A program made the position numbers and the translations under genes. This document shows, piece after piece, positions 1 to 64,000 of a stretch of 64,000 nt of DNA. The notes under the pieces are model-generated. The model saw nothing but the letters and a program-made list of their open reading frames with translations. It had not been told where the DNA came from and did no database searches. The stretch is from an uncultured delta proteobacterium (GTDB taxonomy: Bacteria; Myxococcota_A; Polyangia; Polyangiales; B10-G4), in assembly GCA_963727445.1 (NCBI GenBank), contig CAVSGI010000013.1, positions 81,316 to 145,315 of the forward strand, in the 5' to 3' direction. Numbering within the stretch: the stretch's first letter is position 1; each line of letters starts with the position of its first letter.

Positions 1-680
1 TGCCCCTCGAGCTCCAGGCGAAGCTCCTGCGCACCATCGAGGACCAGAAGGTCAAGCGGGTGGGCGCGGTGACGCCGCGCGACGTGGACGTGCGATACGT
101 CGCCTCCACCAACCGCGACCTGGCCGCCGAATCCGAGCGCGGCACCTTTCGGCGCGACCTCTTCTACCGCCTCAACGGCGTGCGCCTCGAAGTGCCGCCG
201 CTCCGGGCGCGGCCGGCGGAGATCGTGCCGCTCGCGAAGCGTTTCGCCGAGTCGGTAGCGACCGGCGGCGAGGTGCCTTCGCTCACCGAAGAGGTGATCA
301 CCGCACTGCACCGCTACCCCTGGCCGGGGAACGTGCGCGAGCTCCGCAACGTGATGGAGCGGGCGGTGGCGATGTGTGACCAGCGACGGATCGTCCTGGC
401 CGACCTCCCACCCGAGATCCTGTCGCCCGACGCCAAGGGGCCTGGCGCAGCCGCCCCGACACGCACCGGAGACGTCGCGCCTTCGAGCTCGAACCTGCGC
501 GAAGACCTCGGCGCCATCGAGAAGCGGCGGATCATCGAAGCGCTCGAGCGATGCAATGGCAACCAGACGAAGGCGGCGAAGCTGCTCGGGATGCCGCGCC
601 GCACGCTGATCATGCGCATCGAGGAGTACGGTCTGCCGCGGCCGCGAAAAGGTCGCCGCCAGAAGAGCGGCGACGACTGA
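1..680 (+). CDS. sigma-54-dependent transcriptional regulator (NtrC/Fis family), 3' fragment; gene begins upstream of window
   Basis: In-frame from window start (PLELQAKLLRTIEDQKVKRVGAV...). AAA+ C-terminal part GTFRRDLFYRLNGVRLEVPPLRAR and a Fis-type HTH at the end (IEKRRIIEALERCNGNQTKAAKLLGMPRRTL). Confidence 0.8.
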   Translation, partial: PLELQAKLLRTIEDQKVKRVGAVTPRDVDVRYVASTNRDLAAESERGTFRRDLFYRLNGVRLEVPPLRARPAEIVPLAKRFAESVATGGEVPSLTEEVITALHRYPWPGNVRELRNVMERAVAMCDQRRIVLADLPPEILSPDAKGPGAAAPTRTGDVAPSSSNLREDLGAIEKRRIIEALERCNGNQTKAAKLLGMPRRTLIMRIEEYGLPRPRKGRRQKSGDD

Positions 681-713
681 GTCTTCACTCGTTTTCTTTT
701 CGCGCAGTCCGGA

Positions 714-2795
714 TCAACGGCAACCGCTGGCGCCGGGGTCCATCGGATCGCTGGTCTCGAGCCGGCCGTCGCCGCCGCAGGAGAGCTCCTTGTCCGCCTC
801 GCCGTCTCCCGCGTAGATGACGTCGAACCCGCCGTTTCCATGAAGGGTGTCGCGTCCGGCGCCTCCATGGATCTCGTCGTTGCCTCTGTGGCCTTCGATG
901 GTGTCGTTGCCGCCGAGGCCGCGGATCACGTCGTCGCCGCCCCAACCCCAGATGACGTTGTCGCGGTCGTTGCCGATGAGCTCGTCGTCTCCACCAGCGC
1001 CCTCGAGGATCTCGATGTCGTCGGTGAGCACCGTGCCCTGCCCCGCGTCGCAGAACGCCGGCTGATAGGAGCGATGTCCCAGCTGCGCGTGGATACGCTG
1101 GCGATGGCGTTCGGCCGCCGTGTCGAAGTGTGTCCCGACGCGGGCGAAGCCGCCGACGTCCATGCCCGGGCCGCCGGAGTACATGTGTCCACCGCATGGG
1201 TAGTTGGTGACGAGCTGATCGTTGCCGCCGCCCGCGACCAGGGTGTCGGAGTCGGTGCTGAGGCTGAGCAGCGCGTCGTCGCCGTCGTTGCCGAGGAGGT
1301 TGTCGTGGCCGGTGTAGCCAGTGAACATGATGTCCTGTCCGCCGTGGCCCGAGAGCGTGTCGTCGCCGTCGCCGCCGTCGAGGGTCGCCTCCATGTCCCG
1401 CGGAAAGCCGTTGCCCTGCAGATCGATGTAGTCGTCGCCCGCGCCGCCCCAGCCGACGATGTAGCGAAGCTGCGCGCCGAGGACGCAACGGATCTGTCGT
1501 GGCTGGTCGCCGCTCACGCAACCAGGCCCGGGCGTGAGGGTGGAGCCCACGGGTCCATCGACGTGCGCCACCCCGTTTCGGATCGAGACCAGGAAGGTGT
1601 CGTTCACTTCGCCGCGGGCGCCGAGCATGATCAGGCCGAGATCGATGGGCCCGGTGGCGAGGAAGACGTAGGCCCCCTCGGGACGGCCAGAGAGCTCGTC
1701 GGGGCCGTCGCACGGCGCGCCAGAGCACGTGTCGCTGCCGGGTCCACCTCGAAGATCGACACCGCCGGGGGCGTCGAGGGTGTCGTTGCCCTCACCACCG
1801 ACGAGGCGCGCGGTGGCGCCGCCCCCGGCCAGATAGTCGTCGAAAGGCGAGCCGATGATCGTCTCGACGCCGGCCAGGGGCTCGGGCGTCCCGTCGCCGC
1901 TCGCGGTTCCGTTCGAGATGTCGCGGTTGTCGACGATCACACCGTTCACCGAAGGGAGGCCGGCCTGCGGCTGCCCGGGTGGCGTCGCGGTCATGAAGCT
2001 CGCCGTGTCGTTGCCGCGCCCGCCGATGAATTCGTCTCGATTGGTGTCGCCCCGGAGCCAGTCGTCGTCTTCGCCGCCATGGAGCAGGTCGTTCCCGTGG
2101 CCGCCGATGAGGATGTCGTTGCCCTCGTCGCCGTAGATCTCGTCGTCGAGGAGGTCACCGAAGAGGAGGTCGTGCCCCGCGCCCCCGTGGATGATGTCGC
2201 CGCCGCTCCGGCCGTGGACCGTGTCGTGTCCCGCGCCCGCGTCTACCCAATCGCGCCCGAAGCCCGCGTCGATGTAGTCGTTGCCGGCGCCGCCGTAGAT
2301 TCGGTCCGCGCCGCCGCCGGCGCAGATGATGTCCGAGCCACCGTTGCCCCAGATGGTGTCGTCTCCGGAGCCCGCGAAGATGATGTCACGGCCGTTGGTG
2401 CCGTGGATCGTGTCGGGGCCGTCGGTACCGCGGATGGTCGGCCTCAGGGTGCGACAGGGATCCTCTGTCCATTGTTCGACGCCCGTCGCCGACCCCATGC
2501 CTCCGCTGCCGGTCGCGCCGCTACCGCCTGCGCCGCCCCCACTGCCACCTGATCCGTCCGGAGCGCTGCTGATGGCGCCGAAGTCTTCTCCGTCGCGCCC
2601 TCCGAAGGAGGACGATTCCGTGGTGAGCTCGGCGTCCGGGTCGGTGAAGATGTCCGCGTCCGATGCTGCGCCTCCGTCCGCGTCCCCCATCGTGAGGATG
2701 TCCCCGGGATCGCCATCGGCCGGCGGGACACACCCCGCGATGGCCACGATCCAAGCGATGAGCGCAACGAACAGTGCCTTTCGAATCTCGAACAT
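714..2795 (-). CDS. secreted lipoprotein with RTX/hemolysin-type Ca-binding nonapeptide repeats
   Basis: Lipoprotein signal MFEIRKALFVALIAWIVAIAGC, with GGAGG 9 nt upstream of the ATG at 2795. Many GGxGxDxL/I repeats (GNGGSDIICAGGGADRIYGGAGNDYIDAG...). The ORF-track extension up to 4463 lies upstream of the RBS and signal peptide and is spurious. Confidence 0.75.
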   Translation of the reverse strand: MFEIRKALFVALIAWIVAIAGCVPPADGDPGDILTMGDADGGAASDADIFTDPDAELTTESSSFGGRDGEDFGAISSAPDGSGGSGGGAGGSGATGSGGMGSATGVEQWTEDPCRTLRPTIRGTDGPDTIHGTNGRDIIFAGSGDDTIWGNGGSDIICAGGGADRIYGGAGNDYIDAGFGRDWVDAGAGHDTVHGRSGGDIIHGGAGHDLLFGDLLDDEIYGDEGNDILIGGHGNDLLHGGEDDDWLRGDTNRDEFIGGRGNDTASFMTATPPGQPQAGLPSVNGVIVDNRDISNGTASGDGTPEPLAGVETIIGSPFDDYLAGGGATARLVGGEGNDTLDAPGGVDLRGGPGSDTCSGAPCDGPDELSGRPEGAYVFLATGPIDLGLIMLGARGEVNDTFLVSIRNGVAHVDGPVGSTLTPGPGCVSGDQPRQIRCVLGAQLRYIVGWGGAGDDYIDLQGNGFPRDMEATLDGGDGDDTLSGHGGQDIMFTGYTGHDNLLGNDGDDALLSLSTDSDTLVAGGGNDQLVTNYPCGGHMYSGGPGMDVGGFARVGTHFDTAAERHRQRIHAQLGHRSYQPAFCDAGQGTVLTDDIEILEGAGGDDELIGNDRDNVIWGWGGDDVIRGLGGNDTIEGHRGNDEIHGGAGRDTLHGNGGFDVIYAGDGEADKELSCGGDGRLETSDPMDPGASGCR

Positions 2796-3026
2796 GGTGA
2801 CGACCTCCAACATGGGGTCGTTCTTTCGCAACTCCCGGACCGCCGACGAAACGACCGCGATCTCGGGTCGTTGAAGCGTCGCGGGCCCCAGTTGTGCAAG
2901 CGTCGCACTTCGCGTCGTGTGACCGTCGCACGAAGGGAGGTGCGCGAACCCCACCCGACGCCGTCGAGCAGCGGCGGATAGGCGCGGCCCGATCCCTGCA
3001 CTGCATCGCGAGTGATGGAGGTAGGC

Positions 3027-4085
3027 ATGAAGCGATTCGTCGTGACGTTGGTCGCCGTCTGCGGGTCGGTGCTCTGGGGATGCGCGCCGGGGAGCGTGGG
3101 TCCATTGGATGAAGCGCCTGTGATGGATCCGCCCGTCGCGCCCGCCCCCGCGAGCGATCCCGACGCCGGCATGGGCGAGCCCGACGCGCTGCCGGCGCCC
3201 GTCGCCGAGCCCGACGCCGGGGGCGACGAGCCCGAGTGCTCGAGCACCGTCGATGCGCCGTATGGAGACCTGCTGTCGAACACCGAGCTGACGGCGCCGA
3301 GTGATTGCGCGGGATGTCCAGGCGCCTTCTCCGGCCTCGAAGAGCTCGACGCACCGCTTGCACCGGACGCGACGACGATCCGCATCGAAGGCGCGTCGGC
3401 CGGCGCGACCCGCTGCGAGTGGTACGTGTTGGGCGGCGAGTGCGGCATGACCCATGGCGCCATGAGCACCGATCCGGACGGCAGCGGGCTCTTCGCCGCC
3501 ACCCTCCCCGTCTTCTGTGGAACGAACGTCGTTCAGATCGTCTGCGACAACCCGAGCGGCTCCCGTGTCTACGTGCGCCAGCTCTCGGGCGCAGCCTGCG
3601 AAGGCAGAGACCTCCGGGTCACGCTGTCGTGGGACGAGCGCGCGAACGACCTCGAGCTCCACCTCGTACGGGAGGGCGGGCGCATCAACGATCCGGTCTC
3701 GGACTGCACCTGGTTCACCTGCGTCAGCTCGCCGCTCGACTGGGGCGTGCCCGGCGACGCGAGCGACGATCCGTCGAAGGACATCGACGCCACCGGCCCC
3801 TTCGGTCCCGAGAACATTTTCCTGACGAGCGCCGCGCCTGGCACCTATCACGTCTACGTCGAGTACTGGGGCCATGGCGAACCGACCACGGCGAACCTGG
3901 CGGTGGCGATCGGGGAGTCCACGGTCGCAGAGCTTCACGCCTCGGGCCTCGATGTCCACGACGTCTGGGACGTGGGAGTGCTCTCCTTCCCCGGCGGCAC
4001 CTTCACGCCAGTGGACGCGATCGTGCCGTGTCAGGCGGATTGGCGGACCGGGGGCTCGCGCGGGTGCGCCATGGCGCTGCCCTAG
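3027..4085 (+). CDS. hypothetical lipoprotein
   Basis: MKRFVVTLVAVCGSVLWGC lipobox, GGAGG 5 nt upstream. Acidic Pro/Ala-rich linker followed by a beta-rich domain. No recognised family. Confidence 0.6.
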   Translation: MKRFVVTLVAVCGSVLWGCAPGSVGPLDEAPVMDPPVAPAPASDPDAGMGEPDALPAPVAEPDAGGDEPECSSTVDAPYGDLLSNTELTAPSDCAGCPGAFSGLEELDAPLAPDATTIRIEGASAGATRCEWYVLGGECGMTHGAMSTDPDGSGLFAATLPVFCGTNVVQIVCDNPSGSRVYVRQLSGAACEGRDLRVTLSWDERANDLELHLVREGGRINDPVSDCTWFTCVSSPLDWGVPGDASDDPSKDIDATGPFGPENIFLTSAAPGTYHVYVEYWGHGEPTTANLAVAIGESTVAELHASGLDVHDVWDVGVLSFPGGTFTPVDAIVPCQADWRTGGSRGCAMALP

Positions 4086-4158
4086 CGCCTTGGTCCAATG
4101 ACGTAGAAGGGTTCTCGCTCGTTCGTCGGCCGCCTCGCGGCGTCGGGAAACCTCGAAT

Positions 4159-6360
4159 GTGCGCTGTCCGGCGCGTCCGAGTATAGGATCGACGAAGGTC
4201 ACGCCCCTGGCATGTCGGGGCGCGCGCCCGCCCCACGTGACGCCGCGTCTCTTCGCACCTCTGCTCGCTTGTGCTTCGCTGCTCGGCGTGGCTCCGGCCA
4301 GCGCGCAGAGCGCCGCCATCCCCCCGGGCCACGAGGCGTTCTTCTCCAGCTTGTTGGGGCCGGCGGACGGCCGCGCTGCCGACACCGAGCAACTCGCCGA
4401 CGTGTCGGGCGACGCCCTCGCCCTGCCGGCAGGTTGCGCGTTCGAAGGCGCTTCGATCCTCATCGACCACGTGGACGCGCGCTATCGCTGCGACGGTTCG
4501 CCGGTGGAGCTGCGGCTCACGTGGCAGCCCTCGGGCGAGAGGGTCGGCGACGAGCGCGTCACCGTTCAGGCGCTCTCGGGCGAGGCGAGCGACGCGCTCG
4601 TCGCGGTCCTGGTTCGGCGGGCCGACGCCAACGCCTCGCGCCTGCCGTGGAAGAGTGTCGAGTCGCGCGCGCGTCCCGTCCGCGAGCTGGTCACCTGGGC
4701 CTTTCTCCTCCTGGGCATCCTCGCCGCTGTTTTCGCCGTCGCGGTGGGCCGCTTCGAGCCGCGCGCCGCGTTCAGGCGCCATCGTGCTGCGCTCCTGCTG
4801 GTCGCCATCTTCATCGGCGCCGCCGCGCTGGTGCCCGACGCAGGGCCCATTCACCCCCATCGCTCCTTCATCGCGCGCTCGGACACCGCCCGCGATCCCG
4901 TCGAGGACCAGGGCGTCATCGGCTGGATGCCGCCCGCCTTTCACGTCTACGGGCTGCTCTTCGAGCACGTGCCCTATCGGCTGAAGACGCTGACCACCAC
5001 CAGCGTTCTACTCTCCGCCCTCGCTCTGTTCCTGCTCTCCGTGCTCGTGCGCCGCCTCACGGAACGAGCGCGCCTCCTTCCCTCGAACGCGCGGGACGCC
5101 TCCCTCCTCGCCATCGTCTTCACCGGTTTTCACCCGGCGTTTCTCCGGCTCAGCGTCGCGACCTCCTTCTGGCCCTGGGTCGCCGTCGCTCTCTTCGCGT
5201 CCGCGATCGCCACCCTCGGAGCGACCGAAACCCGGGGGCGGGCACAGCTCGCCTGGACGGTCGCCGCGAGCGTGTTCTTCTCTCTGGCCGTCGCCTCGAG
5301 CCTGGCGATGCTCGCCGTGTTGCCGCTGGTGCTCATCGCGCCGCTCGTCTGGCGCCTCAGACGCAAGAGCCGGCGCGGAGTCGTCCTCTTCGTCCTCGCG
5401 CTCGCGATCGTCGCGGCTTTCATCGGCCCCTACGCCCGCGAGGCCGTCCTCGACGCGCTCTATGCCCAGACCACGCTGGTCCGGGCGCCCAGCGAGCAGA
5501 TCCAGGTGGCCTTCGCGAACGCGATCTACGCGGTGCCGAGCCTGACCCCCGTGCCTCTCGCGCTGATGGCGCTCCTGGGCCTCGCGTGGACCTTCTCCTC
5601 CCCTCGCGTCTTCGCGCCCTTCGTCCTCGCCGCCTTCTCGACGGAGCTTCTGCTCGGTCCGCTCGATCCGTGGGACTTCGAATTCCCGGTGCGCCTCCTT
5701 CACGGCCAACTCTCGCTCTTCTTCGCTGGCGCTTTCGCGGCGTGGGGGGCCGTCGCCCTGCGGGACTTCGTCCGGCGGAAGTGGCGCGACGCGGCGCGCT
5801 TCGTCCTACCCGCCCTCGGCGTCGCCATCGTGGCCACTCTGCCGCTCAGCCACGACGCGCTCTTCCTGCTCTCGCATGCGCAGTCCCACACCCTCGAAGC
5901 GCGGCGCCTCAGCGAAGCCCTGCCGCGCCTTCCACCGCACGACACCCTGGTGGTCGGGCCCGTACGCGCCGAGCGCATCTCGGACGTGGACTTCTCGGGC
6001 GATCCCATCGAGCTCGTCTTCCCTCTCGGCGAGCACGCGGCGGTCTCGGCCGAGCGCGGCTACTTTCCGCGGGTGATCACCATCGACGAGGCGCTGGTGC
6101 ACCCGCCCGAGGGCGTGACGCTCTTCTACCTCGGCCTGTCCCTCGTCAGCTGGGATCCACACGAGATCGCGGTCGGCGTCGTGAGCGAGGACCTCGAACG
6201 CCCGCCCCTCCATCGGCTTCGAGAACGCTTCGTGCTCGAGCCCCTCGAGACCTTCGAGGTCCCGAACGTCGAGCACCCCTCGACCCTCGCGCGGCCCTAC
6301 GCCGATCGCGAGCGCTCCCACACCCTGGGCTTCTACCGCCTCCACCGGCGGCCCCGCTGA
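4159..6360 (+). CDS. polytopic integral membrane protein with N-terminal periplasmic domain (possible GT-C/ArnT-PMT-like glycosyltransferase fold)
   Basis: Signal-like N-terminus, a periplasmic segment of about 150 aa, then at least 10 predicted TM helices (LLLGILAAVFAVAV, LLLVAIFIGAAALV, VFFSLAVASSLAMLAVLPLVLIAPLVW...). The functional call is weak and the start codon is uncertain. Confidence 0.5.
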   Translation: MRCPARPSIGSTKVTPLACRGARPPHVTPRLFAPLLACASLLGVAPASAQSAAIPPGHEAFFSSLLGPADGRAADTEQLADVSGDALALPAGCAFEGASILIDHVDARYRCDGSPVELRLTWQPSGERVGDERVTVQALSGEASDALVAVLVRRADANASRLPWKSVESRARPVRELVTWAFLLLGILAAVFAVAVGRFEPRAAFRRHRAALLLVAIFIGAAALVPDAGPIHPHRSFIARSDTARDPVEDQGVIGWMPPAFHVYGLLFEHVPYRLKTLTTTSVLLSALALFLLSVLVRRLTERARLLPSNARDASLLAIVFTGFHPAFLRLSVATSFWPWVAVALFASAIATLGATETRGRAQLAWTVAASVFFSLAVASSLAMLAVLPLVLIAPLVWRLRRKSRRGVVLFVLALAIVAAFIGPYAREAVLDALYAQTTLVRAPSEQIQVAFANAIYAVPSLTPVPLALMALLGLAWTFSSPRVFAPFVLAAFSTELLLGPLDPWDFEFPVRLLHGQLSLFFAGAFAAWGAVALRDFVRRKWRDAARFVLPALGVAIVATLPLSHDALFLLSHAQSHTLEARRLSEALPRLPPHDTLVVGPVRAERISDVDFSGDPIELVFPLGEHAAVSAERGYFPRVITIDEALVHPPEGVTLFYLGLSLVSWDPHEIAVGVVSEDLERPPLHRLRERFVLEPLETFEVPNVEHPSTLARPYADRERSHTLGFYRLHRRPR

Positions 6361-6645
6361 AGCGAGCGCACGTGTCGCTATGGCTCACGAACGTCCCACG
6401 CGTTCCGTTCGACGCGTCCGGCCGGTCGCGCTTCTCGCCGCTTCGCGCAGCACGCCGCTGAACGCAACAGACGGCGACACAAATGGAAACGGGAAGCCGT
6501 CTCCGGCTTCCCGTTTCACTCTTCTTGCCCTCGGGGTGTCCCGAGGTCCGCGGTCGCTCTATCGAACGGTCATGGTCGCGGCCTCGGGCGGTGCTCGGGC
6601 GGCCTTGTCGGCGCGATGCCAGGCCCTCTCCTCTTCTCTTCGCTT

Positions 6646-9600
6646 CTAGCTGCAGCCCATCGAGTTGCCGCAGTTGAGGCACTTGTAGCAAGCGCCGTTG
6701 CGGACGGTGATGTGGCCGCAGGAATCGCACATCGGCGCGTCGCCCATCATCTCGCCGAGCTGCTGGTCGAGCACGTTGCCGCCAGCGGTGCTGCCGTCGA
6801 AGCCGAAGGCGACCTGCTCGGCGGGAACGTCACGATCGGGGGGCGGCTCGGCGACCCGACGGCCTTCGTTCCGGCCGACCGCCGTCGACGTCGGTCGGGT
6901 TCTCGAGCTCGAGCTGCTCCTCCTTCGGCGGAACCTGCGCGAAGTCGTAGCGATTGAGGTACTCGACGCCGAGCACGCGGAAGACGTAGTCGATGATGGA
7001 GGTCGAGAACTTGATGTTCGGGTGTCCCTCGACGATGCCCTGCGGCTCGAAGCGCGTGAAGGTGAACTGGTCGACGTAGCTCGAGAGCGGCACACCGTGC
7101 TGCAGGCCCATCGACACGCTGATGGCGAAGCAGTTCATCAGCGAGCGGAAGGCGGCGCCCTCCTTGTGCATGTCGATGAAGATCTCGCCGAGCGAGCCGT
7201 CCTCGTACTCACCGGTGCGCAGGAAGACCTTGTGGCCGCCGACGCGCGCCTCCTGGGTGAAGCCGCTGCGCTTCTTCGGCAGGCGATGACGCACGGTGCT
7301 CGGCGGCGCTCATGGCCTGCTCGGCGGCGTGAGCGGACGGCGGGCCTGGTCACGATGACGGTGGCCTTGGCGTCGCGACTTCGTCTCCTGCTTGTCGTCC
7401 TGTCCGTCGCTCTTCTCGGAGGACGAGGAGAGCGGCTGGCTCGCCTTGCAGCCGTCGCGGTAGAGCGCGACCGCCTTGAGGCCGAGCTTCCAGCCCTCGT
7501 TGTAGATGTCGCTCGACGTCCTCGACGCGTCGCCTCGTTGGGCAGGTTGACGGTCTTGCTGATCGCGCCGCGAGAGGAAGGGCTGGGCCGCCGCCATCAT
7601 CCGGACGTGCGCCATCGCCTCGAGGAAGCGCTTGCCGCTGCTTGCCGCAGCGGTTGGCGCAGTCGAAGACCGGCAGGTGCTCGTGCGCGCAGGTGCGGCG
7701 CGCCCTCGATGGTCATCCGGCCGATGACCACGTCGTTGAGCTCGTCGATCTGCTGCGGCGGTCAAGCGCCGACAATGCGCGAGCAGGTTGAAGCCGGGCT
7801 TGTCGTATGTCCGCGGCGGGGACGCCGAGCCGATCGAAGGCCTCCGTGCCGAGGACCCACGGCGCCAGCGCCTGGCCACGTCGAACACGCCGGGCAGCGC
7901 CTTCTCCGCCTTCTCGATGTCCGCCTCGGTGAGGCCCTTGTCCTCGAGGAGCGCCTTGCGGCTGACGTGGGGCGCACCGGTGAAGGTGTTGGTGCCGCTG
8001 ACGTAGGCGACGATGTCGGCGATCTGCGCGTCGGTGTAGCCGAGGTCGCTCAGCGCGGGCGGCACGCTACTGGTTGACGATCTTGAAGTAGCCGCCGCCG
8101 GCGAGCTTCTTGAACTTCACCAGCGCGAAGTCGGGCTCGATGCCGGTGGTGTCGCAGTCCATCAAGAGGCCGATGGTGCCGGTCGGCGCGAGCACGGTGG
8201 CCTGCGCGTTGCGGTAGCCGTGCTGCTCGCCGAGCGTCGACGGCGTCGTCCCAGTCCTCGCGCGCGGCGCGGACGAGCAGTCCGCGGGCAGCCGGCGGCC
8301 GTCGTCGTCGACCATGCCCGGGCCAGGCCCGGCTCGTCGATCGCGGTACGCCGCGTCGCGGTGCTTGTTCATGACGCGCAGCATGGGCTCGCGGTTCTTG
8401 GCGAAGCCCGGGAAGGCGCCCTTGCTCGCCGCCATCTCGGCGCTCGTCGCGTACGCGTGGCCGCAGAGGATCGCGGTGAGCGCCGCCGCAGATCGCGCGG
8501 CCCTGGTCGCTGTCGTAGGGGATGCCGAGGCGCATCAGCAGCGTGCCGAGGTTCGCGTAGCCGAGGCCGAGCGGACGGTAGTCGTGGCTGTTCTTCGCGA
8601 TCGCTCGGTCGGGTAGCTCGAGTAGTCGACCAGGATCTCCTGGGCGACGAACAGGATGCGGATCGCGTGCCGGTAGCCCTCGACGTCGAAGCGTGCCGTC
8701 CTCGTCGAGGAACTTCGTGAGGTTGATCGACGAGAGGTTGCAGGCGCGAGTCGTCGAGGAACATGTACTCGGAGCACGGGTTCGACGCGTTGATGCGGTC
8801 CGTGTTCGGGCAGGTGTGCCAGTCGTTGATGGTGTGTCGTACTGCACGCCCGGGTCGGCGCAGCCCCAGGCGACTCTCGGCGATCTTCCGCCAGAGGTCG
8901 CGCGCCTTGTAGGTGTCGCAGACCTGGCCGGTGGTGCGCATGTAGGTGCGCCACTCGCCGTCGTGCTCGACGGCGCTCATGAACTCGTCGGTGACGCGGA
9001 CCGAGTTGTTCGAGTTCTGGCCGCTGACGGTGTGGTAGGCCTCGCCGTTGAAGTCGGACTCGTAGCCGGCGCCGATGAGCGCGCTGGCCTTCTTCTCCTC
9101 GCGCACCTTCCACTCGATGAAGTCGACGATCTCCGGGTGGTCCATGTCGAGGCAGACCATCTTGGCCGCGCGGCGCGTGGTGCCGCCGCTCTTGGTGGCG
9201 CCCGCGGCGCGGTCGAAGACCTCGAGGAAGCTCATCAGGCCGCGAGGAGGTGCCGCCGCCGGAGAGCTTCTCCTGGCTTGCCGCGGATGCGCGCTGAAGT
9301 TGGTGCCGGTGCCCGAGCCGTACTTGAAGAGGCGCGCCTCGTTCTTCACGAGGTCGTAGATCGCCATCAGGTCGTCGTCGACCGCTCTGGATGAAGCACG
9401 CCGAGCACTGCGGGTGCTCGTAGGCGTTCGTCGTCTCGCGTCATCGTCGTCGGTGCTCGGGCTCCCAGGCCCAGTTCCCGCCGCTGACCCTCGATGCCGT
9501 AGCGCTGGTAGAGGCCGCAGTTGAACCAGACCGGGCGAGTTGAACGCGGCGCGCTGGGTCACCAGGAGGTAGCTGAGCTCGGCCTCGAAGGTGTCGGCGT

Positions 9601-10004
9601 CTTCGGCGGAGGCGAAGTAGCCGCCGAGGTTCTCGCCGGCCTCGCGGATGGTGTGGGCCACGCGGTAGACGAGCTCGCGCGACGCTGCGTCTCGCCCCGC
9701 TTGGGGTCGCCGTGGATGCCCGCCTTGCGGAAGTACTTGGAGACGGCGATGTCGCGTGGCGAGCTGCGACCAGTCTGCGCGGAACCTCGGCGCCGCGCAG
9801 CTCGAAGACCACCGAGCCGTCCGGGTTGGTGATCACGCTGTCGCGCAGCTCGTAGCTGACGCTCTCGAGGGGCTTGTCCCCCGGTTTCGTGAGCTTGTGC
9901 TCGATCGACAACCCCCCGGTTTTACTCGTAAGCTCGGCCTTCTTGGCCGCCTCGTCACTACGCTGGCTCACGTTCGATTCCACGCCGCTGATCTCTAGCG
10001 CCAC
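6646..10004 (-). pseudogene. nrdJ: adenosylcobalamin-dependent (class II) ribonucleotide reductase NrdJ, interrupted by at least 8 frameshifts
   Basis: NrdJ-specific segments spread over seven ORF-track pieces in all three minus frames: N-terminus VALEISGVESNVSQ...FELRGAEVP (GTG start with GGAGGTG RBS), then WSQLAT, DIAVSKYFRKAGIHGDPKRGETQRR, ELVYRVAHTIREAGENLGGYFA, VWFNCGLYQRYGIEG, GGNWAWEP, the LSDLGYTDAQIADIVAYVSGTNTFTGAPHVSRKALLEDKG block, [58 protein letters not shown] and the C-terminal Zn finger CDSCGHITVRNGACYKCLNCGNSMGCS. Hand alignment shows 1-2 nt insertions roughly every 40-60 nt in places. Confidence 0.75.
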
Positions 10005-10506
10005 GATACACCTCCGGCATCTCGCCAGGGTCTGTCCACAACCAGTCCCCAGCGACTCCCCTCTGAATTCACTCTTGTTCCACAAGGGGTAGGCAAGGCC
10101 GCAGACTGGCCACCACAACCCGTTGTGGAAGGGGACTGGTGGTAAACCCAGGCGCGATGCCCGTCAAGAGTGTTTCGGAGGGCTGATGTCACTTTTTTGT
10201 TTCCCATGCGATTCCAAGTGGTTTCACCCCGGCTGAGCGGCCGAAATGCGTGTCCGATCCGTGCACTTCGCGGAACCTCGAAAGCATATGAAGTGTCACG
10301 TAACGTCACGCCCTGAAGCATACAATCTGTTGTGCCTATCCCGAAAAAAACCACAACAGAGTGAGGACACGGGTGCGATTGCCTCCGACATCGACCCACC
10401 AACGCAATTAAGAAAAACCCAATGATCGCAATTGTGTGGATCGTTACAAAGCGGCTCGGAAATTCGCCCCTTTCGAGGGCCCATGCCCCAGAACCTATAG
10501 ACTTCT
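10005..10506. promoter_or_regulatory. long, unusually AT-rich divergent leader/promoter region between nrdJ (-) and the transporter gene (+)
   Basis: About 500 nt non-coding stretch with locally <50% GC in a ~70% GC context. Contains a direct repeat GTCACG-TAAC-GTCACG (about 10294-10310) and an imperfect inverted repeat TCTGTTGTG...CACAACAGA (about 10323-10361). No B12-riboswitch core motif was recognised. Confidence 0.4.
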
Positions 10507-12750
10507 TTGGTGCCGACCCTCGAGCGTCGTGATCGGCCGGCGGTGGTCGCCGGCCTGCTGGCCGCGTTCGCGATGATCGCGCAGCAGGTTGCCGGCAAGG
10601 CCACACGCGACGCGCTCTTCCTCTCGAGCTTCCCGGCGAGCGATCTGCCGAAGGTCATGATCGCCGCCGCGGTGGTCAGCATCGGCGCCGTCGCGCTCAT
10701 GAGTCGCGGCCTCGCGCGCTTCGGTCCTGCGCGCGTCGTACCGGGCGCCTTCGTCGTCAGCGGTCTGATCTTCGCGGCCGAGTGGTACCTCGAGCCCCAG
10801 GCCGAAGCGGAGATCGCGTGGGTCGTCTATCTCCACATCGCGGCCTTCGGCTCGATCGTCACCAGCGGCTTCTGGTCGGTCATCAACGAACGATTCGACC
10901 CGCACACGGCGAAGAAGCACGTCGCACGCATCGCCACCGGCTCGACCCTCGGCGGCGTCGTCGGTGGCGTCGGCGCGGAGCGCATCGCGGTCTTTCTCGA
11001 CGTGCGATCGAGCCTGCTGATCCTCGCGGTTCTCAACGTGTTGGCGGCGGCGCTGGTGATGCGCGTCGGTGCACCGAAGAACCAGAGCCACTCGCGAAGG
11101 GACCGGCGCAACGGTCTCGAGATCCTGCGACAGACGCCCTACCTGCAGAAGCTCGGCCTGCTGGTCGCCCTCGTCGCGATCTCCGCCACGCTGGTCGACT
11201 ACGCGTTCAAGGCACAGGCCGCCGCGATCATCGACCATCGAGAGAACCTGATGCGCTTCTTCGGGCTCTTCTACACCGGCACGGCGATCATGACCTTCGT
11301 GCTCCAGTCGAGCCTCGGCAGCAAATCGCTGCAGAAGCTCGGCCTCGACGGAACGATCGCGCTGTTGCCAGGAGTCGTCGTGCTCCTCGGTGTCCTCGGT
11401 GCCGCCGTTCAACGGCTCTGGAGCGCGGCGCTCTTGCGCGGCATGGAGACGGTGATCTCGAACTCGCTCTTCCGTTCGGGCTACGAGCTCCTCTACACCC
11501 CGGTGAGCCCCGAGCAGAAGCGGCCCACCAAGACGATCATCGACGTCGCCTGCGAGCGCCTCGGCGATGCGGTGGGCGGAGGGCTGACGCTTTTGGTGAT
11601 CGCCGTCGCGGCCCCCTTCGCACCCACCATCGTGATCATCCTCGCGGTGGGCGCGTCGATCCTCGCCTTGTGGCTGACGCGCCGCCTCAATCGCGGCTAC
11701 GTGACCGCCCTGGCCGACAGCCTCAAGACGGGTGCGGTGCACCTCGAGGACGCCGACGTGGTGGACGCGACCACCAAGCGAACCCTGACCGAGACCACGA
11801 TGGCGCTCGACCGGGAGAAGCTCCTCGAGCAGATCCGCGAGCTTCGCGACAGCCAGGGCCACAGCGAGCCCCCGCCGGCGTTCGCGCGCGACTCGTCGCC
11901 GCATGCCCAGCACGGCCACCAGGCCGCCACCACCCTCGGCGCCGCCTCCGAGGACCTGCTCTCCGGCGACCCCGAACGGATCCGCGCGCACCTCGAGGGC
12001 GAGCCCGACCCACACCTGACGACGTTGCTGATCCCGCTTCTGGCGCGGCGCGATCTCCACCGGGAGATCATCGACGCCCTCCGTCGCATCGCGCCGAAGA
12101 TCGCCGGCCAGCTCACCGACGCACTCCTCGATCCCGAACAGCCTTTCGTCGTACGCCGTCGCCTGCCTCGCGTGCTGTCGGTGGTCCACGATCAGCGCGC
12201 CGCGGAGGGACTCTTTCTGGGGCTCTCGGATTCCCGCTTCGAAGTGCGCTACCAGTGCGGCCAGGCGCTCGCCAAGATCGTGCTCGAGAGCGACGTGCGC
12301 TTCAGCCGCGGGCGCATCTACGGCGCGGTCCTGCGCGAGCTCGAGGTCGGCAAGAAGGTGTGGGAGAGCCACCAGCTCCTCGACGACGACTCGAGCGTCG
12401 ACGACAGCTCGGGGTGGCTCGACGACGTGGTCCGCGCCCGCCTGCACAGAAGCGTCGAGCACGTGTTCACGCTCCTCGCGCTCGTTCTCGACCGCGAGCC
12501 ACTCGAGCTCTCGCTCAAGGCGTTGAACAGCAACGATTGCGAGCTTCGCGGAACGGCCCTCGAGTACCTCGAAAACGTGCTGCCCGCCGACATGCGCGAA
12601 AAGCTCTGGCCCTATCTCGGTCAGACCAGTCCCAGGGACCGCGGCCGCGGAACGCGCCCGCGCCAGGAGATCGTCGAAGACCTCCTTCGCTCCATGGACG
12701 CCGTGCAGATCGATCGCGAAGAGCTCGACAAGTACACCGAGCGCCGATAG
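10507..12750 (+). CDS. membrane transporter (TLC/MFS-like, Npt1/Npt2-type nucleotide transporter family candidate) fused to a C-terminal HEAT-repeat domain
   Basis: About 12 TM segments in the first 400 aa or so, then a soluble alpha-helical repeat region (HLEGEPDPHLTTLLIPLLARRD...LSDSRFEVRYQCGQALAKIV...NDCELRGTALEYLENVL) typical of HEAT repeats. Confidence 0.65.
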   Translation: MVPTLERRDRPAVVAGLLAAFAMIAQQVAGKATRDALFLSSFPASDLPKVMIAAAVVSIGAVALMSRGLARFGPARVVPGAFVVSGLIFAAEWYLEPQAEAEIAWVVYLHIAAFGSIVTSGFWSVINERFDPHTAKKHVARIATGSTLGGVVGGVGAERIAVFLDVRSSLLILAVLNVLAAALVMRVGAPKNQSHSRRDRRNGLEILRQTPYLQKLGLLVALVAISATLVDYAFKAQAAAIIDHRENLMRFFGLFYTGTAIMTFVLQSSLGSKSLQKLGLDGTIALLPGVVVLLGVLGAAVQRLWSAALLRGMETVISNSLFRSGYELLYTPVSPEQKRPTKTIIDVACERLGDAVGGGLTLLVIAVAAPFAPTIVIILAVGASILALWLTRRLNRGYVTALADSLKTGAVHLEDADVVDATTKRTLTETTMALDREKLLEQIRELRDSQGHSEPPPAFARDSSPHAQHGHQAATTLGAASEDLLSGDPERIRAHLEGEPDPHLTTLLIPLLARRDLHREIIDALRRIAPKIAGQLTDALLDPEQPFVVRRRLPRVLSVVHDQRAAEGLFLGLSDSRFEVRYQCGQALAKIVLESDVRFSRGRIYGAVLRELEVGKKVWESHQLLDDDSSVDDSSGWLDDVVRARLHRSVEHVFTLLALVLDREPLELSLKALNSNDCELRGTALEYLENVLPADMREKLWPYLGQTSPRDRGRGTRPRQEIVEDLLRSMDAVQIDREELDKYTERR

Positions 12751-12896
12751 CGCTCCCCACGCCATCGCGAGGCGGCTCGCCGAATGGCCGGCGAGGGCGC
12801 CTGGATTGTGGGCTCGACTAGCCACCGTGTGGGGCCGTTTTCCGCATCGATTTCGAGCCGCTTCGTCGCGGCATCCACCTTGCACTGCGCGCCCTC

Positions 12897-13532
12897 ATGC
12901 GGACGCGTACCACCAAGCTCACGATGACCACCTTGATTGCGCTCGGCCTGTTGGGCTGCGCCACGAACGTCGATCCGGGCGCCGGGAGCCCATCCCCAGC
13001 CACCGGCAAGGCGGATGGCGAGGAGACCATCGCGACGCTGAGCTTCGGGGCCGATTGGAGCGTCACGCAGTCGGCGCCGCTCGTGAAGGGTCAGCTCTAC
13101 GTGATCGACTACGACGCGGAGCGCCTGCCCGCGTGTCGCGCCCAGAGCGAGACTGGCGAGGACACCTGGCACATCGCCGCGTACTACAGCCTCGACGGCC
13201 TCGAGCCCTACGACAACGAGATCGAGCTGACCCAGCAGTTCGGTGGCGGGCGCCTCTACGCGCCGACCGAGCAGGTGGTCGACACCTACCAGCTGGTGCC
13301 CTACGGGATCTTCGGAGGAGGCCACGACTTCGCGCTGTGGTTCCGCGGCTGGGACGACACCGGTTGTGAGCAGTGGGACTCCGACTGGGGCCAGAACTAC
13401 CACTTCACCATCGAGGACGAGCCCGCGCCCGATGCTGGAGAGGATGCGAGCGACGCCGGCGTGACGACCACAGACGCGAGCACGGAAGCCGACGCCGACG
13501 GAAACGACGCGGGCCTGGACGGCAGCCTCTGA
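12897..13532 (+). CDS. hypothetical secreted lipoprotein
   Basis: MTTLIALGLLGCAT lipobox, beta-rich domain, acidic low-complexity C-terminus. Confidence 0.55.
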   Translation: MRTRTTKLTMTTLIALGLLGCATNVDPGAGSPSPATGKADGEETIATLSFGADWSVTQSAPLVKGQLYVIDYDAERLPACRAQSETGEDTWHIAAYYSLDGLEPYDNEIELTQQFGGGRLYAPTEQVVDTYQLVPYGIFGGGHDFALWFRGWDDTGCEQWDSDWGQNYHFTIEDEPAPDAGEDASDAGVTTTDASTEADADGNDAGLDGSL

Positions 13533-13544
13533 CGCGCGCGTGAA

Positions 13545-14177
13545 ATGGCACGTGCGAAGGATGCAGACCCGGCGGCGACCCACGACGCCATCGTCGCGGC
13601 GGCGCTCGAGCTCCTGGCGGAGGTCGACCACCCGTCGCAGCTGTCGATGCGCCGGGTGGCCCAGCGGGCGGAGCTCAGCCTGGGCACGGTGCAGTACTAC
13701 TTCGCGAGCAAGGACGCGTTGGTCGAGGCCTGCCTGGACGGCTACCACGACCGCATGGGCGTGCTGGGACAGGCGCTCATCGCCAAAGCGATGGACCCTG
13801 GCAGCGACCGGGACGGCTTCATCGCTCACGCGGTGCGGGAGATGTACCGCTTCATCCGGAGAGAGCGCGCGGCCGTCGGGCTCCGGATGGCGGCGACAGT
13901 CGCCCAGGGAGAGCTCGCGCCCGAACGACAGGAAGAGCTCTTGGGCGCGTTCATCGCGGCCGCCGCCGCCGCCCTCGCCCCCTTCGCGAAGGTCAGCGAG
14001 TTCGACGCGCGTCTCTCCATCCAGGCGATGGCCACGATGATGGTGCGCTTCGCGCGCCTCTCCGACGGCGAGGTGGCGAGCCTCACGGGGCTCGAGCCCG
14101 CCGAAGGCCGCGCGGCCATCGAGGACTACTGCGTGCGGGCCGGCTGCCGGCTGGTCGGCGCGCCGATCGACGCGTGA
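13545..14177 (+). CDS. TetR/AcrR family transcriptional regulator
   Basis: N-terminal HTH IVAAALELLAEVDHPSQLSMRRVAQRAELSLGTVQYYFASKDALV, typical for TetR. Confidence 0.85.
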   Translation: MARAKDADPAATHDAIVAAALELLAEVDHPSQLSMRRVAQRAELSLGTVQYYFASKDALVEACLDGYHDRMGVLGQALIAKAMDPGSDRDGFIAHAVREMYRFIRRERAAVGLRMAATVAQGELAPERQEELLGAFIAAAAAALAPFAKVSEFDARLSIQAMATMMVRFARLSDGEVASLTGLEPAEGRAAIEDYCVRAGCRLVGAPIDA

Positions 14178-14316
14178 GTCGGGAGCTCGGCATCATCGGC
14201 AGCGGCGCGATTGGAATCGGTCGCCGTATGACGGATCGCGCGGCCACCTTCGACGCACCTTTCGGCGCTCTTGTCGGCTCCGATGGGCTGGAACGCTCCG
14301 TGCTGAGACGTGCGGC

Positions 14317-15352
14317 ATGCATCGCCCGCTCGCTCTTCTTCTCTTCGCCGCCCTCTCCCTTTTCGCGTGCGTCGGCGAGCCCGAGGCGCCGCCGACCCTC
14401 GCCCCGGTGGTCGAAGCGGACGACGCATTCGGCGGCAAGGCGGACGGCGCCGCCGCGCGGGTCTTGCCGACGGGTCCCGCCCCCGCGCCCTTCGCGAATC
14501 AGCTCACGCTCTTTGCGATCCCTTCGCCGCGCCCGGCGGAGCTGAGCTGGACGAGCCCGGGCAAGCTGGTCCGGCGCGTCATGTTCAACAAGCTCGGCAA
14601 CATGACCGGTCTCGGATTCAGCCGCAGTCTGGGTCACGCGGGCGTGCGGATTGAGTGCGCATCGGCAGGTCCCGATGGCGCGTTCTTCCAGGGAAGCATG
14701 ACCAACGTGGACGGCGCGCAGTTCAACCAGCTCTTGATGCACGACCGCATCGGCCTCGGCATGCTCTTCGACACTGTCGACGGACGGCTGGAGACGGCGG
14801 AGGAGCTTCAGGCGACGCTCGAGGAGCGTTACGACAACGGCCGCGTCTCGTTCCTGCGGATCGGCATCAGCGAAGAGACGTGCCACGGGCTGTTGGACTA
14901 CGTTCGCGCGTACGAAGAGGAAGGCGTTCAGAACGCCTACGGGCTCGCGGTGCGTCCGCTCCACCGCGAGGGCGCGGGATGCTCGGCCTTTTCCATGTCG
15001 TTCCTCGAGCTCGCCGGCCTGATCGAGCCTCGCTACCAAGAGGAGTGGACCTTCTCGGTTCGGGCGCCGAAGGATTCTCGTCGGCGGCTCGATGAATCCC
15101 GGCCGCCGGGTGAGCCTGTGGCGGCTCTTCCTGTTGACCCGCGGCTGGGCCGAGCCCGACGAAGAGGGCTTCGATGTCACCGGCTGGGACCCGACGCTCA
15201 TGTTCCACTCCATCCGCGACATGGCGGAGGCGCACGTCCGCGAAGGTGGCCAGATGGCCGAGGCGCGCGGACGCGCGATCGGCCTGGTGCTCGATCGGCG
15301 CGAAGCGCCGCCGAACCAGCTCTTGAGTGAAGGCGTGTTCTTCTACGAATGA
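14317..15352 (+). CDS. hypothetical lipoprotein, apparently frameshifted near 15075-15095
   Basis: Lipobox LLFAALSLFAC. The frame-1 ORF (14317-15330) decays into Arg/Pro-rich nonsense after ...TFSVRAPKDS. A protein-like continuation, ...SMNPGRRVSLWRLFLLTRGWAEPDEEGFDVTGWDPTLMFHSIRDMAE..., is in the +1 frame (ORF 15092-15352). Confidence 0.5.
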
Positions 15353-15456
15353 GTCGCACCAGCGTCCAAGGACGTTTCACCCCGTTTCAACGGACGCGTT
15401 GGCATCGGCAATTCCTCGTGGCACGCTGGTTGCCTGACGAGAGGGAGGAGAAAACG

Positions 15457-15837
15457 ATGACCCTACGAAGAGCCCTCCTCGCCCTGCTCTTGGCCCTGCC
15501 GCTCGTCGCCGCGACCGCCGCCGGCTGCAGCACGCCGTCGGGCGACACTCAGGCGCAGGCCGCGACCGACGACGGCCCCAGCGCGCGCGAACGCGTGGCT
15601 TCGGGTGAAGCGATTCTCGTCGACGTACGCACGCCCCAGGAGTTCGCTTCCGGTCACGTCCAGGGCGCCCGCAACATCCCGGTGCAGGAGCTCGCCAGTC
15701 GGATGGGCGAGCTGCCGCGCGACAAGGAGATCGTCGTCTACTGCCATTCGGGCGCGCGCGCGTCGAACGCCGCCGCGCAGCTGAGCGCTGCTGGCTACCG
15801 AGTCGAGAACATCGGCGCGATGCCACACTGGAACTGA
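15457..15837 (+). CDS. rhodanese-domain (sulfurtransferase-like) lipoprotein
   Basis: GGGAGGAG RBS before the ATG. Signal MTLRRALLALLLALPLVAATAAGC. Rhodanese fold with the active-site loop (ILVDVRTPQEFASGHVQGARNIP...EIVVYCHSGARAS). Confidence 0.75.
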   Translation: MTLRRALLALLLALPLVAATAAGCSTPSGDTQAQAATDDGPSARERVASGEAILVDVRTPQEFASGHVQGARNIPVQELASRMGELPRDKEIVVYCHSGARASNAAAQLSAAGYRVENIGAMPHWN

Positions 15838-15910
15838 CGGCATTCGTCCTTTTGGTCGCCTGCCAAAGCCGTGGTGGTGACGCGGCCGCGGCTTTGATAG
15901 CGTCCACGCC

Positions 15911-17197
15911 ATGGCTAAGCGGCGCCTCGAGCTCGAGGCCGGCAACTCGAGCAAGTCCAAGAAGGCCACCAAGAAGAAGGCCACCAAGAAGAAGGCCACC
16001 AAGAAGAAGGCCACCAAGAAGAAGGCCACCACCCCGGCTCTCACCGTCCACAGCCACTCCGTGACGGTCGGCGTCTTCCCGGATGGCAAGTCGCTGTGGC
16101 TGGTCGGCGGATACGAGCTGCCCAGGAAGCTACCGGCGGACGGGGCCGGGGACGAGGCGCTCGATGACATGTTCTACGAACGTTGGCGCTTCAAATCCCC
16201 GAAGGAGGTGAAGGCAGCGACCAAGGCCCTCGCCGCCGAGAAAGTGAAACGCGGCTCTCTCCCCGATTGGTTCGAGGGGAGCCCGTCGGCGTTCGCCGAA
16301 CACGTGGAGACGAAAGAGCAGCCCCGCATCGCGCGCTTCGCGCTCGCGAAGAAGGGCCCGGCGACGCTCGAGCGCCACGGGACCTTCGACTGGGTGTTTC
16401 TTCGCCCTCCCTCACACTGCGGCTGCGGGCGGGTGATGACGCCGACCTACGAGCTTCGCGGCGCGATCGACAAGCGCCTCGGCAACAAACCCCACGTCTA
16501 CGTCTCGTTCTGTCCGGGCGGGCTCGCCGACCGCTACTGCGAGACGTCGATCGAGGTGCTGGTTCAGCGTGGAGAGGACAAGTCTCCAACCGGCGTGCAC
16601 TACTACGAGACGCGGCGGGGGTACTGCGTCATCGCCGAGAGCGTGCACTGGGACGCCATCGGCCCCGGGCACACCTACGTCATCACCGAGCATTGGGGCG
16701 ACAAGGGTGAAACCGGCGTGCATACGTCCACCCGATTTCGCGACGAAAAGGAAGCCCGCGCCTTCCTATCGGAACGGAAGTCCAGAGCCGGCAAGTATTA
16801 CCAACCCGCGAAGCCGAACACCGTCGCCCGATGGTATCGCGCGCCCCTCGAGCGCATGCGGGCGTTCCACCGGGTCAAGGCCGAGAAGCACGGCGTCTTC
16901 CCCCTCGCCCCGGCCATCGCCCCGATGCACGCCAGCGGCACTTGCTACTCCATGGCCAACGCCGTGTTCGACAAGAGCGACGGCATCGGCGGTCAGCCCA
17001 ACTACACGCAGAGCGACGCCTTCGACTCCTTCCCCTGCCCCTCGTGCGGTGCCGACACGCTGTTCCTCTTCCAGGTCGGCGCCGGCGCCCCCTGGTGGAG
17101 CGACATCCTCAACGATGGAGACGCGGGGTCGTTCCAGTTCCTCGCGTGCACGAAGTGCAAAGGGCCGTTCGGGCGCGCCGTCTTCGAGTGTCACTGA
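15911..17197 (+). CDS. multidomain hypothetical protein: Lys-rich KKAT repeats, WGR-like domain, C-terminal DUF1963(YwqG)-like segment
   Basis: N-terminal (KKKAT)x5 tail. Central YVITEHWGDKGETGVHTSTRFRDEKEARAFLSERKSRAGKYY resembles a WGR domain. C-terminus CPSCGADTLFLFQVGAGAPWWSDILNDGDAGSFQFLACTKCKG resembles the DUF1963 motif (LLLQLDSD...WGDGG.LYFF). Domain calls are from memory of family signatures only. Confidence 0.65.
   Translation: MAKRRLELEAGNSSKSKKATKKKATKKKATKKKATKKKATTPALTVHSHSVTVGVFPDGKSLWLVGGYELPRKLPADGAGDEALDDMFYERWRFKSPKEVKAATKALAAEKVKRGSLPDWFEGSPSAFAEHVETKEQPRIARFALAKKGPATLERHGTFDWVFLRPPSHCGCGRVMTPTYELRGAIDKRLGNKPHVYVSFCPGGLADRYCETSIEVLVQRGEDKSPTGVHYYETRRGYCVIAESVHWDAIGPGHTYVITEHWGDKGETGVHTSTRFRDEKEARAFLSERKSRAGKYYQPAKPNTVARWYRAPLERMRAFHRVKAEKHGVFPLAPAIAPMHASGTCYSMANAVFDKSDGIGGQPNYTQSDAFDSFPCPSCGADTLFLFQVGAGAPWWSDILNDGDAGSFQFLACTKCKGPFGRAVFECH
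15959..16030 (+). repeat. perfect 15-bp tandem repeat (aagaaggccaccaag) x about 4.8
   Basis: Directly visible in the sequence. Encodes KKATK repeats in-frame and produces artefactual GGLLLGGLLL / VAFFLVAFFL ORFs on the opposite strand. Confidence 0.9.
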
Positions 17198-17213
17198 CCG
17201 CATCCGGTCGCGC

Positions 17214-18845
17214 TCACCCGCGCGCCTCGCCGGGGCGCGAACCTTCGTTCTGCGCACCCTCTGGCTCCGACGACGCGCCCTCGGCGTCTTCGTCTTCGCC
17301 GGCTTCGAGACGCAAGAGCTCGGCGTCGACGTCGGCCTGCATCTGTTCGTGGGCCCGCCGACCGATCACACCCTGCTGGTAGGCCTCGGTGACGGATCGC
17401 TTCTCCACCATCAGCAGCTGCCGTCGAGCGCGGTTTCGTTCGTCTTCGCGGATCGCCGCCTGGTCCACGTCGAGCTCGCTCATTTCACTCTCCGCCTGCT
17501 CGATCGCTTGCTCGTAGTGCTCGCGAAGCTCCTCGATCACCTCGGCGCTCACCCACCTCCGGGCCTTCATGCGGCTGAGCTCTTCGAGAGCCGCCGCCGC
17601 GGCGCGTGCCCTTCCCTGCTTGGTCTCCCACGCGGTGCGCTCCTCCTCTTCACGCATGATGCCGAGCCATCGAAGCACCGGGGACATGCTCAGGCCCTGG
17701 AGCAGGATGGAGAGGATCACGACGCCGAAGGTCATCGAGACGAGCAGCTCGCGGTACTCGAAGGTGCGCGGCAGGCTCAGCGCCAACACCATGGGGAGCG
17801 CACCGCGCAGGCCTCCCCAGGTGAGCACGACGCTCCAACTGAACGGGAAGCGCTCACGCGTCCAGCGCATCGCACTCCAGCCCGCCAGGATCACGAGGCC
17901 GCGTCCGAGCGTCACCACCACGTACGCGACCACGATCGGCAGCCACGAAGAGAGCAACGACTCGAGCCGCACTTCGAGCCCGATGAGCAGGAACACGATC
18001 GAGTTGAGCGCGAAGGCGACGTACTCCCAGAACGTCTCGCTCGCGACGCGGGACGCGGCGCTCATGCCGGTGCGCGCGCCGTAGCTCCCGCAGACGAGGC
18101 CGGCCGCCGCGGTGGCGATCACGCCCGAGTAGTGCAGCTGTTCGGCCGCGACGAAGGAGCCATATGCAGCGATCGTCGTCAGGGTGATCTCGATCATGGG
18201 GTCGTCGACGTGCCGGATGAGAATCGATGCCCCGAAGCCCACCGCGACGCCGATCACCACTCCCATCCCGACGATCTCGATGAACTGCAGCGCGAGCCCC
18301 CCCGCAGTGACGGTGGCGCCAGCCAACAGTGAAAGGCTCAACGTGAAGAGCACGATGCTCGTCCCGTCGTTCAGCAGGCTCTCACCCTCGAGCGAGACGG
18401 CGAGCCGGTTCGGAACGCCGAGCGTCCGAAATATGGCGATCACGGCGATGGGATCGGTCGCGGAGATCAGCGCTCCGAACACCAGCGCGTGACGCCATCC
18501 GAACCCGTGCGCGATCTCGAGCGCGCTCGCCACCGGCGGCATGGCCATGGAGATGAGAGCCATCGAGGCCACCACGCCCGGCACGGCGAGGGATGTGATC
18601 GTCATCCGGTTTCGGGTGAGCGACTCGATCTCGATGTGAAATGCCGCCTCGAACACCAGCCCGGGCAGGAAGATCGAGAAGAGCAGCGACTTGGTGAGCT
18701 CGGGCGAGGGCAGGACGTGGCCCCATCCGAGCAGAAGTCCCGCGAGGACAAGCGCCACCGTGTAAGGCACGCGCAATCTCCTCACACCGATCGCGACCGC
18801 CATCGCGATCACGAACAGGATGATGAAGATCGTCTCGCGGTTCAC
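17214..18845 (-). CDS. nhaP: Na+/H+ antiporter, CPA1 (NhaP) family, with cytoplasmic C-terminal coiled-coil tail
   Basis: 12-13 TM helices and the CPA1 hallmark around ISATDPIAVIAIF and LEGESLLNDGTSIVLF. Confidence 0.85.
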   Translation of the reverse strand: MNRETIFIILFVIAMAVAIGVRRLRVPYTVALVLAGLLLGWGHVLPSPELTKSLLFSIFLPGLVFEAAFHIEIESLTRNRMTITSLAVPGVVASMALISMAMPPVASALEIAHGFGWRHALVFGALISATDPIAVIAIFRTLGVPNRLAVSLEGESLLNDGTSIVLFTLSLSLLAGATVTAGGLALQFIEIVGMGVVIGVAVGFGASILIRHVDDPMIEITLTTIAAYGSFVAAEQLHYSGVIATAAAGLVCGSYGARTGMSAASRVASETFWEYVAFALNSIVFLLIGLEVRLESLLSSWLPIVVAYVVVTLGRGLVILAGWSAMRWTRERFPFSWSVVLTWGGLRGALPMVLALSLPRTFEYRELLVSMTFGVVILSILLQGLSMSPVLRWLGIMREEEERTAWETKQGRARAAAAALEELSRMKARRWVSAEVIEELREHYEQAIEQAESEMSELDVDQAAIREDERNRARRQLLMVEKRSVTEAYQQGVIGRRAHEQMQADVDAELLRLEAGEDEDAEGASSEPEGAQNEGSRPGEARG

Positions 18846-18855
18846 ACCCGAACCG

Positions 18856-19992
18856 TCAGCGCGCCTCGATATGCCGCCCGGCCAGGGCGTCCCGGCGCTT
18901 CTCGATGGTGCTCAAGAGCTCGTCGAAGGAATTGGCGAACTTCTCGACCCCTTCGTCGAGGAGCTTCTGCTCGACCTCGTCGAGAGAGATGCCGAGCGCC
19001 GCGAGCTCGTCGAGCACCGCTTCCGCTTCGTCCGTGCGCTCTTCGAGCGTCGGCCGGACGCGACCGTGATCGCAGAACGCGTCGAGCGTCTTGGGGGGCA
19101 GCGTGTCCACCGTATCCGGCCCGATGAGCGCCTCGACGTAGCGCACGTCCGAAAAGCTCGGATCCTTGGTGCTGGTGCTCGCGAAGAGGATCCGCTGCGG
19201 GCGGGCGCCCGCCTTCGCCAGCTGCGCGTAGCGCTCGCCGGCGCAGCTTCGTCGAAAGTCGCGGTAGATGCGCTTGGCGTTGGCCATCCCGACCTGGCCC
19301 TTCAGGGCCAGGATCTCCTCGCGACGTTCGGGTCGAGCCTCGGCTCGTTCTTCCAACATCGGATCGACCATCACGTCGAATCGGCTGACGAAGATGCTGG
19401 CCACGCTCGCGATCTTCCGCAGGTCGCCGCCGCTGCGGTGGAACGCCTCGATGCCGCCGAGGTAGGCGTCGACGACGCGGGCGTAGGCGCTCGCGCTGAA
19501 CATGAGGGTGACGTTGACGTTGATGCCCTCGGAGAGGAGCCGGCGGATCGCGGGGATGCCCTGGTCGGTGGCAGGCACCTTGATCATGGCGTTGGGGCGG
19601 TCGATGAGGCGAAAGAGACGCCGCGCCTCTTCGACGGTCTTCGTCGTGTCGTGAGCCAGGCGCGGCGAGACCTCGAGGCAGACGAAACCGTCTGCGCCCT
19701 CCGTCTCGTCGTACACCGGGCGGAGCACGTCGGCCGCGCCCTGGATGTCCTCGACGGCCAGGTTCTCGTAGATCGTCAGCGCCTTCTGGACGTTCTTCCG
19801 CACGAGCGCGCGGATCGCGTCTTCGTAGTCGTCGGACTCGGAAAACGCCGCTTCGAAGATGGACGGGTTGGACGTCACGCCACGGAGGCCTTCGTCACGG
19901 AGCTCTTCGAGGCGGCCGCTCGTGAGCAACTGCCGCCGCATGTAGTCGAGCCAGATCGATTGTCCGTATTTCAGCGTATCGGCTGGGCGCAT
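18856..19992 (-). CDS. tal: transaldolase
   Basis: MRPADTLKYGQSIWLDY...GVTSNPSIFE...MIKVPATDQGIPAIRRLLSEGINVNVTLMFS... The internal ATG at 19992 has a GAGGAG RBS; the ORF-track upstream extension is Arg-rich nonsense. Confidence 0.9.
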   Translation of the reverse strand: MRPADTLKYGQSIWLDYMRRQLLTSGRLEELRDEGLRGVTSNPSIFEAAFSESDDYEDAIRALVRKNVQKALTIYENLAVEDIQGAADVLRPVYDETEGADGFVCLEVSPRLAHDTTKTVEEARRLFRLIDRPNAMIKVPATDQGIPAIRRLLSEGINVNVTLMFSASAYARVVDAYLGGIEAFHRSGGDLRKIASVASIFVSRFDVMVDPMLEERAEARPERREEILALKGQVGMANAKRIYRDFRRSCAGERYAQLAKAGARPQRILFASTSTKDPSFSDVRYVEALIGPDTVDTLPPKTLDAFCDHGRVRPTLEERTDEAEAVLDELAALGISLDEVEQKLLDEGVEKFANSFDELLSTIEKRRDALAGRHIEAR

Positions 19993-20009
19993 GGCGCTCT
20001 CCTCTCGGT

Positions 20010-21464
20010 TCATGGATCGTCGTCGTCGGGGTTCGCAGGGGCAGACCAGGGGCCGGATCCGGCGATCACGCGCTCGGCCGCTTCGGGTCCCCAGGTCCCT
20101 GGCTCGTACTCGTGAAGCGGTGGAGGGGCCGAGAGGATGTCGTCGACCACGCGCCACTCGGCTTCGACGCCTCCTTGCAACGCGAAGAGCTCTCCCTGAC
20201 CGGCGAGCGCGTCGCCGAGGAGCCGCTCGTAGGGAAGGAGGTCGCACCGGGGATCACGATGCGCGAGGAGCTCGACCTGTTGGCCGGCCATCTCTTCGCC
20301 GGGGCGCTTCGTGCGCATGCCGAGCGCGATCTCCACTTCGGGACCCACGCGATGCCGGAGGTAGGTGCTGCCGCCGGGGACGTGGTCTCCGAGCGCCGCT
20401 CGTACCGGGCGGCGGAACGTCACCAGCGCCTCGGTCACCGTCGCGGGGAGACGCTTGCCCGCGCGGATGAAGAAGGGCACGTCGGCCCATCGCGCATCGT
20501 CGATGAAGAGCCGAACGGCGCAGAACGTCTCGACGTCGGAGTCGGGAGCTACGCCGGCTTCGTCGCGGTAGCCGCGGTATTGGCCTCGCACCACGTCGTC
20601 GCGCCCGAGGGGCTTGATCGCTCGGATCAGGCGCGCGCGTTCCTCGCGGAGCGATTCGCCACCCGAAGGCGGGTCCATCGCGAGGGTCGCGACCAACTGC
20701 AGCAGATGGTTCTGGAGGACGTCGCGGATCGCCCCCGTCTGATCGTAGAACGCGCCGCGCCCCTCGACGCCGAAGGTCTCGGCCATCGTGATCTGCACGC
20801 TGCGGATGAAGTGTCGATGCCAGATCGGCTCGAAGATGCTGTTCGCGAAGCGGAAGTAGCTGAGGTTCTCGACCGGCTCCTTACCGAGGAAGTGGTCGAT
20901 TCTGTAGACGCGCGACTCCGGAAAGACGTCGAGGATCGTTCGGTTCAGCGCCTCGGCCGAGGCGAGGCTGTTCCCGAAGGGCTTCTCGACGACGAGGCTT
21001 CCGTCGCGGATGCAACCGGTCCGCTCGAGCGACTCGACCACCTGGCCGAAGAGCGCTGGCGGGATGGCCATGTAGAAGAGCGGCCGCTCGGCGTTGCCGA
21101 GCGCTCGGCGCAGCGACTCGAAGGTGCTGATGTCGCGGTAGTCACCGTTCACGTACGCGAGTCGTGAAGCGAGCTCGTCGAAGGTCTCGGGGTCGACCTC
21201 ACCCTCCTCGTGCTCGATACCGTCGCGCGCGCGTGCCGCGAGCTCTTTCACGCTCCAATCGGCCCTCGCCACTCCGATGATGGGAACGCGAAGGCAATCT
21301 CGCCGGGTGAGCCGATAGAGCGCCGGAAAGACCTTCTTGTGTGCGAGGTCGCCGGTCGCACCGAAGAACACGAGCGTGTCTGCCTTGCGCGTGCTCACCT
21401 CTTTCGTCGCTTTTCGCGAGAGACCCTCATGCCCCGGTCGTAGGCACGAAACGGCGCGCGGCAA
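20010..21464 (-). CDS. zwf: glucose-6-phosphate 1-dehydrogenase
   Basis: FGATGDLAHKKVFPALY, EKPFG, RIDHFLGKE and YRGYRDE motifs. A 17-nt gap to tal suggests a zwf-tal operon. The exact start (TTG/GTG) is uncertain. Confidence 0.9.
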   Translation of the reverse strand: MPRAVSCLRPGHEGLSRKATKEVSTRKADTLVFFGATGDLAHKKVFPALYRLTRRDCLRVPIIGVARADWSVKELAARARDGIEHEEGEVDPETFDELASRLAYVNGDYRDISTFESLRRALGNAERPLFYMAIPPALFGQVVESLERTGCIRDGSLVVEKPFGNSLASAEALNRTILDVFPESRVYRIDHFLGKEPVENLSYFRFANSIFEPIWHRHFIRSVQITMAETFGVEGRGAFYDQTGAIRDVLQNHLLQLVATLAMDPPSGGESLREERARLIRAIKPLGRDDVVRGQYRGYRDEAGVAPDSDVETFCAVRLFIDDARWADVPFFIRAGKRLPATVTEALVTFRRPVRAALGDHVPGGSTYLRHRVGPEVEIALGMRTKRPGEEMAGQQVELLAHRDPRCDLLPYERLLGDALAGQGELFALQGGVEAEWRVVDDILSAPPPLHEYEPGTWGPEAAERVIAGSGPWSAPANPDDDDP

Positions 21465-21482
21465 GCGCGCTCCCGCGAGACC

Positions 21483-22313
21483 TCAGGCCTGTCGACCGGG
21501 CGCCCGCGGCAGGACGAGCGCCTCGACGGCGCGTGCAAAACCCTCCTCGGTGTTCGGAGGCGCGACCTCGTCGGCCTGCGCCTTGACGTCATCGTTTGCG
21601 TTCCCCATTGCAATGCTCAGACCGCTCGCCTCGAACATGTCGACGTCGTTGGGCATGTCGCCGAAGGTGGCGATGCGGTCGAGCGGGACCGAAAGAAGGG
21701 TGGAGAGGCGCTCGACCACCGAGCCCTTGTTGGCCTTCGGGTGAGTGATGTCGAGGTAGTAGGGCTGTGAGCGCGAAGCCGAGACCTCCGAGCCCAGCCC
21801 GGCGGCCTCCTTCTCGGTGCGCGCCATGCGGTCGGGGTCGTCGCTGACGCCGACGATCTTCACTGCACGATCGAGCAGGTCGTCCAGCGTCTCGACCACA
21901 GTGGGCTCGAACTCCACGGTGCGCTGCTCCTTGTCAACGTGGGGTGCGTCAGCGTCGCGGACGTACCACTCCTTTCCACGGTAGACCCACACGTCGAGTC
22001 CGCACTCTTCGAGCAGTGAAACGGCGTCGCGCGCGGAGCTCGCCGGAATGACGTGCTGCTCGAGAACGCTCAGCTGGTGATCGACGAACATCCCGCCGTT
22101 GAAGGTGGCGAGGGGGGTGTGGATGGCGAGGGGGTCGATCAGCATCCTCATGCCGCGGGGCGGCCGACCGCTGGTCAGCGCGACTCTCACCCCGGCCTCT
22201 CGGAGGGCCCTCACGGCGCCCTGAGCGCGTTTGGTGAGCTCCTTGTCCGGGGTGAGAAGCGTGCCGTCGACGTCGACGACGGCGAGCTCGATGGGGCTGG
22301 CGTCGTGGTTCAT
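21483..22313 (-). CDS. HAD-superfamily hydrolase, Cof/HAD-IIB type
   Basis: VDVDGTLL motif I, ...TSGRP..., [10 protein letters not shown] motif IV. Confidence 0.8.
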
Positions 22314-22465
22314 TCAGCATGTCCTCTCATTGCCCTCTCATGGGCGCGGAACGGCGCGCCACCAGCCCCCGAGCCGATGCGAGGGCGACAAGCGGAGCTA
22401 GGAGTGCGGCACGGGGCTTTACCCGTTGGCGCGATCCAACGCACCATCCGCGCCTGGAGGCTCAT

Positions 22466-24094
<1,629 letters not shown>

Positions 24095-24231
24095 ATCGGA
24101 CGGCCCGATGGCGCGGGTGATGGATACTGAGAATCAGTTTCAACTTCAACATTACCGTCTTGTTGGCGAGTGAGGTGAAGCTCGTCGCCCGCCCACGCAT
24201 GGGGACTAGTGTCGTATCGAACGGAGACCTC

Positions 24232-24642
24232 ATGCGCGGTTTGACACTCTCGTCGTTCTCGATGCTCTTTCTCTTCATGGCGATGGGCGCGGGCTGTCAG
24301 TCCCGCAGACCGACTGGCCCACCGGTGGTCGCGGACGGAGGCACCTCGGATGATGGAGGCACCCCGGATGCCTACATGGCCGACAGCGGCATGCCGATGA
24401 TGGACCCCGACACGGGCATGGCCGCTTGTACGAACGACACCTGGGCAGACTGGCCGAGGACGTTCTTCAGCGACCACTGCACGCGCTGCCACGGGAGTCA
24501 GCTGTCGTCGCTCTCGGTCGTACGCGCCAACGAAGGCGTCATCTCCTCGGACATCTCCTCAGGCCGCATGCCGCGAGACGAGAGGCTCTCGAGCGCGGAC
24601 AAGGATCGCATCCTCACCTGGCTGAGCTGCGGCGCGCCCTGA
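24232..24642 (+). CDS. small c-type cytochrome-like lipoprotein
   Basis: Lipobox LFLFMAMGAGC. A single CxxCH heme-binding motif (HCTRCHG) and a downstream candidate Met ligand (GRMP). Confidence 0.55.
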   Translation: MRGLTLSSFSMLFLFMAMGAGCQSRRPTGPPVVADGGTSDDGGTPDAYMADSGMPMMDPDTGMAACTNDTWADWPRTFFSDHCTRCHGSQLSSLSVVRANEGVISSDISSGRMPRDERLSSADKDRILTWLSCGAP

Positions 24643-24707
24643 GACCCGCCAGAGCGCGTCACTTCATGTTCCCGATGTTCATCGCCGCGTCGAGGAACGC
24701 GATGGCT

Positions 24708-26744
24708 TCATTCGCCCAGTGAGTCCGCGGCCCCGGGAACGGGGAGCGTCGTGGCGTCGAGGTTCTGAGAGTTGTCCACGTACTGGATGCCGTCGAGGTC
24801 ACCGAGGTCCTGTGCGTCGCTCTGCACACAGGCGCCGATCTCGGCGTGGGCGATTTCGCCATCCGCGAGGGTCACGCTCCCGCCGCCATCGACCTGAACG
24901 CCGCAGAGGGCGGTGCGGTCGATCTCGAAACGCTCGACCGTGCCCGTGCTCCCGGCGTAGAGGCCGAGCGCGTGGCCACCCGGACCGAAGACGCCGCAGC
25001 TCGTCTCGTAGCATGCCGCCCAGTCGACGTCGAAGATGCGAAGGTCGTGCGCAGTGAGATGTGCGTCGAAGGTGGCCATCACGCCGACATCACGGACGCG
25101 CTGCAACTCGACCCTCTCCAGGCTGAGCTCCGCATTCGTCTGAGCCACGGCGCCCCGACCGAAGAGTCCGTCTCTCGGTCGGCTCGCGACATCCTCCACC
25201 AGCACGTCCGTCGCACTGAGAGAGGACCCCTCCTCGGCCACGAAGATCGCCATCTCGATCAAGCGCGCGAAGTGTCCGCGCTCCACGGTGAGCGAGCCGC
25301 CCTGCTGCACCGAAAGCGCGCGCCCCGTTCCAGTACCGGGAGACTCGAGAACGTCGTGTACCGTCAGGTCCGTCACGTCGACGGTGCTCCCGAAGACGGC
25401 GACCCCTGCCTCGTGCGCCCCGGTCACGAAGACGCGCGATGCGCTCAACTGGGCGCCGGTCTGCGCCGAAAGCCCGCGGCCCGAATATCCGGCGGCCGCC
25501 ACGGCGACGTCACGGATCACCAGGTCCGAGACGCTCGCCGTCGCGACGCCCACGAAGACCCCCATCTCGTGTACCGCGTCGGCCAGGATGCGGCGTCCTT
25601 CGAACGATGCGCCTTCCTGCACGTTGATCGCGCGGCCGAGAGACGGCGTGCCGTCGACGCCCGCGACCTCCCGGATGACGGTGTCCTCTGCGACGACTTG
25701 CGAACCATCGTTCACTGCGATGATCCCGCCCTCGCGGAGATCGAAGAGGACCACCCGCCGCATCTCGACTCGGCCACCTCTCGCGACCACGACGCCCGAG
25801 CCGCGTCCCGCGGCGACCGCAGCGACGCCACTGATCGACGCGTCCTCGAGGGTCAGAATCGTCCCATCGCCCGTCACGTAGATCCCCTGCTCCGCTCCCC
25901 CTTCGATCACGATGTCGTGCATGACCACGGTGGCCTGGGTCTCGAAGGACGCGCCCCGCCCCAATATGCCGGATGTGGTCTGGGTGCGTTTCACTACGGC
26001 GCGTTCGATATCGAGATGCGACTCCAGCTCCGCGTAGATCCCCACCGCAGTGGCCTCGATCACCAACACGTCGGCGATGTTGGCGGTCGTCTCCGGGTCC
26101 GCCACGTAGATTCCGATGCGGCCGCTCGGCCCGATGCCGAAGTTCGTCGCGTTCACCGACGCCCCGCCGGAGATGGTGATCACGCCGGCGGCGATGGAGG
26201 AGGTCGGAGAGTGAATGATCACGCCCTCCGCGCAGGCGCCGAGGAGCGTCAGGTCGGTGCGCACCTCGACCTCCTCCTCGTACTCGCCGGCGGCGATCGC
26301 GATCGTGTCACCCGGATTGGCGCTCGCGACAGCCTCCGAGATGGTTCCGAAAGGATCGGTCCGCGTTCCCGTCCCCGCGGCGCCGGCACGCACGAAGAGC
26401 GCATCTGTCGGCGCGTCTCGTGGCCACCCATCGGCCGGGCAGGCCGATCCGATCCTCGTACAGCCTTCGGCTCCCGGGAAGCGCGCCTCGTGGTCGGCGC
26501 AGCTCGGCGCGGGCCCCTCCGGCCACGGCAAGCAGAAGGTCGGGCCGTCCTCGATGGAAGCCTCGACCCACTCAGCCGGACACGGGGTCAGGCGCGGGAG
26601 CTCCGGTGGGGCCGGCGTGGCGACCTCGATTCCCGCATCCAGGGGCGCGCTATCCGCGCTCCCTGCGTCTTCGATGGTCGGCTCTTCGCTCCCGCACCCC
26701 ATCGACGCGACTGCGAGCACGAAGAGCGAGGATCGAAACCGCAT
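24708..26744 (-). CDS. lipoprotein with right-handed parallel beta-helix repeats (pectin-lyase-like fold)
   Basis: MRFRSSLFVLAVASMGC lipobox. Repetitive V/I-x-G-x hydrophobic periodicity with many short Gly/Ala/Val-rich turns. Confidence 0.65.
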   Translation of the reverse strand: MRFRSSLFVLAVASMGCGSEEPTIEDAGSADSAPLDAGIEVATPAPPELPRLTPCPAEWVEASIEDGPTFCLPWPEGPAPSCADHEARFPGAEGCTRIGSACPADGWPRDAPTDALFVRAGAAGTGTRTDPFGTISEAVASANPGDTIAIAAGEYEEEVEVRTDLTLLGACAEGVIIHSPTSSIAAGVITISGGASVNATNFGIGPSGRIGIYVADPETTANIADVLVIEATAVGIYAELESHLDIERAVVKRTQTTSGILGRGASFETQATVVMHDIVIEGGAEQGIYVTGDGTILTLEDASISGVAAVAAGRGSGVVVARGGRVEMRRVVLFDLREGGIIAVNDGSQVVAEDTVIREVAGVDGTPSLGRAINVQEGASFEGRRILADAVHEMGVFVGVATASVSDLVIRDVAVAAAGYSGRGLSAQTGAQLSASRVFVTGAHEAGVAVFGSTVDVTDLTVHDVLESPGTGTGRALSVQQGGSLTVERGHFARLIEMAIFVAEEGSSLSATDVLVEDVASRPRDGLFGRGAVAQTNAELSLERVELQRVRDVGVMATFDAHLTAHDLRIFDVDWAACYETSCGVFGPGGHALGLYAGSTGTVERFEIDRTALCGVQVDGGGSVTLADGEIAHAEIGACVQSDAQDLGDLDGIQYVDNSQNLDATTLPVPGAADSLGE

Positions 26745-26786
26745 CCTCGTCGATCCTACACGTTCGGAGGGTTGGCGGCTCCTCGC

Positions 26787-28064
26787 TCAGGCCTCGGGCA
26801 GCTCGACCCCCGACAGAGCCGCATCGAGCGCGCGTTGAATCTCTTGGATGCGCTCGTTCGTCGGCAGCTCGGCGAAGGCGAGCGTCACCTGCTGCGTCTC
26901 CAGCCGTTCCTCGTCGCGCACGGGAAACTGGACCCGGCCCGGTCCGGTCGGCGCTTCGTATCCCTCCAAGAAGGGCGCGAGGGAACCCGGGGCAGAGAGC
27001 ACGTACTCCACCGCGCTGCCGGGTCCCCCGCCCCTGGTGCTGATGTCGTGCAGCGTCAGCGACTCGTCGTAGGGCGCGAGCCGCCACGCGTCGGCTTCGC
27101 GCTCCGTCAGGGCAACGAGCGCCGCATCGAAGCGCTCCGACAGGAGCGGCATGTGGTGCTTCGCGTGGTGCTGCCAGGCCCGGCCGCGACCGCTCGGGCT
27201 CTCGTGGTACGCGGCGATCATGCTGAGCTGCAGGAGGTGGTGCGCTCCCTTTCGCCGCAGGATCGAGGGGTCGATGTCGGGCGGATCGATGGTGATGTCG
27301 ACGTTGGCGTGCTGACCCGTGAGCTCGCGCTTGTAGGCGGGCGCGCTTGCCGCGACGAGCTCGGCGGTGCGCTCCGCCTTCACGTACCGGCCGACCTCGC
27401 CCTCGGAAGCACGCCACCCAAAGGTCGCCGCCGTCAACTCGTCGGGCTGACAATAGAGCTGATGATCGAACTCCGCCCTCTCGTGCACCTCCCCGTCGTG
27501 GACGTGCACCGTCGGAAAGAAGAGCACCCGCGGGTCTCGGCGCGGGAAGACGAACGCCATCGGATGGATCGTCTGCTGTCGCACCCGCCGAAACCAGCTC
27601 CGCTGGGAAGCCAACTTGAACACCGCGAACCCATGGTCGCGATACTGCGGCAGCTGATCCCAGATGTGCGGGTCCAGCTGAAACCGTTCGTCCAGACGAC
27701 CGAAGTCGCCGCGGGTGGGCACGAAGGACGCGTCGAACTCGCCCACCCGATGCACCTCCAGCTTCTTGGACTCGAGCGCGAAGGTCTGCGTGCCGAAGGC
27801 GCTGCGCCCCCGGGAGATCGGCGCCGGGAAGGCGGAGTCCAGGTCTTGGAAGAAGCTCGGATACCCCGAAAGGTCCACGAAGCGCACCGCGTCCTCCGCC
27901 GGCTTCGGCGGAACCGGCAGTGGCAGGATCATCGCGAGGTCCTCCGCGATGGCCACGCTCATGCTGTAGACGAGCGCCTGCTCACCGTCGGGCAAGGAGC
28001 GCGCGAAGATCCGCGTCTTCGCCACGTGTCGCACCGGCCTCGAGAACATGCACATGGTCGACAA
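26787..28064 (-). CDS. hypothetical protein (conserved-looking, no family recognised)
   Basis: 425-aa ORF with protein-like composition. Divergent from the PP2C gene. The start could be M1 or an internal Met. Confidence 0.5.
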   Translation of the reverse strand: MSTMCMFSRPVRHVAKTRIFARSLPDGEQALVYSMSVAIAEDLAMILPLPVPPKPAEDAVRFVDLSGYPSFFQDLDSAFPAPISRGRSAFGTQTFALESKKLEVHRVGEFDASFVPTRGDFGRLDERFQLDPHIWDQLPQYRDHGFAVFKLASQRSWFRRVRQQTIHPMAFVFPRRDPRVLFFPTVHVHDGEVHERAEFDHQLYCQPDELTAATFGWRASEGEVGRYVKAERTAELVAASAPAYKRELTGQHANVDITIDPPDIDPSILRRKGAHHLLQLSMIAAYHESPSGRGRAWQHHAKHHMPLLSERFDAALVALTEREADAWRLAPYDESLTLHDISTRGGGPGSAVEYVLSAPGSLAPFLEGYEAPTGPGRVQFPVRDEERLETQQVTLAFAELPTNERIQEIQRALDAALSGVELPEA

Positions 28065-28192
28065 CCATGCCGCGTTCTTCGCCCGCCGTCAGCACCCGAG
28101 CGGCTCGGGGGCCGCGCGGCATGCGCGACACCGGACGAGGCGCCGGTGTGAGGTGGTCGCCGTCCGAAGCGCGCCAAGTGTAGCCTGAGTGC

Positions 28193-29974
28193 GTGGACAC
28201 GAGGAGACCTTCCGACGTCGCCGCCGAGGCGTGGGCCCGCCACGCGAAGGAGCGCACGGCGCGCGGGGAGCCCCCGCTCGAGGGACGCGACCTCGTGTCG
28301 GCGATCGCCGCGCTGATGCGCGAGACGCCAGGTGCCTACCGTGTAGCGGAGGGGCAGGCGCTCACCGCGATCGATGCCCGCTTTCGCGACGCGGGCGAAG
28401 TCTACGTGCGCCTCGAAGATGGCGCGCTCGAAGCGCAGGATCGTTCGGCGCTCGGCAACGTGATCGAGGAGATCACGCGCGCGTTCCTGCTCGGCGCAGC
28501 GCACGACGCGCCGCTGCCGAGCCCGGAGCAGGTTCTTTGGGTCATCGCGCATGCGTGGTCTCGACGAGGCGCGTCGTCCTTCGAGCTCACGCCCATCCTC
28601 GAGCCGCAGGCCGAGGACGAGGCGCCCGGGCGTTCACCCCTTCCCAGCCGCCGGCGCTTTCGACACGAAGACGGAACGGTCTGGGCCGTCGCGCCCGACG
28701 GCACCGCTCTTCACCTGACCATCTCGCTGCCCGGCGACCCCGATCCCGTCGAGCGCACCCGGGCCTTCGACGACGCGGAGGAGTGCCGCACGGCTCTTCG
28801 GGAGCTCGTGGAGTCGCAGCTCGCCGACGGGTTCGAAGAGGACTGGAGCACTGCCGCTTTCGGGATGACGCGTGCGGGCACAGAGCGCGGCGAGTGCACG
28901 GACCGATTCTTCGCCGACCACGATCGCGGTCTCTTCGTCGTCGCCGATGCATTTGGCGACGTGCAGGCAGCCGATCGGGTGATCATGTGCCTGCGGCGCG
29001 CCGCAGAGACGGCGACCGGCGATGGAGCGGGCGTGCTTCGCAAAGCGATCGAGGAGGCGGATCGCCAGATCGCTGCGGCGCCGGCGGTCCGCGGCATGGG
29101 TGCATCCGTCGTGGCCCTCCTGCTTCGCCGGCCGACGGCCCATCTGGCGTGGGTTCAGCACAGTCGGGCCTATGCGATCCGCGACGACGGCCTCGCGCTC
29201 CTCACACCGGACGACTGGTCCGCGGGTCCGACGGAGTGGGGATTCGACCTCGCGAGCGCCTCCGGAGACGGACTGAGGCTGCCAGAGCCCTGGCCGCTCG
29301 TCGGAAGCGGACAGGTGCGCGTGGAGGAGCGTCGCATCGACGTCGACCGCGGGGGCATGTGGCTTCTGTGCTCCGACGGCCTTCACCGACTCCACCCGCC
29401 CGACGAGCTTCACGCTGTGCTCGCGCACGGGTGCAGCGTTCCTCTGGCCGACGACGAGGCGTGCCTCGCGCGCATGGCGGCCAGGCTCACCTGGTTCAGC
29501 GCGGCGGACGACGATCGCACCGTGCTCCTCGTGGCGGCGAAGACGTTCGCGCCGTCGAGGAAGTTCCCGAAGCGCCTCCTCAGCGGCGTAGCCTGGGTCT
29601 TCTCGATCCCCACGGGCGACGCGCCGGCAGCGACGATCGACGGGCCCGCCGAGGTCGAGCGCGAGCTCCGCGAGCTCTCTCCCGAGCACCTCTCGACGAT
29701 GCGCTCGGTCGTTCTCGAAGAGCCGGAGGTCGACGTGCTTGTCGAGATCTGGTCGCCCGCGGACGAGGAGAGGATCACGACGCGGCTGCGCCTGCGCGCG
29801 AAGGACGACACGCGTTTCACCGGGCTCGAGCTCCTGGAGCGGCTCCACGACGCCATCGCCAGTGCCCAGAGCGCGGGCCGCACCCTCGGCGACCGCCGCT
29901 TCCTCGAAGGTCTCGAGCTCACGCGCCCCGGGCCAGACGGCGTCCCGACCTACGGCGCGATCCTGGGCTCGTGA
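28193..29974 (+). CDS. multidomain PP2C-family Ser/Thr phosphatase with N-terminal WGR-like segment and C-terminal extension
   Basis: PP2C motifs FVVADAFGD, GMGASVVALLL, HSRAYAIRDDGLALLTPDD, LLCSDGL. The N-terminal RFRHEDGTVWAVAPDGTALHLTISLPGD...FDDAEECRTALRELVESQLADGFEE fits the WGR pattern loosely. Confidence 0.7.
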   Translation: MDTRRPSDVAAEAWARHAKERTARGEPPLEGRDLVSAIAALMRETPGAYRVAEGQALTAIDARFRDAGEVYVRLEDGALEAQDRSALGNVIEEITRAFLLGAAHDAPLPSPEQVLWVIAHAWSRRGASSFELTPILEPQAEDEAPGRSPLPSRRRFRHEDGTVWAVAPDGTALHLTISLPGDPDPVERTRAFDDAEECRTALRELVESQLADGFEEDWSTAAFGMTRAGTERGECTDRFFADHDRGLFVVADAFGDVQAADRVIMCLRRAAETATGDGAGVLRKAIEEADRQIAAAPAVRGMGASVVALLLRRPTAHLAWVQHSRAYAIRDDGLALLTPDDWSAGPTEWGFDLASASGDGLRLPEPWPLVGSGQVRVEERRIDVDRGGMWLLCSDGLHRLHPPDELHAVLAHGCSVPLADDEACLARMAARLTWFSAADDDRTVLLVAAKTFAPSRKFPKRLLSGVAWVFSIPTGDAPAATIDGPAEVERELRELSPEHLSTMRSVVLEEPEVDVLVEIWSPADEERITTRLRLRAKDDTRFTGLELLERLHDAIASAQSAGRTLGDRRFLEGLELTRPGPDGVPTYGAILGS

Positions 29975-29977
29975 GGG

Positions 29978-30889
29978 TCAACGCGGCCGCGGGCGTGCGT
30001 CCGCGCGGGCGTAGTGCTTCCCGCATTCACGCTCGCGGCCTCGGACCACCCGGCGACCGCGCAGCTCGCCCCGATACTCGGTGACGATCGTCGCCTGCGA
30101 CTCGTGGCCGTCCTTCTCCCAGTAGACGACGACCCAGTCGCGGGTCTTGTCGAGCCGGTGGGCGAGCGCGGTATTCGAGAAGAGGAGCGTGAAGCCCCAC
30201 CCTTCGGCCTCGGTGTGCCAGATGGGCAGCCACTTGTCGCCTTTGTCGTTGAAGCGCCGCGGCACGATCCTGGGCAAGGCGTCCCGCTCGGCGCGCCGCC
30301 GGTACTCGGCGTCGAGGGCGAGGAGGAGCGAGACCTTCGGCGTGTCGTCCTCGCGCTCGTCATGGGTGCGGGCGGCAGCCACCCGGCGGGCGCGGCGGCG
30401 CGTGGAACGGCCGAGCTGCGCCGCGAGGAGATCGCGGATGGCGTGCGCGCGACGGGGCCCGACGCCGGGGACCTTCTCGAGGCGACCGTCGTGAGCGGCA
30501 ACCTCCAGCTCCTCCAGGGTGTCGACCTCGAGCTCTTCGTGGATCCGCGCGGCGAGGGTCTCGCCGATGCCGGGTAGCGTCATGAAGAGCTCCTCCGGCG
30601 ACACCTCTCCGCGGAGCCGATCGAGGAAGAGCCAGCGCCCTCGATACCCCATCTCCTCGATCGCCGCCGCGATCGAGCGCCCGATCGTCGGCACCGCCAC
30701 CAGCCCCTCCGCGCCGTCCCGGTCGAGGATGGCGATCGCCGGCTCCTCGAGATGGCGAAGCGTCTCCGCCGCATGCTGGTAGGCCCGCATCCGATAGCCA
30801 TCGCCGCCGTGGGCGCGCAACAGCTCCGCCGCCTCCTCGAGCTGGTCGGCGATCTCCTCATTCGTCCAGCGATGCGGCGCCTTCGTCAC
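29978..30889 (-). CDS. helix-hairpin-helix DNA-binding protein (PolX N-terminal 8-kDa/fingers-like) with uncharacterised C-terminal domain
   Basis: NEEIADQLEEAAELLRAHGGDGYRMRAYQHAAETL..., LPGIGETLAARI and LEKVPGVGPRRAHAI HhH motifs. Lies 72 nt downstream of the MVP gene on the same strand. Confidence 0.6.
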   Translation of the reverse strand: MTKAPHRWTNEEIADQLEEAAELLRAHGGDGYRMRAYQHAAETLRHLEEPAIAILDRDGAEGLVAVPTIGRSIAAAIEEMGYRGRWLFLDRLRGEVSPEELFMTLPGIGETLAARIHEELEVDTLEELEVAAHDGRLEKVPGVGPRRAHAIRDLLAAQLGRSTRRRARRVAAARTHDEREDDTPKVSLLLALDAEYRRRAERDALPRIVPRRFNDKGDKWLPIWHTEAEGWGFTLLFSNTALAHRLDKTRDWVVVYWEKDGHESQATIVTEYRGELRGRRVVRGRERECGKHYARADARPRPR

Positions 30890-30961
30890 GCATGACAGAT
30901 AAGCGCGGACGGCCGGAGGGCCAGACGGACCCAGCCCGTCGCCGACCGTCCCTCGCTCCCC

Positions 30962-33040
30962 TCACTCCGCCGCGTCCTCACTCTTCGGCAACGCGGCGAC
31001 CACCGACGCGATCCCCCGCCGGTCGTCATCGCCCCCGACGCTCCCGAGCGCGAGCGGCAGCCGGTCCAGCAGCCGCTCGGCGACGTCGGCGACGCTGTCC
31101 CCGCCCAGGATCGCGAGCGGCGAGAGGTGCATCGACAGATCGCGCGCCAACGACTGATTGCCGAGCGTACGCAGCGTGGCGACAAGCTCGGGCGCGAGCG
31201 CTTCCATCTGCTCCCGGAAGGCCGCCGCTTGGGCATCCAAGCGCGTCTTGTCGATGGCGGCCTCGGCTTCCGACTCGGCGAGGCGCGCGCGGCTCCGAAT
31301 GGAGAAGGCTTCGGCGTCGTGGGTGGCGCGCTCCACCGTCTCGAAGTGATCGAGGTCGAGCTTCGTGCGGGCGGCGGCGAGCTTGGCCTCGCGATCGGCG
31401 CGCTCGAGGTCGACCTGGGCGGCGAAGGTCTTGGCCTTCGCTTCGAAGATCGCGCGGCTCACCTGTTCCGTGAGCTGCTCGTCGCCGAGGCGAAGCGCCT
31501 GCTTCTTTCGGCCGATCTCCGAGACGATCGCCATGCGCTGCGCGCTCGAGAGCAGGCCGTCGACCTCCGGGTCGAGCACCTCGAGGGCGAGCACCTCCAC
31601 GTCGTAAACCCACATCCCGTTCTCTTCGAAGTTGCGACCCTCACGACGCCCTCTTCTGGGGGCCTCGGGCCGGCCCTCTGCGGCATTCTGGCCCTCCTCG
31701 GAGCGCGCACCCAGCACCGCATCGCGCACGATGGAGGTGCCCCGCGTGTAGAAGTCCTCGAGCGACACCCCACGGCCGACGCCGCGGATGATCGAGCTCA
31801 CGTGGTCGCAGAGCAGCCCCACGTAGTCCTTCACGTTGAACCAGCGCTGGGGATCGCCGACGAAGGAGACTCGATAGGAGAGCGCGACCGACAGCTCGAC
31901 GTGGTCCGCGGTCTCGACCGCGATCACGTCCGAGACCTTGTTCCCCTCGATGCGCAAGAAGCACGTCGAGAGCAGCTCGGCGTCGGTCTTGGGGCGGCCG
32001 GTGGAGAGGGTGAGCTGCTCGAGATCCTCGTCGTAGCCGAGGAGGCGCGTTCGCGGTCCCGTCACCACCTCGCGTCGATCCTTGGCGACCACCATCACCG
32101 CGGTCGACGGCGGCACGTACACCGCCGGCACCCGGTCGCTCCGCGCCTCGGCGCCGAAGCGCGCGACCTGCGCTTGGGTGAGCGCGCGCTGAAGCACCGT
32201 CTCCTTCGTCGGGTCGGGCAAGAACGCCGTCGGGCCCTCCACGATGCGCACCGCGCCGGTGCTCCGGTCGCGCACGTAGATGCCTTCGTTTTCGGCGAGG
32301 GGGATCGCCACGACCCGATCGAGCACCACCGTGGACTCGGTCGGGAAGAAGTAGCCCTCGCGGCCCCAGAGGAAGACGTCCTGACCCGAGGCGTAGCTCC
32401 CCGGCGGGAGCTGATCACCCTCCGTCGCCTCGAAGGGCGCGACCACCCGCAGGTGCAGTCCGCAGCTTCGGTCCATGCGCCAGGCTTTGCGGACGTACTG
32501 CCCTTTGTGCGGCACGACCTCGATCCCGCTCTTGGGCACGTAGAAGCTCCGCTCCGTGCCGCGCACGATCATCTCGCTGCCGATGGGCGGCAGCGTGTCG
32601 TCGAAGGTGTCGTCGTAGACCCGCGCCACCAGGAACTCGTCCTGGCGCAGGCTGTGACCGTCCACCACCTGCGCGCGCTGCCCGGGCCAGAGCGGGAACT
32701 CGGTCGGTCCGGGAACCACCACTTTGCGCCCGCTGCGGAGCGACACCGCGGTGTTGGCGCCGGGCGTGGGCGTCAGCGACTCGTCGACCGGCGGGTTTTC
32801 GAGCACCACGTACTGCGCGGAGGTCGCCTCGACGAAGGGGAGCACGCCCTGCCGCACGTCGTCGCGCTCGACAGGCACGAAGCGTCCGTCGCGAAGGAGG
32901 ATCATTCGCTCGGTGTTCGAGAGGCTGATCTTCGTCGGCCCGACGTAGAGGACGATGTGTCCCTTCGTCAGGTCCTGCACGTACGCGTACTCGTTCGGCG
33001 CGACCAGGATGTCTCGCTCGCGGATGTCTCTTTCGGTCAT
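30962..33040 (-). CDS. major vault protein (MVP) homologue
   Basis: GGAGG 6 nt upstream of the ATG at 33040. About 5 MVP-repeat-like units (ILVAPNEYAYVQDLTKGHIVLYVGPTKISL; VAIPLAENEGIYVRDRSTGAVRIVEGPTAFLPDP vs eukaryotic [23 protein letters not shown]). Shoulder segment TGRPKTDAELLSTCFLRIEGNKVSDVIAVETADHVELSVALSYRVSF (vs [46 protein letters not shown]). Long C-terminal coiled coil (cap helix). Confidence 0.8.
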   Translation of the reverse strand: MTERDIRERDILVAPNEYAYVQDLTKGHIVLYVGPTKISLSNTERMILLRDGRFVPVERDDVRQGVLPFVEATSAQYVVLENPPVDESLTPTPGANTAVSLRSGRKVVVPGPTEFPLWPGQRAQVVDGHSLRQDEFLVARVYDDTFDDTLPPIGSEMIVRGTERSFYVPKSGIEVVPHKGQYVRKAWRMDRSCGLHLRVVAPFEATEGDQLPPGSYASGQDVFLWGREGYFFPTESTVVLDRVVAIPLAENEGIYVRDRSTGAVRIVEGPTAFLPDPTKETVLQRALTQAQVARFGAEARSDRVPAVYVPPSTAVMVVAKDRREVVTGPRTRLLGYDEDLEQLTLSTGRPKTDAELLSTCFLRIEGNKVSDVIAVETADHVELSVALSYRVSFVGDPQRWFNVKDYVGLLCDHVSSIIRGVGRGVSLEDFYTRGTSIVRDAVLGARSEEGQNAAEGRPEAPRRGRREGRNFEENGMWVYDVEVLALEVLDPEVDGLLSSAQRMAIVSEIGRKKQALRLGDEQLTEQVSRAIFEAKAKTFAAQVDLERADREAKLAAARTKLDLDHFETVERATHDAEAFSIRSRARLAESEAEAAIDKTRLDAQAAAFREQMEALAPELVATLRTLGNQSLARDLSMHLSPLAILGGDSVADVAERLLDRLPLALGSVGGDDDRRGIASVVAALPKSEDAAE

Positions 33041-33117
33041 CGGCACCTCCAACGGGAGATGCACGTGGCAATGCGCGTGCCGAGCCGATTCCGAGCAGAT
33101 CTCCCAGTGAGCCTGCG

Positions 33118-33144
33118 CCAAATCGGTGCAGTGCACCGATTTGG
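33118..33144. promoter_or_regulatory. perfect 13-nt-arm inverted repeat (CCAAATCGGTGCA-G-TGCACCGATTTGG) 80-105 nt upstream of the MVP start
   Basis: Seen directly in the sequence. No T-tract follows, so an operator-like site for a dimeric regulator is more plausible than an intrinsic terminator. Confidence 0.4.
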
Positions 33145-33163
33145 GGAGCGAACCCGGCTAAAT

Positions 33164-34087
33164 TTAGCGGACCTCGTAGCCGAAGTCGGTGAAGGCAGAC
33201 TTGTCGAGGGTTGTCGGCGGCGTGCGCGTCCCGACCGTGCGGCTCGGGTCCATCAGCGTCGGGCGACCGTCGGAGCGGAGCGACGAGTCCCAGTGCGCAA
33301 GCGATGCGGAGAGCGGCACCGGTCCCCCGTAGGCTGCGACCGCCGCGGCGCCGGTGTACGTCATGGCCGCGTCGTCGACGAGAACCTCGAAGGCGTCGGC
33401 CGTCCCGAAGCCGAGGACGTGACCCATCTCGTGCATCGCGGTCGAATAGAAGTCGTTCATCGCCGGCGGGATGTCGTCTTCGGTCTCAGGCGTGTCGTCG
33501 AAGAACCAGGGCTCGTCGCAGTCGAAGGAGATCCACCCGGTCCACGGCTCGAAGTCCGCGCCCTGATAGCGCTCGATGAGGCGAGCCTGCAGCGCCGGGT
33601 CGCTCACCGTTCCGAGCGCCGCCGTGTTGTTGGACTGCGCGATGCCGCCGTCGACCATGGAACAACCCACGAAGACGTAGAGGTCGTCGATGTCCTCGTC
33701 GATCGTCAGGTTCATCCCCGGATCGGCGGGCCGCTGCGGGTCGCGGGTGAGCAGCGAGGTCCCCGCGGGAACGGTCTCGAAGTCGTCCGCCAGGATCCGC
33801 CCCCACGCAGCCGCCGCGAGCTCGAGTGTCGTGCGCCGCGCGGGGTCGTCGAAGAAGCCGTCGGTGTCGAAGCGATAGTCGAAGACGATGGACACGCCGT
33901 CCACGGGCGCGCCGGTGTCGGCCGACGCATCGGAGGCGCCAGTGTCGGTCGACGCGTCCGCCGCCGCCCCATCGGCGTCCCCCGCCGCATCCGCTGGCGA
34001 CGCATCGAAAGAAGCGTCCGTGAAGACGCGCCCGTCGTCACCGCACGCGAGCGAAAAGGAGAGCAAGAGGAGTAGAGACCAGCGCAT
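33164..34087 (-). CDS. secreted zinc metalloprotease lipoprotein (zincin, HExxH)
   Basis: MRWSLLLLLSFSLAC lipobox. FYSTAMHEMGHVLGFG zinc-binding motif. Acidic Ala/Asp-rich linker. Confidence 0.7.
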   Translation of the reverse strand: MRWSLLLLLSFSLACGDDGRVFTDASFDASPADAAGDADGAAADASTDTGASDASADTGAPVDGVSIVFDYRFDTDGFFDDPARRTTLELAAAAWGRILADDFETVPAGTSLLTRDPQRPADPGMNLTIDEDIDDLYVFVGCSMVDGGIAQSNNTAALGTVSDPALQARLIERYQGADFEPWTGWISFDCDEPWFFDDTPETEDDIPPAMNDFYSTAMHEMGHVLGFGTADAFEVLVDDAAMTYTGAAAVAAYGGPVPLSASLAHWDSSLRSDGRPTLMDPSRTVGTRTPPTTLDKSAFTDFGYEVR

Positions 34088-34181
34088 GATCCAGCCTTGC
34101 TAGCCGATCCGCCGGTGACCGCAAGCTCACGGGCCCGGCGTCAGAGCTCGTCCCGCGACAGGGTCATGGTGACACCGGCCG

Positions 34182-35654
34182 TCAAGGCGGACACCACCAG
34201 CCGGGTGGGCAGTCCATCATCGAAGAGGACGGCGGCCCACGCCGCGGCGACGCCCGCCGACCCCTGCGGCGCGCCTGGCGGGTTTCGTCGGGTTCGGACG
34301 CGGATTCCGACTCGGGCGCGGATTCGGGCTCGGGGGCCGACGCCGGCGCGGATTCGGACTCGGACGCCGAGGCGAGGTCGGCCGCCGATTCCGATTCGGG
34401 GGTGGGCTCGGACTCGGCGCGTTCGACCAACGCCGCCTCCGTGGTCCCCTCTTCGACGACAGTCTCCTCATCCCCGCTGGCCGATTCGCTCCCCCTCACC
34501 GCGTACCACACGCCCATGGTCGCCGCCGCGAGCGTGGCCAGGGCGAGCAGAACGACGCCGCCGCGCGCGCGCCGTCGATAGCGCACGCTCACCGGGGGCG
34601 TCCCCGGAGCGCCCTCCTCTCGGTCGGCGTGCGCGACCGCCGCCGTCGGGTCGCGTCCCTCTTGCACCGCCGAGAGAGCGAGCGCCGTCTTCGCACGCAT
34701 CTGGTCGCGCAAGCCGCCGAAGCGCTCCTCCAGGAAGGACTCGATGGACTCCGGAGGCTCGCCCATCTCCTCGAGGATGTCGCCGATGCAATCCGCGACC
34801 TCGCGCGCATCCAGCGGCCGATGATCCCGATCCTTGGCCAGCAGATCGAAGAGGAGCGCGACGAGGGAATCCGGTACGTCGCGACGCTCCTCGCTGATGT
34901 CGGGAGTGGGGCCGTGGAGAATCAAGTGCGGCGCCTCCGACTCCGCGCCGCCCGAATACAGTCGGCGCCCCGCGAGGAGCTCGAAGAGGACCACGCCGAG
35001 GGAGTAGAGGTCGGTGCGCCGGTCGGGACGCTCGAAGCGGAGCTGCTCCGGCGCCATGTAGCCGAGCTTGCCCTTCAAGATGCCGGTCGTGGTCTGATTG
35101 TCGCGGCCCAGCGCTTTGGCGATGCCGAAGTCGGCGACGCGCACCACCCCGTCGAAGCCGATCAGCACGTTCTGCGGCGATACGTCCCGATGAACGAGCT
35201 GGAGCGGCTTGCCGTCGTGAGTGGTGAGCTCGTGGGCCGCGTGCAGGCCGCGCGCGACCTGTTGCGCGATGCGCAGGCACAACTGAATGGAGAGCAGCTC
35301 ACCGCGAGGCAGGCCGCGCAGGAGCTGCGCGAGTGTGATCCCCTCGATGTAGTCCATGACGAAGTAAGGCCCGTCGCGCCCCTCCCCGACGTCGGTGACG
35401 CTCACCACGTTGCTGTGGCGGAGGAGGCCCGCGATCCGCGCCTCCTGGAGAAACGAGTCGCGAAAGGTCTTCTCTTCGCGCAAGTGCTCGCGCAGCGTCT
35501 TCATCGCATAGAGGCGCTCGAAGCTCCCTTCACGCTTCAAGACGAGCTGCACGACGCCGATGCCGCCCTTGGCGATCGGATAGAGCGGGAGATAGCCACC
35601 GTTCTTCCCTCGGCGTCGGGTGGTCTCGTCGGAGACGTTGATGGGCTCCGCCAC
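34182..35654 (-). CDS. Ser/Thr protein kinase (Hanks type), membrane-anchored with acidic ESESA-repeat tail
   Basis: GGIGVV...AMK, HRDVSPQNVL, DFGIAK, GYMAPE motifs. TM helix VVLLALATLAAATMGVWYAV. The most upstream ORF-track start (35816) would overlap the upstream PEGA gene by 127 nt; the GTG at about 35654 is more plausible. Confidence 0.8.
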   Translation of the reverse strand: MAEPINVSDETTRRRGKNGGYLPLYPIAKGGIGVVQLVLKREGSFERLYAMKTLREHLREEKTFRDSFLQEARIAGLLRHSNVVSVTDVGEGRDGPYFVMDYIEGITLAQLLRGLPRGELLSIQLCLRIAQQVARGLHAAHELTTHDGKPLQLVHRDVSPQNVLIGFDGVVRVADFGIAKALGRDNQTTTGILKGKLGYMAPEQLRFERPDRRTDLYSLGVVLFELLAGRRLYSGGAESEAPHLILHGPTPDISEERRDVPDSLVALLFDLLAKDRDHRPLDAREVADCIGDILEEMGEPPESIESFLEERFGGLRDQMRAKTALALSAVQEGRDPTAAVAHADREEGAPGTPPVSVRYRRRARGGVVLLALATLAAATMGVWYAVRGSESASGDEETVVEEGTTEAALVERAESEPTPESESAADLASASESESAPASAPEPESAPESESASEPDETRQARRRGRRASPRRGPPSSSMMDCPPGWWCPP

Positions 35655-35689
35655 GAAACGAGGGTAGCGTAGCTTCTCGAGACGCGCCG

Positions 35690-36451
35690 TCAGAAGTGCA
35701 GGGCCATCTTGTTGCCCCAGACGGGATCGACGACCTGGTCGGGCCCGCTGGTCAGAACCAGCGCCGCGGTGATCGCCACGGCTGCGCCGACGACGAGCAC
35801 GCCCGCGACGACCCACCAGATCGGCGAGATGCCACCGTCGGTGTCATCGACCTCATCGTGCGTCGTCACCGCTGCGGCGATCGCGGTGAGCGCGAGCTCC
35901 ACTTCCGCGTCCTCGCCCGCATCGACGGTGACGCGCTCCTCCGCAGTCGCGAATCCATCGGCGCTGGCGCTCACCCGATGCGCGCCGACGTCCGCACAGA
36001 GGACGGTCGGATTCGTCCGGCGCAACTCCGTCGCCTCGGCGGCGTCGACGGTGAGTGCCGCGCTAGCAGCCCCGCTCAATCGGATCGTCAACCGCGCCGT
36101 GCGTCGGAGCGCGCTCCCTCTGCGGCGGCGAACATCCCGTGTGCGTGCGGGGTCCAGCTTTCCGAAGTCGTCCGAGAGGAGCGCGGCGTACAGGTCGGCA
36201 GCTGCGCACGCGCGCCCCAGCCGCATCTGAACCTCGGCCAGGTTGAAGGCGGTCGGCGCGCTCGGCGCGAGCTCGAGCGACCGCTCGAGCAGCTCCTCCG
36301 CCCGCGCCATGTCGTCGGCGGTCCGCGCCTCCATCGCCTGATCGAAGAGCGCGCGCGCTTCCTCCTGCTCGTCGTCGGCCGCCACGACCGACGCATGGCC
36401 GAGCAGGAGCACGAAGAAGAGCGAGGCGGCTGTGACGCGTCTGGCGTCCAT
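35690..36451 (-). CDS. secreted TPR-like/PEGA-domain single-pass membrane protein (kinase-associated module)
   Basis: Signal peptide, TPR-like helices, PEGA-like strand set (HRVSASADGFATAEERVTVDAGEDAEVELAL), TM helix. A paralogue is at 57689-58516. Confidence 0.6.
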   Translation of the reverse strand: MDARRVTAASLFFVLLLGHASVVAADDEQEEARALFDQAMEARTADDMARAEELLERSLELAPSAPTAFNLAEVQMRLGRACAAADLYAALLSDDFGKLDPARTRDVRRRRGSALRRTARLTIRLSGAASAALTVDAAEATELRRTNPTVLCADVGAHRVSASADGFATAEERVTVDAGEDAEVELALTAIAAAVTTHDEVDDTDGGISPIWWVVAGVLVVGAAVAITAALVLTSGPDQVVDPVWGNKMALHF

Positions 36452-36489
36452 TCGTCTTCAGGATCGTCGGTCTCCGCCCACGGTTCAAG

Positions 36490-37854
36490 TCATGCAGCCA
36501 GGCGAGGGAGCGGTCCGTTGCAATACTCGGCCAGCCCGAAAGTCTCGCTCTCGATGCCAAAGGCGTTCTGGATGGAGACGAGCAGGTCGTTGTGGGTGTG
36601 ATCGTCGTATTCGAGGTAGCGGCCCTGATCGAAGTACCCGCCCGCGTTGCCCGCGAGGACGAACGGCATGTCCGCCGTGGTGTGATGGGGCGTCGCGTTC
36701 TCCGAAACAAGAAACACCACCGTGTTGTCGAGCATCGTTCCATCCCCTTCGGGAACGGACTTCAGTTGATCGAGCAGATACGAGAGCTCACCCATCGTCC
36801 ACCGGACTCGCCGGTCGTACTCGACGCCCTGCTCGTTGTCGTTCTGCGCTTCGTGACCGAGGCTGTGGCCTGCACTGTCGCTGTCGACCGGGTCGAAGGG
36901 CATCGTGTAGTTGCCGTTCGCGTTCGAGTACATGATGCTCGCCACACGTGTGACGTCACAGGCGAGCGCCGCGACCATCACATCGATCTGGTGGCGCGAG
37001 ATGAGCGGCATGTTGACGTGTCGGTTCTCGACCGCCGCGGGCTCCTCCGGCGCCGTGCAGAGCGCGGCGCCCATGTTGTCGAGGCGGCGCTCGATGCTGC
37101 GAATCAGCTCCGAGTGACGATCGAGGCGCTGGGCATCCTCGCTCGAGAGTCGAGAGCGGACGATGTCGTGCTGCTGGAGCACGGCATCGAGCACGGAAGA
37201 GCGACGGCGGCGGATGCGCTCGAGCTCCGAGCCATCGGTGCCGAAGTCGCTGAAGAGCCGTGCCCAGCTCTCGCGCGGGTCGTCGATGGGGTGAAGCGGC
37301 TCGCCAGGACCGGTGTAGCTCATGCGTGTGCGCGTCGAGACGGCGCCGCCGAGGCCCCCGGCGAGAGCGAAGACGCCGAGCTCGATGCTGGGGAGGCGCG
37401 TATCGGCGCCGATCTGGCGCGCCACCGCCTGATCGATGCTGATCCCCGACGCCCACCCGGCGGAGCAGTCGCATCCCCCCCCTTCGAAGTCGCCTTCGAG
37501 GAGCGGACGGCCAGTGAGAACGCCGCCCATCCCGTTCTGATGCGGATCACCCGGGCCCCGACGCGAGTGCTGGTTCATCCCCTTGAGGATCAGCAGCTGG
37601 TCTCGATGCACCGCCAGCGGCTCCATGGTCGGGCCGAAGGTGAAATCGCGCTCACCGCGCACGTCCGTCGGGAAGAAGTGGGGCGTGAGCACACCGTTCG
37701 GGATGAAGAAGACGACGAAACGCTTCGGCGGCCCGCCGCTCGCGCGGTCCTGTGCCAGAGCCCCGAGGCCGGACGCCATCAGCGGCAGGCCCACCGCGAC
37801 ACCACCCGTGCCGCGGAGGAAAGTGCGCCTGGAGAAAGCCTTCTTCTTCATCAT
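36490..37854 (-). CDS. DUF1552-family protein with twin-arginine (Tat) signal
   Basis: GGAGGG then ATGATG. MMKKKAFSRRTFLRGTGGVAVGLPLMASGLGALA Tat motif. The start overlaps the stop of the upstream DUF1592-family gene (ATGATGA), suggesting translational coupling. The ORF-track N-terminal extension is spurious. Confidence 0.75.
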   Translation of the reverse strand: MMKKKAFSRRTFLRGTGGVAVGLPLMASGLGALAQDRASGGPPKRFVVFFIPNGVLTPHFFPTDVRGERDFTFGPTMEPLAVHRDQLLILKGMNQHSRRGPGDPHQNGMGGVLTGRPLLEGDFEGGGCDCSAGWASGISIDQAVARQIGADTRLPSIELGVFALAGGLGGAVSTRTRMSYTGPGEPLHPIDDPRESWARLFSDFGTDGSELERIRRRRSSVLDAVLQQHDIVRSRLSSEDAQRLDRHSELIRSIERRLDNMGAALCTAPEEPAAVENRHVNMPLISRHQIDVMVAALACDVTRVASIMYSNANGNYTMPFDPVDSDSAGHSLGHEAQNDNEQGVEYDRRVRWTMGELSYLLDQLKSVPEGDGTMLDNTVVFLVSENATPHHTTADMPFVLAGNAGGYFDQGRYLEYDDHTHNDLLVSIQNAFGIESETFGLAEYCNGPLPRLAA

Positions 37855-39518
37855 TCCCTCCCCGGGATGCGACGGACGCGCATCGCGTCGGACGTTGCGA
37901 GCGCCAGGAGCATCTCGCGGAAGTCTCCGCCGGAGCTTTCGAGGGCCGCCGCGGCGCGATCGACGAGCACCTCGTCGGCGGAGCTGTCCGGACCGCGAAG
38001 GGTCCATCGGACCCACTGTCGGGTGACGCACCGCTCGAAGCGCTCGCTTCCGGCCAGTCGCTCCCCCAGGTCCACCGCGTCCTCGATCGTTCCAGCGAGG
38101 CTCGGGTCGTCCGTCAGCCCCAGGAGCTCGCCGCTCGCGTCGATCGTCCGACCGTTCTCCTCGGCGCGAAAGCGGCCGAGCGCGTCGTAGTGCTCGAAGA
38201 GGAACCCGGCCGGATTGATGAGGCCGTGGCACGCGGCGCAGGTCGGATCGCTGGTGAGCTCGGTGAAGCGCTCACGCGAGGTCGCATCCGGATCGGGCGG
38301 CGGCGGCGCCACCGCGATCCCCGGTGGAGGATCGGGCAGATCCGCGCACAGGATCTGCTCGCGGAGGAAGACGCCGCGGAGGATCGGCGAGTGCTGGTCG
38401 GCGTGCGAGAGCATCGCGAGGAGCGCAGGTTGGGTCAACAGACCGCCGCGACGGCTCGCGTCGAGCTCGTATCGGGTGAGCTCTCCGGCCGGCGCGCCCG
38501 TGGCGTCGACGCCGTAGATCGCCGCGAGCTCTGGGGTGAGCCAGACTGAGTTCGACGTGTTGAGGACCGCCAACCCACCGTCGAAGGCATCGGAGAGGAA
38601 GGCGCGCATCGACGCGCCGAGCTCGACGCCGCGGGCCGGGTCGTACTCGGGAAAGAGCGTCTGGTCCTTCTCCATCTGATCGAGAAGGTCGAGGCTCAGC
38701 CAACGGCGATGGAACATGTCCACTGCCTCGGAAGCCCTGGGGTCGTCGAGCAGGCGACGCGCATGCGCTTCGAAGACGGAAGGGTCGTCGAGCTCACCCG
38801 CCACTGCCGCATCGAGGAGCGCGTCGTCGGGCATCGAAGCCCACAAGAAGTAGCTGAGGCGCGAGGCTCGCGCCGGGCCGTCGAGGGCGACGATGTCGCC
38901 CGGGGCACCGCTCGGCGAAGGCTCGAGTTGATAGAGGAACTGGGGCGAGGTGAGGATCGCGGTGAGCACCAGCTCGACCGAGGTCTCGAACCCGAGATCG
39001 GCCGAACCGGACGCGAGCTCCGTGAACACCGCGCGCTCCTCGGCGGTGACGGGGCGACGAAACGCACGCGGTAGCCATCGGTCGAGCAGCGATTCGAGGC
39101 ACCCGTCGGCGCCTTCGCGTGCACACGGGACGAGCGAATCCCAGTGCTCTGCGACCGCGCGCCGCGCCACCTCCTCCGCCACCTCGAGATGCCGCTCGAC
39201 GTGGAGCTCGCTCACGCTCCATGCGTGGCCGTTGTCGAAGCCGACCGCGTTCGACACGTCGTTCGGAAAGCGCTCGCTCGCGAGCCGGGGGTCGAAGCCC
39301 AACAGATCGCGGACGGTGTTGTCGTATTCGAAGCGGGTGAGGAGGCGAAGGCCGGGGTCGGCGTGAGGGACCCAGCCCTCCTCCGTCGGCGAAACGCCCG
39401 GCGGCCACTCGCGCGTGGGCCCCTCCTCTCCCGCATCGCTGATGAACCCGTTGCAGCCGGCCAGCCCGAGCACCCCGAGGACGATCACCAGCCTCCGCAT
39501 CCAAGCCGCAGCGCCCAT
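37851..39518 (-). CDS. DUF1592/DUF1588/DUF1585-family lipoprotein (partner of DUF1552)
   Basis: ATG at 39518 with GGAGG 5-6 nt upstream. Lipobox MRRLVIVLGVLGLAGC. The TCAACHG motif and overall architecture match this Planctomycete/myxobacterial paired family. Confidence 0.75.
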   Translation of the reverse strand: MGAAAWMRRLVIVLGVLGLAGCNGFISDAGEEGPTREWPPGVSPTEEGWVPHADPGLRLLTRFEYDNTVRDLLGFDPRLASERFPNDVSNAVGFDNGHAWSVSELHVERHLEVAEEVARRAVAEHWDSLVPCAREGADGCLESLLDRWLPRAFRRPVTAEERAVFTELASGSADLGFETSVELVLTAILTSPQFLYQLEPSPSGAPGDIVALDGPARASRLSYFLWASMPDDALLDAAVAGELDDPSVFEAHARRLLDDPRASEAVDMFHRRWLSLDLLDQMEKDQTLFPEYDPARGVELGASMRAFLSDAFDGGLAVLNTSNSVWLTPELAAIYGVDATGAPAGELTRYELDASRRGGLLTQPALLAMLSHADQHSPILRGVFLREQILCADLPDPPPGIAVAPPPPDPDATSRERFTELTSDPTCAACHGLINPAGFLFEHYDALGRFRAEENGRTIDASGELLGLTDDPSLAGTIEDAVDLGERLAGSERFERCVTRQWVRWTLRGPDSSADEVLVDRAAAALESSGGDFREMLLALATSDAMRVRRIPGRE

Positions 39519-39621
39519 GAAACCTCCCATGCATTTGGGATAACCGCGGCGGCCGAAAGGGTCAGTGACCCCGGATGCGCGGATTGTCGCGGGCGGCTCG
39601 CCCACGACAATCCCCTCGGGA

Positions 39622-41247
39622 TCAGGCGCCTTTCGGGCTCAGGCGGGTCAGGGTGGGGTTGGCGAAGGTGGTGTCCTCGAGCGCGTATTCGACGGCGCGG
39701 CCGCTGCGAACGGCCTCACAGGCGCCATCGTCCACGAGGGTCTTGAGAGCCTGTTGCACGGTCCGTAAGGCGATTCCCAGCGTCGCGGCCACGTCGCGCG
39801 CCGAGGCGCGACCCCCGCGGGCAGCCAGGAAGCGGAGAATGAGCTCGTCGGTTTCGGGCGCGCAGCGCGGGTCGGGGATGGCGCTCGTGCAGAGCGGCAG
39901 GAGCGCGTAGCCGCCTTCCTCGGTGCGATCGATGGCGCCTCGGTCTCCGATCTCTTCACGCATGCGACGGACGAGCTGACGGAGTGCGCTTCCGTGCTGG
40001 GCCTGCTCGTATTCGAAACCGTACACCGCCCGAAAGAGCGCAGCGTCGTCGAGGCCCTCGGGACCGGCGAAAGCGAGGATTGAGAGCGCCGTGTTGGTTC
40101 GCGCGTGGGCCAGGGTGTGGCCGCGCGCTGCACCGGGATCGACGAGACCGAGAGCCGGCCGGAGGACGCGACGCGCCGAGGCATCCTTGCGCAAGAGCAC
40201 GAAGGCGCCCGCGATCTCGTTCCCGTCGTCGTCGACATCGGGCATGCAGAGCCCCGTCAGTGCGGGAGGCGTGGCCGGTGAGGTCCCGTCCAGGAATCCA
40301 CGCGTCTGCTCGGGCGCGGCTCTGACGACCACGGCGGGATCGACGGCCGATAGGAGGCTCACCGCGTCGCGGAGAAGCGGGCTCGCCGGGGCTGTCGAAG
40401 CGCTGAGCCGCGATGCAGCGTGGGTGAACAGAGGGAGGTCACCGTCGTGCGCGGCGGCGAGAAGCTCCGCAGCCGCGCGGGTAGCGATCGCCGGCCGCTC
40501 GTTCGAGATCGCACCGGCGACGGCGGATCCCGCAGCGTCGCTCGCGCCGGCCAGGAGGAGCTCCCAGGCGACGAGCCCGCGCAGAGGCGAAGGAACCACC
40601 GCTGCGAGGGCGCCGAGGATGCGCGCGGCGAGATGCGGCATCCCGCTGTGCCGCCGGATCCGCGCCAGCACGAGGTTCGCGAGATACTCGGGCGCCAGGA
40701 TCCCCTCCGTTCGCGCCATCCGGGAAGCGCGCCGTGCGAGCGCGACCGCGTCGGCCAGCGCGTCGTGGCTCAACGCGACCAGAGCCCGCTGAGAAGTCGT
40801 GATCACGACGAGATCGGACAGCCCTGCCCGACTCGCTTCCTCGGTGATCGGCTGAAGGTCCTCCGAGGATCCACTCTTCAGATACGCCGTCCAGGCCGTG
40901 ACCGACGCCCAGCCCAGTCGCGCGCGCTCGTCGCCGTGCTGGGCAAGAGCGGCGATTTTTTCAGCGACGCGCTCGAGCGCGGCGGGGTCCATCGCGAAGA
41001 CGAAGCGAAGCGCGGCGTCGAGGCACGCCTCCACCAGCGCCGCCCGCTCCCGTGGATCGGAAGCGTCGTCGACCCACCGCATGTCGAGCGGCGGAACGCG
41101 TTCGTCGACCAGAGAGAGCCGCGAACGGAGCGCGAGCGACCACGCCAGATCCGTGCGACGTCCCTCGGCGTCGAGCGCCGCGATGGCTTCCACCACCGCC
41201 GTGAAGTCGCCGCGACCGGCGTCTCCGTGCACCCGCACCGGATCCAT
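39622..41247 (-). CDS. hypothetical Ala-rich protein with C-terminal winged-helix-like DNA-binding segment
   Basis: C-terminal ILRFLAARGGRASARDVAATLGIALRTVQQALKTLVDDGACEAV resembles a wHTH. The start is placed at MDPVRVHGD...; the upstream ORF extension is Pro/Ser-rich nonsense. Confidence 0.5.
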   Translation of the reverse strand: MDPVRVHGDAGRGDFTAVVEAIAALDAEGRRTDLAWSLALRSRLSLVDERVPPLDMRWVDDASDPRERAALVEACLDAALRFVFAMDPAALERVAEKIAALAQHGDERARLGWASVTAWTAYLKSGSSEDLQPITEEASRAGLSDLVVITTSQRALVALSHDALADAVALARRASRMARTEGILAPEYLANLVLARIRRHSGMPHLAARILGALAAVVPSPLRGLVAWELLLAGASDAAGSAVAGAISNERPAIATRAAAELLAAAHDGDLPLFTHAASRLSASTAPASPLLRDAVSLLSAVDPAVVVRAAPEQTRGFLDGTSPATPPALTGLCMPDVDDDGNEIAGAFVLLRKDASARRVLRPALGLVDPGAARGHTLAHARTNTALSILAFAGPEGLDDAALFRAVYGFEYEQAQHGSALRQLVRRMREEIGDRGAIDRTEEGGYALLPLCTSAIPDPRCAPETDELILRFLAARGGRASARDVAATLGIALRTVQQALKTLVDDGACEAVRSGRAVEYALEDTTFANPTLTRLSPKGA

Positions 41248-41272
41248 GGCGCCCAATATAGCGCGTGGCCGA

Positions 41273-43174
41273 TCAGGGGGCGGAGCGCTGATCGGCGCCG
41301 ATGTCCCATGGCCCACTGGTGGGCCTGAGCTCTTCGTCGATGTCGCGCGCGAGCGCCGGCTCGTCGGTGAGAGCGCGACCGGCACCGATGGCGGGGGAGC
41401 CATCCGGAAGATGGAGGTCGGTGGTGAACATCCCCGAGGAGACGTTCTGGATGGAGTCGGCGCCGGGAGCCGTATCGTCATCGGACATGTTGTTGGAGCT
41501 GGCCATGACGTCGAAGTGGCCGCGTCGCTGGTTCTCCTCGCTGCAGCGCATGTCGGCCGGTGTCGATCCGTCGATCGCCCCGGACAGGAAGAACGCCCCC
41601 GCCTGCAGCGGGTTCATGCACTCACCATCCCGGCCGTAGCGTATCCCGTAGGCGATCACGTTGCGGAGCGTCATGACGGATGCCCTGCCGTCGTACATCC
41701 CGACGCAGCCCAGGTACTCCGAATACATGTGCTTCTTGCAGCCGACGACGGTGGTGTTCTCCACGAAGACACGTGTGTCGTTCACTCGGTTGACGAGGAT
41801 CCCGGCGCGCGCGACGTCGTGGATGAAGGTGTTGCGGATCGTCAACGTGGCGCCGGGCTGGTCGAGGGAGATGCCGTTTGCGCCCACTTCGGGATCGGGG
41901 CCGCCGGTCTCGTAGCCCTCGTCTTCGATCAGCAGCGACTCGATCGTCACGTCACTGGCGAGCACGTGGATGGCGTCTGCGTCCTGTCCCTCGTCGGCCC
42001 AGCCGGTGATGCTCAGCCACTGGATCCGCGTGAAATCGTCGCGAATTTCGATCGCGTGAACGTACTCGGGCGCAGCCGGATCTGGCGGATCCGGGATCAC
42101 CTGGACGCCTGCGCCCCCGACGCCGTGATGTCGATGACCGGGAGCCGCGGTGAGCATGAGGTAGTGGGCGATGTCGGTGGTCGATCCATCGATGATCACC
42201 TCGTCCCGAAGGGGCGCGTCTGCATAGCAGACGCCGACCTCCAGCGTACGTCTCGTGGACAGGTCGCCCCCCTGCCCCTCTTCCCAGTCGGGCAGGCTGG
42301 TGTATGCGCGGCGAATCTCGAAGGGCGCGTCCATGGCGCTCGCGCTCGTCGGCGGCTGCTGAAGCACCAGCCGCCGATCGTCGACGCGACCCAGGACGAA
42401 GAGCTCCTCGGTCGAGGGCGGAAAGACGATCTGATCGCCCGTGCCTACGTCTGGAGGCAGATCGACCGTGAAGGTGACGTGAGTCGGCTCCACCACATCG
42501 ATGGTGGCACCGGTGTCCGTCGCGACCGGATCGAAGCGCGCCCCGATCGATCGGAACACGACGCGCGCCGAGTCACACTCCTCCGCCGGCGCGCAGGGCC
42601 AGTCGGAAGGCCAATCCGGAATCGTCCAGTCCACACCGGCATCGGGCATCCCGGCGTCCACGCCCGGGCATGCAATGGGCTCGGAGCGGCTCACCCCGGC
42701 TTCGTCGCTCGAGGGCTCGACGCAAGCCGGCGCGCACTCACCCGCGACGCAGGTGGTCCGGTCGCCGCAATCGAGCCGGTCGAGGCATCCCGCCTCGAAC
42801 CGCAGCCACACGTGCAGGCGCTGTCCCTCGCGGAAAGCGCCAATGGCGCGCTGCTCGGCGAAAGCCGCTCCCGCGTCGTCCAACAACTCGCCCAGGATCT
42901 GAAAGCCCGCGGTAGCACCCCCGCTCCCCGGCTGCAGCGGCTGAGTGAAAGGAAACGAAACACGGGCATCCGGTCCCGTCACGCTCTCGGTCTGCACCTC
43001 CGGCGCTCCACCGTCACGGACCACGGTCACCCTCACCGAGGCGGCACGGGCGCGCGACGCATCGTCGGCATCGAAATGGACGAGCACCTGCGTGCCTACG
43101 TCGTCGCTGCACCCTCCGAGCGGAGAGGAGAGCACCAAGACGAGCGCGAGGGCGCGGAGGACGCACGACCGCAT
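41273..43174 (-). CDS. lipoprotein with parallel beta-helix (pectate-lyase-like) domain
   Basis: MRSCVLRALALVLVLSSPLGGC lipobox. The C-terminal half carries beta-helix repeats (NTFIHDVARAGILVNRVNDTRVFVENTTVVG...). Confidence 0.65.
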   Translation of the reverse strand: MRSCVLRALALVLVLSSPLGGCSDDVGTQVLVHFDADDASRARAASVRVTVVRDGGAPEVQTESVTGPDARVSFPFTQPLQPGSGGATAGFQILGELLDDAGAAFAEQRAIGAFREGQRLHVWLRFEAGCLDRLDCGDRTTCVAGECAPACVEPSSDEAGVSRSEPIACPGVDAGMPDAGVDWTIPDWPSDWPCAPAEECDSARVVFRSIGARFDPVATDTGATIDVVEPTHVTFTVDLPPDVGTGDQIVFPPSTEELFVLGRVDDRRLVLQQPPTSASAMDAPFEIRRAYTSLPDWEEGQGGDLSTRRTLEVGVCYADAPLRDEVIIDGSTTDIAHYLMLTAAPGHRHHGVGGAGVQVIPDPPDPAAPEYVHAIEIRDDFTRIQWLSITGWADEGQDADAIHVLASDVTIESLLIEDEGYETGGPDPEVGANGISLDQPGATLTIRNTFIHDVARAGILVNRVNDTRVFVENTTVVGCKKHMYSEYLGCVGMYDGRASVMTLRNVIAYGIRYGRDGECMNPLQAGAFFLSGAIDGSTPADMRCSEENQRRGHFDVMASSNNMSDDDTAPGADSIQNVSSGMFTTDLHLPDGSPAIGAGRALTDEPALARDIDEELRPTSGPWDIGADQRSAP

Positions 43175-43317
43175 GCGACGAGGTTAGAGGGAACTCATCT
43201 CGGTGTGTAGTCGCGACGGCGAGGCTTCGACTCGGTCGATCGATCAAACGCAGCCGCTGACGGCGGAAATCACAGCAGCTTCGCAAAGCGGCGCTTTCGC
43301 GTTAGAAAGCGCCGGCC

Positions 43318-44091
43318 ATGAACCAGCCCGTTCCCCAGCAGCCGAGCCCCGGCCAGCCGATGCCAGGACAGCCAGCACCGGCGCCCGCGGCGCAAGTCGT
43401 TCACGAGATCACCCACGGTCCGTCCTTCGCGATGCTCCGCTTCGACCTGGCGCCGGGCCAGGTGGTGGTCGCCGAAGCCGGCTCCATGGTCGCGCGGCAC
43501 AGCGGCGTGAACATGGAGGTGAAGATGAACGCGGGTCGCTCCCCCGGGCTGTTCGCGAAGCTGAAGGCCTTCCTCATCGCCATGATCCGCAAGGTCATCG
43601 GCGGCGAGACCTTCTTCGTGAACCACTTCTCGGCGCCTCAGGGCGGCAGCGTGTGGGTGGCGCCGACGCTCTCCGGGCAGATCGGCTACCGCCGGATGAA
43701 CGGCGAGCGGCTGGTGCTCTCCTCGGGCGCCTACGTCGCTCACTCGGGCGAGATCGACATGAAGATGAAGTTCGGCGGGCTCAAGTCGCTCCTCGCCAAA
43801 GAGGGCGCGTTCATGCTCGACGTCTCGGGCGTCGGCGACCTCTGGTTCAACAGCTACGGCGGCATCCACGCGGTCGACGTGAACGGCAGCTACATCGTCG
43901 ACAACGGCCACCTCGTCGGATACGAGGGCAACCTCACCTTCGACATCAAGAGCGCGGGCGGAGGTCTGATGGGCTTCGTCGCGTCGGGCGAAGGCATGGT
44001 CGCGGAGTTCCATGGCCAGGGCCGCGTCTACATCCAGTCCCGCAACCTCGGCTCACTCGTCGGCTGGCTGACGAGCATCCTGCCCGGCTGA
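43318..44091 (+). CDS. AIM24 (TIGR00266/DUF124) family protein 1, with Pro/Gln-rich N-terminal extension
   Basis: GGETFFVNHFSA...GGIHAVDVNGSYIVDNGHLVGYEG...FHGQGRVYIQSRN matches the AIM24 signature. Confidence 0.8.
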   Translation: MNQPVPQQPSPGQPMPGQPAPAPAAQVVHEITHGPSFAMLRFDLAPGQVVVAEAGSMVARHSGVNMEVKMNAGRSPGLFAKLKAFLIAMIRKVIGGETFFVNHFSAPQGGSVWVAPTLSGQIGYRRMNGERLVLSSGAYVAHSGEIDMKMKFGGLKSLLAKEGAFMLDVSGVGDLWFNSYGGIHAVDVNGSYIVDNGHLVGYEGNLTFDIKSAGGGLMGFVASGEGMVAEFHGQGRVYIQSRNLGSLVGWLTSILPG

Positions 44092-44103
44092 AGGAGCGAA
44101 GAG

Positions 44104-44778
44104 ATGAACGTAGACATCGGATATCGCCCCGCGCAGGCCATGGCGCGCGTCTCGCTCTCCGCCGGCGAATCGGTCGTCGCCGAGTCGGGCGCGATGGTCG
44201 GGATGAGCACCAACGTCCACATGCAGACGCAGTCGGGTGGGCTCCTCAAAGGTCTCAAGCGGATGTTCGGCGGCGAGTCGTTCTTCCGAAACACCTTCAC
44301 CGCCCAGCAGGGACAGGGCGAGGTGCTCCTCGCCCACAGCCTCCCCGGCGACATGGAAGTGCTGGAGATGACCGAGCACGGCTACTTCATCCAGTCCGCG
44401 AGCTTCATCGCGTCGACACCCAACGTAAACATCGAGACCAAGGTCGGCGGCTTCAAGACCTTCTTCGCTGGTGAGGGCGTCTTCGTGCTCAAGGCGACGG
44501 CGACCGAGTTCGGCCAGTGCATCGTCGGCGCGTTCGGCGGCATCCAGATGATCCCCTGCGACGGCAACCTGGTCATCGACACCGGACATCTCGTCGCCTG
44601 GGACGCGACCCTCGAGTACTCGGTCGGCAGGAGCGCGGGCGGATGGATCGCGTCGTTCCTCTCGGGCGAGGGTCTCGTCTGTCACTTCAAGGGTCAGGGG
44701 CGCATCTGGATCCAGACGCGCAACCCAGGCGAGTTCGGCGGGACCATCGGTCCCATGCTTCCGCCGAGGAAGGGCTAG
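44104..44778 (+). CDS. AIM24 family protein 2
   Basis: GGESFFRNTFTA...GNLVIDTGHLVAWDA...FKGQGRIWIQTRN. Confidence 0.8.
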   Translation: MNVDIGYRPAQAMARVSLSAGESVVAESGAMVGMSTNVHMQTQSGGLLKGLKRMFGGESFFRNTFTAQQGQGEVLLAHSLPGDMEVLEMTEHGYFIQSASFIASTPNVNIETKVGGFKTFFAGEGVFVLKATATEFGQCIVGAFGGIQMIPCDGNLVIDTGHLVAWDATLEYSVGRSAGGWIASFLSGEGLVCHFKGQGRIWIQTRNPGEFGGTIGPMLPPRKG

Positions 44779-44781
44779 ACC

Positions 44782-45465
44782 ATGCGTTACGAGCTCCTCG
44801 ACAAGCCCGACTTCGGCATGGTCCGAGTCTACTTCGATCAGCCCGGCGAGTCGGTCCTCGCCGAATCGGACGCGATGGTCGCGCGCGACAGCGGCATCGA
44901 GATGAAGACCTCGATGCAGGGCGGGCTCCTGAACGCCGCCAAGCGCAAGCTCCTCGGCGGCGAGAGCCTCTTTCAGAACACCTTCACCTCGACCCAGCCC
45001 GGTCAGACGCTGTGGCTCGCGCCGGGGCCCGAGGGTGACGTCGAGGCGCTGGAGATGGATGGACACCACGAGGTGTTCCTCCAGTCGCGGGCGTACATGG
45101 CGTCAGCGCCGACGGTGGTGCTGGATACGAAGTGGGGCGGCGCAAAGGGCTTCTTCAGCGGCACCGGGATGTTCCTGTTGAAGTGCAGTGGCCACGGTCC
45201 GCTCTTCTTCAACTCCTATGGCGGCATCCACGCGGTGGACGTCGGCCCCGCTGGCTATGTCTGCGACACCAGCCACGTGGTCGGCTTCACCTCGGGCCTC
45301 TCCTACAACGTGTCGCGCGTGGGCGGCATCAAGAGCCTCTTCTTCAGCGGCGAGGGTCTGGTGTGCAACTTCCACGGACAGGGAAGGCTGTGGATCTCGA
45401 CGCGTAACTCGGCCGCGCTCGCCACTTTCATCCATCCCTACAGGCCGGTCCAACGGAACGGCTGA
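44782..45465 (+). CDS. AIM24 family protein 3
   Basis: GGESLFQNTFTS...GGIHAVDVGPAGYVCDTSHVVGF...FHGQGRLWISTRN. Only 3 nt after gene 2. Confidence 0.8.
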   Translation: MRYELLDKPDFGMVRVYFDQPGESVLAESDAMVARDSGIEMKTSMQGGLLNAAKRKLLGGESLFQNTFTSTQPGQTLWLAPGPEGDVEALEMDGHHEVFLQSRAYMASAPTVVLDTKWGGAKGFFSGTGMFLLKCSGHGPLFFNSYGGIHAVDVGPAGYVCDTSHVVGFTSGLSYNVSRVGGIKSLFFSGEGLVCNFHGQGRLWISTRNSAALATFIHPYRPVQRNG

Positions 45466-47777
45466 TGCGGGCCTCAGGATTTGGGGCCGCCTTCGTCACC
45501 GCGCTTCTGATCGCGGCGAACGCTCAGGCACAGGACGCAGAACAGCAACGCCTCGAGGAAGAGCGCACCATCGCGCGGATCGTGGCCACCTCGGGCGTGG
45601 GTGGGGACCTCGGCCATCCGGTGTGCAACGGCGAGCAGACCCTCGAGGACACACCCTACGCCAACCTCACGCCGCAGCTGATGAGCTTCGCGGCGCGAGA
45701 GGACCATCCGCTGATCTTCGACACCGGCTCGCTCCTGACGCCGGGCGCCGTGGCGCGCTTCGCCGCCTACGAAGAGCCCGAGCGCATGGCGGAGCTGATC
45801 GAGGAGCTCGGCTACAGGGCGCTGATCTTCGGGCCCAACGAGCTCGCCGCCGCACGCGGCTCGATGCTACGCGCGTTCCGCGCGCTTCGTGAGCGAGGGA
45901 TCCCCGGGATCGCCAGCAACCTCTTCTGTCTGCCCGACGGGCCGGCGGCGGAGCTCTGTGAGGTTCTCGTCGACGGAAGCGACGGACCGTCGATCCACAT
46001 CGTGAACGGCCATCGGGTCGCGCTGGTCTCGGTGATGCCCAACGACACCCTCGAAGCGCTGGCGCCGAACCTCGCCGCGGGGCTGCGCGCGACGCCGCCC
46101 CTCGAAGGGATGACCAGCGCGGTGCGGCGGGCGCGCGCCGCCGGAGCCGAGATCGTGATCGGCGTCATCGACCACGGCGCGAACGTCTCCGATGCCCCCG
46201 GCAAAGCCATCGAGCTCGCGACCGCGCTCCCCGAAGACGCGCGTCCCAACATCCTCTTCGCGCCCGGCGCCGGAGATCAGATGGTCTTCGCGAGGCCGCC
46301 GACGGTGCGCCCCGCCATCGTCGCCGCACAGCCGGGCGGCGCGCTCGACATCCGCGTACGCGAGGACTACGTCAGCGCGATCTACGACATCATGGCGCGC
46401 CCGGTCGTCCCCTCGGTGCGCGTCGCGCCCGCCTTCACGCGATGGTCTCTACAGACGGGCCGCCGCTACTGCGAGCGGTGGGGGCAGCGCCTGCCGGGCG
46501 GACACCTGCACGAGCCGATCACCGGACGGGGCATGCTCGAGCTCGCTGCGGGCGTGCTGCGTCTGCGCTCGGACACCGAGCTGGCGATCGTCGACCAGGG
46601 CGTGCTGAGCCGGCAGTGGTTTCCACCGGACGGGGACGCGCTCACCGGCAGCGACGTCTTCGTGGCGATGCAGTACGACGAGCAGATCGTCGTCGCCGAC
46701 GTGCCGGCGACGTGGCTTCAGAGCGTCGCGCAGAAGCTCGAAGAGGGGTACCTGGTCGTTCCGGGCCTGGAGTGGGACGGTTCGAAGGCGACGGTCAACG
46801 GACGGCCGCTCGAGATCGGCGGCACCTATCGCGTCTCGACGCTCCACTTCCTCGCCGCCGGCGGCGCCGGCGCCCTGCCCGATCTTCCCGAGGACGAGCA
46901 CTGGCAGCCCCTGGAGCACGCGTCGATTCGCGCCGCGCTCCTCGACTTCCTGAGCCAGCCACGCGACGAGGATCCGCGGGCCGCGATCCGCGATCCCGCC
47001 GACGACCTCGAGTGGAACTTCCGCGTGGACTTCGACGCGCGCATGGCCGGCACCACCGTCACCAATCCCACCAACGCCGATGGGTCGGCGATCTACTCCG
47101 CGGCGCAGCTCGGCCGAAACAACAGCATCACTTTCGGCTTCATGAGCCAGCTGGAAGCGAACGCGGCCTCGCGGAGCTGGGGCTGGGAGAACGTGGGCGT
47201 CGCGCGCTATCGAACGACGCAGACCAACACCGATCCCTTCGCCGAAGGTGACGACATCCTCTCCCTTCGTTCCACGGTGGCCTACCGGCGCTTTCACAGC
47301 GACAACGATTACTTCTACGTGCCGCAGCCCTACGTCGAGAACTACCTCGAGAGCGAGTTCACCCAGCCCAATACCCGCAACTACCACCACCTCCTCTACC
47401 GCCCGACGGGTGGCTTGCGTTTCCTGATAACCCAGCACCTGACGTTCAAGGCTGGCGCCGGCATCGTCACCGAGCTCCTCGATCCCACCCACGAAGTGAA
47501 CTTCGGATTCTCCGCTCAGCTCGTGCTCGCGCCGTGGACCGTCATCGTGGAGGGGACGCGCAAGCTCACCACCCAGTACACCTTCGACTACTTCCTGACG
47601 CCGCAGAGCCAGGAGCTGCGCGGGCGCTGGGACACGACGCTGGACATCGCCGGCCCTTTTCAGATGGTCTTCGGCTTCCAGCTCTTCGGCCGCAAGGAGC
47701 CGGGCCAGGATCTGGGCTTCGCCTTCGACGCCACGGCCGGCTTGCGGATCGCCTGGTTCGGTCGGGTCGGGCCGTAG
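45465..47777 (+). CDS. secreted protein: degenerate 5'-nucleotidase/metallophosphatase-like N-terminal region fused to a C-terminal beta-barrel-like (outer-membrane?) domain
   Basis: The start overlaps the stop of AIM24-3 (TGATG). Signal MRASGFGAAFVTALLIAANAQAQ. Metallophosphatase-like blocks have degenerate metal ligands (GPNE instead of GNHE). The last 300 aa or so show alternating amphipathic beta strands ending ...GLRIAWFGRVGP. Confidence 0.55.
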   Translation: MRASGFGAAFVTALLIAANAQAQDAEQQRLEEERTIARIVATSGVGGDLGHPVCNGEQTLEDTPYANLTPQLMSFAAREDHPLIFDTGSLLTPGAVARFAAYEEPERMAELIEELGYRALIFGPNELAAARGSMLRAFRALRERGIPGIASNLFCLPDGPAAELCEVLVDGSDGPSIHIVNGHRVALVSVMPNDTLEALAPNLAAGLRATPPLEGMTSAVRRARAAGAEIVIGVIDHGANVSDAPGKAIELATALPEDARPNILFAPGAGDQMVFARPPTVRPAIVAAQPGGALDIRVREDYVSAIYDIMARPVVPSVRVAPAFTRWSLQTGRRYCERWGQRLPGGHLHEPITGRGMLELAAGVLRLRSDTELAIVDQGVLSRQWFPPDGDALTGSDVFVAMQYDEQIVVADVPATWLQSVAQKLEEGYLVVPGLEWDGSKATVNGRPLEIGGTYRVSTLHFLAAGGAGALPDLPEDEHWQPLEHASIRAALLDFLSQPRDEDPRAAIRDPADDLEWNFRVDFDARMAGTTVTNPTNADGSAIYSAAQLGRNNSITFGFMSQLEANAASRSWGWENVGVARYRTTQTNTDPFAEGDDILSLRSTVAYRRFHSDNDYFYVPQPYVENYLESEFTQPNTRNYHHLLYRPTGGLRFLITQHLTFKAGAGIVTELLDPTHEVNFGFSAQLVLAPWTVIVEGTRKLTTQYTFDYFLTPQSQELRGRWDTTLDIAGPFQMVFGFQLFGRKEPGQDLGFAFDATAGLRIAWFGRVGP

Positions 47778-47823
47778 CCTGCGCTGGCGACATCGCCCGC
47801 CGCGGGCGGTATCGTCGGCGCCG

Positions 47824-48900
47824 ATGGAGCCGATCAACCTCCGCGACCTCGAAGCGCTGGCCGCCGAGAAGGTCGAGAAGACCGCGTGGGACTACTACCG
47901 GAGCGGCGCTCACGACGAGCACACGCTCCGCGACAACGTCGCCGCGTGGTCGCGCTACAAGCTCCACTACCGCGTGCTGGTGGACGTGTCGGTGCGCAGC
48001 ACGAAAGCGACGGTGCTCGGCCACGAGGTCTCGGCGCCGATCCTCGTCGCGCCCACGGCGTTCCATCGCCTCGCCCATCCCGAAGGCGAGCTGGCGACGG
48101 TGCGCGGCGCCGGTGAGGCGGGGTCCATCTTCGTCCTCTCGAGCCTCTCGAACACCGCCATGGAGGACGTCGTCGCCGCGGCGAGCGGGCCCGTCTTCTT
48201 TCAGCTCTACGTCTACAAGGATCGCGGGGCCACCAAGGCGCTTGTCGAGCGCGCTGAAGCGGCGGGTTGCCAGGCGATCGTGCTCACGGTGGATGCGCCG
48301 CTGCTCGGGACGCGGGAGCGCGACGTGCGCAACCGCTTTCATCTGCCCGAAGGGCTCGAGGTGAAGAACGTCTCGGCGCTGGGGCGCGGCGACGTCGCCG
48401 ATCCGGGCGCCGGCAAGAGCGGTCTCGCCGAGTACGTGACGGAGCAGCTCGACGCCTCGCTCACCTTTGCCGACGTGGAGTGGCTGGCGTCGATGACGAA
48501 GCTGCCGGTGCTCGTGAAGGGGGTGGTGCGCGGAGACGACGCCATCCGCGCGGTGGAGCACGGCGCGCGCGGCATCGTCGTCTCGAACCACGGCGGGCGG
48601 CAGCTCGACGGGGCGATCGCGAGCGCCGACGCGCTGCCGGGCGTCGCGCTCGCGGTCGGCGACCGGGCGGAGGTGCTCGTCGACGGCGGGATCCGTCGCG
48701 GCGTGGACGTGCTTCGCGCGCTCGCGCTCGGCGCCAAAGCGGTGCTCATCGGACGGCCGATCCTCTGGGGGCTGACGGTGGGCGGCGCCGATGGCGTCGC
48801 CTTGGCGCTGGGGATGCTGGGCCGAGAGCTCGACCTGGCGATGGCCCTCGCGGGCTGCCCAACGGTGGGAGATGTGACGGTAGATCTTCTGGATCGTTGA
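47824..48900 (+). CDS. FMN-dependent alpha-hydroxy acid dehydrogenase/oxidase (L-lactate dehydrogenase / glycolate oxidase family)
   Basis: AWDYYRSGA, ...PILVAPTAF..., ...SNHGGRQLD..., GGIRRG motifs. Confidence 0.85.
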   Translation: MEPINLRDLEALAAEKVEKTAWDYYRSGAHDEHTLRDNVAAWSRYKLHYRVLVDVSVRSTKATVLGHEVSAPILVAPTAFHRLAHPEGELATVRGAGEAGSIFVLSSLSNTAMEDVVAAASGPVFFQLYVYKDRGATKALVERAEAAGCQAIVLTVDAPLLGTRERDVRNRFHLPEGLEVKNVSALGRGDVADPGAGKSGLAEYVTEQLDASLTFADVEWLASMTKLPVLVKGVVRGDDAIRAVEHGARGIVVSNHGGRQLDGAIASADALPGVALAVGDRAEVLVDGGIRRGVDVLRALALGAKAVLIGRPILWGLTVGGADGVALALGMLGRELDLAMALAGCPTVGDVTVDLLDR

Positions 48901-48972
48901 GGATTCCCAAGAAACGACACTTTGTATCACATTGTGACTGGCGCACGTGTCACGGTGTGTTACATACAGGGC

Positions 48973-49443
48973 ATGTCGTCGGAGCCACCCGAGCCGCCCA
49001 AAAAGGAGAAGGTCCTTCACACCCGCGTCCCCGCGGTCCTCGAGCAGGAGCTGAAGGAGCTGGCGAAGAACCTCCGCGTCCCCGTCTCGAACGTGGTGCG
49101 GACCATCCTCGAGGACGCGGTCGACACCGTGGACGTGATGGGCCGCCGCGCGGAGAGCGAGCTCCGCGGCGCCGCCGAGCGGCTGGCGAAGGGCGCGACC
49201 GAGCCGCGCGCGAAGAAGCCCGCCGTGAAGAAGGCGCCGCTCGCCGGCGTGATCGGCTACCAGACGCTCCGCCTCGCGCGCGACGAGGAGTGCACGCTCT
49301 GCGGCGCCCTGCTCCCACGCGGTACCGAAGCACATCTCGGCATTCGCGACGACGCAGGGCCCCGCGTCCTGCTGGGCGACGAATGCCTGCCCTTCAGAGC
49401 GAGAGAAGAAGGCGACGAGGAGTCGCCAAAGGACGAGTCATGA
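48973..49443 (+). CDS. hypothetical protein with N-terminal ribbon-helix-helix-like DNA-binding motif and Cys-containing C-terminus
   Basis: VLHTRVPAVLEQELKELAKNLRVPVSNVVRTILEDAV fits the RHH beta-alpha-alpha pattern. C-terminus CTLCGALLPRG...DECLPF. Confidence 0.45.
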   Translation: MSSEPPEPPKKEKVLHTRVPAVLEQELKELAKNLRVPVSNVVRTILEDAVDTVDVMGRRAESELRGAAERLAKGATEPRAKKPAVKKAPLAGVIGYQTLRLARDEECTLCGALLPRGTEAHLGIRDDAGPRVLLGDECLPFRAREEGDEESPKDES

Positions 49444-49652
49444 ACCAAGAAGCACGAACCGAAGAAGCGACCGAAACCACCACCGCCGCCGAAGAAGCCG
49501 TCGGCGCCCTCTTCACCGTGGGCCGCCTCTGGGCGAGCCACGGCCTGAACCTCGCGCGCCTGGCCCTCGAGACGAGCGCCAAGACCCTCGAGACCACCGC
49601 CGACGCGCTCGGCGACGCCTCAGAGCGGATCGGACGCGACGAAGCCGAGTGA
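49441..49652 (+). CDS. small acidic hypothetical protein (70 aa), translationally coupled (ATGA) to upstream gene
   Basis: The ATG overlaps the upstream TGA. Lies in a different frame of the long spurious ORF 48267-49652. Confidence 0.35.
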
Positions 49653-49656
49653 TCTT

Positions 49657-50238
49657 TCAGAACGCTTCGAGCGCTTCGATGTAGCGCTCGGCGCGTCCCT
49701 TCGCGAGCAGGTCGAGGACGAGCATCGCGAGCGACTGGATCGTCGTCCCGACGCCGATGCCCGTCATCACGTCCTGCTCGGCCGCGAGGCCCAGAGCGAA
49801 GGTGATGGCGCCGGCGATGGCGAGCATGATCTCGGTGGCCTCCAGGAGCTCGAACTCGTGATTCACGGCGAGCATGCGATCGAGCTCCGCCTCTCGGTAG
49901 GCCTCGGGGTCCTCTTCGAGCTGCGCGTCGAGATCGGCGACCTGCCCCGGAGTGCGCGCCCACAGGACCACGCCTGCGGCGAGCTGGATCACGCCGATCG
50001 CGATCAGGGGGATCGCCATCCCGGTGGAGAAGTCCTCCTGCCGCGTGAGCAGGTAGACAGAGGTACCGCCCAGGGCAGCGCCGACGCCGGCGAACGCGAA
50101 GCTCTCGGCGAATTCACCATCGAAGTAGTGGTGCATCGCGGCGCTCATCTGTTGCGCCTCGCAGCGCTCGGGCGCGCACGCAAAGACCAGCGATACGACG
50201 GCCGTGACGACAAGGAGCCCGCGTCGGTAGAAGCGCAA
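49657..50238 (-). CDS. small integral membrane protein (3-4 TM helices)
   Basis: Hydrophobic helices GLLVVTAVVSLVFA, GVGAALGGTSVYLL, MAIPLIAIGVIQLAAGVVLW, IMLAIAGAITFALGLAA. The start is either the TTG at about 50238 (4 nt after the upstream stop) or the ATG at 50148. Confidence 0.45.
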   Translation of the reverse strand: MRFYRRGLLVVTAVVSLVFACAPERCEAQQMSAAMHHYFDGEFAESFAFAGVGAALGGTSVYLLTRQEDFSTGMAIPLIAIGVIQLAAGVVLWARTPGQVADLDAQLEEDPEAYREAELDRMLAVNHEFELLEATEIMLAIAGAITFALGLAAEQDVMTGIGVGTTIQSLAMLVLDLLAKGRAERYIEALEAF

Positions 50239-50242
50239 AGCC

Positions 50243-51064
50243 TCACCGCCTGCGACGAGATCGCGCGCCCAGAGCCACGAACAGGAAGAGCGAAAGCCAG
50301 GCGGCGTCGCCCGCGCCGCGCCCGCCGACGGAGCAGCCACCTGTGACGTCATCTCTGGCGGGCGTCGCGTCGGCGGTCGCGTCGGGTGCGGCCATCGCGT
50401 CGGCCATCGCGCCCGCGTCTGGCGTCGGGCCCGCGTCGGCGGCGCCCGCATCGGCGGCGCCCGCGTCGGCGGCTCCTCCATCCGCTGCACCTCCGTCGGA
50501 GACCCCGCCATCCACCGCGTCCGGCATGGGCGGGACGTAGGTCGCACCCGGCGCCACCCAGGTGATCACCAGGTGCAGATCGGTGGGCGTGTAGCGCGCG
50601 GCGACATCGGCGCCGACGTTGTCGATCGAGGGCTTGTTGTTCATCGTGTCCTTGAGGATCACGGCGATGCGTCCCGAGCCCATGCTCCAGTCGGGCGTGC
50701 CGGGAGACCAGAAGTCCACCACGTCGGTCGACCACTCGTATAGACCGGTGGTCGTATACGTCGGTGACTGCGCGGTGCAGCCGTAGGTCGGCGAGGCCTC
50801 GAAGCACACCTGCATCTTCGTCGGCTCGTCGGTCGGCTTCGTCAGCACCTCCATGTAGAGGTGCACGGTCCCGCTCGCGTAGTCGACGGGACTGGTCAGA
50901 TCCGCCGGCGTCTCCGGCAGCGGGTCCACGCGGTAGTGCGAATCGGGCAGCTCCCCGGTGTGCGTGTAGGTCTGATCGAAGATGACGAACTGCTGCGCCA
51001 GCGCCACCGACGGCTGCAGGGCGAGCGAGACGGCCAGCGCGCCCCAGAGAAAGCGACGATCCAT
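50243..51064 (-). CDS. secreted protein with C-terminal MYXO-CTERM sorting signal
   Basis: Signal MDRRFLWGALAVSLALQPSVALAQQ. C-terminal GGCSVGGRGAGDAAWLSLFLFVALGARSRRRR (Cys + TM + Arg-rich) equals the MYXO-CTERM pattern. Preceded by a (GAADA)n linker. The upstream 190 codons of the ORF-track extension are spurious. Confidence 0.7.
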   Translation of the reverse strand: MDRRFLWGALAVSLALQPSVALAQQFVIFDQTYTHTGELPDSHYRVDPLPETPADLTSPVDYASGTVHLYMEVLTKPTDEPTKMQVCFEASPTYGCTAQSPTYTTTGLYEWSTDVVDFWSPGTPDWSMGSGRIAVILKDTMNNKPSIDNVGADVAARYTPTDLHLVITWVAPGATYVPPMPDAVDGGVSDGGAADGGAADAGAADAGAADAGPTPDAGAMADAMAAPDATADATPARDDVTGGCSVGGRGAGDAAWLSLFLFVALGARSRRRR

Positions 51065-51130
51065 ACCCCATCGTAGCCCGCGAACAGACGCCTGAGAAAC
51101 GCTCGCCATCCGCGTGTTACAAAGCCGCCG

Positions 51131-52004
51131 ATGGACGTCCATCTCCTCGACGGAACCTACGAGCTCTTTCGCGTGTACTACGGCGCGCCGGGGGCGTCGT
51201 CGCCCGATGGCAAAGAGGTCGGCGCGACCCGCGCGCTGCTCCGTTCGTGGGCGTCGTTCCTCTCGGAGGACGGCGTCACCCACGTCGCAGCGGCCTTCGA
51301 CACGAAGATCGAGTCGTTTCGAAACGACCTCTTCGACGGCTACAAGACCGGCGAGGGGATCGATCCGGACCTCTTCGCGCAGTTCCCGATGGCCGAGCGC
51401 GCCTGCAAGGCCCTCGGCATCGTCTGCTGGTCGATGCTCGAGTTCGAAGCCGACGACGCCATCGCTGCCGGCGCCGCGAAGTACGCCGACGACTCGCGCG
51501 TCGGTCGCGTCTACCTCTGCACGCCGGACAAGGACCTCATGCAATGCGTCCGCGGCGAGAAGGTCGTGAGCTGGGATCGGCGCAAAGGCGTGATCTGACG
51601 GCCACGATGGCGTGCGCGAGAAGTTCGGCATCGATCCCGAATCGATCCCGGACTACCTCGCCCTGGTCGGCGACACCGCCGACGGCATCCCCGGCGTCCC
51701 CCGCTGGGGCGCGAAGGGCGCGAGCGCCGTCCTCGCCCACTACAAGCACCTCGACGAGATCCCGGACGACGCCGCCGAGTGGGAGGTGAAGGTCCGCGGC
51801 GCCAAGACCCTCGCCGAAAACCTCGCCTCCATGCGCGAGGAAGCCGCCCTCTACAAGAAGCTCGCCATCCTTCGCACCGACGTCCCCTTGAAGGAGAGCC
51901 TCGACGACCTCGAGTGGAAAGGCGCCGACAAGGACGCGCTCGAGGAGCTCTGCGCCGAGATCGGCGAAAAGAACGTCCCAGCGCGCATCAAGCGTTGGCG
52001 CTGA
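51131..52004 (+). CDS. 5'-3' exonuclease / flap endonuclease (Pol I N-terminal domain-like), split by a frameshift near 51585-51600
   Basis: The PIN-like part ...AAFDTKIESFRNDLFDGYK...LEFEADDAIA... ends at ...VVSWDRRKGVI*. The H3TH part VREKFGIDPESIPDYLALVGDTADGIPGVPRWGAKGA continues in the next frame. Removing 1 nt restores KGVIDGHDGVREKFGIDP. Confidence 0.7.
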
Positions 52005-52131
52005 GGCGCGGACAGCTGTCGGGGCGCCGCCTTTACTGCGTTCGACCCGATCTCTTTAGATTCGGCATGCAGAAAAAAGTCCACACCCAGAAGCGGGCTC
52101 GTGCGTCTGAGCGCTGCTACCGTAGGGACCC

Positions 52132-52896
52132 GTGAGCGGCGACGACACCGACATCGGAGGCAGGCGCGCAGCCTTTCCGGAGACACCGGCGTCGGCGGTG
52201 CTCGCCGCGCGGAGCGACGATCCCATGGCGCGCGCGCGCGGCTTCTCGTCCCTGGTGTCGGCGTACTGGAAGCCGGTCTACAAGTGCATCCGGATCCGCT
52301 TCCGAAAGAACAACGAAGAGGCGAAAGACCTCACCCAGTCCTTCTTCACGCACGCCCTCGAGCGCGAGATCTTCCGGAGCTACGATCCGGAGCGGGCGAG
52401 CTTCCGCGCCTTCGTCCGCACTTGCCTTTCGAACTACGTGCGCACCTCGGATCAGGCCGAGCGGCGCATCAAGCGAGGCGGGGGCGCGGTCAAGCTCAGC
52501 CTGGACTTCGACGCCGCCGAGAGCGAGCTGCTCGCCGCCAAAGCGTCGCCGGCGGCGAGCTTCGAGGAGGAGTTCGACCGCGAGATGGCGCGGGCCCTCG
52601 AGTCGAGCGCCGTCGAAGAGCTCGAGGAGCGCCTTCAGAGCCGCGGCAAGCCGCTCTACTTCCAGATCTTCGCGCGCTACGACCTCGCCGACGAGGACGA
52701 AGAGCGGCCGACCTACAAGGACCTCGCCGAGGAGCTCGGCATCAAGACGACCGACGTGACCAACCACCTCGCGTCCGCCAGACGGCAGCTCCGCACCATC
52801 GTGCTCCGGCGCCTGCGCGAGATCACCGCGAGCGAGGACGAGTATCGCATCGAAGCGCAGAGCCTCTTGGGGATCGATCCAGGGGCGGCAATCTGA
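52132..52896 (+). CDS. ECF-type RNA polymerase sigma factor
   Basis: Region 2-like SFFTHALER and region 4 HTH YKDLAEELGIKTTDVTNHLASARRQLR. The start could be an internal Met (MARARGF...). Confidence 0.7.
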   Translation: MSGDDTDIGGRRAAFPETPASAVLAARSDDPMARARGFSSLVSAYWKPVYKCIRIRFRKNNEEAKDLTQSFFTHALEREIFRSYDPERASFRAFVRTCLSNYVRTSDQAERRIKRGGGAVKLSLDFDAAESELLAAKASPAASFEEEFDREMARALESSAVEELEERLQSRGKPLYFQIFARYDLADEDEERPTYKDLAEELGIKTTDVTNHLASARRQLRTIVLRRLREITASEDEYRIEAQSLLGIDPGAAI

Positions 52897-52898
52897 GG

Positions 52899-54305
52899 AT
52901 GGACGATCTCCTCCCCCTCTCACTGCTCCTGCTCGCGCTCGCATGTGCGGCCTGCGACGGCGGCTCCGGGAGCTGCGACCCGGAAGCTCTGCGCGCGCGC
53001 CTGGCCGCCGCTGCGCCGGGCGACACCGTCACCCTCGAAGGCGAGTGCACCGTCGCTGGTCCGCTCGAGATCCCCGCCGGCGTGACCCTCTCCGGCTCCG
53101 AGCGGACCGTGGTCAGCGCCGCCGTGAACGACCACGCGCTGGTCCTCCTCCCCAGCCCCGACGCTTCGACGCCGACCGCGGCGGTCGGTCTGGTCGCGGC
53201 GAGCGACGGTGGCTGCGCGGCGATCCTCGCCGACGGCGCGGGCGCTGTCGCCATCCGCGACGTCACCATCCGCGCCACGACGGGCGTCGGCCTCGCCATT
53301 CAGGGTGCCTCGTCGGTCGTGATCGACGGCGTCACTTGCGAAGGCCCAGTCGCCGCCGACGACGCGGACAGCACCGTCGCACCCACGCCCCCCTTCACCT
53401 GCGGCAGCAGCGACATCGCCACCCACGGCCTGGTGCTGGTCGACGTGGGGGACGCTTCCGTCACCGACACGTCCGTCTCGGGCTTCGGCCGCTTCGGCGT
53501 CCTCTCCATCCGCACCGCGCTCACGGCGTCGATGCTCGACGTGCACGACAACCTCGGCGCCGGTCTCGAGATCTGGGATGGAAGCGCCACGCTGACGACC
53601 GTGAACGTCGACGCCACGCGCGACGGCCTGAGCGCGGTCGAAGTCTACGGCACCCTCCTCGGCGGCGGCGCGGTCGTCGACGCCACCGACCTCGTCGTCA
53701 CCGGCGGCGACGGCTACGGCGTCTTCGCCGATGGCGCGATGGCGACCCTCGAGACGCTCACCTCGACGGACAATGCCTTCGCCGGTGTCTGGGCGCAGCA
53801 CACCGACGGCTTCACGGTTTCCGGCAGCGGAACGATGATCGCGAACAACGCCTTCGCCGGCGTCGCCCTCCTCGACTCGACCGCGGCCGCGATCTCCGAC
53901 GCGACCATCCGCGAGACGGCTGAGGGCATCGCGATCAACGGGCTGGGCACGGTGATGGCTGCCGACGGCGTTCATCTCTCCGCCAGCGACGCGACCCTCG
54001 CTTCCCTCTCACTCGTCGACAACGTCCGCGTCGGTGCCGTCCTCGACCTCGACGGCGCGAGCACCGACCGCTTGTCGATCACGGGCGTGACCGTCGACGC
54101 CTCGGGCAGCGCCTACGGCGTCGTCGCTCAGGACGGCACGCTCGTCGACGGATGGGACGACGGCGTGATGCGCCTCGGTGACACCCCGGCCAACGACGCG
54201 GCCTTCTCCGAGGCCCTCGGGATCGCCGCCGGGGTCGGCCCGCCCTGCCTGCCCCCCATCGACGGCCTCGACACGGGCGGAATCGCAGCGCTCGTGGGGC
54301 TGTGA
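52899..54305 (+). CDS. lipoprotein with parallel beta-helix repeats
   Basis: The ATG is 2 nt after the sigma-factor stop (TGAGGATGG). Lipobox LLLLALACAAC. Repetitive beta-helix-type segments. Confidence 0.65.
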   Translation: MDDLLPLSLLLLALACAACDGGSGSCDPEALRARLAAAAPGDTVTLEGECTVAGPLEIPAGVTLSGSERTVVSAAVNDHALVLLPSPDASTPTAAVGLVAASDGGCAAILADGAGAVAIRDVTIRATTGVGLAIQGASSVVIDGVTCEGPVAADDADSTVAPTPPFTCGSSDIATHGLVLVDVGDASVTDTSVSGFGRFGVLSIRTALTASMLDVHDNLGAGLEIWDGSATLTTVNVDATRDGLSAVEVYGTLLGGGAVVDATDLVVTGGDGYGVFADGAMATLETLTSTDNAFAGVWAQHTDGFTVSGSGTMIANNAFAGVALLDSTAAAISDATIRETAEGIAINGLGTVMAADGVHLSASDATLASLSLVDNVRVGAVLDLDGASTDRLSITGVTVDASGSAYGVVAQDGTLVDGWDDGVMRLGDTPANDAAFSEALGIAAGVGPPCLPPIDGLDTGGIAALVGL

Positions 54306-54369
54306 CGTTGCTCTCAGGTCGCGGCCCCAGCTTGGATGCGCCGCGCCCGCAGCGTAGAATGGACGCGCA

Positions 54370-56022
54370 GTGCTTCGTTCGCTCCTCGCTTGTTCGGTGT
54401 GTGTGCTCGTGGCGGCGTGTGCACCGAGCCCCACGCAACTGATCGTCGTCGTCGACACCGACTTCTCGGTTCCGAGCGAGCTCGACGCGATACACATCCA
54501 CGTCGTCGGCCCGGCCGACATGCCCGCCGACACCGACACCGCGCTCGCCGGCGCGGGCGCCCCCACGCTGCCTCTGACCCTCGGACTGTCTCCGGCGGGC
54601 GACGCGCTCGGGCCGGTCGACGTCACGGTCACCGGAAAGCTCGCCGGTGCGGACGTCATCACGCGCCGCGCGCGCGCAACCGCGGTGCGAGGCGAGACCC
54701 GCGTGCTCAAGATCTTCCTCCTGCGCGCCTGTGCTGGCGTCACTTGCGGCATGGAGGAGAGCTGTGGCGAGGAAGGCTGCGCGAGCATCGACGTGCCGGT
54801 TTCGGACCTGCCCGAGTGGACCGGTACGCCGCCTACCATCGACGGAGGGGTCCAGACGGACGGCGGCGCGGACGGCGGTGTCGACGCCGATGCGGGGCCC
54901 GAGTGCACGGCCGACACCGATTGCGACGACGGCATGTACTGCAACGGCCCCGAGACCTGCGTCGTCGGAGAGTGCGCGCCGGGGGTGGCTCCGACGTGTG
55001 ATGACGGCGTGACCTGCACGACGGATAGCTGTGACGAGGACGCCGACGGGTGCCTGTTCGTGCCGAACGACGACTCGTGCACCGTGGCCCCCGGCGGGAG
55101 CTGCGACGCGACCAACGACTGCCAATACCCGGTCTGTGACGACTCGACGTGCACCGCGGGGCCCTGTCAGACCGCCATGTGCATGGGCGACACCTGCATC
55201 CGCACCCTCTCCTGCGCGAGCGACGAGATGTGCTGCGGCGGCGCGTGCGTACCCAGCGGCTGCGACGACGGCAACCCCTGCACCGACGACAGCTGCGGCG
55301 CGAGCGGGTGCGATCACGCCAACAACGCGAACCCCTGCGACGACGGCAACCTGTGCACGAACAGCGACCGATGCTCCGGAGGCGCGTGCACGGCGGGCAG
55401 CATGCGGTCGTGCAACGACGGCAACCCCTGCACGGACGACGGCTGCGATCCCATGACGGGCTGCACGACCAGAAACAACATGGCGTCATGTGACGACATG
55501 AACCCCTGCACCATGGGGGACGCGTGCTCCGGCGGGAGCTGCTCGGGCTCGCCGCGCACGTGCAACGACATGAACCCGTGCACCGACGACAGCTGCAATC
55601 CCTCGAGCGGCTGCGTGTTCTCCAACAACACGCGCACCTGCGACGACGGCGACGCGTGCACGACCGGAGAGCGTTGCTCGGGTGGCTCGTGTATGGGCGG
55701 CACGACGACGTCTTGTGACGACATGAATCCGTGCACGGCCGACTCCTGCTCGATCATGGGGTGCCAGCACGTGAACGTCGCCGAGGGTACGCCCTGCGGT
55801 CCGGCCCCGATCGGTAGCCCCTGCGACCTTCAGGACACCTGCAGCGCCGGCGCGTGCGTCGACCGCAGGGCCCCCGTCACCACGTCGTGCTCGCCCGGGC
55901 AGCCCTACTGCAACGCGAGGTGCACGGACTGTTACGAATACGACTGCACGATGCTCTCGTACTTCTGCGCGCCCGACTGCTTCACGGTCGGCGGCATGGA
56001 CGTGTGGTGCGACTGCCCGTGA
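54370..56022 (+). CDS. lipoprotein with myxobacterial Cys-rich (DUF4215-like) repeats
   Basis: Lipobox CVLVAAC. At least 7 tandem repeats of about 40 aa, C-[ND]-D-G-N-P-C-T-x-D-x-C-x(4-6)-G-C... (CDDGNPCTDDSCGASGCDHANN, CNDGNPCTDDGCDPMTGC, CDDMNPCTMGDACSGGSC...). Confidence 0.8.
   Translation: MLRSLLACSVCVLVAACAPSPTQLIVVVDTDFSVPSELDAIHIHVVGPADMPADTDTALAGAGAPTLPLTLGLSPAGDALGPVDVTVTGKLAGADVITRRARATAVRGETRVLKIFLLRACAGVTCGMEESCGEEGCASIDVPVSDLPEWTGTPPTIDGGVQTDGGADGGVDADAGPECTADTDCDDGMYCNGPETCVVGECAPGVAPTCDDGVTCTTDSCDEDADGCLFVPNDDSCTVAPGGSCDATNDCQYPVCDDSTCTAGPCQTAMCMGDTCIRTLSCASDEMCCGGACVPSGCDDGNPCTDDSCGASGCDHANNANPCDDGNLCTNSDRCSGGACTAGSMRSCNDGNPCTDDGCDPMTGCTTRNNMASCDDMNPCTMGDACSGGSCSGSPRTCNDMNPCTDDSCNPSSGCVFSNNTRTCDDGDACTTGERCSGGSCMGGTTTSCDDMNPCTADSCSIMGCQHVNVAEGTPCGPAPIGSPCDLQDTCSAGACVDRRAPVTTSCSPGQPYCNARCTDCYEYDCTMLSYFCAPDCFTVGGMDVWCDCP
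54925..55810 (+). repeat. array of about 120-nt coding repeats (Cys-rich repeat units)
   Basis: Protein-level periodicity seen directly in the sequence. The nucleotide copies have diverged. Confidence 0.6.
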
Positions 56023-57692
56023 ATTCGCGCTGGACGTGTGTGCTCTGCGTGATGTTCACGGCGTGCACGGGCGGGCCAGAGGTGGATGCGACTACGCTGC
56101 GTGCCGTCGCCTCTCCACAGACGGTGGGGCCGAGGCGCTGCGGCGGCGACGGCGTGCCGATCTTCGTGGAGTCCGCGGCGGAGCTCGGCGTCGACTTCTT
56201 CGCGCCTCTGCCGGCCGAGCCGGTCGCGGAGTATCGCGACCGTCACGTGGGGGGCGGCGCGGCCGTGATCGACGTGACCGGAGACGACTGGCCCGACCTC
56301 GTCTTCACCGCCGTCCACGGCGCCCCCGCGCTCTTCGTCGCGCTCGGCGACGGCCACTTCGAGAGGCGCACGGACGCCGGTTTCGAGTCGCTCCCCCACA
56401 CGCTGAGCGCCTACGCGGTGGACCTCGACGACGACGGCTTGCGCGACGTCGTGCTCACGAGCTGGGAAGGCGTCTATCCATTCCACAATCTCGGTGACGG
56501 GCACTTCGAGGCGCGCGATCCGATCTACCTGGCCCAGCCCGACGAGCGCCCCACTTTCCTTTCGTGGACCGACTACGACGGCGACGGATTCGTCGATGCA
56601 TACCTCGGCATCGGCCCGCCGTGCTTTCAATCGGGTCCCCACGAGCAGTGCCACGCCGAAGATCGCCTGCTGCGCGGGCTCGGCAATTTCGCATTCGCCG
56701 ACGAGTCGGCGCTCCTCGGCACGCCGGAGGATCGCGGGGGCCTGGCGCTCACGGGCGGGTGGATGGACCTCGACCGCGACGGCGACCTCGACATGCTCGT
56801 CGGCAACGACTCCGGCGCGTTCATCACGCCCAACCGGGTCTTCGCAAACCCCGGTTCGAGCGTCGAGGCGCCCTTCGACGAGTGCTCGAACGATCTCGGG
56901 CTCGCCGTGGGCATGGCCGCGATGGGCGCGGCGTTCGGCGACGTCGACGGCGACGGCGGGCGCACGCTCGTCGTCAGTCACACTCGCCACCTGAAGGTCT
57001 TCGAGTCCTCGCCCGATAGCTCGACCTACGTCGAGAGAGAGCTCTTGCCCGGATTCGACCCCGAAGCGCTCGGCGACCTGTACCTCGCGGCGGGCTGGGG
57101 CGTCGAGCTGGAGGACGTCGATCACGACGGGGATCGCGACCTGCTCGCCGCGTTCAGCTGGCTCCTGCCCGGGTGGTGGTGGACGCGCAGCCGAGACGAA
57201 GCCGATCTGGCGGTGGCCGCCAAGCCCCTGCCGAACCAGCTCTGGCTCCGCGAGGACGGCGGCTTCGTCAACTGGTCCTGGTCCGTGGACCACAGCATGG
57301 TGTCCTGGAACTGGCGGAACATGCTCCCGGTCGACATCGATCGCGACGGTACCCTCGACCTCGTGGTGACGAGCCAGATGGGTCCGGTCTCGATTCAGCT
57401 CGGCCGTTGCGTGACGGGTGGCTGGCTCGAGGTGGGCCTGCATCAACGCGGGGGCAACACGGATGCACTCGGGGCGATGGTCTCGATCGACAGCCCGCTC
57501 GGCACGCAGTGGCGCCGCATCGGCCACGGCAGCGACGGCGCCCACTCGGGGCGCGAGCCGGTCGCGCACTTCGGTCTCGGTGACGATCGAGGTGCCGAGG
57601 TACACGTGATCTGGCCGGATGGGGAGTCGCTCGATGTCGGGATGGTGGAGGCGAACCAGCGTATCGTCGTCGACAGGGAGCCTTTGCCATGA
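56019..57692 (+). CDS. FG-GAP/VCBS-repeat lipoprotein with C-terminal ASPIC/UnbV domain
   Basis: The GTG start overlaps the upstream TGA (GTGA). Lipobox VLCVMFTAC. FG-GAP-like DxDxDG repeats (VDLDDDGLRDVV, TDYDGDGFVD, MDLDRDGDLDM, GDVDGDGGRTL, DIDRDGTLDL). C-terminus RIGHGSDGAHSGREPVAHFGLGDDRGAEVHVIWPDG equals the UnbV_ASPIC signature. Confidence 0.75.
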   Translation: MNSRWTCVLCVMFTACTGGPEVDATTLRAVASPQTVGPRRCGGDGVPIFVESAAELGVDFFAPLPAEPVAEYRDRHVGGGAAVIDVTGDDWPDLVFTAVHGAPALFVALGDGHFERRTDAGFESLPHTLSAYAVDLDDDGLRDVVLTSWEGVYPFHNLGDGHFEARDPIYLAQPDERPTFLSWTDYDGDGFVDAYLGIGPPCFQSGPHEQCHAEDRLLRGLGNFAFADESALLGTPEDRGGLALTGGWMDLDRDGDLDMLVGNDSGAFITPNRVFANPGSSVEAPFDECSNDLGLAVGMAAMGAAFGDVDGDGGRTLVVSHTRHLKVFESSPDSSTYVERELLPGFDPEALGDLYLAAGWGVELEDVDHDGDRDLLAAFSWLLPGWWWTRSRDEADLAVAAKPLPNQLWLREDGGFVNWSWSVDHSMVSWNWRNMLPVDIDRDGTLDLVVTSQMGPVSIQLGRCVTGGWLEVGLHQRGGNTDALGAMVSIDSPLGTQWRRIGHGSDGAHSGREPVAHFGLGDDRGAEVHVIWPDGESLDVGMVEANQRIVVDREPLP

Positions 57693-58516
57693 TCGCTCTG
57701 CCCCGTCGAATCGCCGCGCTCGCCCTCGTAGCTTCCGCGCTCTTCGCCCAACCCGCCCTCGCCCAACAACCGACCCAGAGCGAGATGGCGGTGGCCCGCC
57801 GGCTCTTCCGTACGGGGCTCGAGGCGGCACGCGCGGGACGATGGGAGGACGCGCGGAACGACTTCGAGCGTTCGTACCGCGTGGCCGCCGTCCCCACGAC
57901 GCTGCTCAACCTCGCGGGTGCTCAGGTCGAGACCGGCCAGCTCGTCGCCGGCATGGAGAGCTACCAGCGTTTCCTCTCGCGCGCGACGAGCGGGCGCGCC
58001 GTGTCGTATCGCGAGCAGGCCGAAGAGGCGCTCGAGGCGGTGCAGCGCCGCGTCCCGCGCGTGACGATCCACGCACCGAGCATCGAGGACGGCGATCAGC
58101 TGCGGATCGATGGAGAGTCGATCTCGACAGCGGTGCTCGACACCGAGCTTCCGCTCGATCCCGGAGCACACCAGATCGTACTGGTGCGTGACGGGGCCGA
58201 GGTGGCTCGCGAGGACGTGTCGCTGGACGAGGGCGAAGAGGAGACTGTACGTCTCGAGGCACGTGCGGCGCCCTCCCTCGACGTCACGGAGGGCGGGTTC
58301 GAGGACGATGATGACGCGAACCTGCTCGTCAGCGACCAGGAAGCCGGCGAGGACGACGAAGGCGGAGGCGTGCTCTCCTCCCCCTGGCTCTGGTTGGGCG
58401 TGGGCGCCGTGGTCGTGGGCGGCGTGCTCGCCGCGATCCTGATCGCGACCGCCGGCGGCGGCAACGGCGGTGACCTGTACTCGGGCAACGTCGACCCCGG
58501 TCACCTCACGTACTGA
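57689..58516 (+). CDS. secreted TPR-like/PEGA-domain single-pass membrane protein (paralogue of 35690-36451)
   Basis: The ATG overlaps the upstream TGA (ATGA). Signal peptide, TPR-like helices, PEGA-like HQIVLVRDGAEVAREDVSLDEGEEETVRLE, TM helix LWLGVGAVVVGGVLAAILIA. Confidence 0.6.
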   Translation: MIALPRRIAALALVASALFAQPALAQQPTQSEMAVARRLFRTGLEAARAGRWEDARNDFERSYRVAAVPTTLLNLAGAQVETGQLVAGMESYQRFLSRATSGRAVSYREQAEEALEAVQRRVPRVTIHAPSIEDGDQLRIDGESISTAVLDTELPLDPGAHQIVLVRDGAEVAREDVSLDEGEEETVRLEARAAPSLDVTEGGFEDDDDANLLVSDQEAGEDDEGGGVLSSPWLWLGVGAVVVGGVLAAILIATAGGGNGGDLYSGNVDPGHLTY

Positions 58517-58522
58517 ATCGAG

Positions 58523-60110
58523 TCAGAAGCCGAAGTCGTCGACCAGGGGTGACGTGTTGGACATCGTCATCATGGGGGAGGTCATCATCTGCGTCCTCAC
58601 CATGCGCCCGCTGTGTCGACTCGGGCGCACCGTCTTGGTCGGAGGAGGCGTCTCGGCCGCGACCACCTCCGGCGAAGCGGCGTCAGGCTCGGCCTCCGTG
58701 ACCTCGGCTTCACCCTCTTCGCCCGCTCCGACCTCGCTCGGCGTGCTCGGCACCTCGGGCTCCGCCACGTCGACGGATTCGGGCGCGTCGCCTCCCTCGG
58801 GGGGCGGGCTGCCCGAGGCGATCGGAAGTGGGGTGACGCTGGGCTCGTGGTCGTTGGACGAGGCGATCAGGATGGTCAGCCCTACGCCCAGTGCCAGCGC
58901 CACCAGGCTCGTCGCGAGGAGGCCGACAAGCAGCTTTCGGGAGCTGGGACGGGGCGTCGGCACCGCCGAGACCAGGGTCCCGCCCTGCGGGGGCGTCTGG
59001 AAGGGCGGCGAGGTCTGCTCCGCGGCGGAGGCGCTCTCGTCGCTGAGGGCGTCGAGGAACTCCACGCCGGTAGCGCTGATCGTCATGGTCTTCAGGACCT
59101 CCTCGGCTTCGAGGTCCCCACCGCCGACCTTCGCCAGGTCGATGCCCATGACGCTCGCCGGGAGCTTGGCGCGGGCGCGGGCGATCTGCCGATCCATCAC
59201 AGCGCCGAGCAGCTCGGACAGATGCGAGGCGTCGAGTGCCACGGCGCGCGGCATCGCGTCGGCGAGCTCTCGCCGGAATTGCTGGGCGGTCTGATAACGC
59301 GCGTCCGCGTTCGGCGCGAGCGCCCTCATCACGACCCGATCGAGCTCGGGCGGGATGTCCGGCACCAGATGGCTCGGAGGCACCACGTGCGGATTCTCGC
59401 ACCTGTTCGAGGAGGGCGAAGTCGTTGTCCGCATTGAAGAGACGCCGCATGACCAGCATCTCCCACAGCACGACGCCGAGCGCGTAGACGTCGGAGCGGC
59501 GGTCGACGGCTCGCCCGGTCGCCTGCTCCGGCGCCATGTAGGAGATCTTGCCCTTGAGCGTGGCGCCCGTGGTCTGCATCGACCGAAAGCGCGCCTTGGC
59601 CACGCCGAAGTCGATCAACTTCACGTGCCCTTCCCACGCGAGGAGCACGTTCTGCGGGCTGACGTCGCGATGCACCACGCCGAGCGGTTCACCCTCGGGG
59701 CTGCGCAGCTCGTGGGCGGTGTGCAATCCGTCGGCGACGCGCACCGCGATGTGCACCGCCAGTTGGGGTGAGAGACGGCGGTCGCGCTTGGCGAGCTCAC
59801 GCAAGAGCTGGGAGAGGGCGCAGCCGTTGACGTACTCCATCACCAGGAAGTGAGCGCCGTCGACCTGACGCAGCTCCTCCACGTGGACCACGTTCGGGTG
59901 CTGGATCTGCGCCGAGAGCAGCGCCTCGTCGACGAACATCCGGACGAAGTTCGGGTCCTCGGCGAGGTGCGCGTGGACGACCTTGATCGCGACGTGCTTC
60001 TTGAAGCCGGAGGCACCGAGACGGCGGGCCAGGAAGAGGGTCGCCATCCCTCCCCCCTTCAGCCGAGCGACGATCTCGTAGTCGCCGATCTTGTCCCCGG
60101 ACTGAAACAC
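58523..60110 (-). CDS. Ser/Thr protein kinase, frameshifted near 59388-59396, with TM helix and Pro/Glu/Ala-rich C-terminal tail
   Basis: The kinase domain (GGGMATLF...AIK, HRDVSPQNVL, DFGVAK, SYMAPE) is in frame 2 up to ...FALLEQV. The continuation ENPHVVPPSHLVPDIPPELDRVVMRALAPNADARYQTAQQF... plus TM LLVGLLATSLVALALGVGLTILIA is in frame 1 (ORF 58523-59434). Confidence 0.75.
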
Positions 60111-60253
60111 CCGCGTAATCTACCAGCTCTGGCCGCTCCGAGCCCGAGCGCGAGGTCGCCAGCCCGATCCGTAGTGGATGACCGGATGGGGCGCCTCGTT
60201 TCCTCGCGCGGGATGAGCGATCGCCGGCGATTGCCCGGCGTTACCCGCCCCGG

Positions 60254-61438
60254 TCAGATGAGGATCACGCCACAGGGGAAGTTCGCGCGGAGGATCCCGC
60301 CACCGTCGAGAAATTCCGTGCAGGCGTCGCCCATGAGGCGGATGTGGCTCTCGTCGGTGGCGCTCCATCCGTTGGGGTCGTCGCAGGCGAGTGGGGTCCC
60401 GTCGAGGGTGACCGTTCCCTCGCACGCGCGCTCCGGGTCGAGCATCCCGTCGAGCGCGACGTCGCAGGAGCCGATACCGCCGATGATGCCATCGAAAGCG
60501 GCCTCGAGGCCGGCCGTGTCGGTCACGACCCAGAACTCCGCGTCGGGGTCTCCGGCCATGCGGCCGAGCCCGGCGTTGGCGATGTCCTGCAGGTGCGCCA
60601 TCGCGACGCCCGTCCCGACGCTGATCACGTAGGTCTGGATGCCCGCGCCGTACGCGTTGGTCACGGCTTCGACCGAGAGGCGCCGTCCGTTCGTGGTGTC
60701 GTCGCCGTCGGCACAGGTGTCGGGCTCGCCGTCCGTCGCCAGCACGAAGACCACGGGGTCGGGCCCGCCGAGGACCTCCGCCGGGAGCATCGCCCGCACC
60801 GCATCGATCGACTCCCCGGTCGGCGTGTCTCCGTCCGGCGTGTACATGTTCCAGAGCGCGTCGATGTCGGCGTAGTTGTCGGGCTGGGGCGGCTCGAAGA
60901 TGATGTCGGGACATCCCGCCACGTCACGCGAGTTCGAGTAGAGCGCGAGCCCGAAGTGGATGGCCGACTGGCGCCGATTGATGAAGGACGCGGGGTCGAG
61001 GAGCGAGTCGCGCAGGGTGTTCCATCGGCTGTCTCCGTCGAAGTCGTCATCCATGCTCCCGCTGCGATCGACGATCAACATCACCCGGGGCACCTGGACG
61101 TTGACGCCGACCTCGACCGAGGCACAGGTGTTGTCGAGCGGAGCGCCGTCGCCCGGCGGTCGGCTGTCGGCGCTTCCGTCCATCGCGGTCGCCACGCAGC
61201 GGCCCTCGGCGTTGCACGTCTCGCGGCTGCTGCACTCACCGCCGCCCGCCGTACAGTCCGCTGTGCACGCGCCGCCTTCACAGTAGAGCCCCACCGGGCA
61301 CTCGGAGGTGTCGGCACACGCCGCCCCGCATCCCGCGATGGTGCCATCTCCTTCACAAGGCCCCGCGGGTGACGAGCAGTCGCAGGCGGCGACGGGCAGC
61401 GCGAAGAAGCAGAGCACGAGGGAGGCAAAGCGGTTCAT
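60254..61438 (-). CDS. von Willebrand factor A (VWA) domain lipoprotein with Cys-rich N-terminal region
   Basis: Lipobox LVLCFFALPVAAC. VWA MIDAS-like VMLIVDRSGSMDDD...FVLATDGEPDTC. Confidence 0.75.
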   Translation of the reverse strand: MNRFASLVLCFFALPVAACDCSSPAGPCEGDGTIAGCGAACADTSECPVGLYCEGGACTADCTAGGGECSSRETCNAEGRCVATAMDGSADSRPPGDGAPLDNTCASVEVGVNVQVPRVMLIVDRSGSMDDDFDGDSRWNTLRDSLLDPASFINRRQSAIHFGLALYSNSRDVAGCPDIIFEPPQPDNYADIDALWNMYTPDGDTPTGESIDAVRAMLPAEVLGGPDPVVFVLATDGEPDTCADGDDTTNGRRLSVEAVTNAYGAGIQTYVISVGTGVAMAHLQDIANAGLGRMAGDPDAEFWVVTDTAGLEAAFDGIIGGIGSCDVALDGMLDPERACEGTVTLDGTPLACDDPNGWSATDESHIRLMGDACTEFLDGGGILRANFPCGVILI

Positions 61439-61527
61439 CCCTCGAATATACCGCGTGCGGGCCGTCGAGGGTTGTCCGCGAGCGAAATGCGAATAGTCGT
61501 TTCAGCGTGAACGATGGAACGAACAGA

Positions 61528-62067
61528 ATGACGAAGGCTCATCTCTACACATCAGTGCTCTTCATCTCGCTTTCCGCGTGCGCGCACGCGCCCGAGACCA
61601 GGCCGCGACAGAGCGCCCTCGAGAACAGGGCGGAACGAGTCGTGAGAACGATGACGGCAGAAGATCCGTCTCTGGCACCGGTCCTCGAAGAGGCACCCGG
61701 TTACGCAGTCTTCCCGACGGTGGGAGAAGGCGGGTTCCTCGCGACCGGCAGCGGCGGCGTGGGCGTGGTCTACGCGCACGGCGACCCGATCGGATTCGTC
61801 GAGCTCCGAGAAGGAGCGGTCGGCCCACAGATCGGCGGTCAGACCTATTCCGAGCTCGTCGTCTTCCGCACCGAAGAAGCGCTGGACCGCCTCGAGGCAG
61901 ACGACGTCGATCTCACCGCGGACGCGAGCGCCACGCTGGTGCGCTCGGGTGCAGCGGCCGAGGCCACTTTCGAAGGCGGCAAGGCGGTCTTCGTCGACGA
62001 CGAGCGCGGGCTGATGGCGGCGGCGGCCGTCGGCGTGCAGTCGCTCACCTTCGTCCCGCGGAGCTGA
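61528..62067 (+). CDS. SYLF (Ysc84/DUF500-like) domain lipoprotein
   Basis: Lipobox VLFISLSAC. GFLATGSGGVGVVYAHGDPIGFVELREGAVGPQIGGQTYSELVVF resembles the SYLF domain. Confidence 0.6.
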   Translation: MTKAHLYTSVLFISLSACAHAPETRPRQSALENRAERVVRTMTAEDPSLAPVLEEAPGYAVFPTVGEGGFLATGSGGVGVVYAHGDPIGFVELREGAVGPQIGGQTYSELVVFRTEEALDRLEADDVDLTADASATLVRSGAAAEATFEGGKAVFVDDERGLMAAAAVGVQSLTFVPRS

Positions 62068-62120
62068 ACGACGGGCCGAGCCGTGGTTGCGGAACCGCCG
62101 AGCGCGGCTACGCGATCTAC

Positions 62121-63989
62121 ATGACCGATACCAAAGGCGGGCGTGACCTGGCGGAGGAATCTCGTCAGGCGGAGTGGGAAGGCGAGAGCTTCCTTCGCGA
62201 CTTGTTCATGGGCAGGTTTCGCCTCTCGCTTCTCGAAGCGATCGACCTCGAGCCGGCGCCGACCACTCGTGGTGCGAAGTTCATGCACGACCTCGAGAGC
62301 CTCCTCTCGCGCGTCGATCCGACGGAGATCGACGAGAGCGGGGAGTACCCGGATTGGCTCGTCCGAGAGCTCGCGGAGATCGGCGCCTTCGGAATGAAGA
62401 TACCGACCGACTACGGCGGCCTGGGTCTGTCGCATCGTGACTACATGATGGCGATGTCGATGCTGGGCGCGGTCGACGCAAACGTCACGGCGCTGCTGAG
62501 CGCGCACCAGGCCATCGGCGTTCCTCAGCCCATCCTCCTCTTCGGAACCGAGGAGCAGAAGAGGCGCTTCTTGCCCCGCTGCGCACGTGGGGACATCAGC
62601 GCGTTCGCTCTCACCGAACCCGCGGTGGGCTCGGATCCGGCACGCATCGCCACCCGCGTGCGCCGCGACGGCGACCACTTCGTCATCGACGGCGAGAAGC
62701 TGTGGTGCACCAACGGGACCCTCGCGAAGCTCATCGTCGTGATGGCGCGCGACGCCGACACCGATCGCATCAGCGCTTTCGTGGTCGACACCGACACGCC
62801 CGGCGTCGAGGTCCTCCAGCGATGCCATTTCATGGGCCTTCACGCGCTCGCCAACGCGCACCTCCGCTTCGACGGCGTGACGGTCCCTCGCGACAACCTC
62901 ATCGGACAGGAGGGTGATGGACTGAGGATCGCGCTACAGACGCTGAACACCGGTCGGCTCACGCTCCCGGCAGCGACCGCCGGTGCCGCCAAGAGGTGCG
63001 TTCAGATCACGAGGGAGTGGTCGAGCGTACGGAAGCAGTGGGGCGACGCCATTGGCGAGCACGAGGCGGTGGCGCTCCACAACGCCTGGATCGCTCGCAG
63101 CGCGTTCGCCATGGAGGCGGTGGCGCACGCGCTCGGCGAGCTCGCCGACGACGAGGCCTACGACATCCGGCTCGAGGCGGCCGCCGCCAAGGAGTGGAAC
63201 ACCACCCGCCATTGGGAGATGATCGACCGGACGCTGCAGGTGCGTGGAGGACGTGGATACGAGACCGCCTCCTCGCTCGCTTCCCGCGGTGAGCCTCCGA
63301 TCGGCGTCGAGCGAATGATGCGCGACGCGCGCATCAACCGGATCTTCGAGGGATCGAGCGAGATCATGCATCTCTTCCTCGCTCGCGAGGCCCTGGACCA
63401 ACACATCCACGTCGCCGAGAGGTTGATCGATCCGAAGGCGACGTTGGGGACCAAGCTCGCGGCGCTCCCGCGCATCGTCGGTTTCTACGCGCGGTGGTTC
63501 CCCAAGCTCTTCTTCAGCTGGAGCCTCGCTTCCGTCTGGCCCTACGGGCGATTCGCCGGGCACCTGCGGTTCGTCGACCGCGCTTCGCGGAGACTCGCCC
63601 GCAAGCTCTTCTACGGGATGGTGCGCTATCGCGCGGCCCTCGAGGAGCAGCAGGCGTTCCTCTTTCGCGCGGTCGACGTCGGGCTGGAGCTCTTCGCGAT
63701 GACCTGCGGGATCGTTCGAGCGCGTCAGCTCGAACAGCGGGGGGCGCCCCACCGGCGACAGGCTGCTCGTCTCGCCGACGACTACGCCTGGGAGGCACGG
63801 GATCGGATCGAGACCCTGCTCGCCGGCCTCTTTCGAAACCACGACGAGCGCTTCGCCGCGACGGGGCGCGCGCTCCTCGACGGCGCCCATCTCCACCTCG
63901 AGGAAGGCATCCCCGACCTCCCCTACGACGCCGAGTCGCTCCGTCCGCCCACGATGGAGGAGCGACTCGAAGAGTCCGAGGCCGCGTGA
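62121..63989 (+). CDS. acyl-CoA dehydrogenase family protein with long C-terminal extension
   Basis: ACAD N-terminal, middle (CTNG) and C-terminal helical domains (LQVRGGRGYETA...RINRIFEGSSEIMHLFLARE), plus an extra domain of about 200 aa. Confidence 0.85.
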   Translation: MTDTKGGRDLAEESRQAEWEGESFLRDLFMGRFRLSLLEAIDLEPAPTTRGAKFMHDLESLLSRVDPTEIDESGEYPDWLVRELAEIGAFGMKIPTDYGGLGLSHRDYMMAMSMLGAVDANVTALLSAHQAIGVPQPILLFGTEEQKRRFLPRCARGDISAFALTEPAVGSDPARIATRVRRDGDHFVIDGEKLWCTNGTLAKLIVVMARDADTDRISAFVVDTDTPGVEVLQRCHFMGLHALANAHLRFDGVTVPRDNLIGQEGDGLRIALQTLNTGRLTLPAATAGAAKRCVQITREWSSVRKQWGDAIGEHEAVALHNAWIARSAFAMEAVAHALGELADDEAYDIRLEAAAAKEWNTTRHWEMIDRTLQVRGGRGYETASSLASRGEPPIGVERMMRDARINRIFEGSSEIMHLFLAREALDQHIHVAERLIDPKATLGTKLAALPRIVGFYARWFPKLFFSWSLASVWPYGRFAGHLRFVDRASRRLARKLFYGMVRYRAALEEQQAFLFRAVDVGLELFAMTCGIVRARQLEQRGAPHRRQAARLADDYAWEARDRIETLLAGLFRNHDERFAATGRALLDGAHLHLEEGIPDLPYDAESLRPPTMEERLEESEAA

Positions 63990-64000
63990 TGGACACCGAA
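63986..64000 (+). CDS. 5' end of next gene (ATG overlapping the upstream TGA); product unknown
   Basis: The gcgtgATGgacaccgaa overlap (ATGA) is typical of translational coupling. The window ends after 5 codons. Confidence 0.3.

Follow-up and report, generated by a model that had tools for sequence, protein, structure and literature searches.

A short-form major vault protein gene of Myxococcota with a predicted sigma-54 promoter, candidate NtrC-type enhancer dyads and no conserved partner gene

A 692-aa ORF from an uncultured delta proteobacterium is a bona fide major vault protein (MVP) homologue with vault repeats, shoulder and cap helix, and its upstream region carries a predicted promoter-plus-enhancer layout that is conserved across Myxococcota. 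Taking the evidence as a whole, we consider it probable that this is a short-form, stand-alone MVP gene under a Myxococcota-wide control by sigma-54 and by dyads for an enhancer-binding protein (EBP), and that the HhH gene behind it is a chance neighbour. The gene lies in the 64-kb stretch of DNA that was analysed (the window), with the following features.

30962..33040, reverse strand: short-form bacterial MVP homologue, 692 aa (Pfam, phmmer against PDB, AlphaFold2 and Foldseek); ~6-7 vault repeats at residues 10-341, shoulder/SPFH-like domain at 367-490, cap helix at 491-615, then a conserved C-terminal segment
33046..33050, reverse strand: Shine-Dalgarno sequence GGAGG of MVP, 5 nt ahead of the ATG at 33040 (direct sequence reading)

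The start of the gene could be placed at the ATG at 33040 because the motif M-x-ERD-x-RERDILV opens all 38 homologues (38/38), and a 724-aa reading from a GTG was ruled out by the same shared start. An earlier note on this DNA had proposed a bacterial MVP with a strong ribosome-binding site; the GGAGG is in place, and both the domain search and the AlphaFold comparison were positive. In Pfam, MVP_shoulder (E=1.2e-25, residues 367-490), Vault_3 (E=2e-8) and Vault_4 (E=5e-5) were all above their curated cut-offs. A phmmer comparison with PDB chains matched the MVPs of human, rat and rabbit (E=1e-35 to 1e-31), with residues 145-616 of the bacterial protein set against MVP 288-761, and the shoulder motif IETADH...LAY picked out by the earlier note recurs within this alignment as ETADH...(L)(A/S)Y. 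The AlphaFold2 monomer (mean pLDDT 73.9, which is moderate confidence, and below 65 across the first ~60 residues) consists of ~6-7 beta-repeat units (10-341), followed by the alpha/beta shoulder (367-488) and then one single helix of 125 residues (491-615). The architecture of repeats, shoulder and cap helix therefore held, with six to seven repeats fitting better than the 'about five' counted before, and Foldseek matched the model to solved vault shells at E=2e-31 over ~700 columns.

Compared with the eukaryotic MVPs (rat, human and rabbit; PDB 4V60, 9BW5 and 9Z4W), the bacterial protein shares the domain order from N-terminal beta-repeats to C-terminal cap segment, the GRPK and ETADH motifs of the SPFH-like shoulder, the very long cap helix and, by our reading of the sequence, an N-terminal repeat that resembles R1; it differs in length (692 aa vs 861-893 aa) and in the number of repeats (~6-7 vs 9), and the identity is ~23%. 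In human MVP the NAD+/ADP-ribose 'keyhole' pocket is basic, and in the bacterial protein it is largely acidic/neutral: R504 and K506 are kept, whereas R507, P508, H509 and R511 are changed to T, D, A and L, D521 and F522 to N and K, and W545 lies within a deletion. Since the pocket is mostly not conserved, the function of the bacterial MVP may differ from that of the eukaryotic vault.

The protein has no hydrophobic segment (maximum Kyte-Doolittle 1.12) and, with a net charge of -23, is acidic and predicted to be soluble. By homology to MVP and SPFH cages, its copies most likely assemble by themselves in the cytoplasm into a large homo-oligomer shaped as a ring or dome. That it forms no closed two-halved vault, and instead an SPFH-like single ring or dome capping a partner or surface, is a possibility that we hold tentatively and regard as rather doubtful. 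SPFH cage proteins (HflK/C, flotillin, prohibitin and stomatin) are the best structural matches of the model after MVP (E=2e-7 to 1e-4) and share a shoulder-like alpha/beta domain and a long helix, which in these proteins bundles into a dome; the bacterial repeats number only ~6-7, and the Myxococcales proteins form their own clade with a band-7-like domain, apart from cyanobacterial and eukaryotic MVPs (2019 preprint, bioRxiv 10.1101/872010). However, most SPFH proteins are membrane-anchored and lack vault repeats, whereas the bacterial MVP has repeats and no transmembrane or hydrophobic anchor, and within the bacterial family conservation is highest in the N-terminal repeat, with 31 of the first 45 residues invariant among 38 sequences. 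In eukaryotes the N-terminal repeat makes the waist contact of half-vaults (PMC12280208), and the conservation seen here fits a conserved half-to-half interface.

Homologues of MVP are rare in bacteria, with 1,168 clusters found in a set of 1.84 billion representatives, and relatives at 43-87% identity occur in Polyangiales, Haliangiales, Myxococcaceae, Archangiaceae and some Planctomycetota and Acidobacteriota. The MVP of the window falls in the Myxococcota (chemotrophic-bacteria) clade and belongs to the same family as the MVP-like proteins already described from Myxococcales, Cytophagales and Oscillatoriales (Sokolskyi, 2019; bioRxiv 10.1101/872010), a preprint that cites Shaik (2013) for an earlier account of bacterial MVP homologues; phage MVPs are treated in bioRxiv 10.1101/2023.11.10.566534. 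The novelty that the earlier note implied for a bacterial MVP was thus overstated, and its description of such proteins as sporadic and functionally unstudied agrees with the cluster counts and with our literature search, which found no experimental work on bacterial MVP homologues. Both preprints cover protein sequence, structure and phylogeny only, with no mention of operon, promoter, sigma factor or gene neighbourhood, and no earlier report of sigma-54 control of a myxobacterial MVP was found in the literature.

The region upstream of the MVP gene carries four features of a putative regulatory layout.

33067..33082, reverse strand: predicted promoter of sigma-54 type, CGGCACG-CGCA-TTGCC (GG of the -24 element, 33081/33080; GC of the -12 element, 33069/33068)
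33115..33129, reverse strand: promoter-proximal dyad GCACC-GATTT-GGCGC of NtrC-type 5-N5-5 form, its midpoint 40 nt upstream from the -24 box
33133..33147, reverse strand: promoter-distal dyad TCCCC-AAATC-GGTGC, with 1 mismatch, its midpoint 58 nt upstream from the -24 box
33118..33144, no strand assigned: 27-nt perfect palindrome, made up of the spacers and inner half-sites that the two inverted dyads contribute

The promoter box fits 10 of the 12 consensus positions of TGGCACG-N4-TTGCW, the mismatches being C for T before the GG and C for W after the GC, and predicts a transcription start at ~33056 with a 16-nt leader that holds the Shine-Dalgarno sequence. Of 57 loci, 35 have such a box upstream of MVP on the sense strand, whereas the controls gave 0/57 (antisense strand), 1.5% (random windows) and 0.9% (shuffles); 12 further loci have candidates at 9/12, ten of these at the same distances. 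The unforced positions track the consensus (C 47/48, A 41/48, C 40/48, G 32/48, T 33/48, W 44/48). The MVP loci are not fully independent phylogenetically, although 51 of the 57 upstream regions are mutually unalignable, and the box is retained in 31 of these 51 groups. Two geometries were seen: in the first, the box ends 27-39 nt from the ATG with a GGAG Shine-Dalgarno sequence in between, and in the second it keeps a fixed 13-nt spacing to the ATG and has no Shine-Dalgarno sequence, as would be expected if transcription began at the position set by sigma-54 geometry and gave near-leaderless transcripts. A scan of 29700-33400 found no sigma-70-like promoter. These motifs suggest that MVP is most likely transcribed from a sigma-54 promoter.

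The proximal dyad is an exact fit to GCNCC-N5-GGNGC, and the distal dyad is its inverted near-copy (13/15 identical). Exact dyads occur in 20 of 47 MVP upstream regions vs 1.6% of controls (P=2e-22), dyads with at most one mismatch and an A/T-rich spacer in 34/47 vs 5.7% (P=4e-31), and tandem arrangements of at least two dyads in 25/47 vs 2.5%. The distances between dyad and -24 box, at 38-72 nt, show helical phasing (R=0.67 at 10.5 bp; Rayleigh P ~6e-10). Some selection bias is possible in the dyad results, as the dyad was first spotted by eye and then tested and the phasing used the best match per locus. Among the sigma-54-like matches of the window, box and dyads are combined only at the MVP promoter. 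An EBP gene with the GAFTGA signature is absent from the window and lies nearby in only 1 of 58 loci, and the dyads are most likely candidate sites of a trans-encoded activator of the NtrC family.

The E. coli NtrC site is TGCACC-N5-GGTGCA, and the half-sites of the window, GCACC/GGTGC, are identical to those of enteric NtrC. The MVP sites lie rather close to the promoter for NtrC-family enhancers (40 and 58 nt ahead of the -24 box) and, in the window, have no activator gene near MVP. In Myxococcus xanthus, the NtrC-like regulator NmpR has been shown experimentally to use GCGCA-N5-TGCGC dyads: a sigma-54 box is preceded by two 5-N5-5 sites with a few nt between them (PMC11841059). The candidate MVP dyads have in common with NmpR and NtrC sites the 5-N5-5 symmetry, the pairing, the distance of tens of nt from a -24/-12 box and the fixed helical face; their consensus, GCnCC-GTTTY-GGnGC, differs from that of NmpR.

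The palindrome, CCAAATCGGTGCA-C-TGCACCGATTTGG, has 13-nt arms of 100% complementarity, is single-copy in the window (0 expected from shuffles) and is separated from the MVP ATG by 77 nt, close to the ~80 nt given in the earlier note. The description of it there as operator-like stood in part: the palindrome very probably serves as a regulatory site to which a protein binds, and the evidence points to an activator site for the sigma-54 promoter rather than to a repressor operator. A perfect 27-nt palindrome at this distance from a start codon does look like a classical operator (e.g., of TetR or LacI type) on a sigma-70 promoter; nevertheless, we consider this very improbable, as no sigma-70-like promoter was found in the interval scanned, the palindrome lies upstream of the conserved -24/-12 box without overlapping it, phased tandem 5-N5-5 dyads are the typical geometry of an EBP, and no regulator gene adjoins MVP.

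The palindrome could also do no more than end transcription of the upstream metalloprotease gene or, as a hairpin, stabilise its mRNA, with no role for MVP, a reading that we judge unlikely. It starts 19 nt past the TAA of this ORF (33164-34087, same strand) and as RNA would fold into a hairpin with a perfect stem of 12-13 bp (-28.9 kcal/mol for a 66-nt segment, z=-3.4), and high-GC bacteria often have terminators without U-tracts. Yet the hairpin has no U-tract behind it and is not called by the terminator scan, it is relatively A/T-rich (~54% GC, against 70% for the genome) and in this differs from the GC-rich stem of a terminator, and its half-sites fit a dyad that is conserved and phased with the box in dozens of loci with differing upstream genes. 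This palindrome could also have both roles at once.

On the other side of the MVP gene, two further features were considered.

29978..30889, reverse strand: HhH gene, 303 aa, with a PolX-like N-half (8-kDa domain and HhH fingers) and a conserved, uncharacterised C-terminal alpha/beta domain
30907..30951, reverse strand: GC-rich interrupted stem-loop in the gap between MVP and HhH, a possible weak terminator without U-tract (RNA fold)

The HhH gene follows MVP on the same strand after a 72-nt gap, as the coordinates confirm, and its likeness to the PolX N-terminus was borne out by HHH_8 and HHH_5 matches in Pfam and by the match of residues 10-167 to residues 3-160 of Thermus PolX. The ~125 C-terminal residues have no Pfam match and no PDB sequence match; a conserved alpha/beta domain of ~115 residues takes the place of the parts of bacterial PolX (Thermus 3AU2, Deinococcus 2W9M) of which we recognised none, namely the palm catalytic motif, the thumb and the PHP domain. 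The HhH protein is probably a DNA-end or gap-binding protein and not a polymerase.

The earlier note had proposed that MVP and HhH form a functional two-gene operon in which HhH is a nucleic-acid-binding vault cargo or accessory. The two genes are co-oriented and only 72 nt apart, and no sigma-70-like or sigma-54-like promoter or canonical terminator was detected in the gap, so read-through is possible in this genome. With synteny set beforehand as the criterion, however, HhH was found beside MVP in none of 57 genome loci at species level, where flanks of up to 6 kb were searched by tblastn with the entire HhH protein and with each half (N and C) separately, nor beside the two closest MVP relatives (metagenomic, 82% and 87% identity), where the neighbours differ. 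Four HhH-family loci examined all lack MVP and have unrelated neighbours, and like searches return more than 7,000 HhH hits over several phyla vs 427 for MVP. A GC-rich hairpin also stands behind the MVP stop codon; the fold of 30880-30975 (-49.2 kcal/mol, z=-1.9) is equalled by 11 of 200 shuffles, and the terminator scan makes no call at it. We therefore give the two-gene unit, and HhH as vault cargo, hardly any credence. HhH is a member of an unrelated, widespread, stand-alone DNA-binding family and neighbours MVP by chance, in this genome only; any read-through co-transcription here, which is possible, would be incidental.

The remaining neighbourhood points the same way. The metalloprotease, a PP2C-like gene and orf425 recur near MVP in 0/57 loci, and the only non-MVP ORF families common to more than 7 of 58 loci are Ser/Thr kinases, which are ubiquitous in Myxococcota. 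As the earlier note had observed for vPARP and TEP1, none of PARP, TROVE/TEP1, NACHT or WD40 was found when 15 ORFs lying no more than about 12 kb from the locus were scanned, and the window contains no Rfam RNA families or tRNAs. In contrast to the eukaryotic system, the bacterial locus has no vPARP, TEP1 or vault RNA nearby and a predicted bacterial sigma-54 control. None of the genes around MVP is conserved as a partner, and MVP most likely stands on its own.

In essence, what is added here to the knowledge of bacterial MVPs is the absence of any conserved partner gene, the conserved sigma-54 box and the putative NtrC-type enhancer. In the mechanism that we propose, a trans-encoded EBP of the NtrC family, as a dimer of dimers or a hexamer, would bind the two dyads that form the palindrome and activate the -24/-12 promoter, with transcription beginning ~16 nt before the MVP ATG. 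As sigma-54 promoters are silent unless an ATP-dependent EBP acts, MVP expression would be signal-dependent and not constitutive, and the protein would assemble into a large cytoplasmic ring or dome homo-oligomer.

The MVP gene lies in DNA with a GC content of ∼69%. An ordinary housekeeping cluster of pentose-phosphate/glycolysis genes at 18856-24094 (transaldolase, glucose-6-phosphate dehydrogenase, HAD hydrolase, and phosphoglucose isomerase) is indicative that the gene resides in the core chromosome and not in an obvious island. Two other ORFs of the minus strand show good coding GC3 bias: one of 425 aa at 26787-28064, which has no match in Pfam, NCBIfam, or PADLOC, and one of 636 aa at 41273-43183, which has no match in Pfam. 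The main features of the locus are as follows.

Features around the MVP gene (window positions)
29978-30889, minus strand: HhH ORF, 303 aa, 72 nt downstream of MVP on the same strand
30962-33040, minus strand: MVP ORF, 692 aa from ATG
33050-33046, minus strand: GGAGG Shine-Dalgarno (SD) before the MVP ATG, read from the sequence
33118-33144: perfect palindrome (13+1+13), 77 nt from the MVP ATG, beginning 19 nt after the TAA of the metalloprotease gene
33164-34087, minus strand (same as MVP): metalloprotease gene upstream of MVP, M10/LGF-type, with a lipoprotein-like signal

The earlier note had described the ORFs, the ribosome-binding site, the gap, and the palindrome correctly in every respect when checked in the sequence. 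An alternative GTG start, which would extend MVP to 724 aa, was rejected; it falls inside the palindrome, and 38 homologues all begin with M-x-ERD-x-RERDILV.

Pfam, phmmer, AlphaFold2, and Foldseek agree that the protein is an MVP homologue with vault repeats, a shoulder, and a cap helix, as had been claimed from the sequence. The MVP_shoulder model (Pfam PF11978) was covered nearly whole by residues 367-490 (E=1.2e-25, 90 bits vs a cut-off of 25), and both Vault_3 (34.6 bits vs 28.8) and Vault_4 (23.9 bits vs 22.9) exceeded their Pfam cut-offs; NCBIfam has no model for MVP. Using phmmer against PDB chains, the only matches were MVP (E=1e-35 to 1e-31); the alignment pairs query residues 145-616 with MVP 288-761, takes in the GRPK and ETADH motifs, and reaches, at residue 761, inside the cap helix. 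The AlphaFold2 model (built on 38 homologues, mean pLDDT 73.9) has ∼6-7 antiparallel beta-repeat units at residues 10-341, as compared to nine in eukaryotic MVP, an alpha/beta shoulder at 367-488, and a continuous helix of 125 residues at 491-615 that is followed by shorter ones, including a second at 618-644. In a Foldseek search of PDB, the top 12 matches were all MVP vault shells (E=2e-31 to 1e-25, ∼700-750 columns), followed by the murine R1-R7 crystal structures (E=4e-12) and next by SPFH cages (flotillin, prohibitin, HflK/C, erlin, and stomatin). A different bend in the elongated monomer model keeps the global TM-scores against vault shells low (0.3-0.4). Assignment to MVP is supported, and the protein is already known as a family: bacterial homologues were reported in Myxococcales (e.g., Enhygromyxa), Cytophagales, and Oscillatoriales (bioRxiv 10.1101/872010, 2019, citing Shaik 2013), and MVPs were also reported from phages (bioRxiv 10.1101/2023.11.10.566534).

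A HMMER scan of 1.84 billion representatives yielded only 1,168 clusters with MVP at E<=0.001, and 506 at E<=1e-30. Since the best matches listed were mostly 800-950 aa in length, the form of ∼680-720 aa constitutes a distinct short clade. A word-indexed search found 427 relatives, the named ones mostly being Haliangiales, Kofleriaceae, Labilithrix, Myxococcota, or unclassified Deltaproteobacteria, and a genome scan added a few Planctomycetota and Acidobacteriota MAGs. MVP lacks a hydrophobic segment and has a net charge of -23, which is indicative of a probably soluble, cytoplasmic protein. Its most conserved stretch is the N-terminus, where 31 of 45 residues are invariant across 38 homologues (52-84% identity), and AlphaFold confidence is low (pLDDT 40-64) at residues 7-45 (32906-33022, minus strand). 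These residues are probably an inter-subunit interface that the monomer model missed, perhaps the waist between halves; the N-terminal region of the eukaryotic vault makes the waist contact between its two halves (PMC12280208). The near-invariant N-terminus is our best hint, albeit an indirect one, of an interface comparable to the eukaryotic waist, and together with a PLAILGG segment conserved at the C-terminus of the homologues it points indirectly to self-assembly of MVP into a two-halved cage.

We then looked for the companions of eukaryotic vaults. A scan of 15 ORFs within ∼12 kb of the MVP locus revealed neither vPARP/PARP4 nor TEP1 (TROVE/NACHT/WD40), Rfam returned no family over the window (hence no vault RNA or Y RNA), and no tRNAs were found there. 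The PADLOC search for defence systems gave no match for MVP, HhH, or three neighbours. In human MVP, the NAD+/ADP-ribose pocket is formed by R437, R504, K506, R507, P508, H509, R511, L517, D521, F522, W545, P565, and K573 (PMC12280208). As read off the anchored phmmer alignment for the ten positions from R504 to W545, the window MVP retains R504, K506, and L517; R507, P508, H509, and R511 are replaced by T, D, A, and L, D521 and F522 by N and K, and W545 falls within a 4-residue deletion. The consensus of the homologues at the pocket loop is GRPKSDExLL. Judging from this alignment, the pocket is mostly not conserved in the window MVP, and it is a property of human MVP and not a defining feature of the family.

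The adjacent HhH gene had been proposed to form a two-gene unit with MVP and to supply a nucleic-acid-binding partner or cargo, and comparison across genomes refutes this proposal by the criterion of shared synteny that the earlier note itself had set. Using tblastn, the full HhH protein and each of its halves gave no match in any of 57 MVP loci (flanks up to 6 kb). In the relative whose MVP is 82% identical, the gene lies between DUF6265 (upstream) and an unrelated gene of 650 aa (downstream), and in the one at 87% between DUF4185 (upstream) and a convergent gene of 168 aa (downstream); HhH is found beside neither. Conversely, four loci of the HhH family are all without MVP, in mutually unrelated contexts. 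All-against-all clustering of the flanking ORFs found no family common to more than about 7 of 58 loci, except Ser/Thr kinases, which are ubiquitous in Myxococcota. With no conserved neighbour by either synteny or clustering, MVP is a stand-alone gene and HhH a chance neighbour. The 72-nt gap between them holds a GC-rich hairpin (z=-1.9) without a U-tract, and neither the promoter scan nor the sigma-54 box scan detected a promoter in it. On its other side, HhH meets a convergent ORF for a 593-aa PP2C/SpoIIE-like phosphatase (28193-29974, plus strand), and the two stop codons are 3 nt apart, which leaves no room for separate terminators.

The HhH protein deserves description in its own right. 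Its N-terminal half consists of the 8-kDa domain and HhH fingers as in family-X DNA polymerase (PolX). The profile homology to PolX ends at residue ∼163, and no recognisable nucleotidyltransferase palm with catalytic aspartates, thumb, or PHP domain (as in bacterial PolX) follows in HhH, which ends at residue 303. The C-terminal 128 residues have no Pfam match, and Foldseek aligned the whole model with Pol beta and PolX over 260-300 columns but at a TM of only 0.24-0.28; as a lead only, this domain might be a degenerate palm. The C-terminal alpha/beta domain (residues ∼186-298; 29978-30364, minus strand) is strongly conserved and without a Pfam or PDB sequence match, its invariant positions including P210, R212, F213, N214, W220, P222, H225, S238, N239, H244, D251, W252, and E271 as well as an R-V-x-R-G-R-E motif at 280-286. 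More than 7,000 matches of ∼300 aa, conserved over the full length, make up the family; the best 120 by score are 52-100% identical to HhH, and the range extends past Myxococcota (e.g., Gemmatimonadota). Widely distributed, the HhH family amounts to a 'mini-PolX without a polymerase'.

The lead that withstood comparison lies upstream of MVP, where we found a predicted sigma-54 promoter element (the box) and two dyads of the type bound by NtrC-family activators.

Predicted promoter elements upstream of MVP (window positions)
33082-33067, minus strand: sigma-54 box CGGCACGCGCATTGCC, a 10/12 match to TGGCACG-N4-TTGCW, ending 27 nt before the MVP ATG
33129-33115, minus strand: proximal dyad GCACC-GATTT-GGCGC, an exact match, 40 nt from the box
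33147-33133, minus strand: distal dyad TCCCC-AAATC-GGTGC, with one mismatch, an inverted near-copy of the proximal dyad, 58 nt from the box

The core of the box, GGCACG-CGCA-TTGC at 33081-33068, lies between the palindrome and the MVP ATG, and its -12 C at 33068 would place the transcription start near 33056, giving a 16-nt leader that holds the SD. Requiring at least 10 of 12 positions with GG and GC fixed, on the sense strand and within 300 nt of the MVP start, we found the box in 35 of 57 loci. The antisense strand of these regions gave 0/57, and the rate was 1.5% in random windows of 300 nt and 0.9% in shuffles. The unforced positions also agree with the sigma-54 consensus. In twelve further loci a candidate matches at 9/12 positions, and in 10 of these the distances are the same. 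The ten loci without a candidate comprise seven labelled Planctomycetota, Acidobacteriota, or Clostridia, one Gemmataceae MAG (L021), and two from Myxococcota (L034 and L040). By blastn, the 57 upstream regions form 51 groups with no alignment between groups, and the box is kept in 31 of the 51, which is indicative of conservation on a diverged background and not of recent common descent. The distances fall into two discrete promoter geometries within this one gene family. In the first, to which the window belongs, the box ends 27-39 nt before the ATG with a GGAG SD in between; in the second, its distance to the ATG is exactly 13 nt and an SD is missing (loci L015, L019, L020, L026, L032, L042, L047, L049, and L050, and also L010, L011, and L051). 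This fixed spacing without an SD predicts a near-leaderless transcript, starting where sigma-54 geometry dictates. Five sigma-54-like matches occur in the window, none of them preceding HhH, and dyads accompany the MVP box only. The intergenic match TGGAACGCTCCGTGCT (14289-14304, plus strand) and the 11/12 match TGGCACGCTGGTTGCC within an ORF (15419-15434, plus strand) lack GCnCC-N5-GGnGC dyads; they may have arisen by chance or serve other activators.

The k-mers enriched upstream of the box (CGTTTCGG, GAAACGG, GGCGCA, and CGCTCC) resolve into a dyad of the form GCnCC-N5-GGnGC whose spacer is rich in T. Of 47 MVP upstream regions, 20 carry it exactly, vs 1.6% of controls (P=2e-22), and 34 carry it with at most one mismatch and an A/T-rich spacer, vs 5.7% (P=4e-31). 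At least two non-overlapping dyads are present in 25 of the 47 regions (2.5% of controls, P=5e-26). Distances from dyad centre to box cluster at ∼39, 49, 59, and 70 nt, with phasing at 10.5 bp (R=0.67, Rayleigh P about 6e-10). The motifs are conserved, enriched, phased, and in tandem, with the geometry of sigma-54/enhancer-binding protein (EBP) promoters.

The palindrome had been described earlier as operator-like. Its presence stands, and we reinterpret it as a predicted sigma-54 enhancer on account of dyads conserved relative to the box: the inner halves of the two dyads together with their spacers are the 27-nt palindrome. Perfect palindromes of at least 8 bp were almost never found upstream of MVP in 56 loci, and never with the window's sequence; the reading that the palindrome is not conserved was overturned once the degenerate dyad was recognised. 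The palindrome occurs once in the window, is not expected by chance, and its half-site is not enriched, which excludes a dispersed repeat. The signature of an intrinsic terminator was also sought; the stem is present, but there is no U-tract and the terminator scan did not call it. Scans for sigma-70 promoters and canonical terminators over 29700-33400 gave nothing relevant. In addition, the palindrome could fold as RNA into a 3'-terminal hairpin of the metalloprotease transcript, a role that leaves the cross-species conservation relative to the promoter unexplained. Separately, the Gemmataceae MAG L021 has a perfect palindrome of 74 nt, with 37-nt arms and no spacer, located ∼223 nt before its MVP gene; a repeat element, a terminator, and some other regulatory device are all conceivable.

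For the NtrC-like regulator NmpR of Myxococcus, 5-N5-5 dyads, two sites, a sigma-54 box, and EBP oligomerisation have been demonstrated (PMC11841059). The MVP promoter has the same layout of dyads, two sites, and box, here predicted from sequence. Nevertheless, the NmpR site, GCGCA-N5-TGCGC, differs from the MVP dyad consensus (PMC11841059), and we rejected NmpR as the activator on this ground. No EBP gene (GAFTGA signature) is present in the window and only one of 58 loci has one nearby; the putative activator would hence act in trans. In the mechanism we propose, RNA polymerase with sigma-54 would bind the box upstream of MVP, and an NtrC-family activator, switched on by its signal, would bind the two dyads, oligomerise, and open the promoter. 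The newly made MVP would self-assemble into a ring or dome by means of its shoulder and cap helix, and two such halves may be joined by the invariant N-terminus. On balance, we lean towards a Myxococcota-wide arrangement in which a single conserved EBP of the NtrC family, acting via sigma-54, has the short-form vault gene as its dedicated target, and the particle is signal-induced. The usual outputs of sigma-54/EBP systems in Myxococcota are starvation, development, and stress, and a vault-like particle, if induced, would respond to a signal such as one of these.

The two preprints on bacterial and phage MVPs (bioRxiv 10.1101/872010 and 10.1101/2023.11.10.566534) make no mention of operons, promoters, sigma factors, or gene neighbourhoods, and a 2026 preprint on an 'RNA vault' NADase concerns eukaryotic vaults only. 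Our literature search found no experimental work on bacterial MVPs, and nothing tying sigma-54 or developmental transcriptomes to a myxobacterial MVP. Conserved sigma-54/EBP control of myxobacterial MVP genes, as predicted here, appears to be unreported so far. To our knowledge, the function of vaults has remained unresolved since their discovery, and bacterial homologues have been treated only as sequences. With MVP already known as a protein, the significance is moderate; HhH as the nucleic-acid partner, an attractive but mistaken lead, is removed, and a testable one is put in its place. If the predicted control is true, MVP expression is switched by a specific signal-transduction pathway, and the 15-bp dyad is a direct handle on the regulator with its sensor and on the genes under common control, among which true cargo or accessory proteins from other loci could be found. 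The activator could be found by DNA pull-down or phylogenetic co-occurrence, the regulon could be defined by genome scans for the dyad plus box, and the inducing condition could likewise be found, opening a vault-like cage to study in the genetically tractable Archangium, Haliangium, and Enhygromyxa. In essence, sigma-54/EBP control gives practical access to what bacterial vault-like proteins do and, if true, would open the ancestral function of vaults to experiment for the first time.
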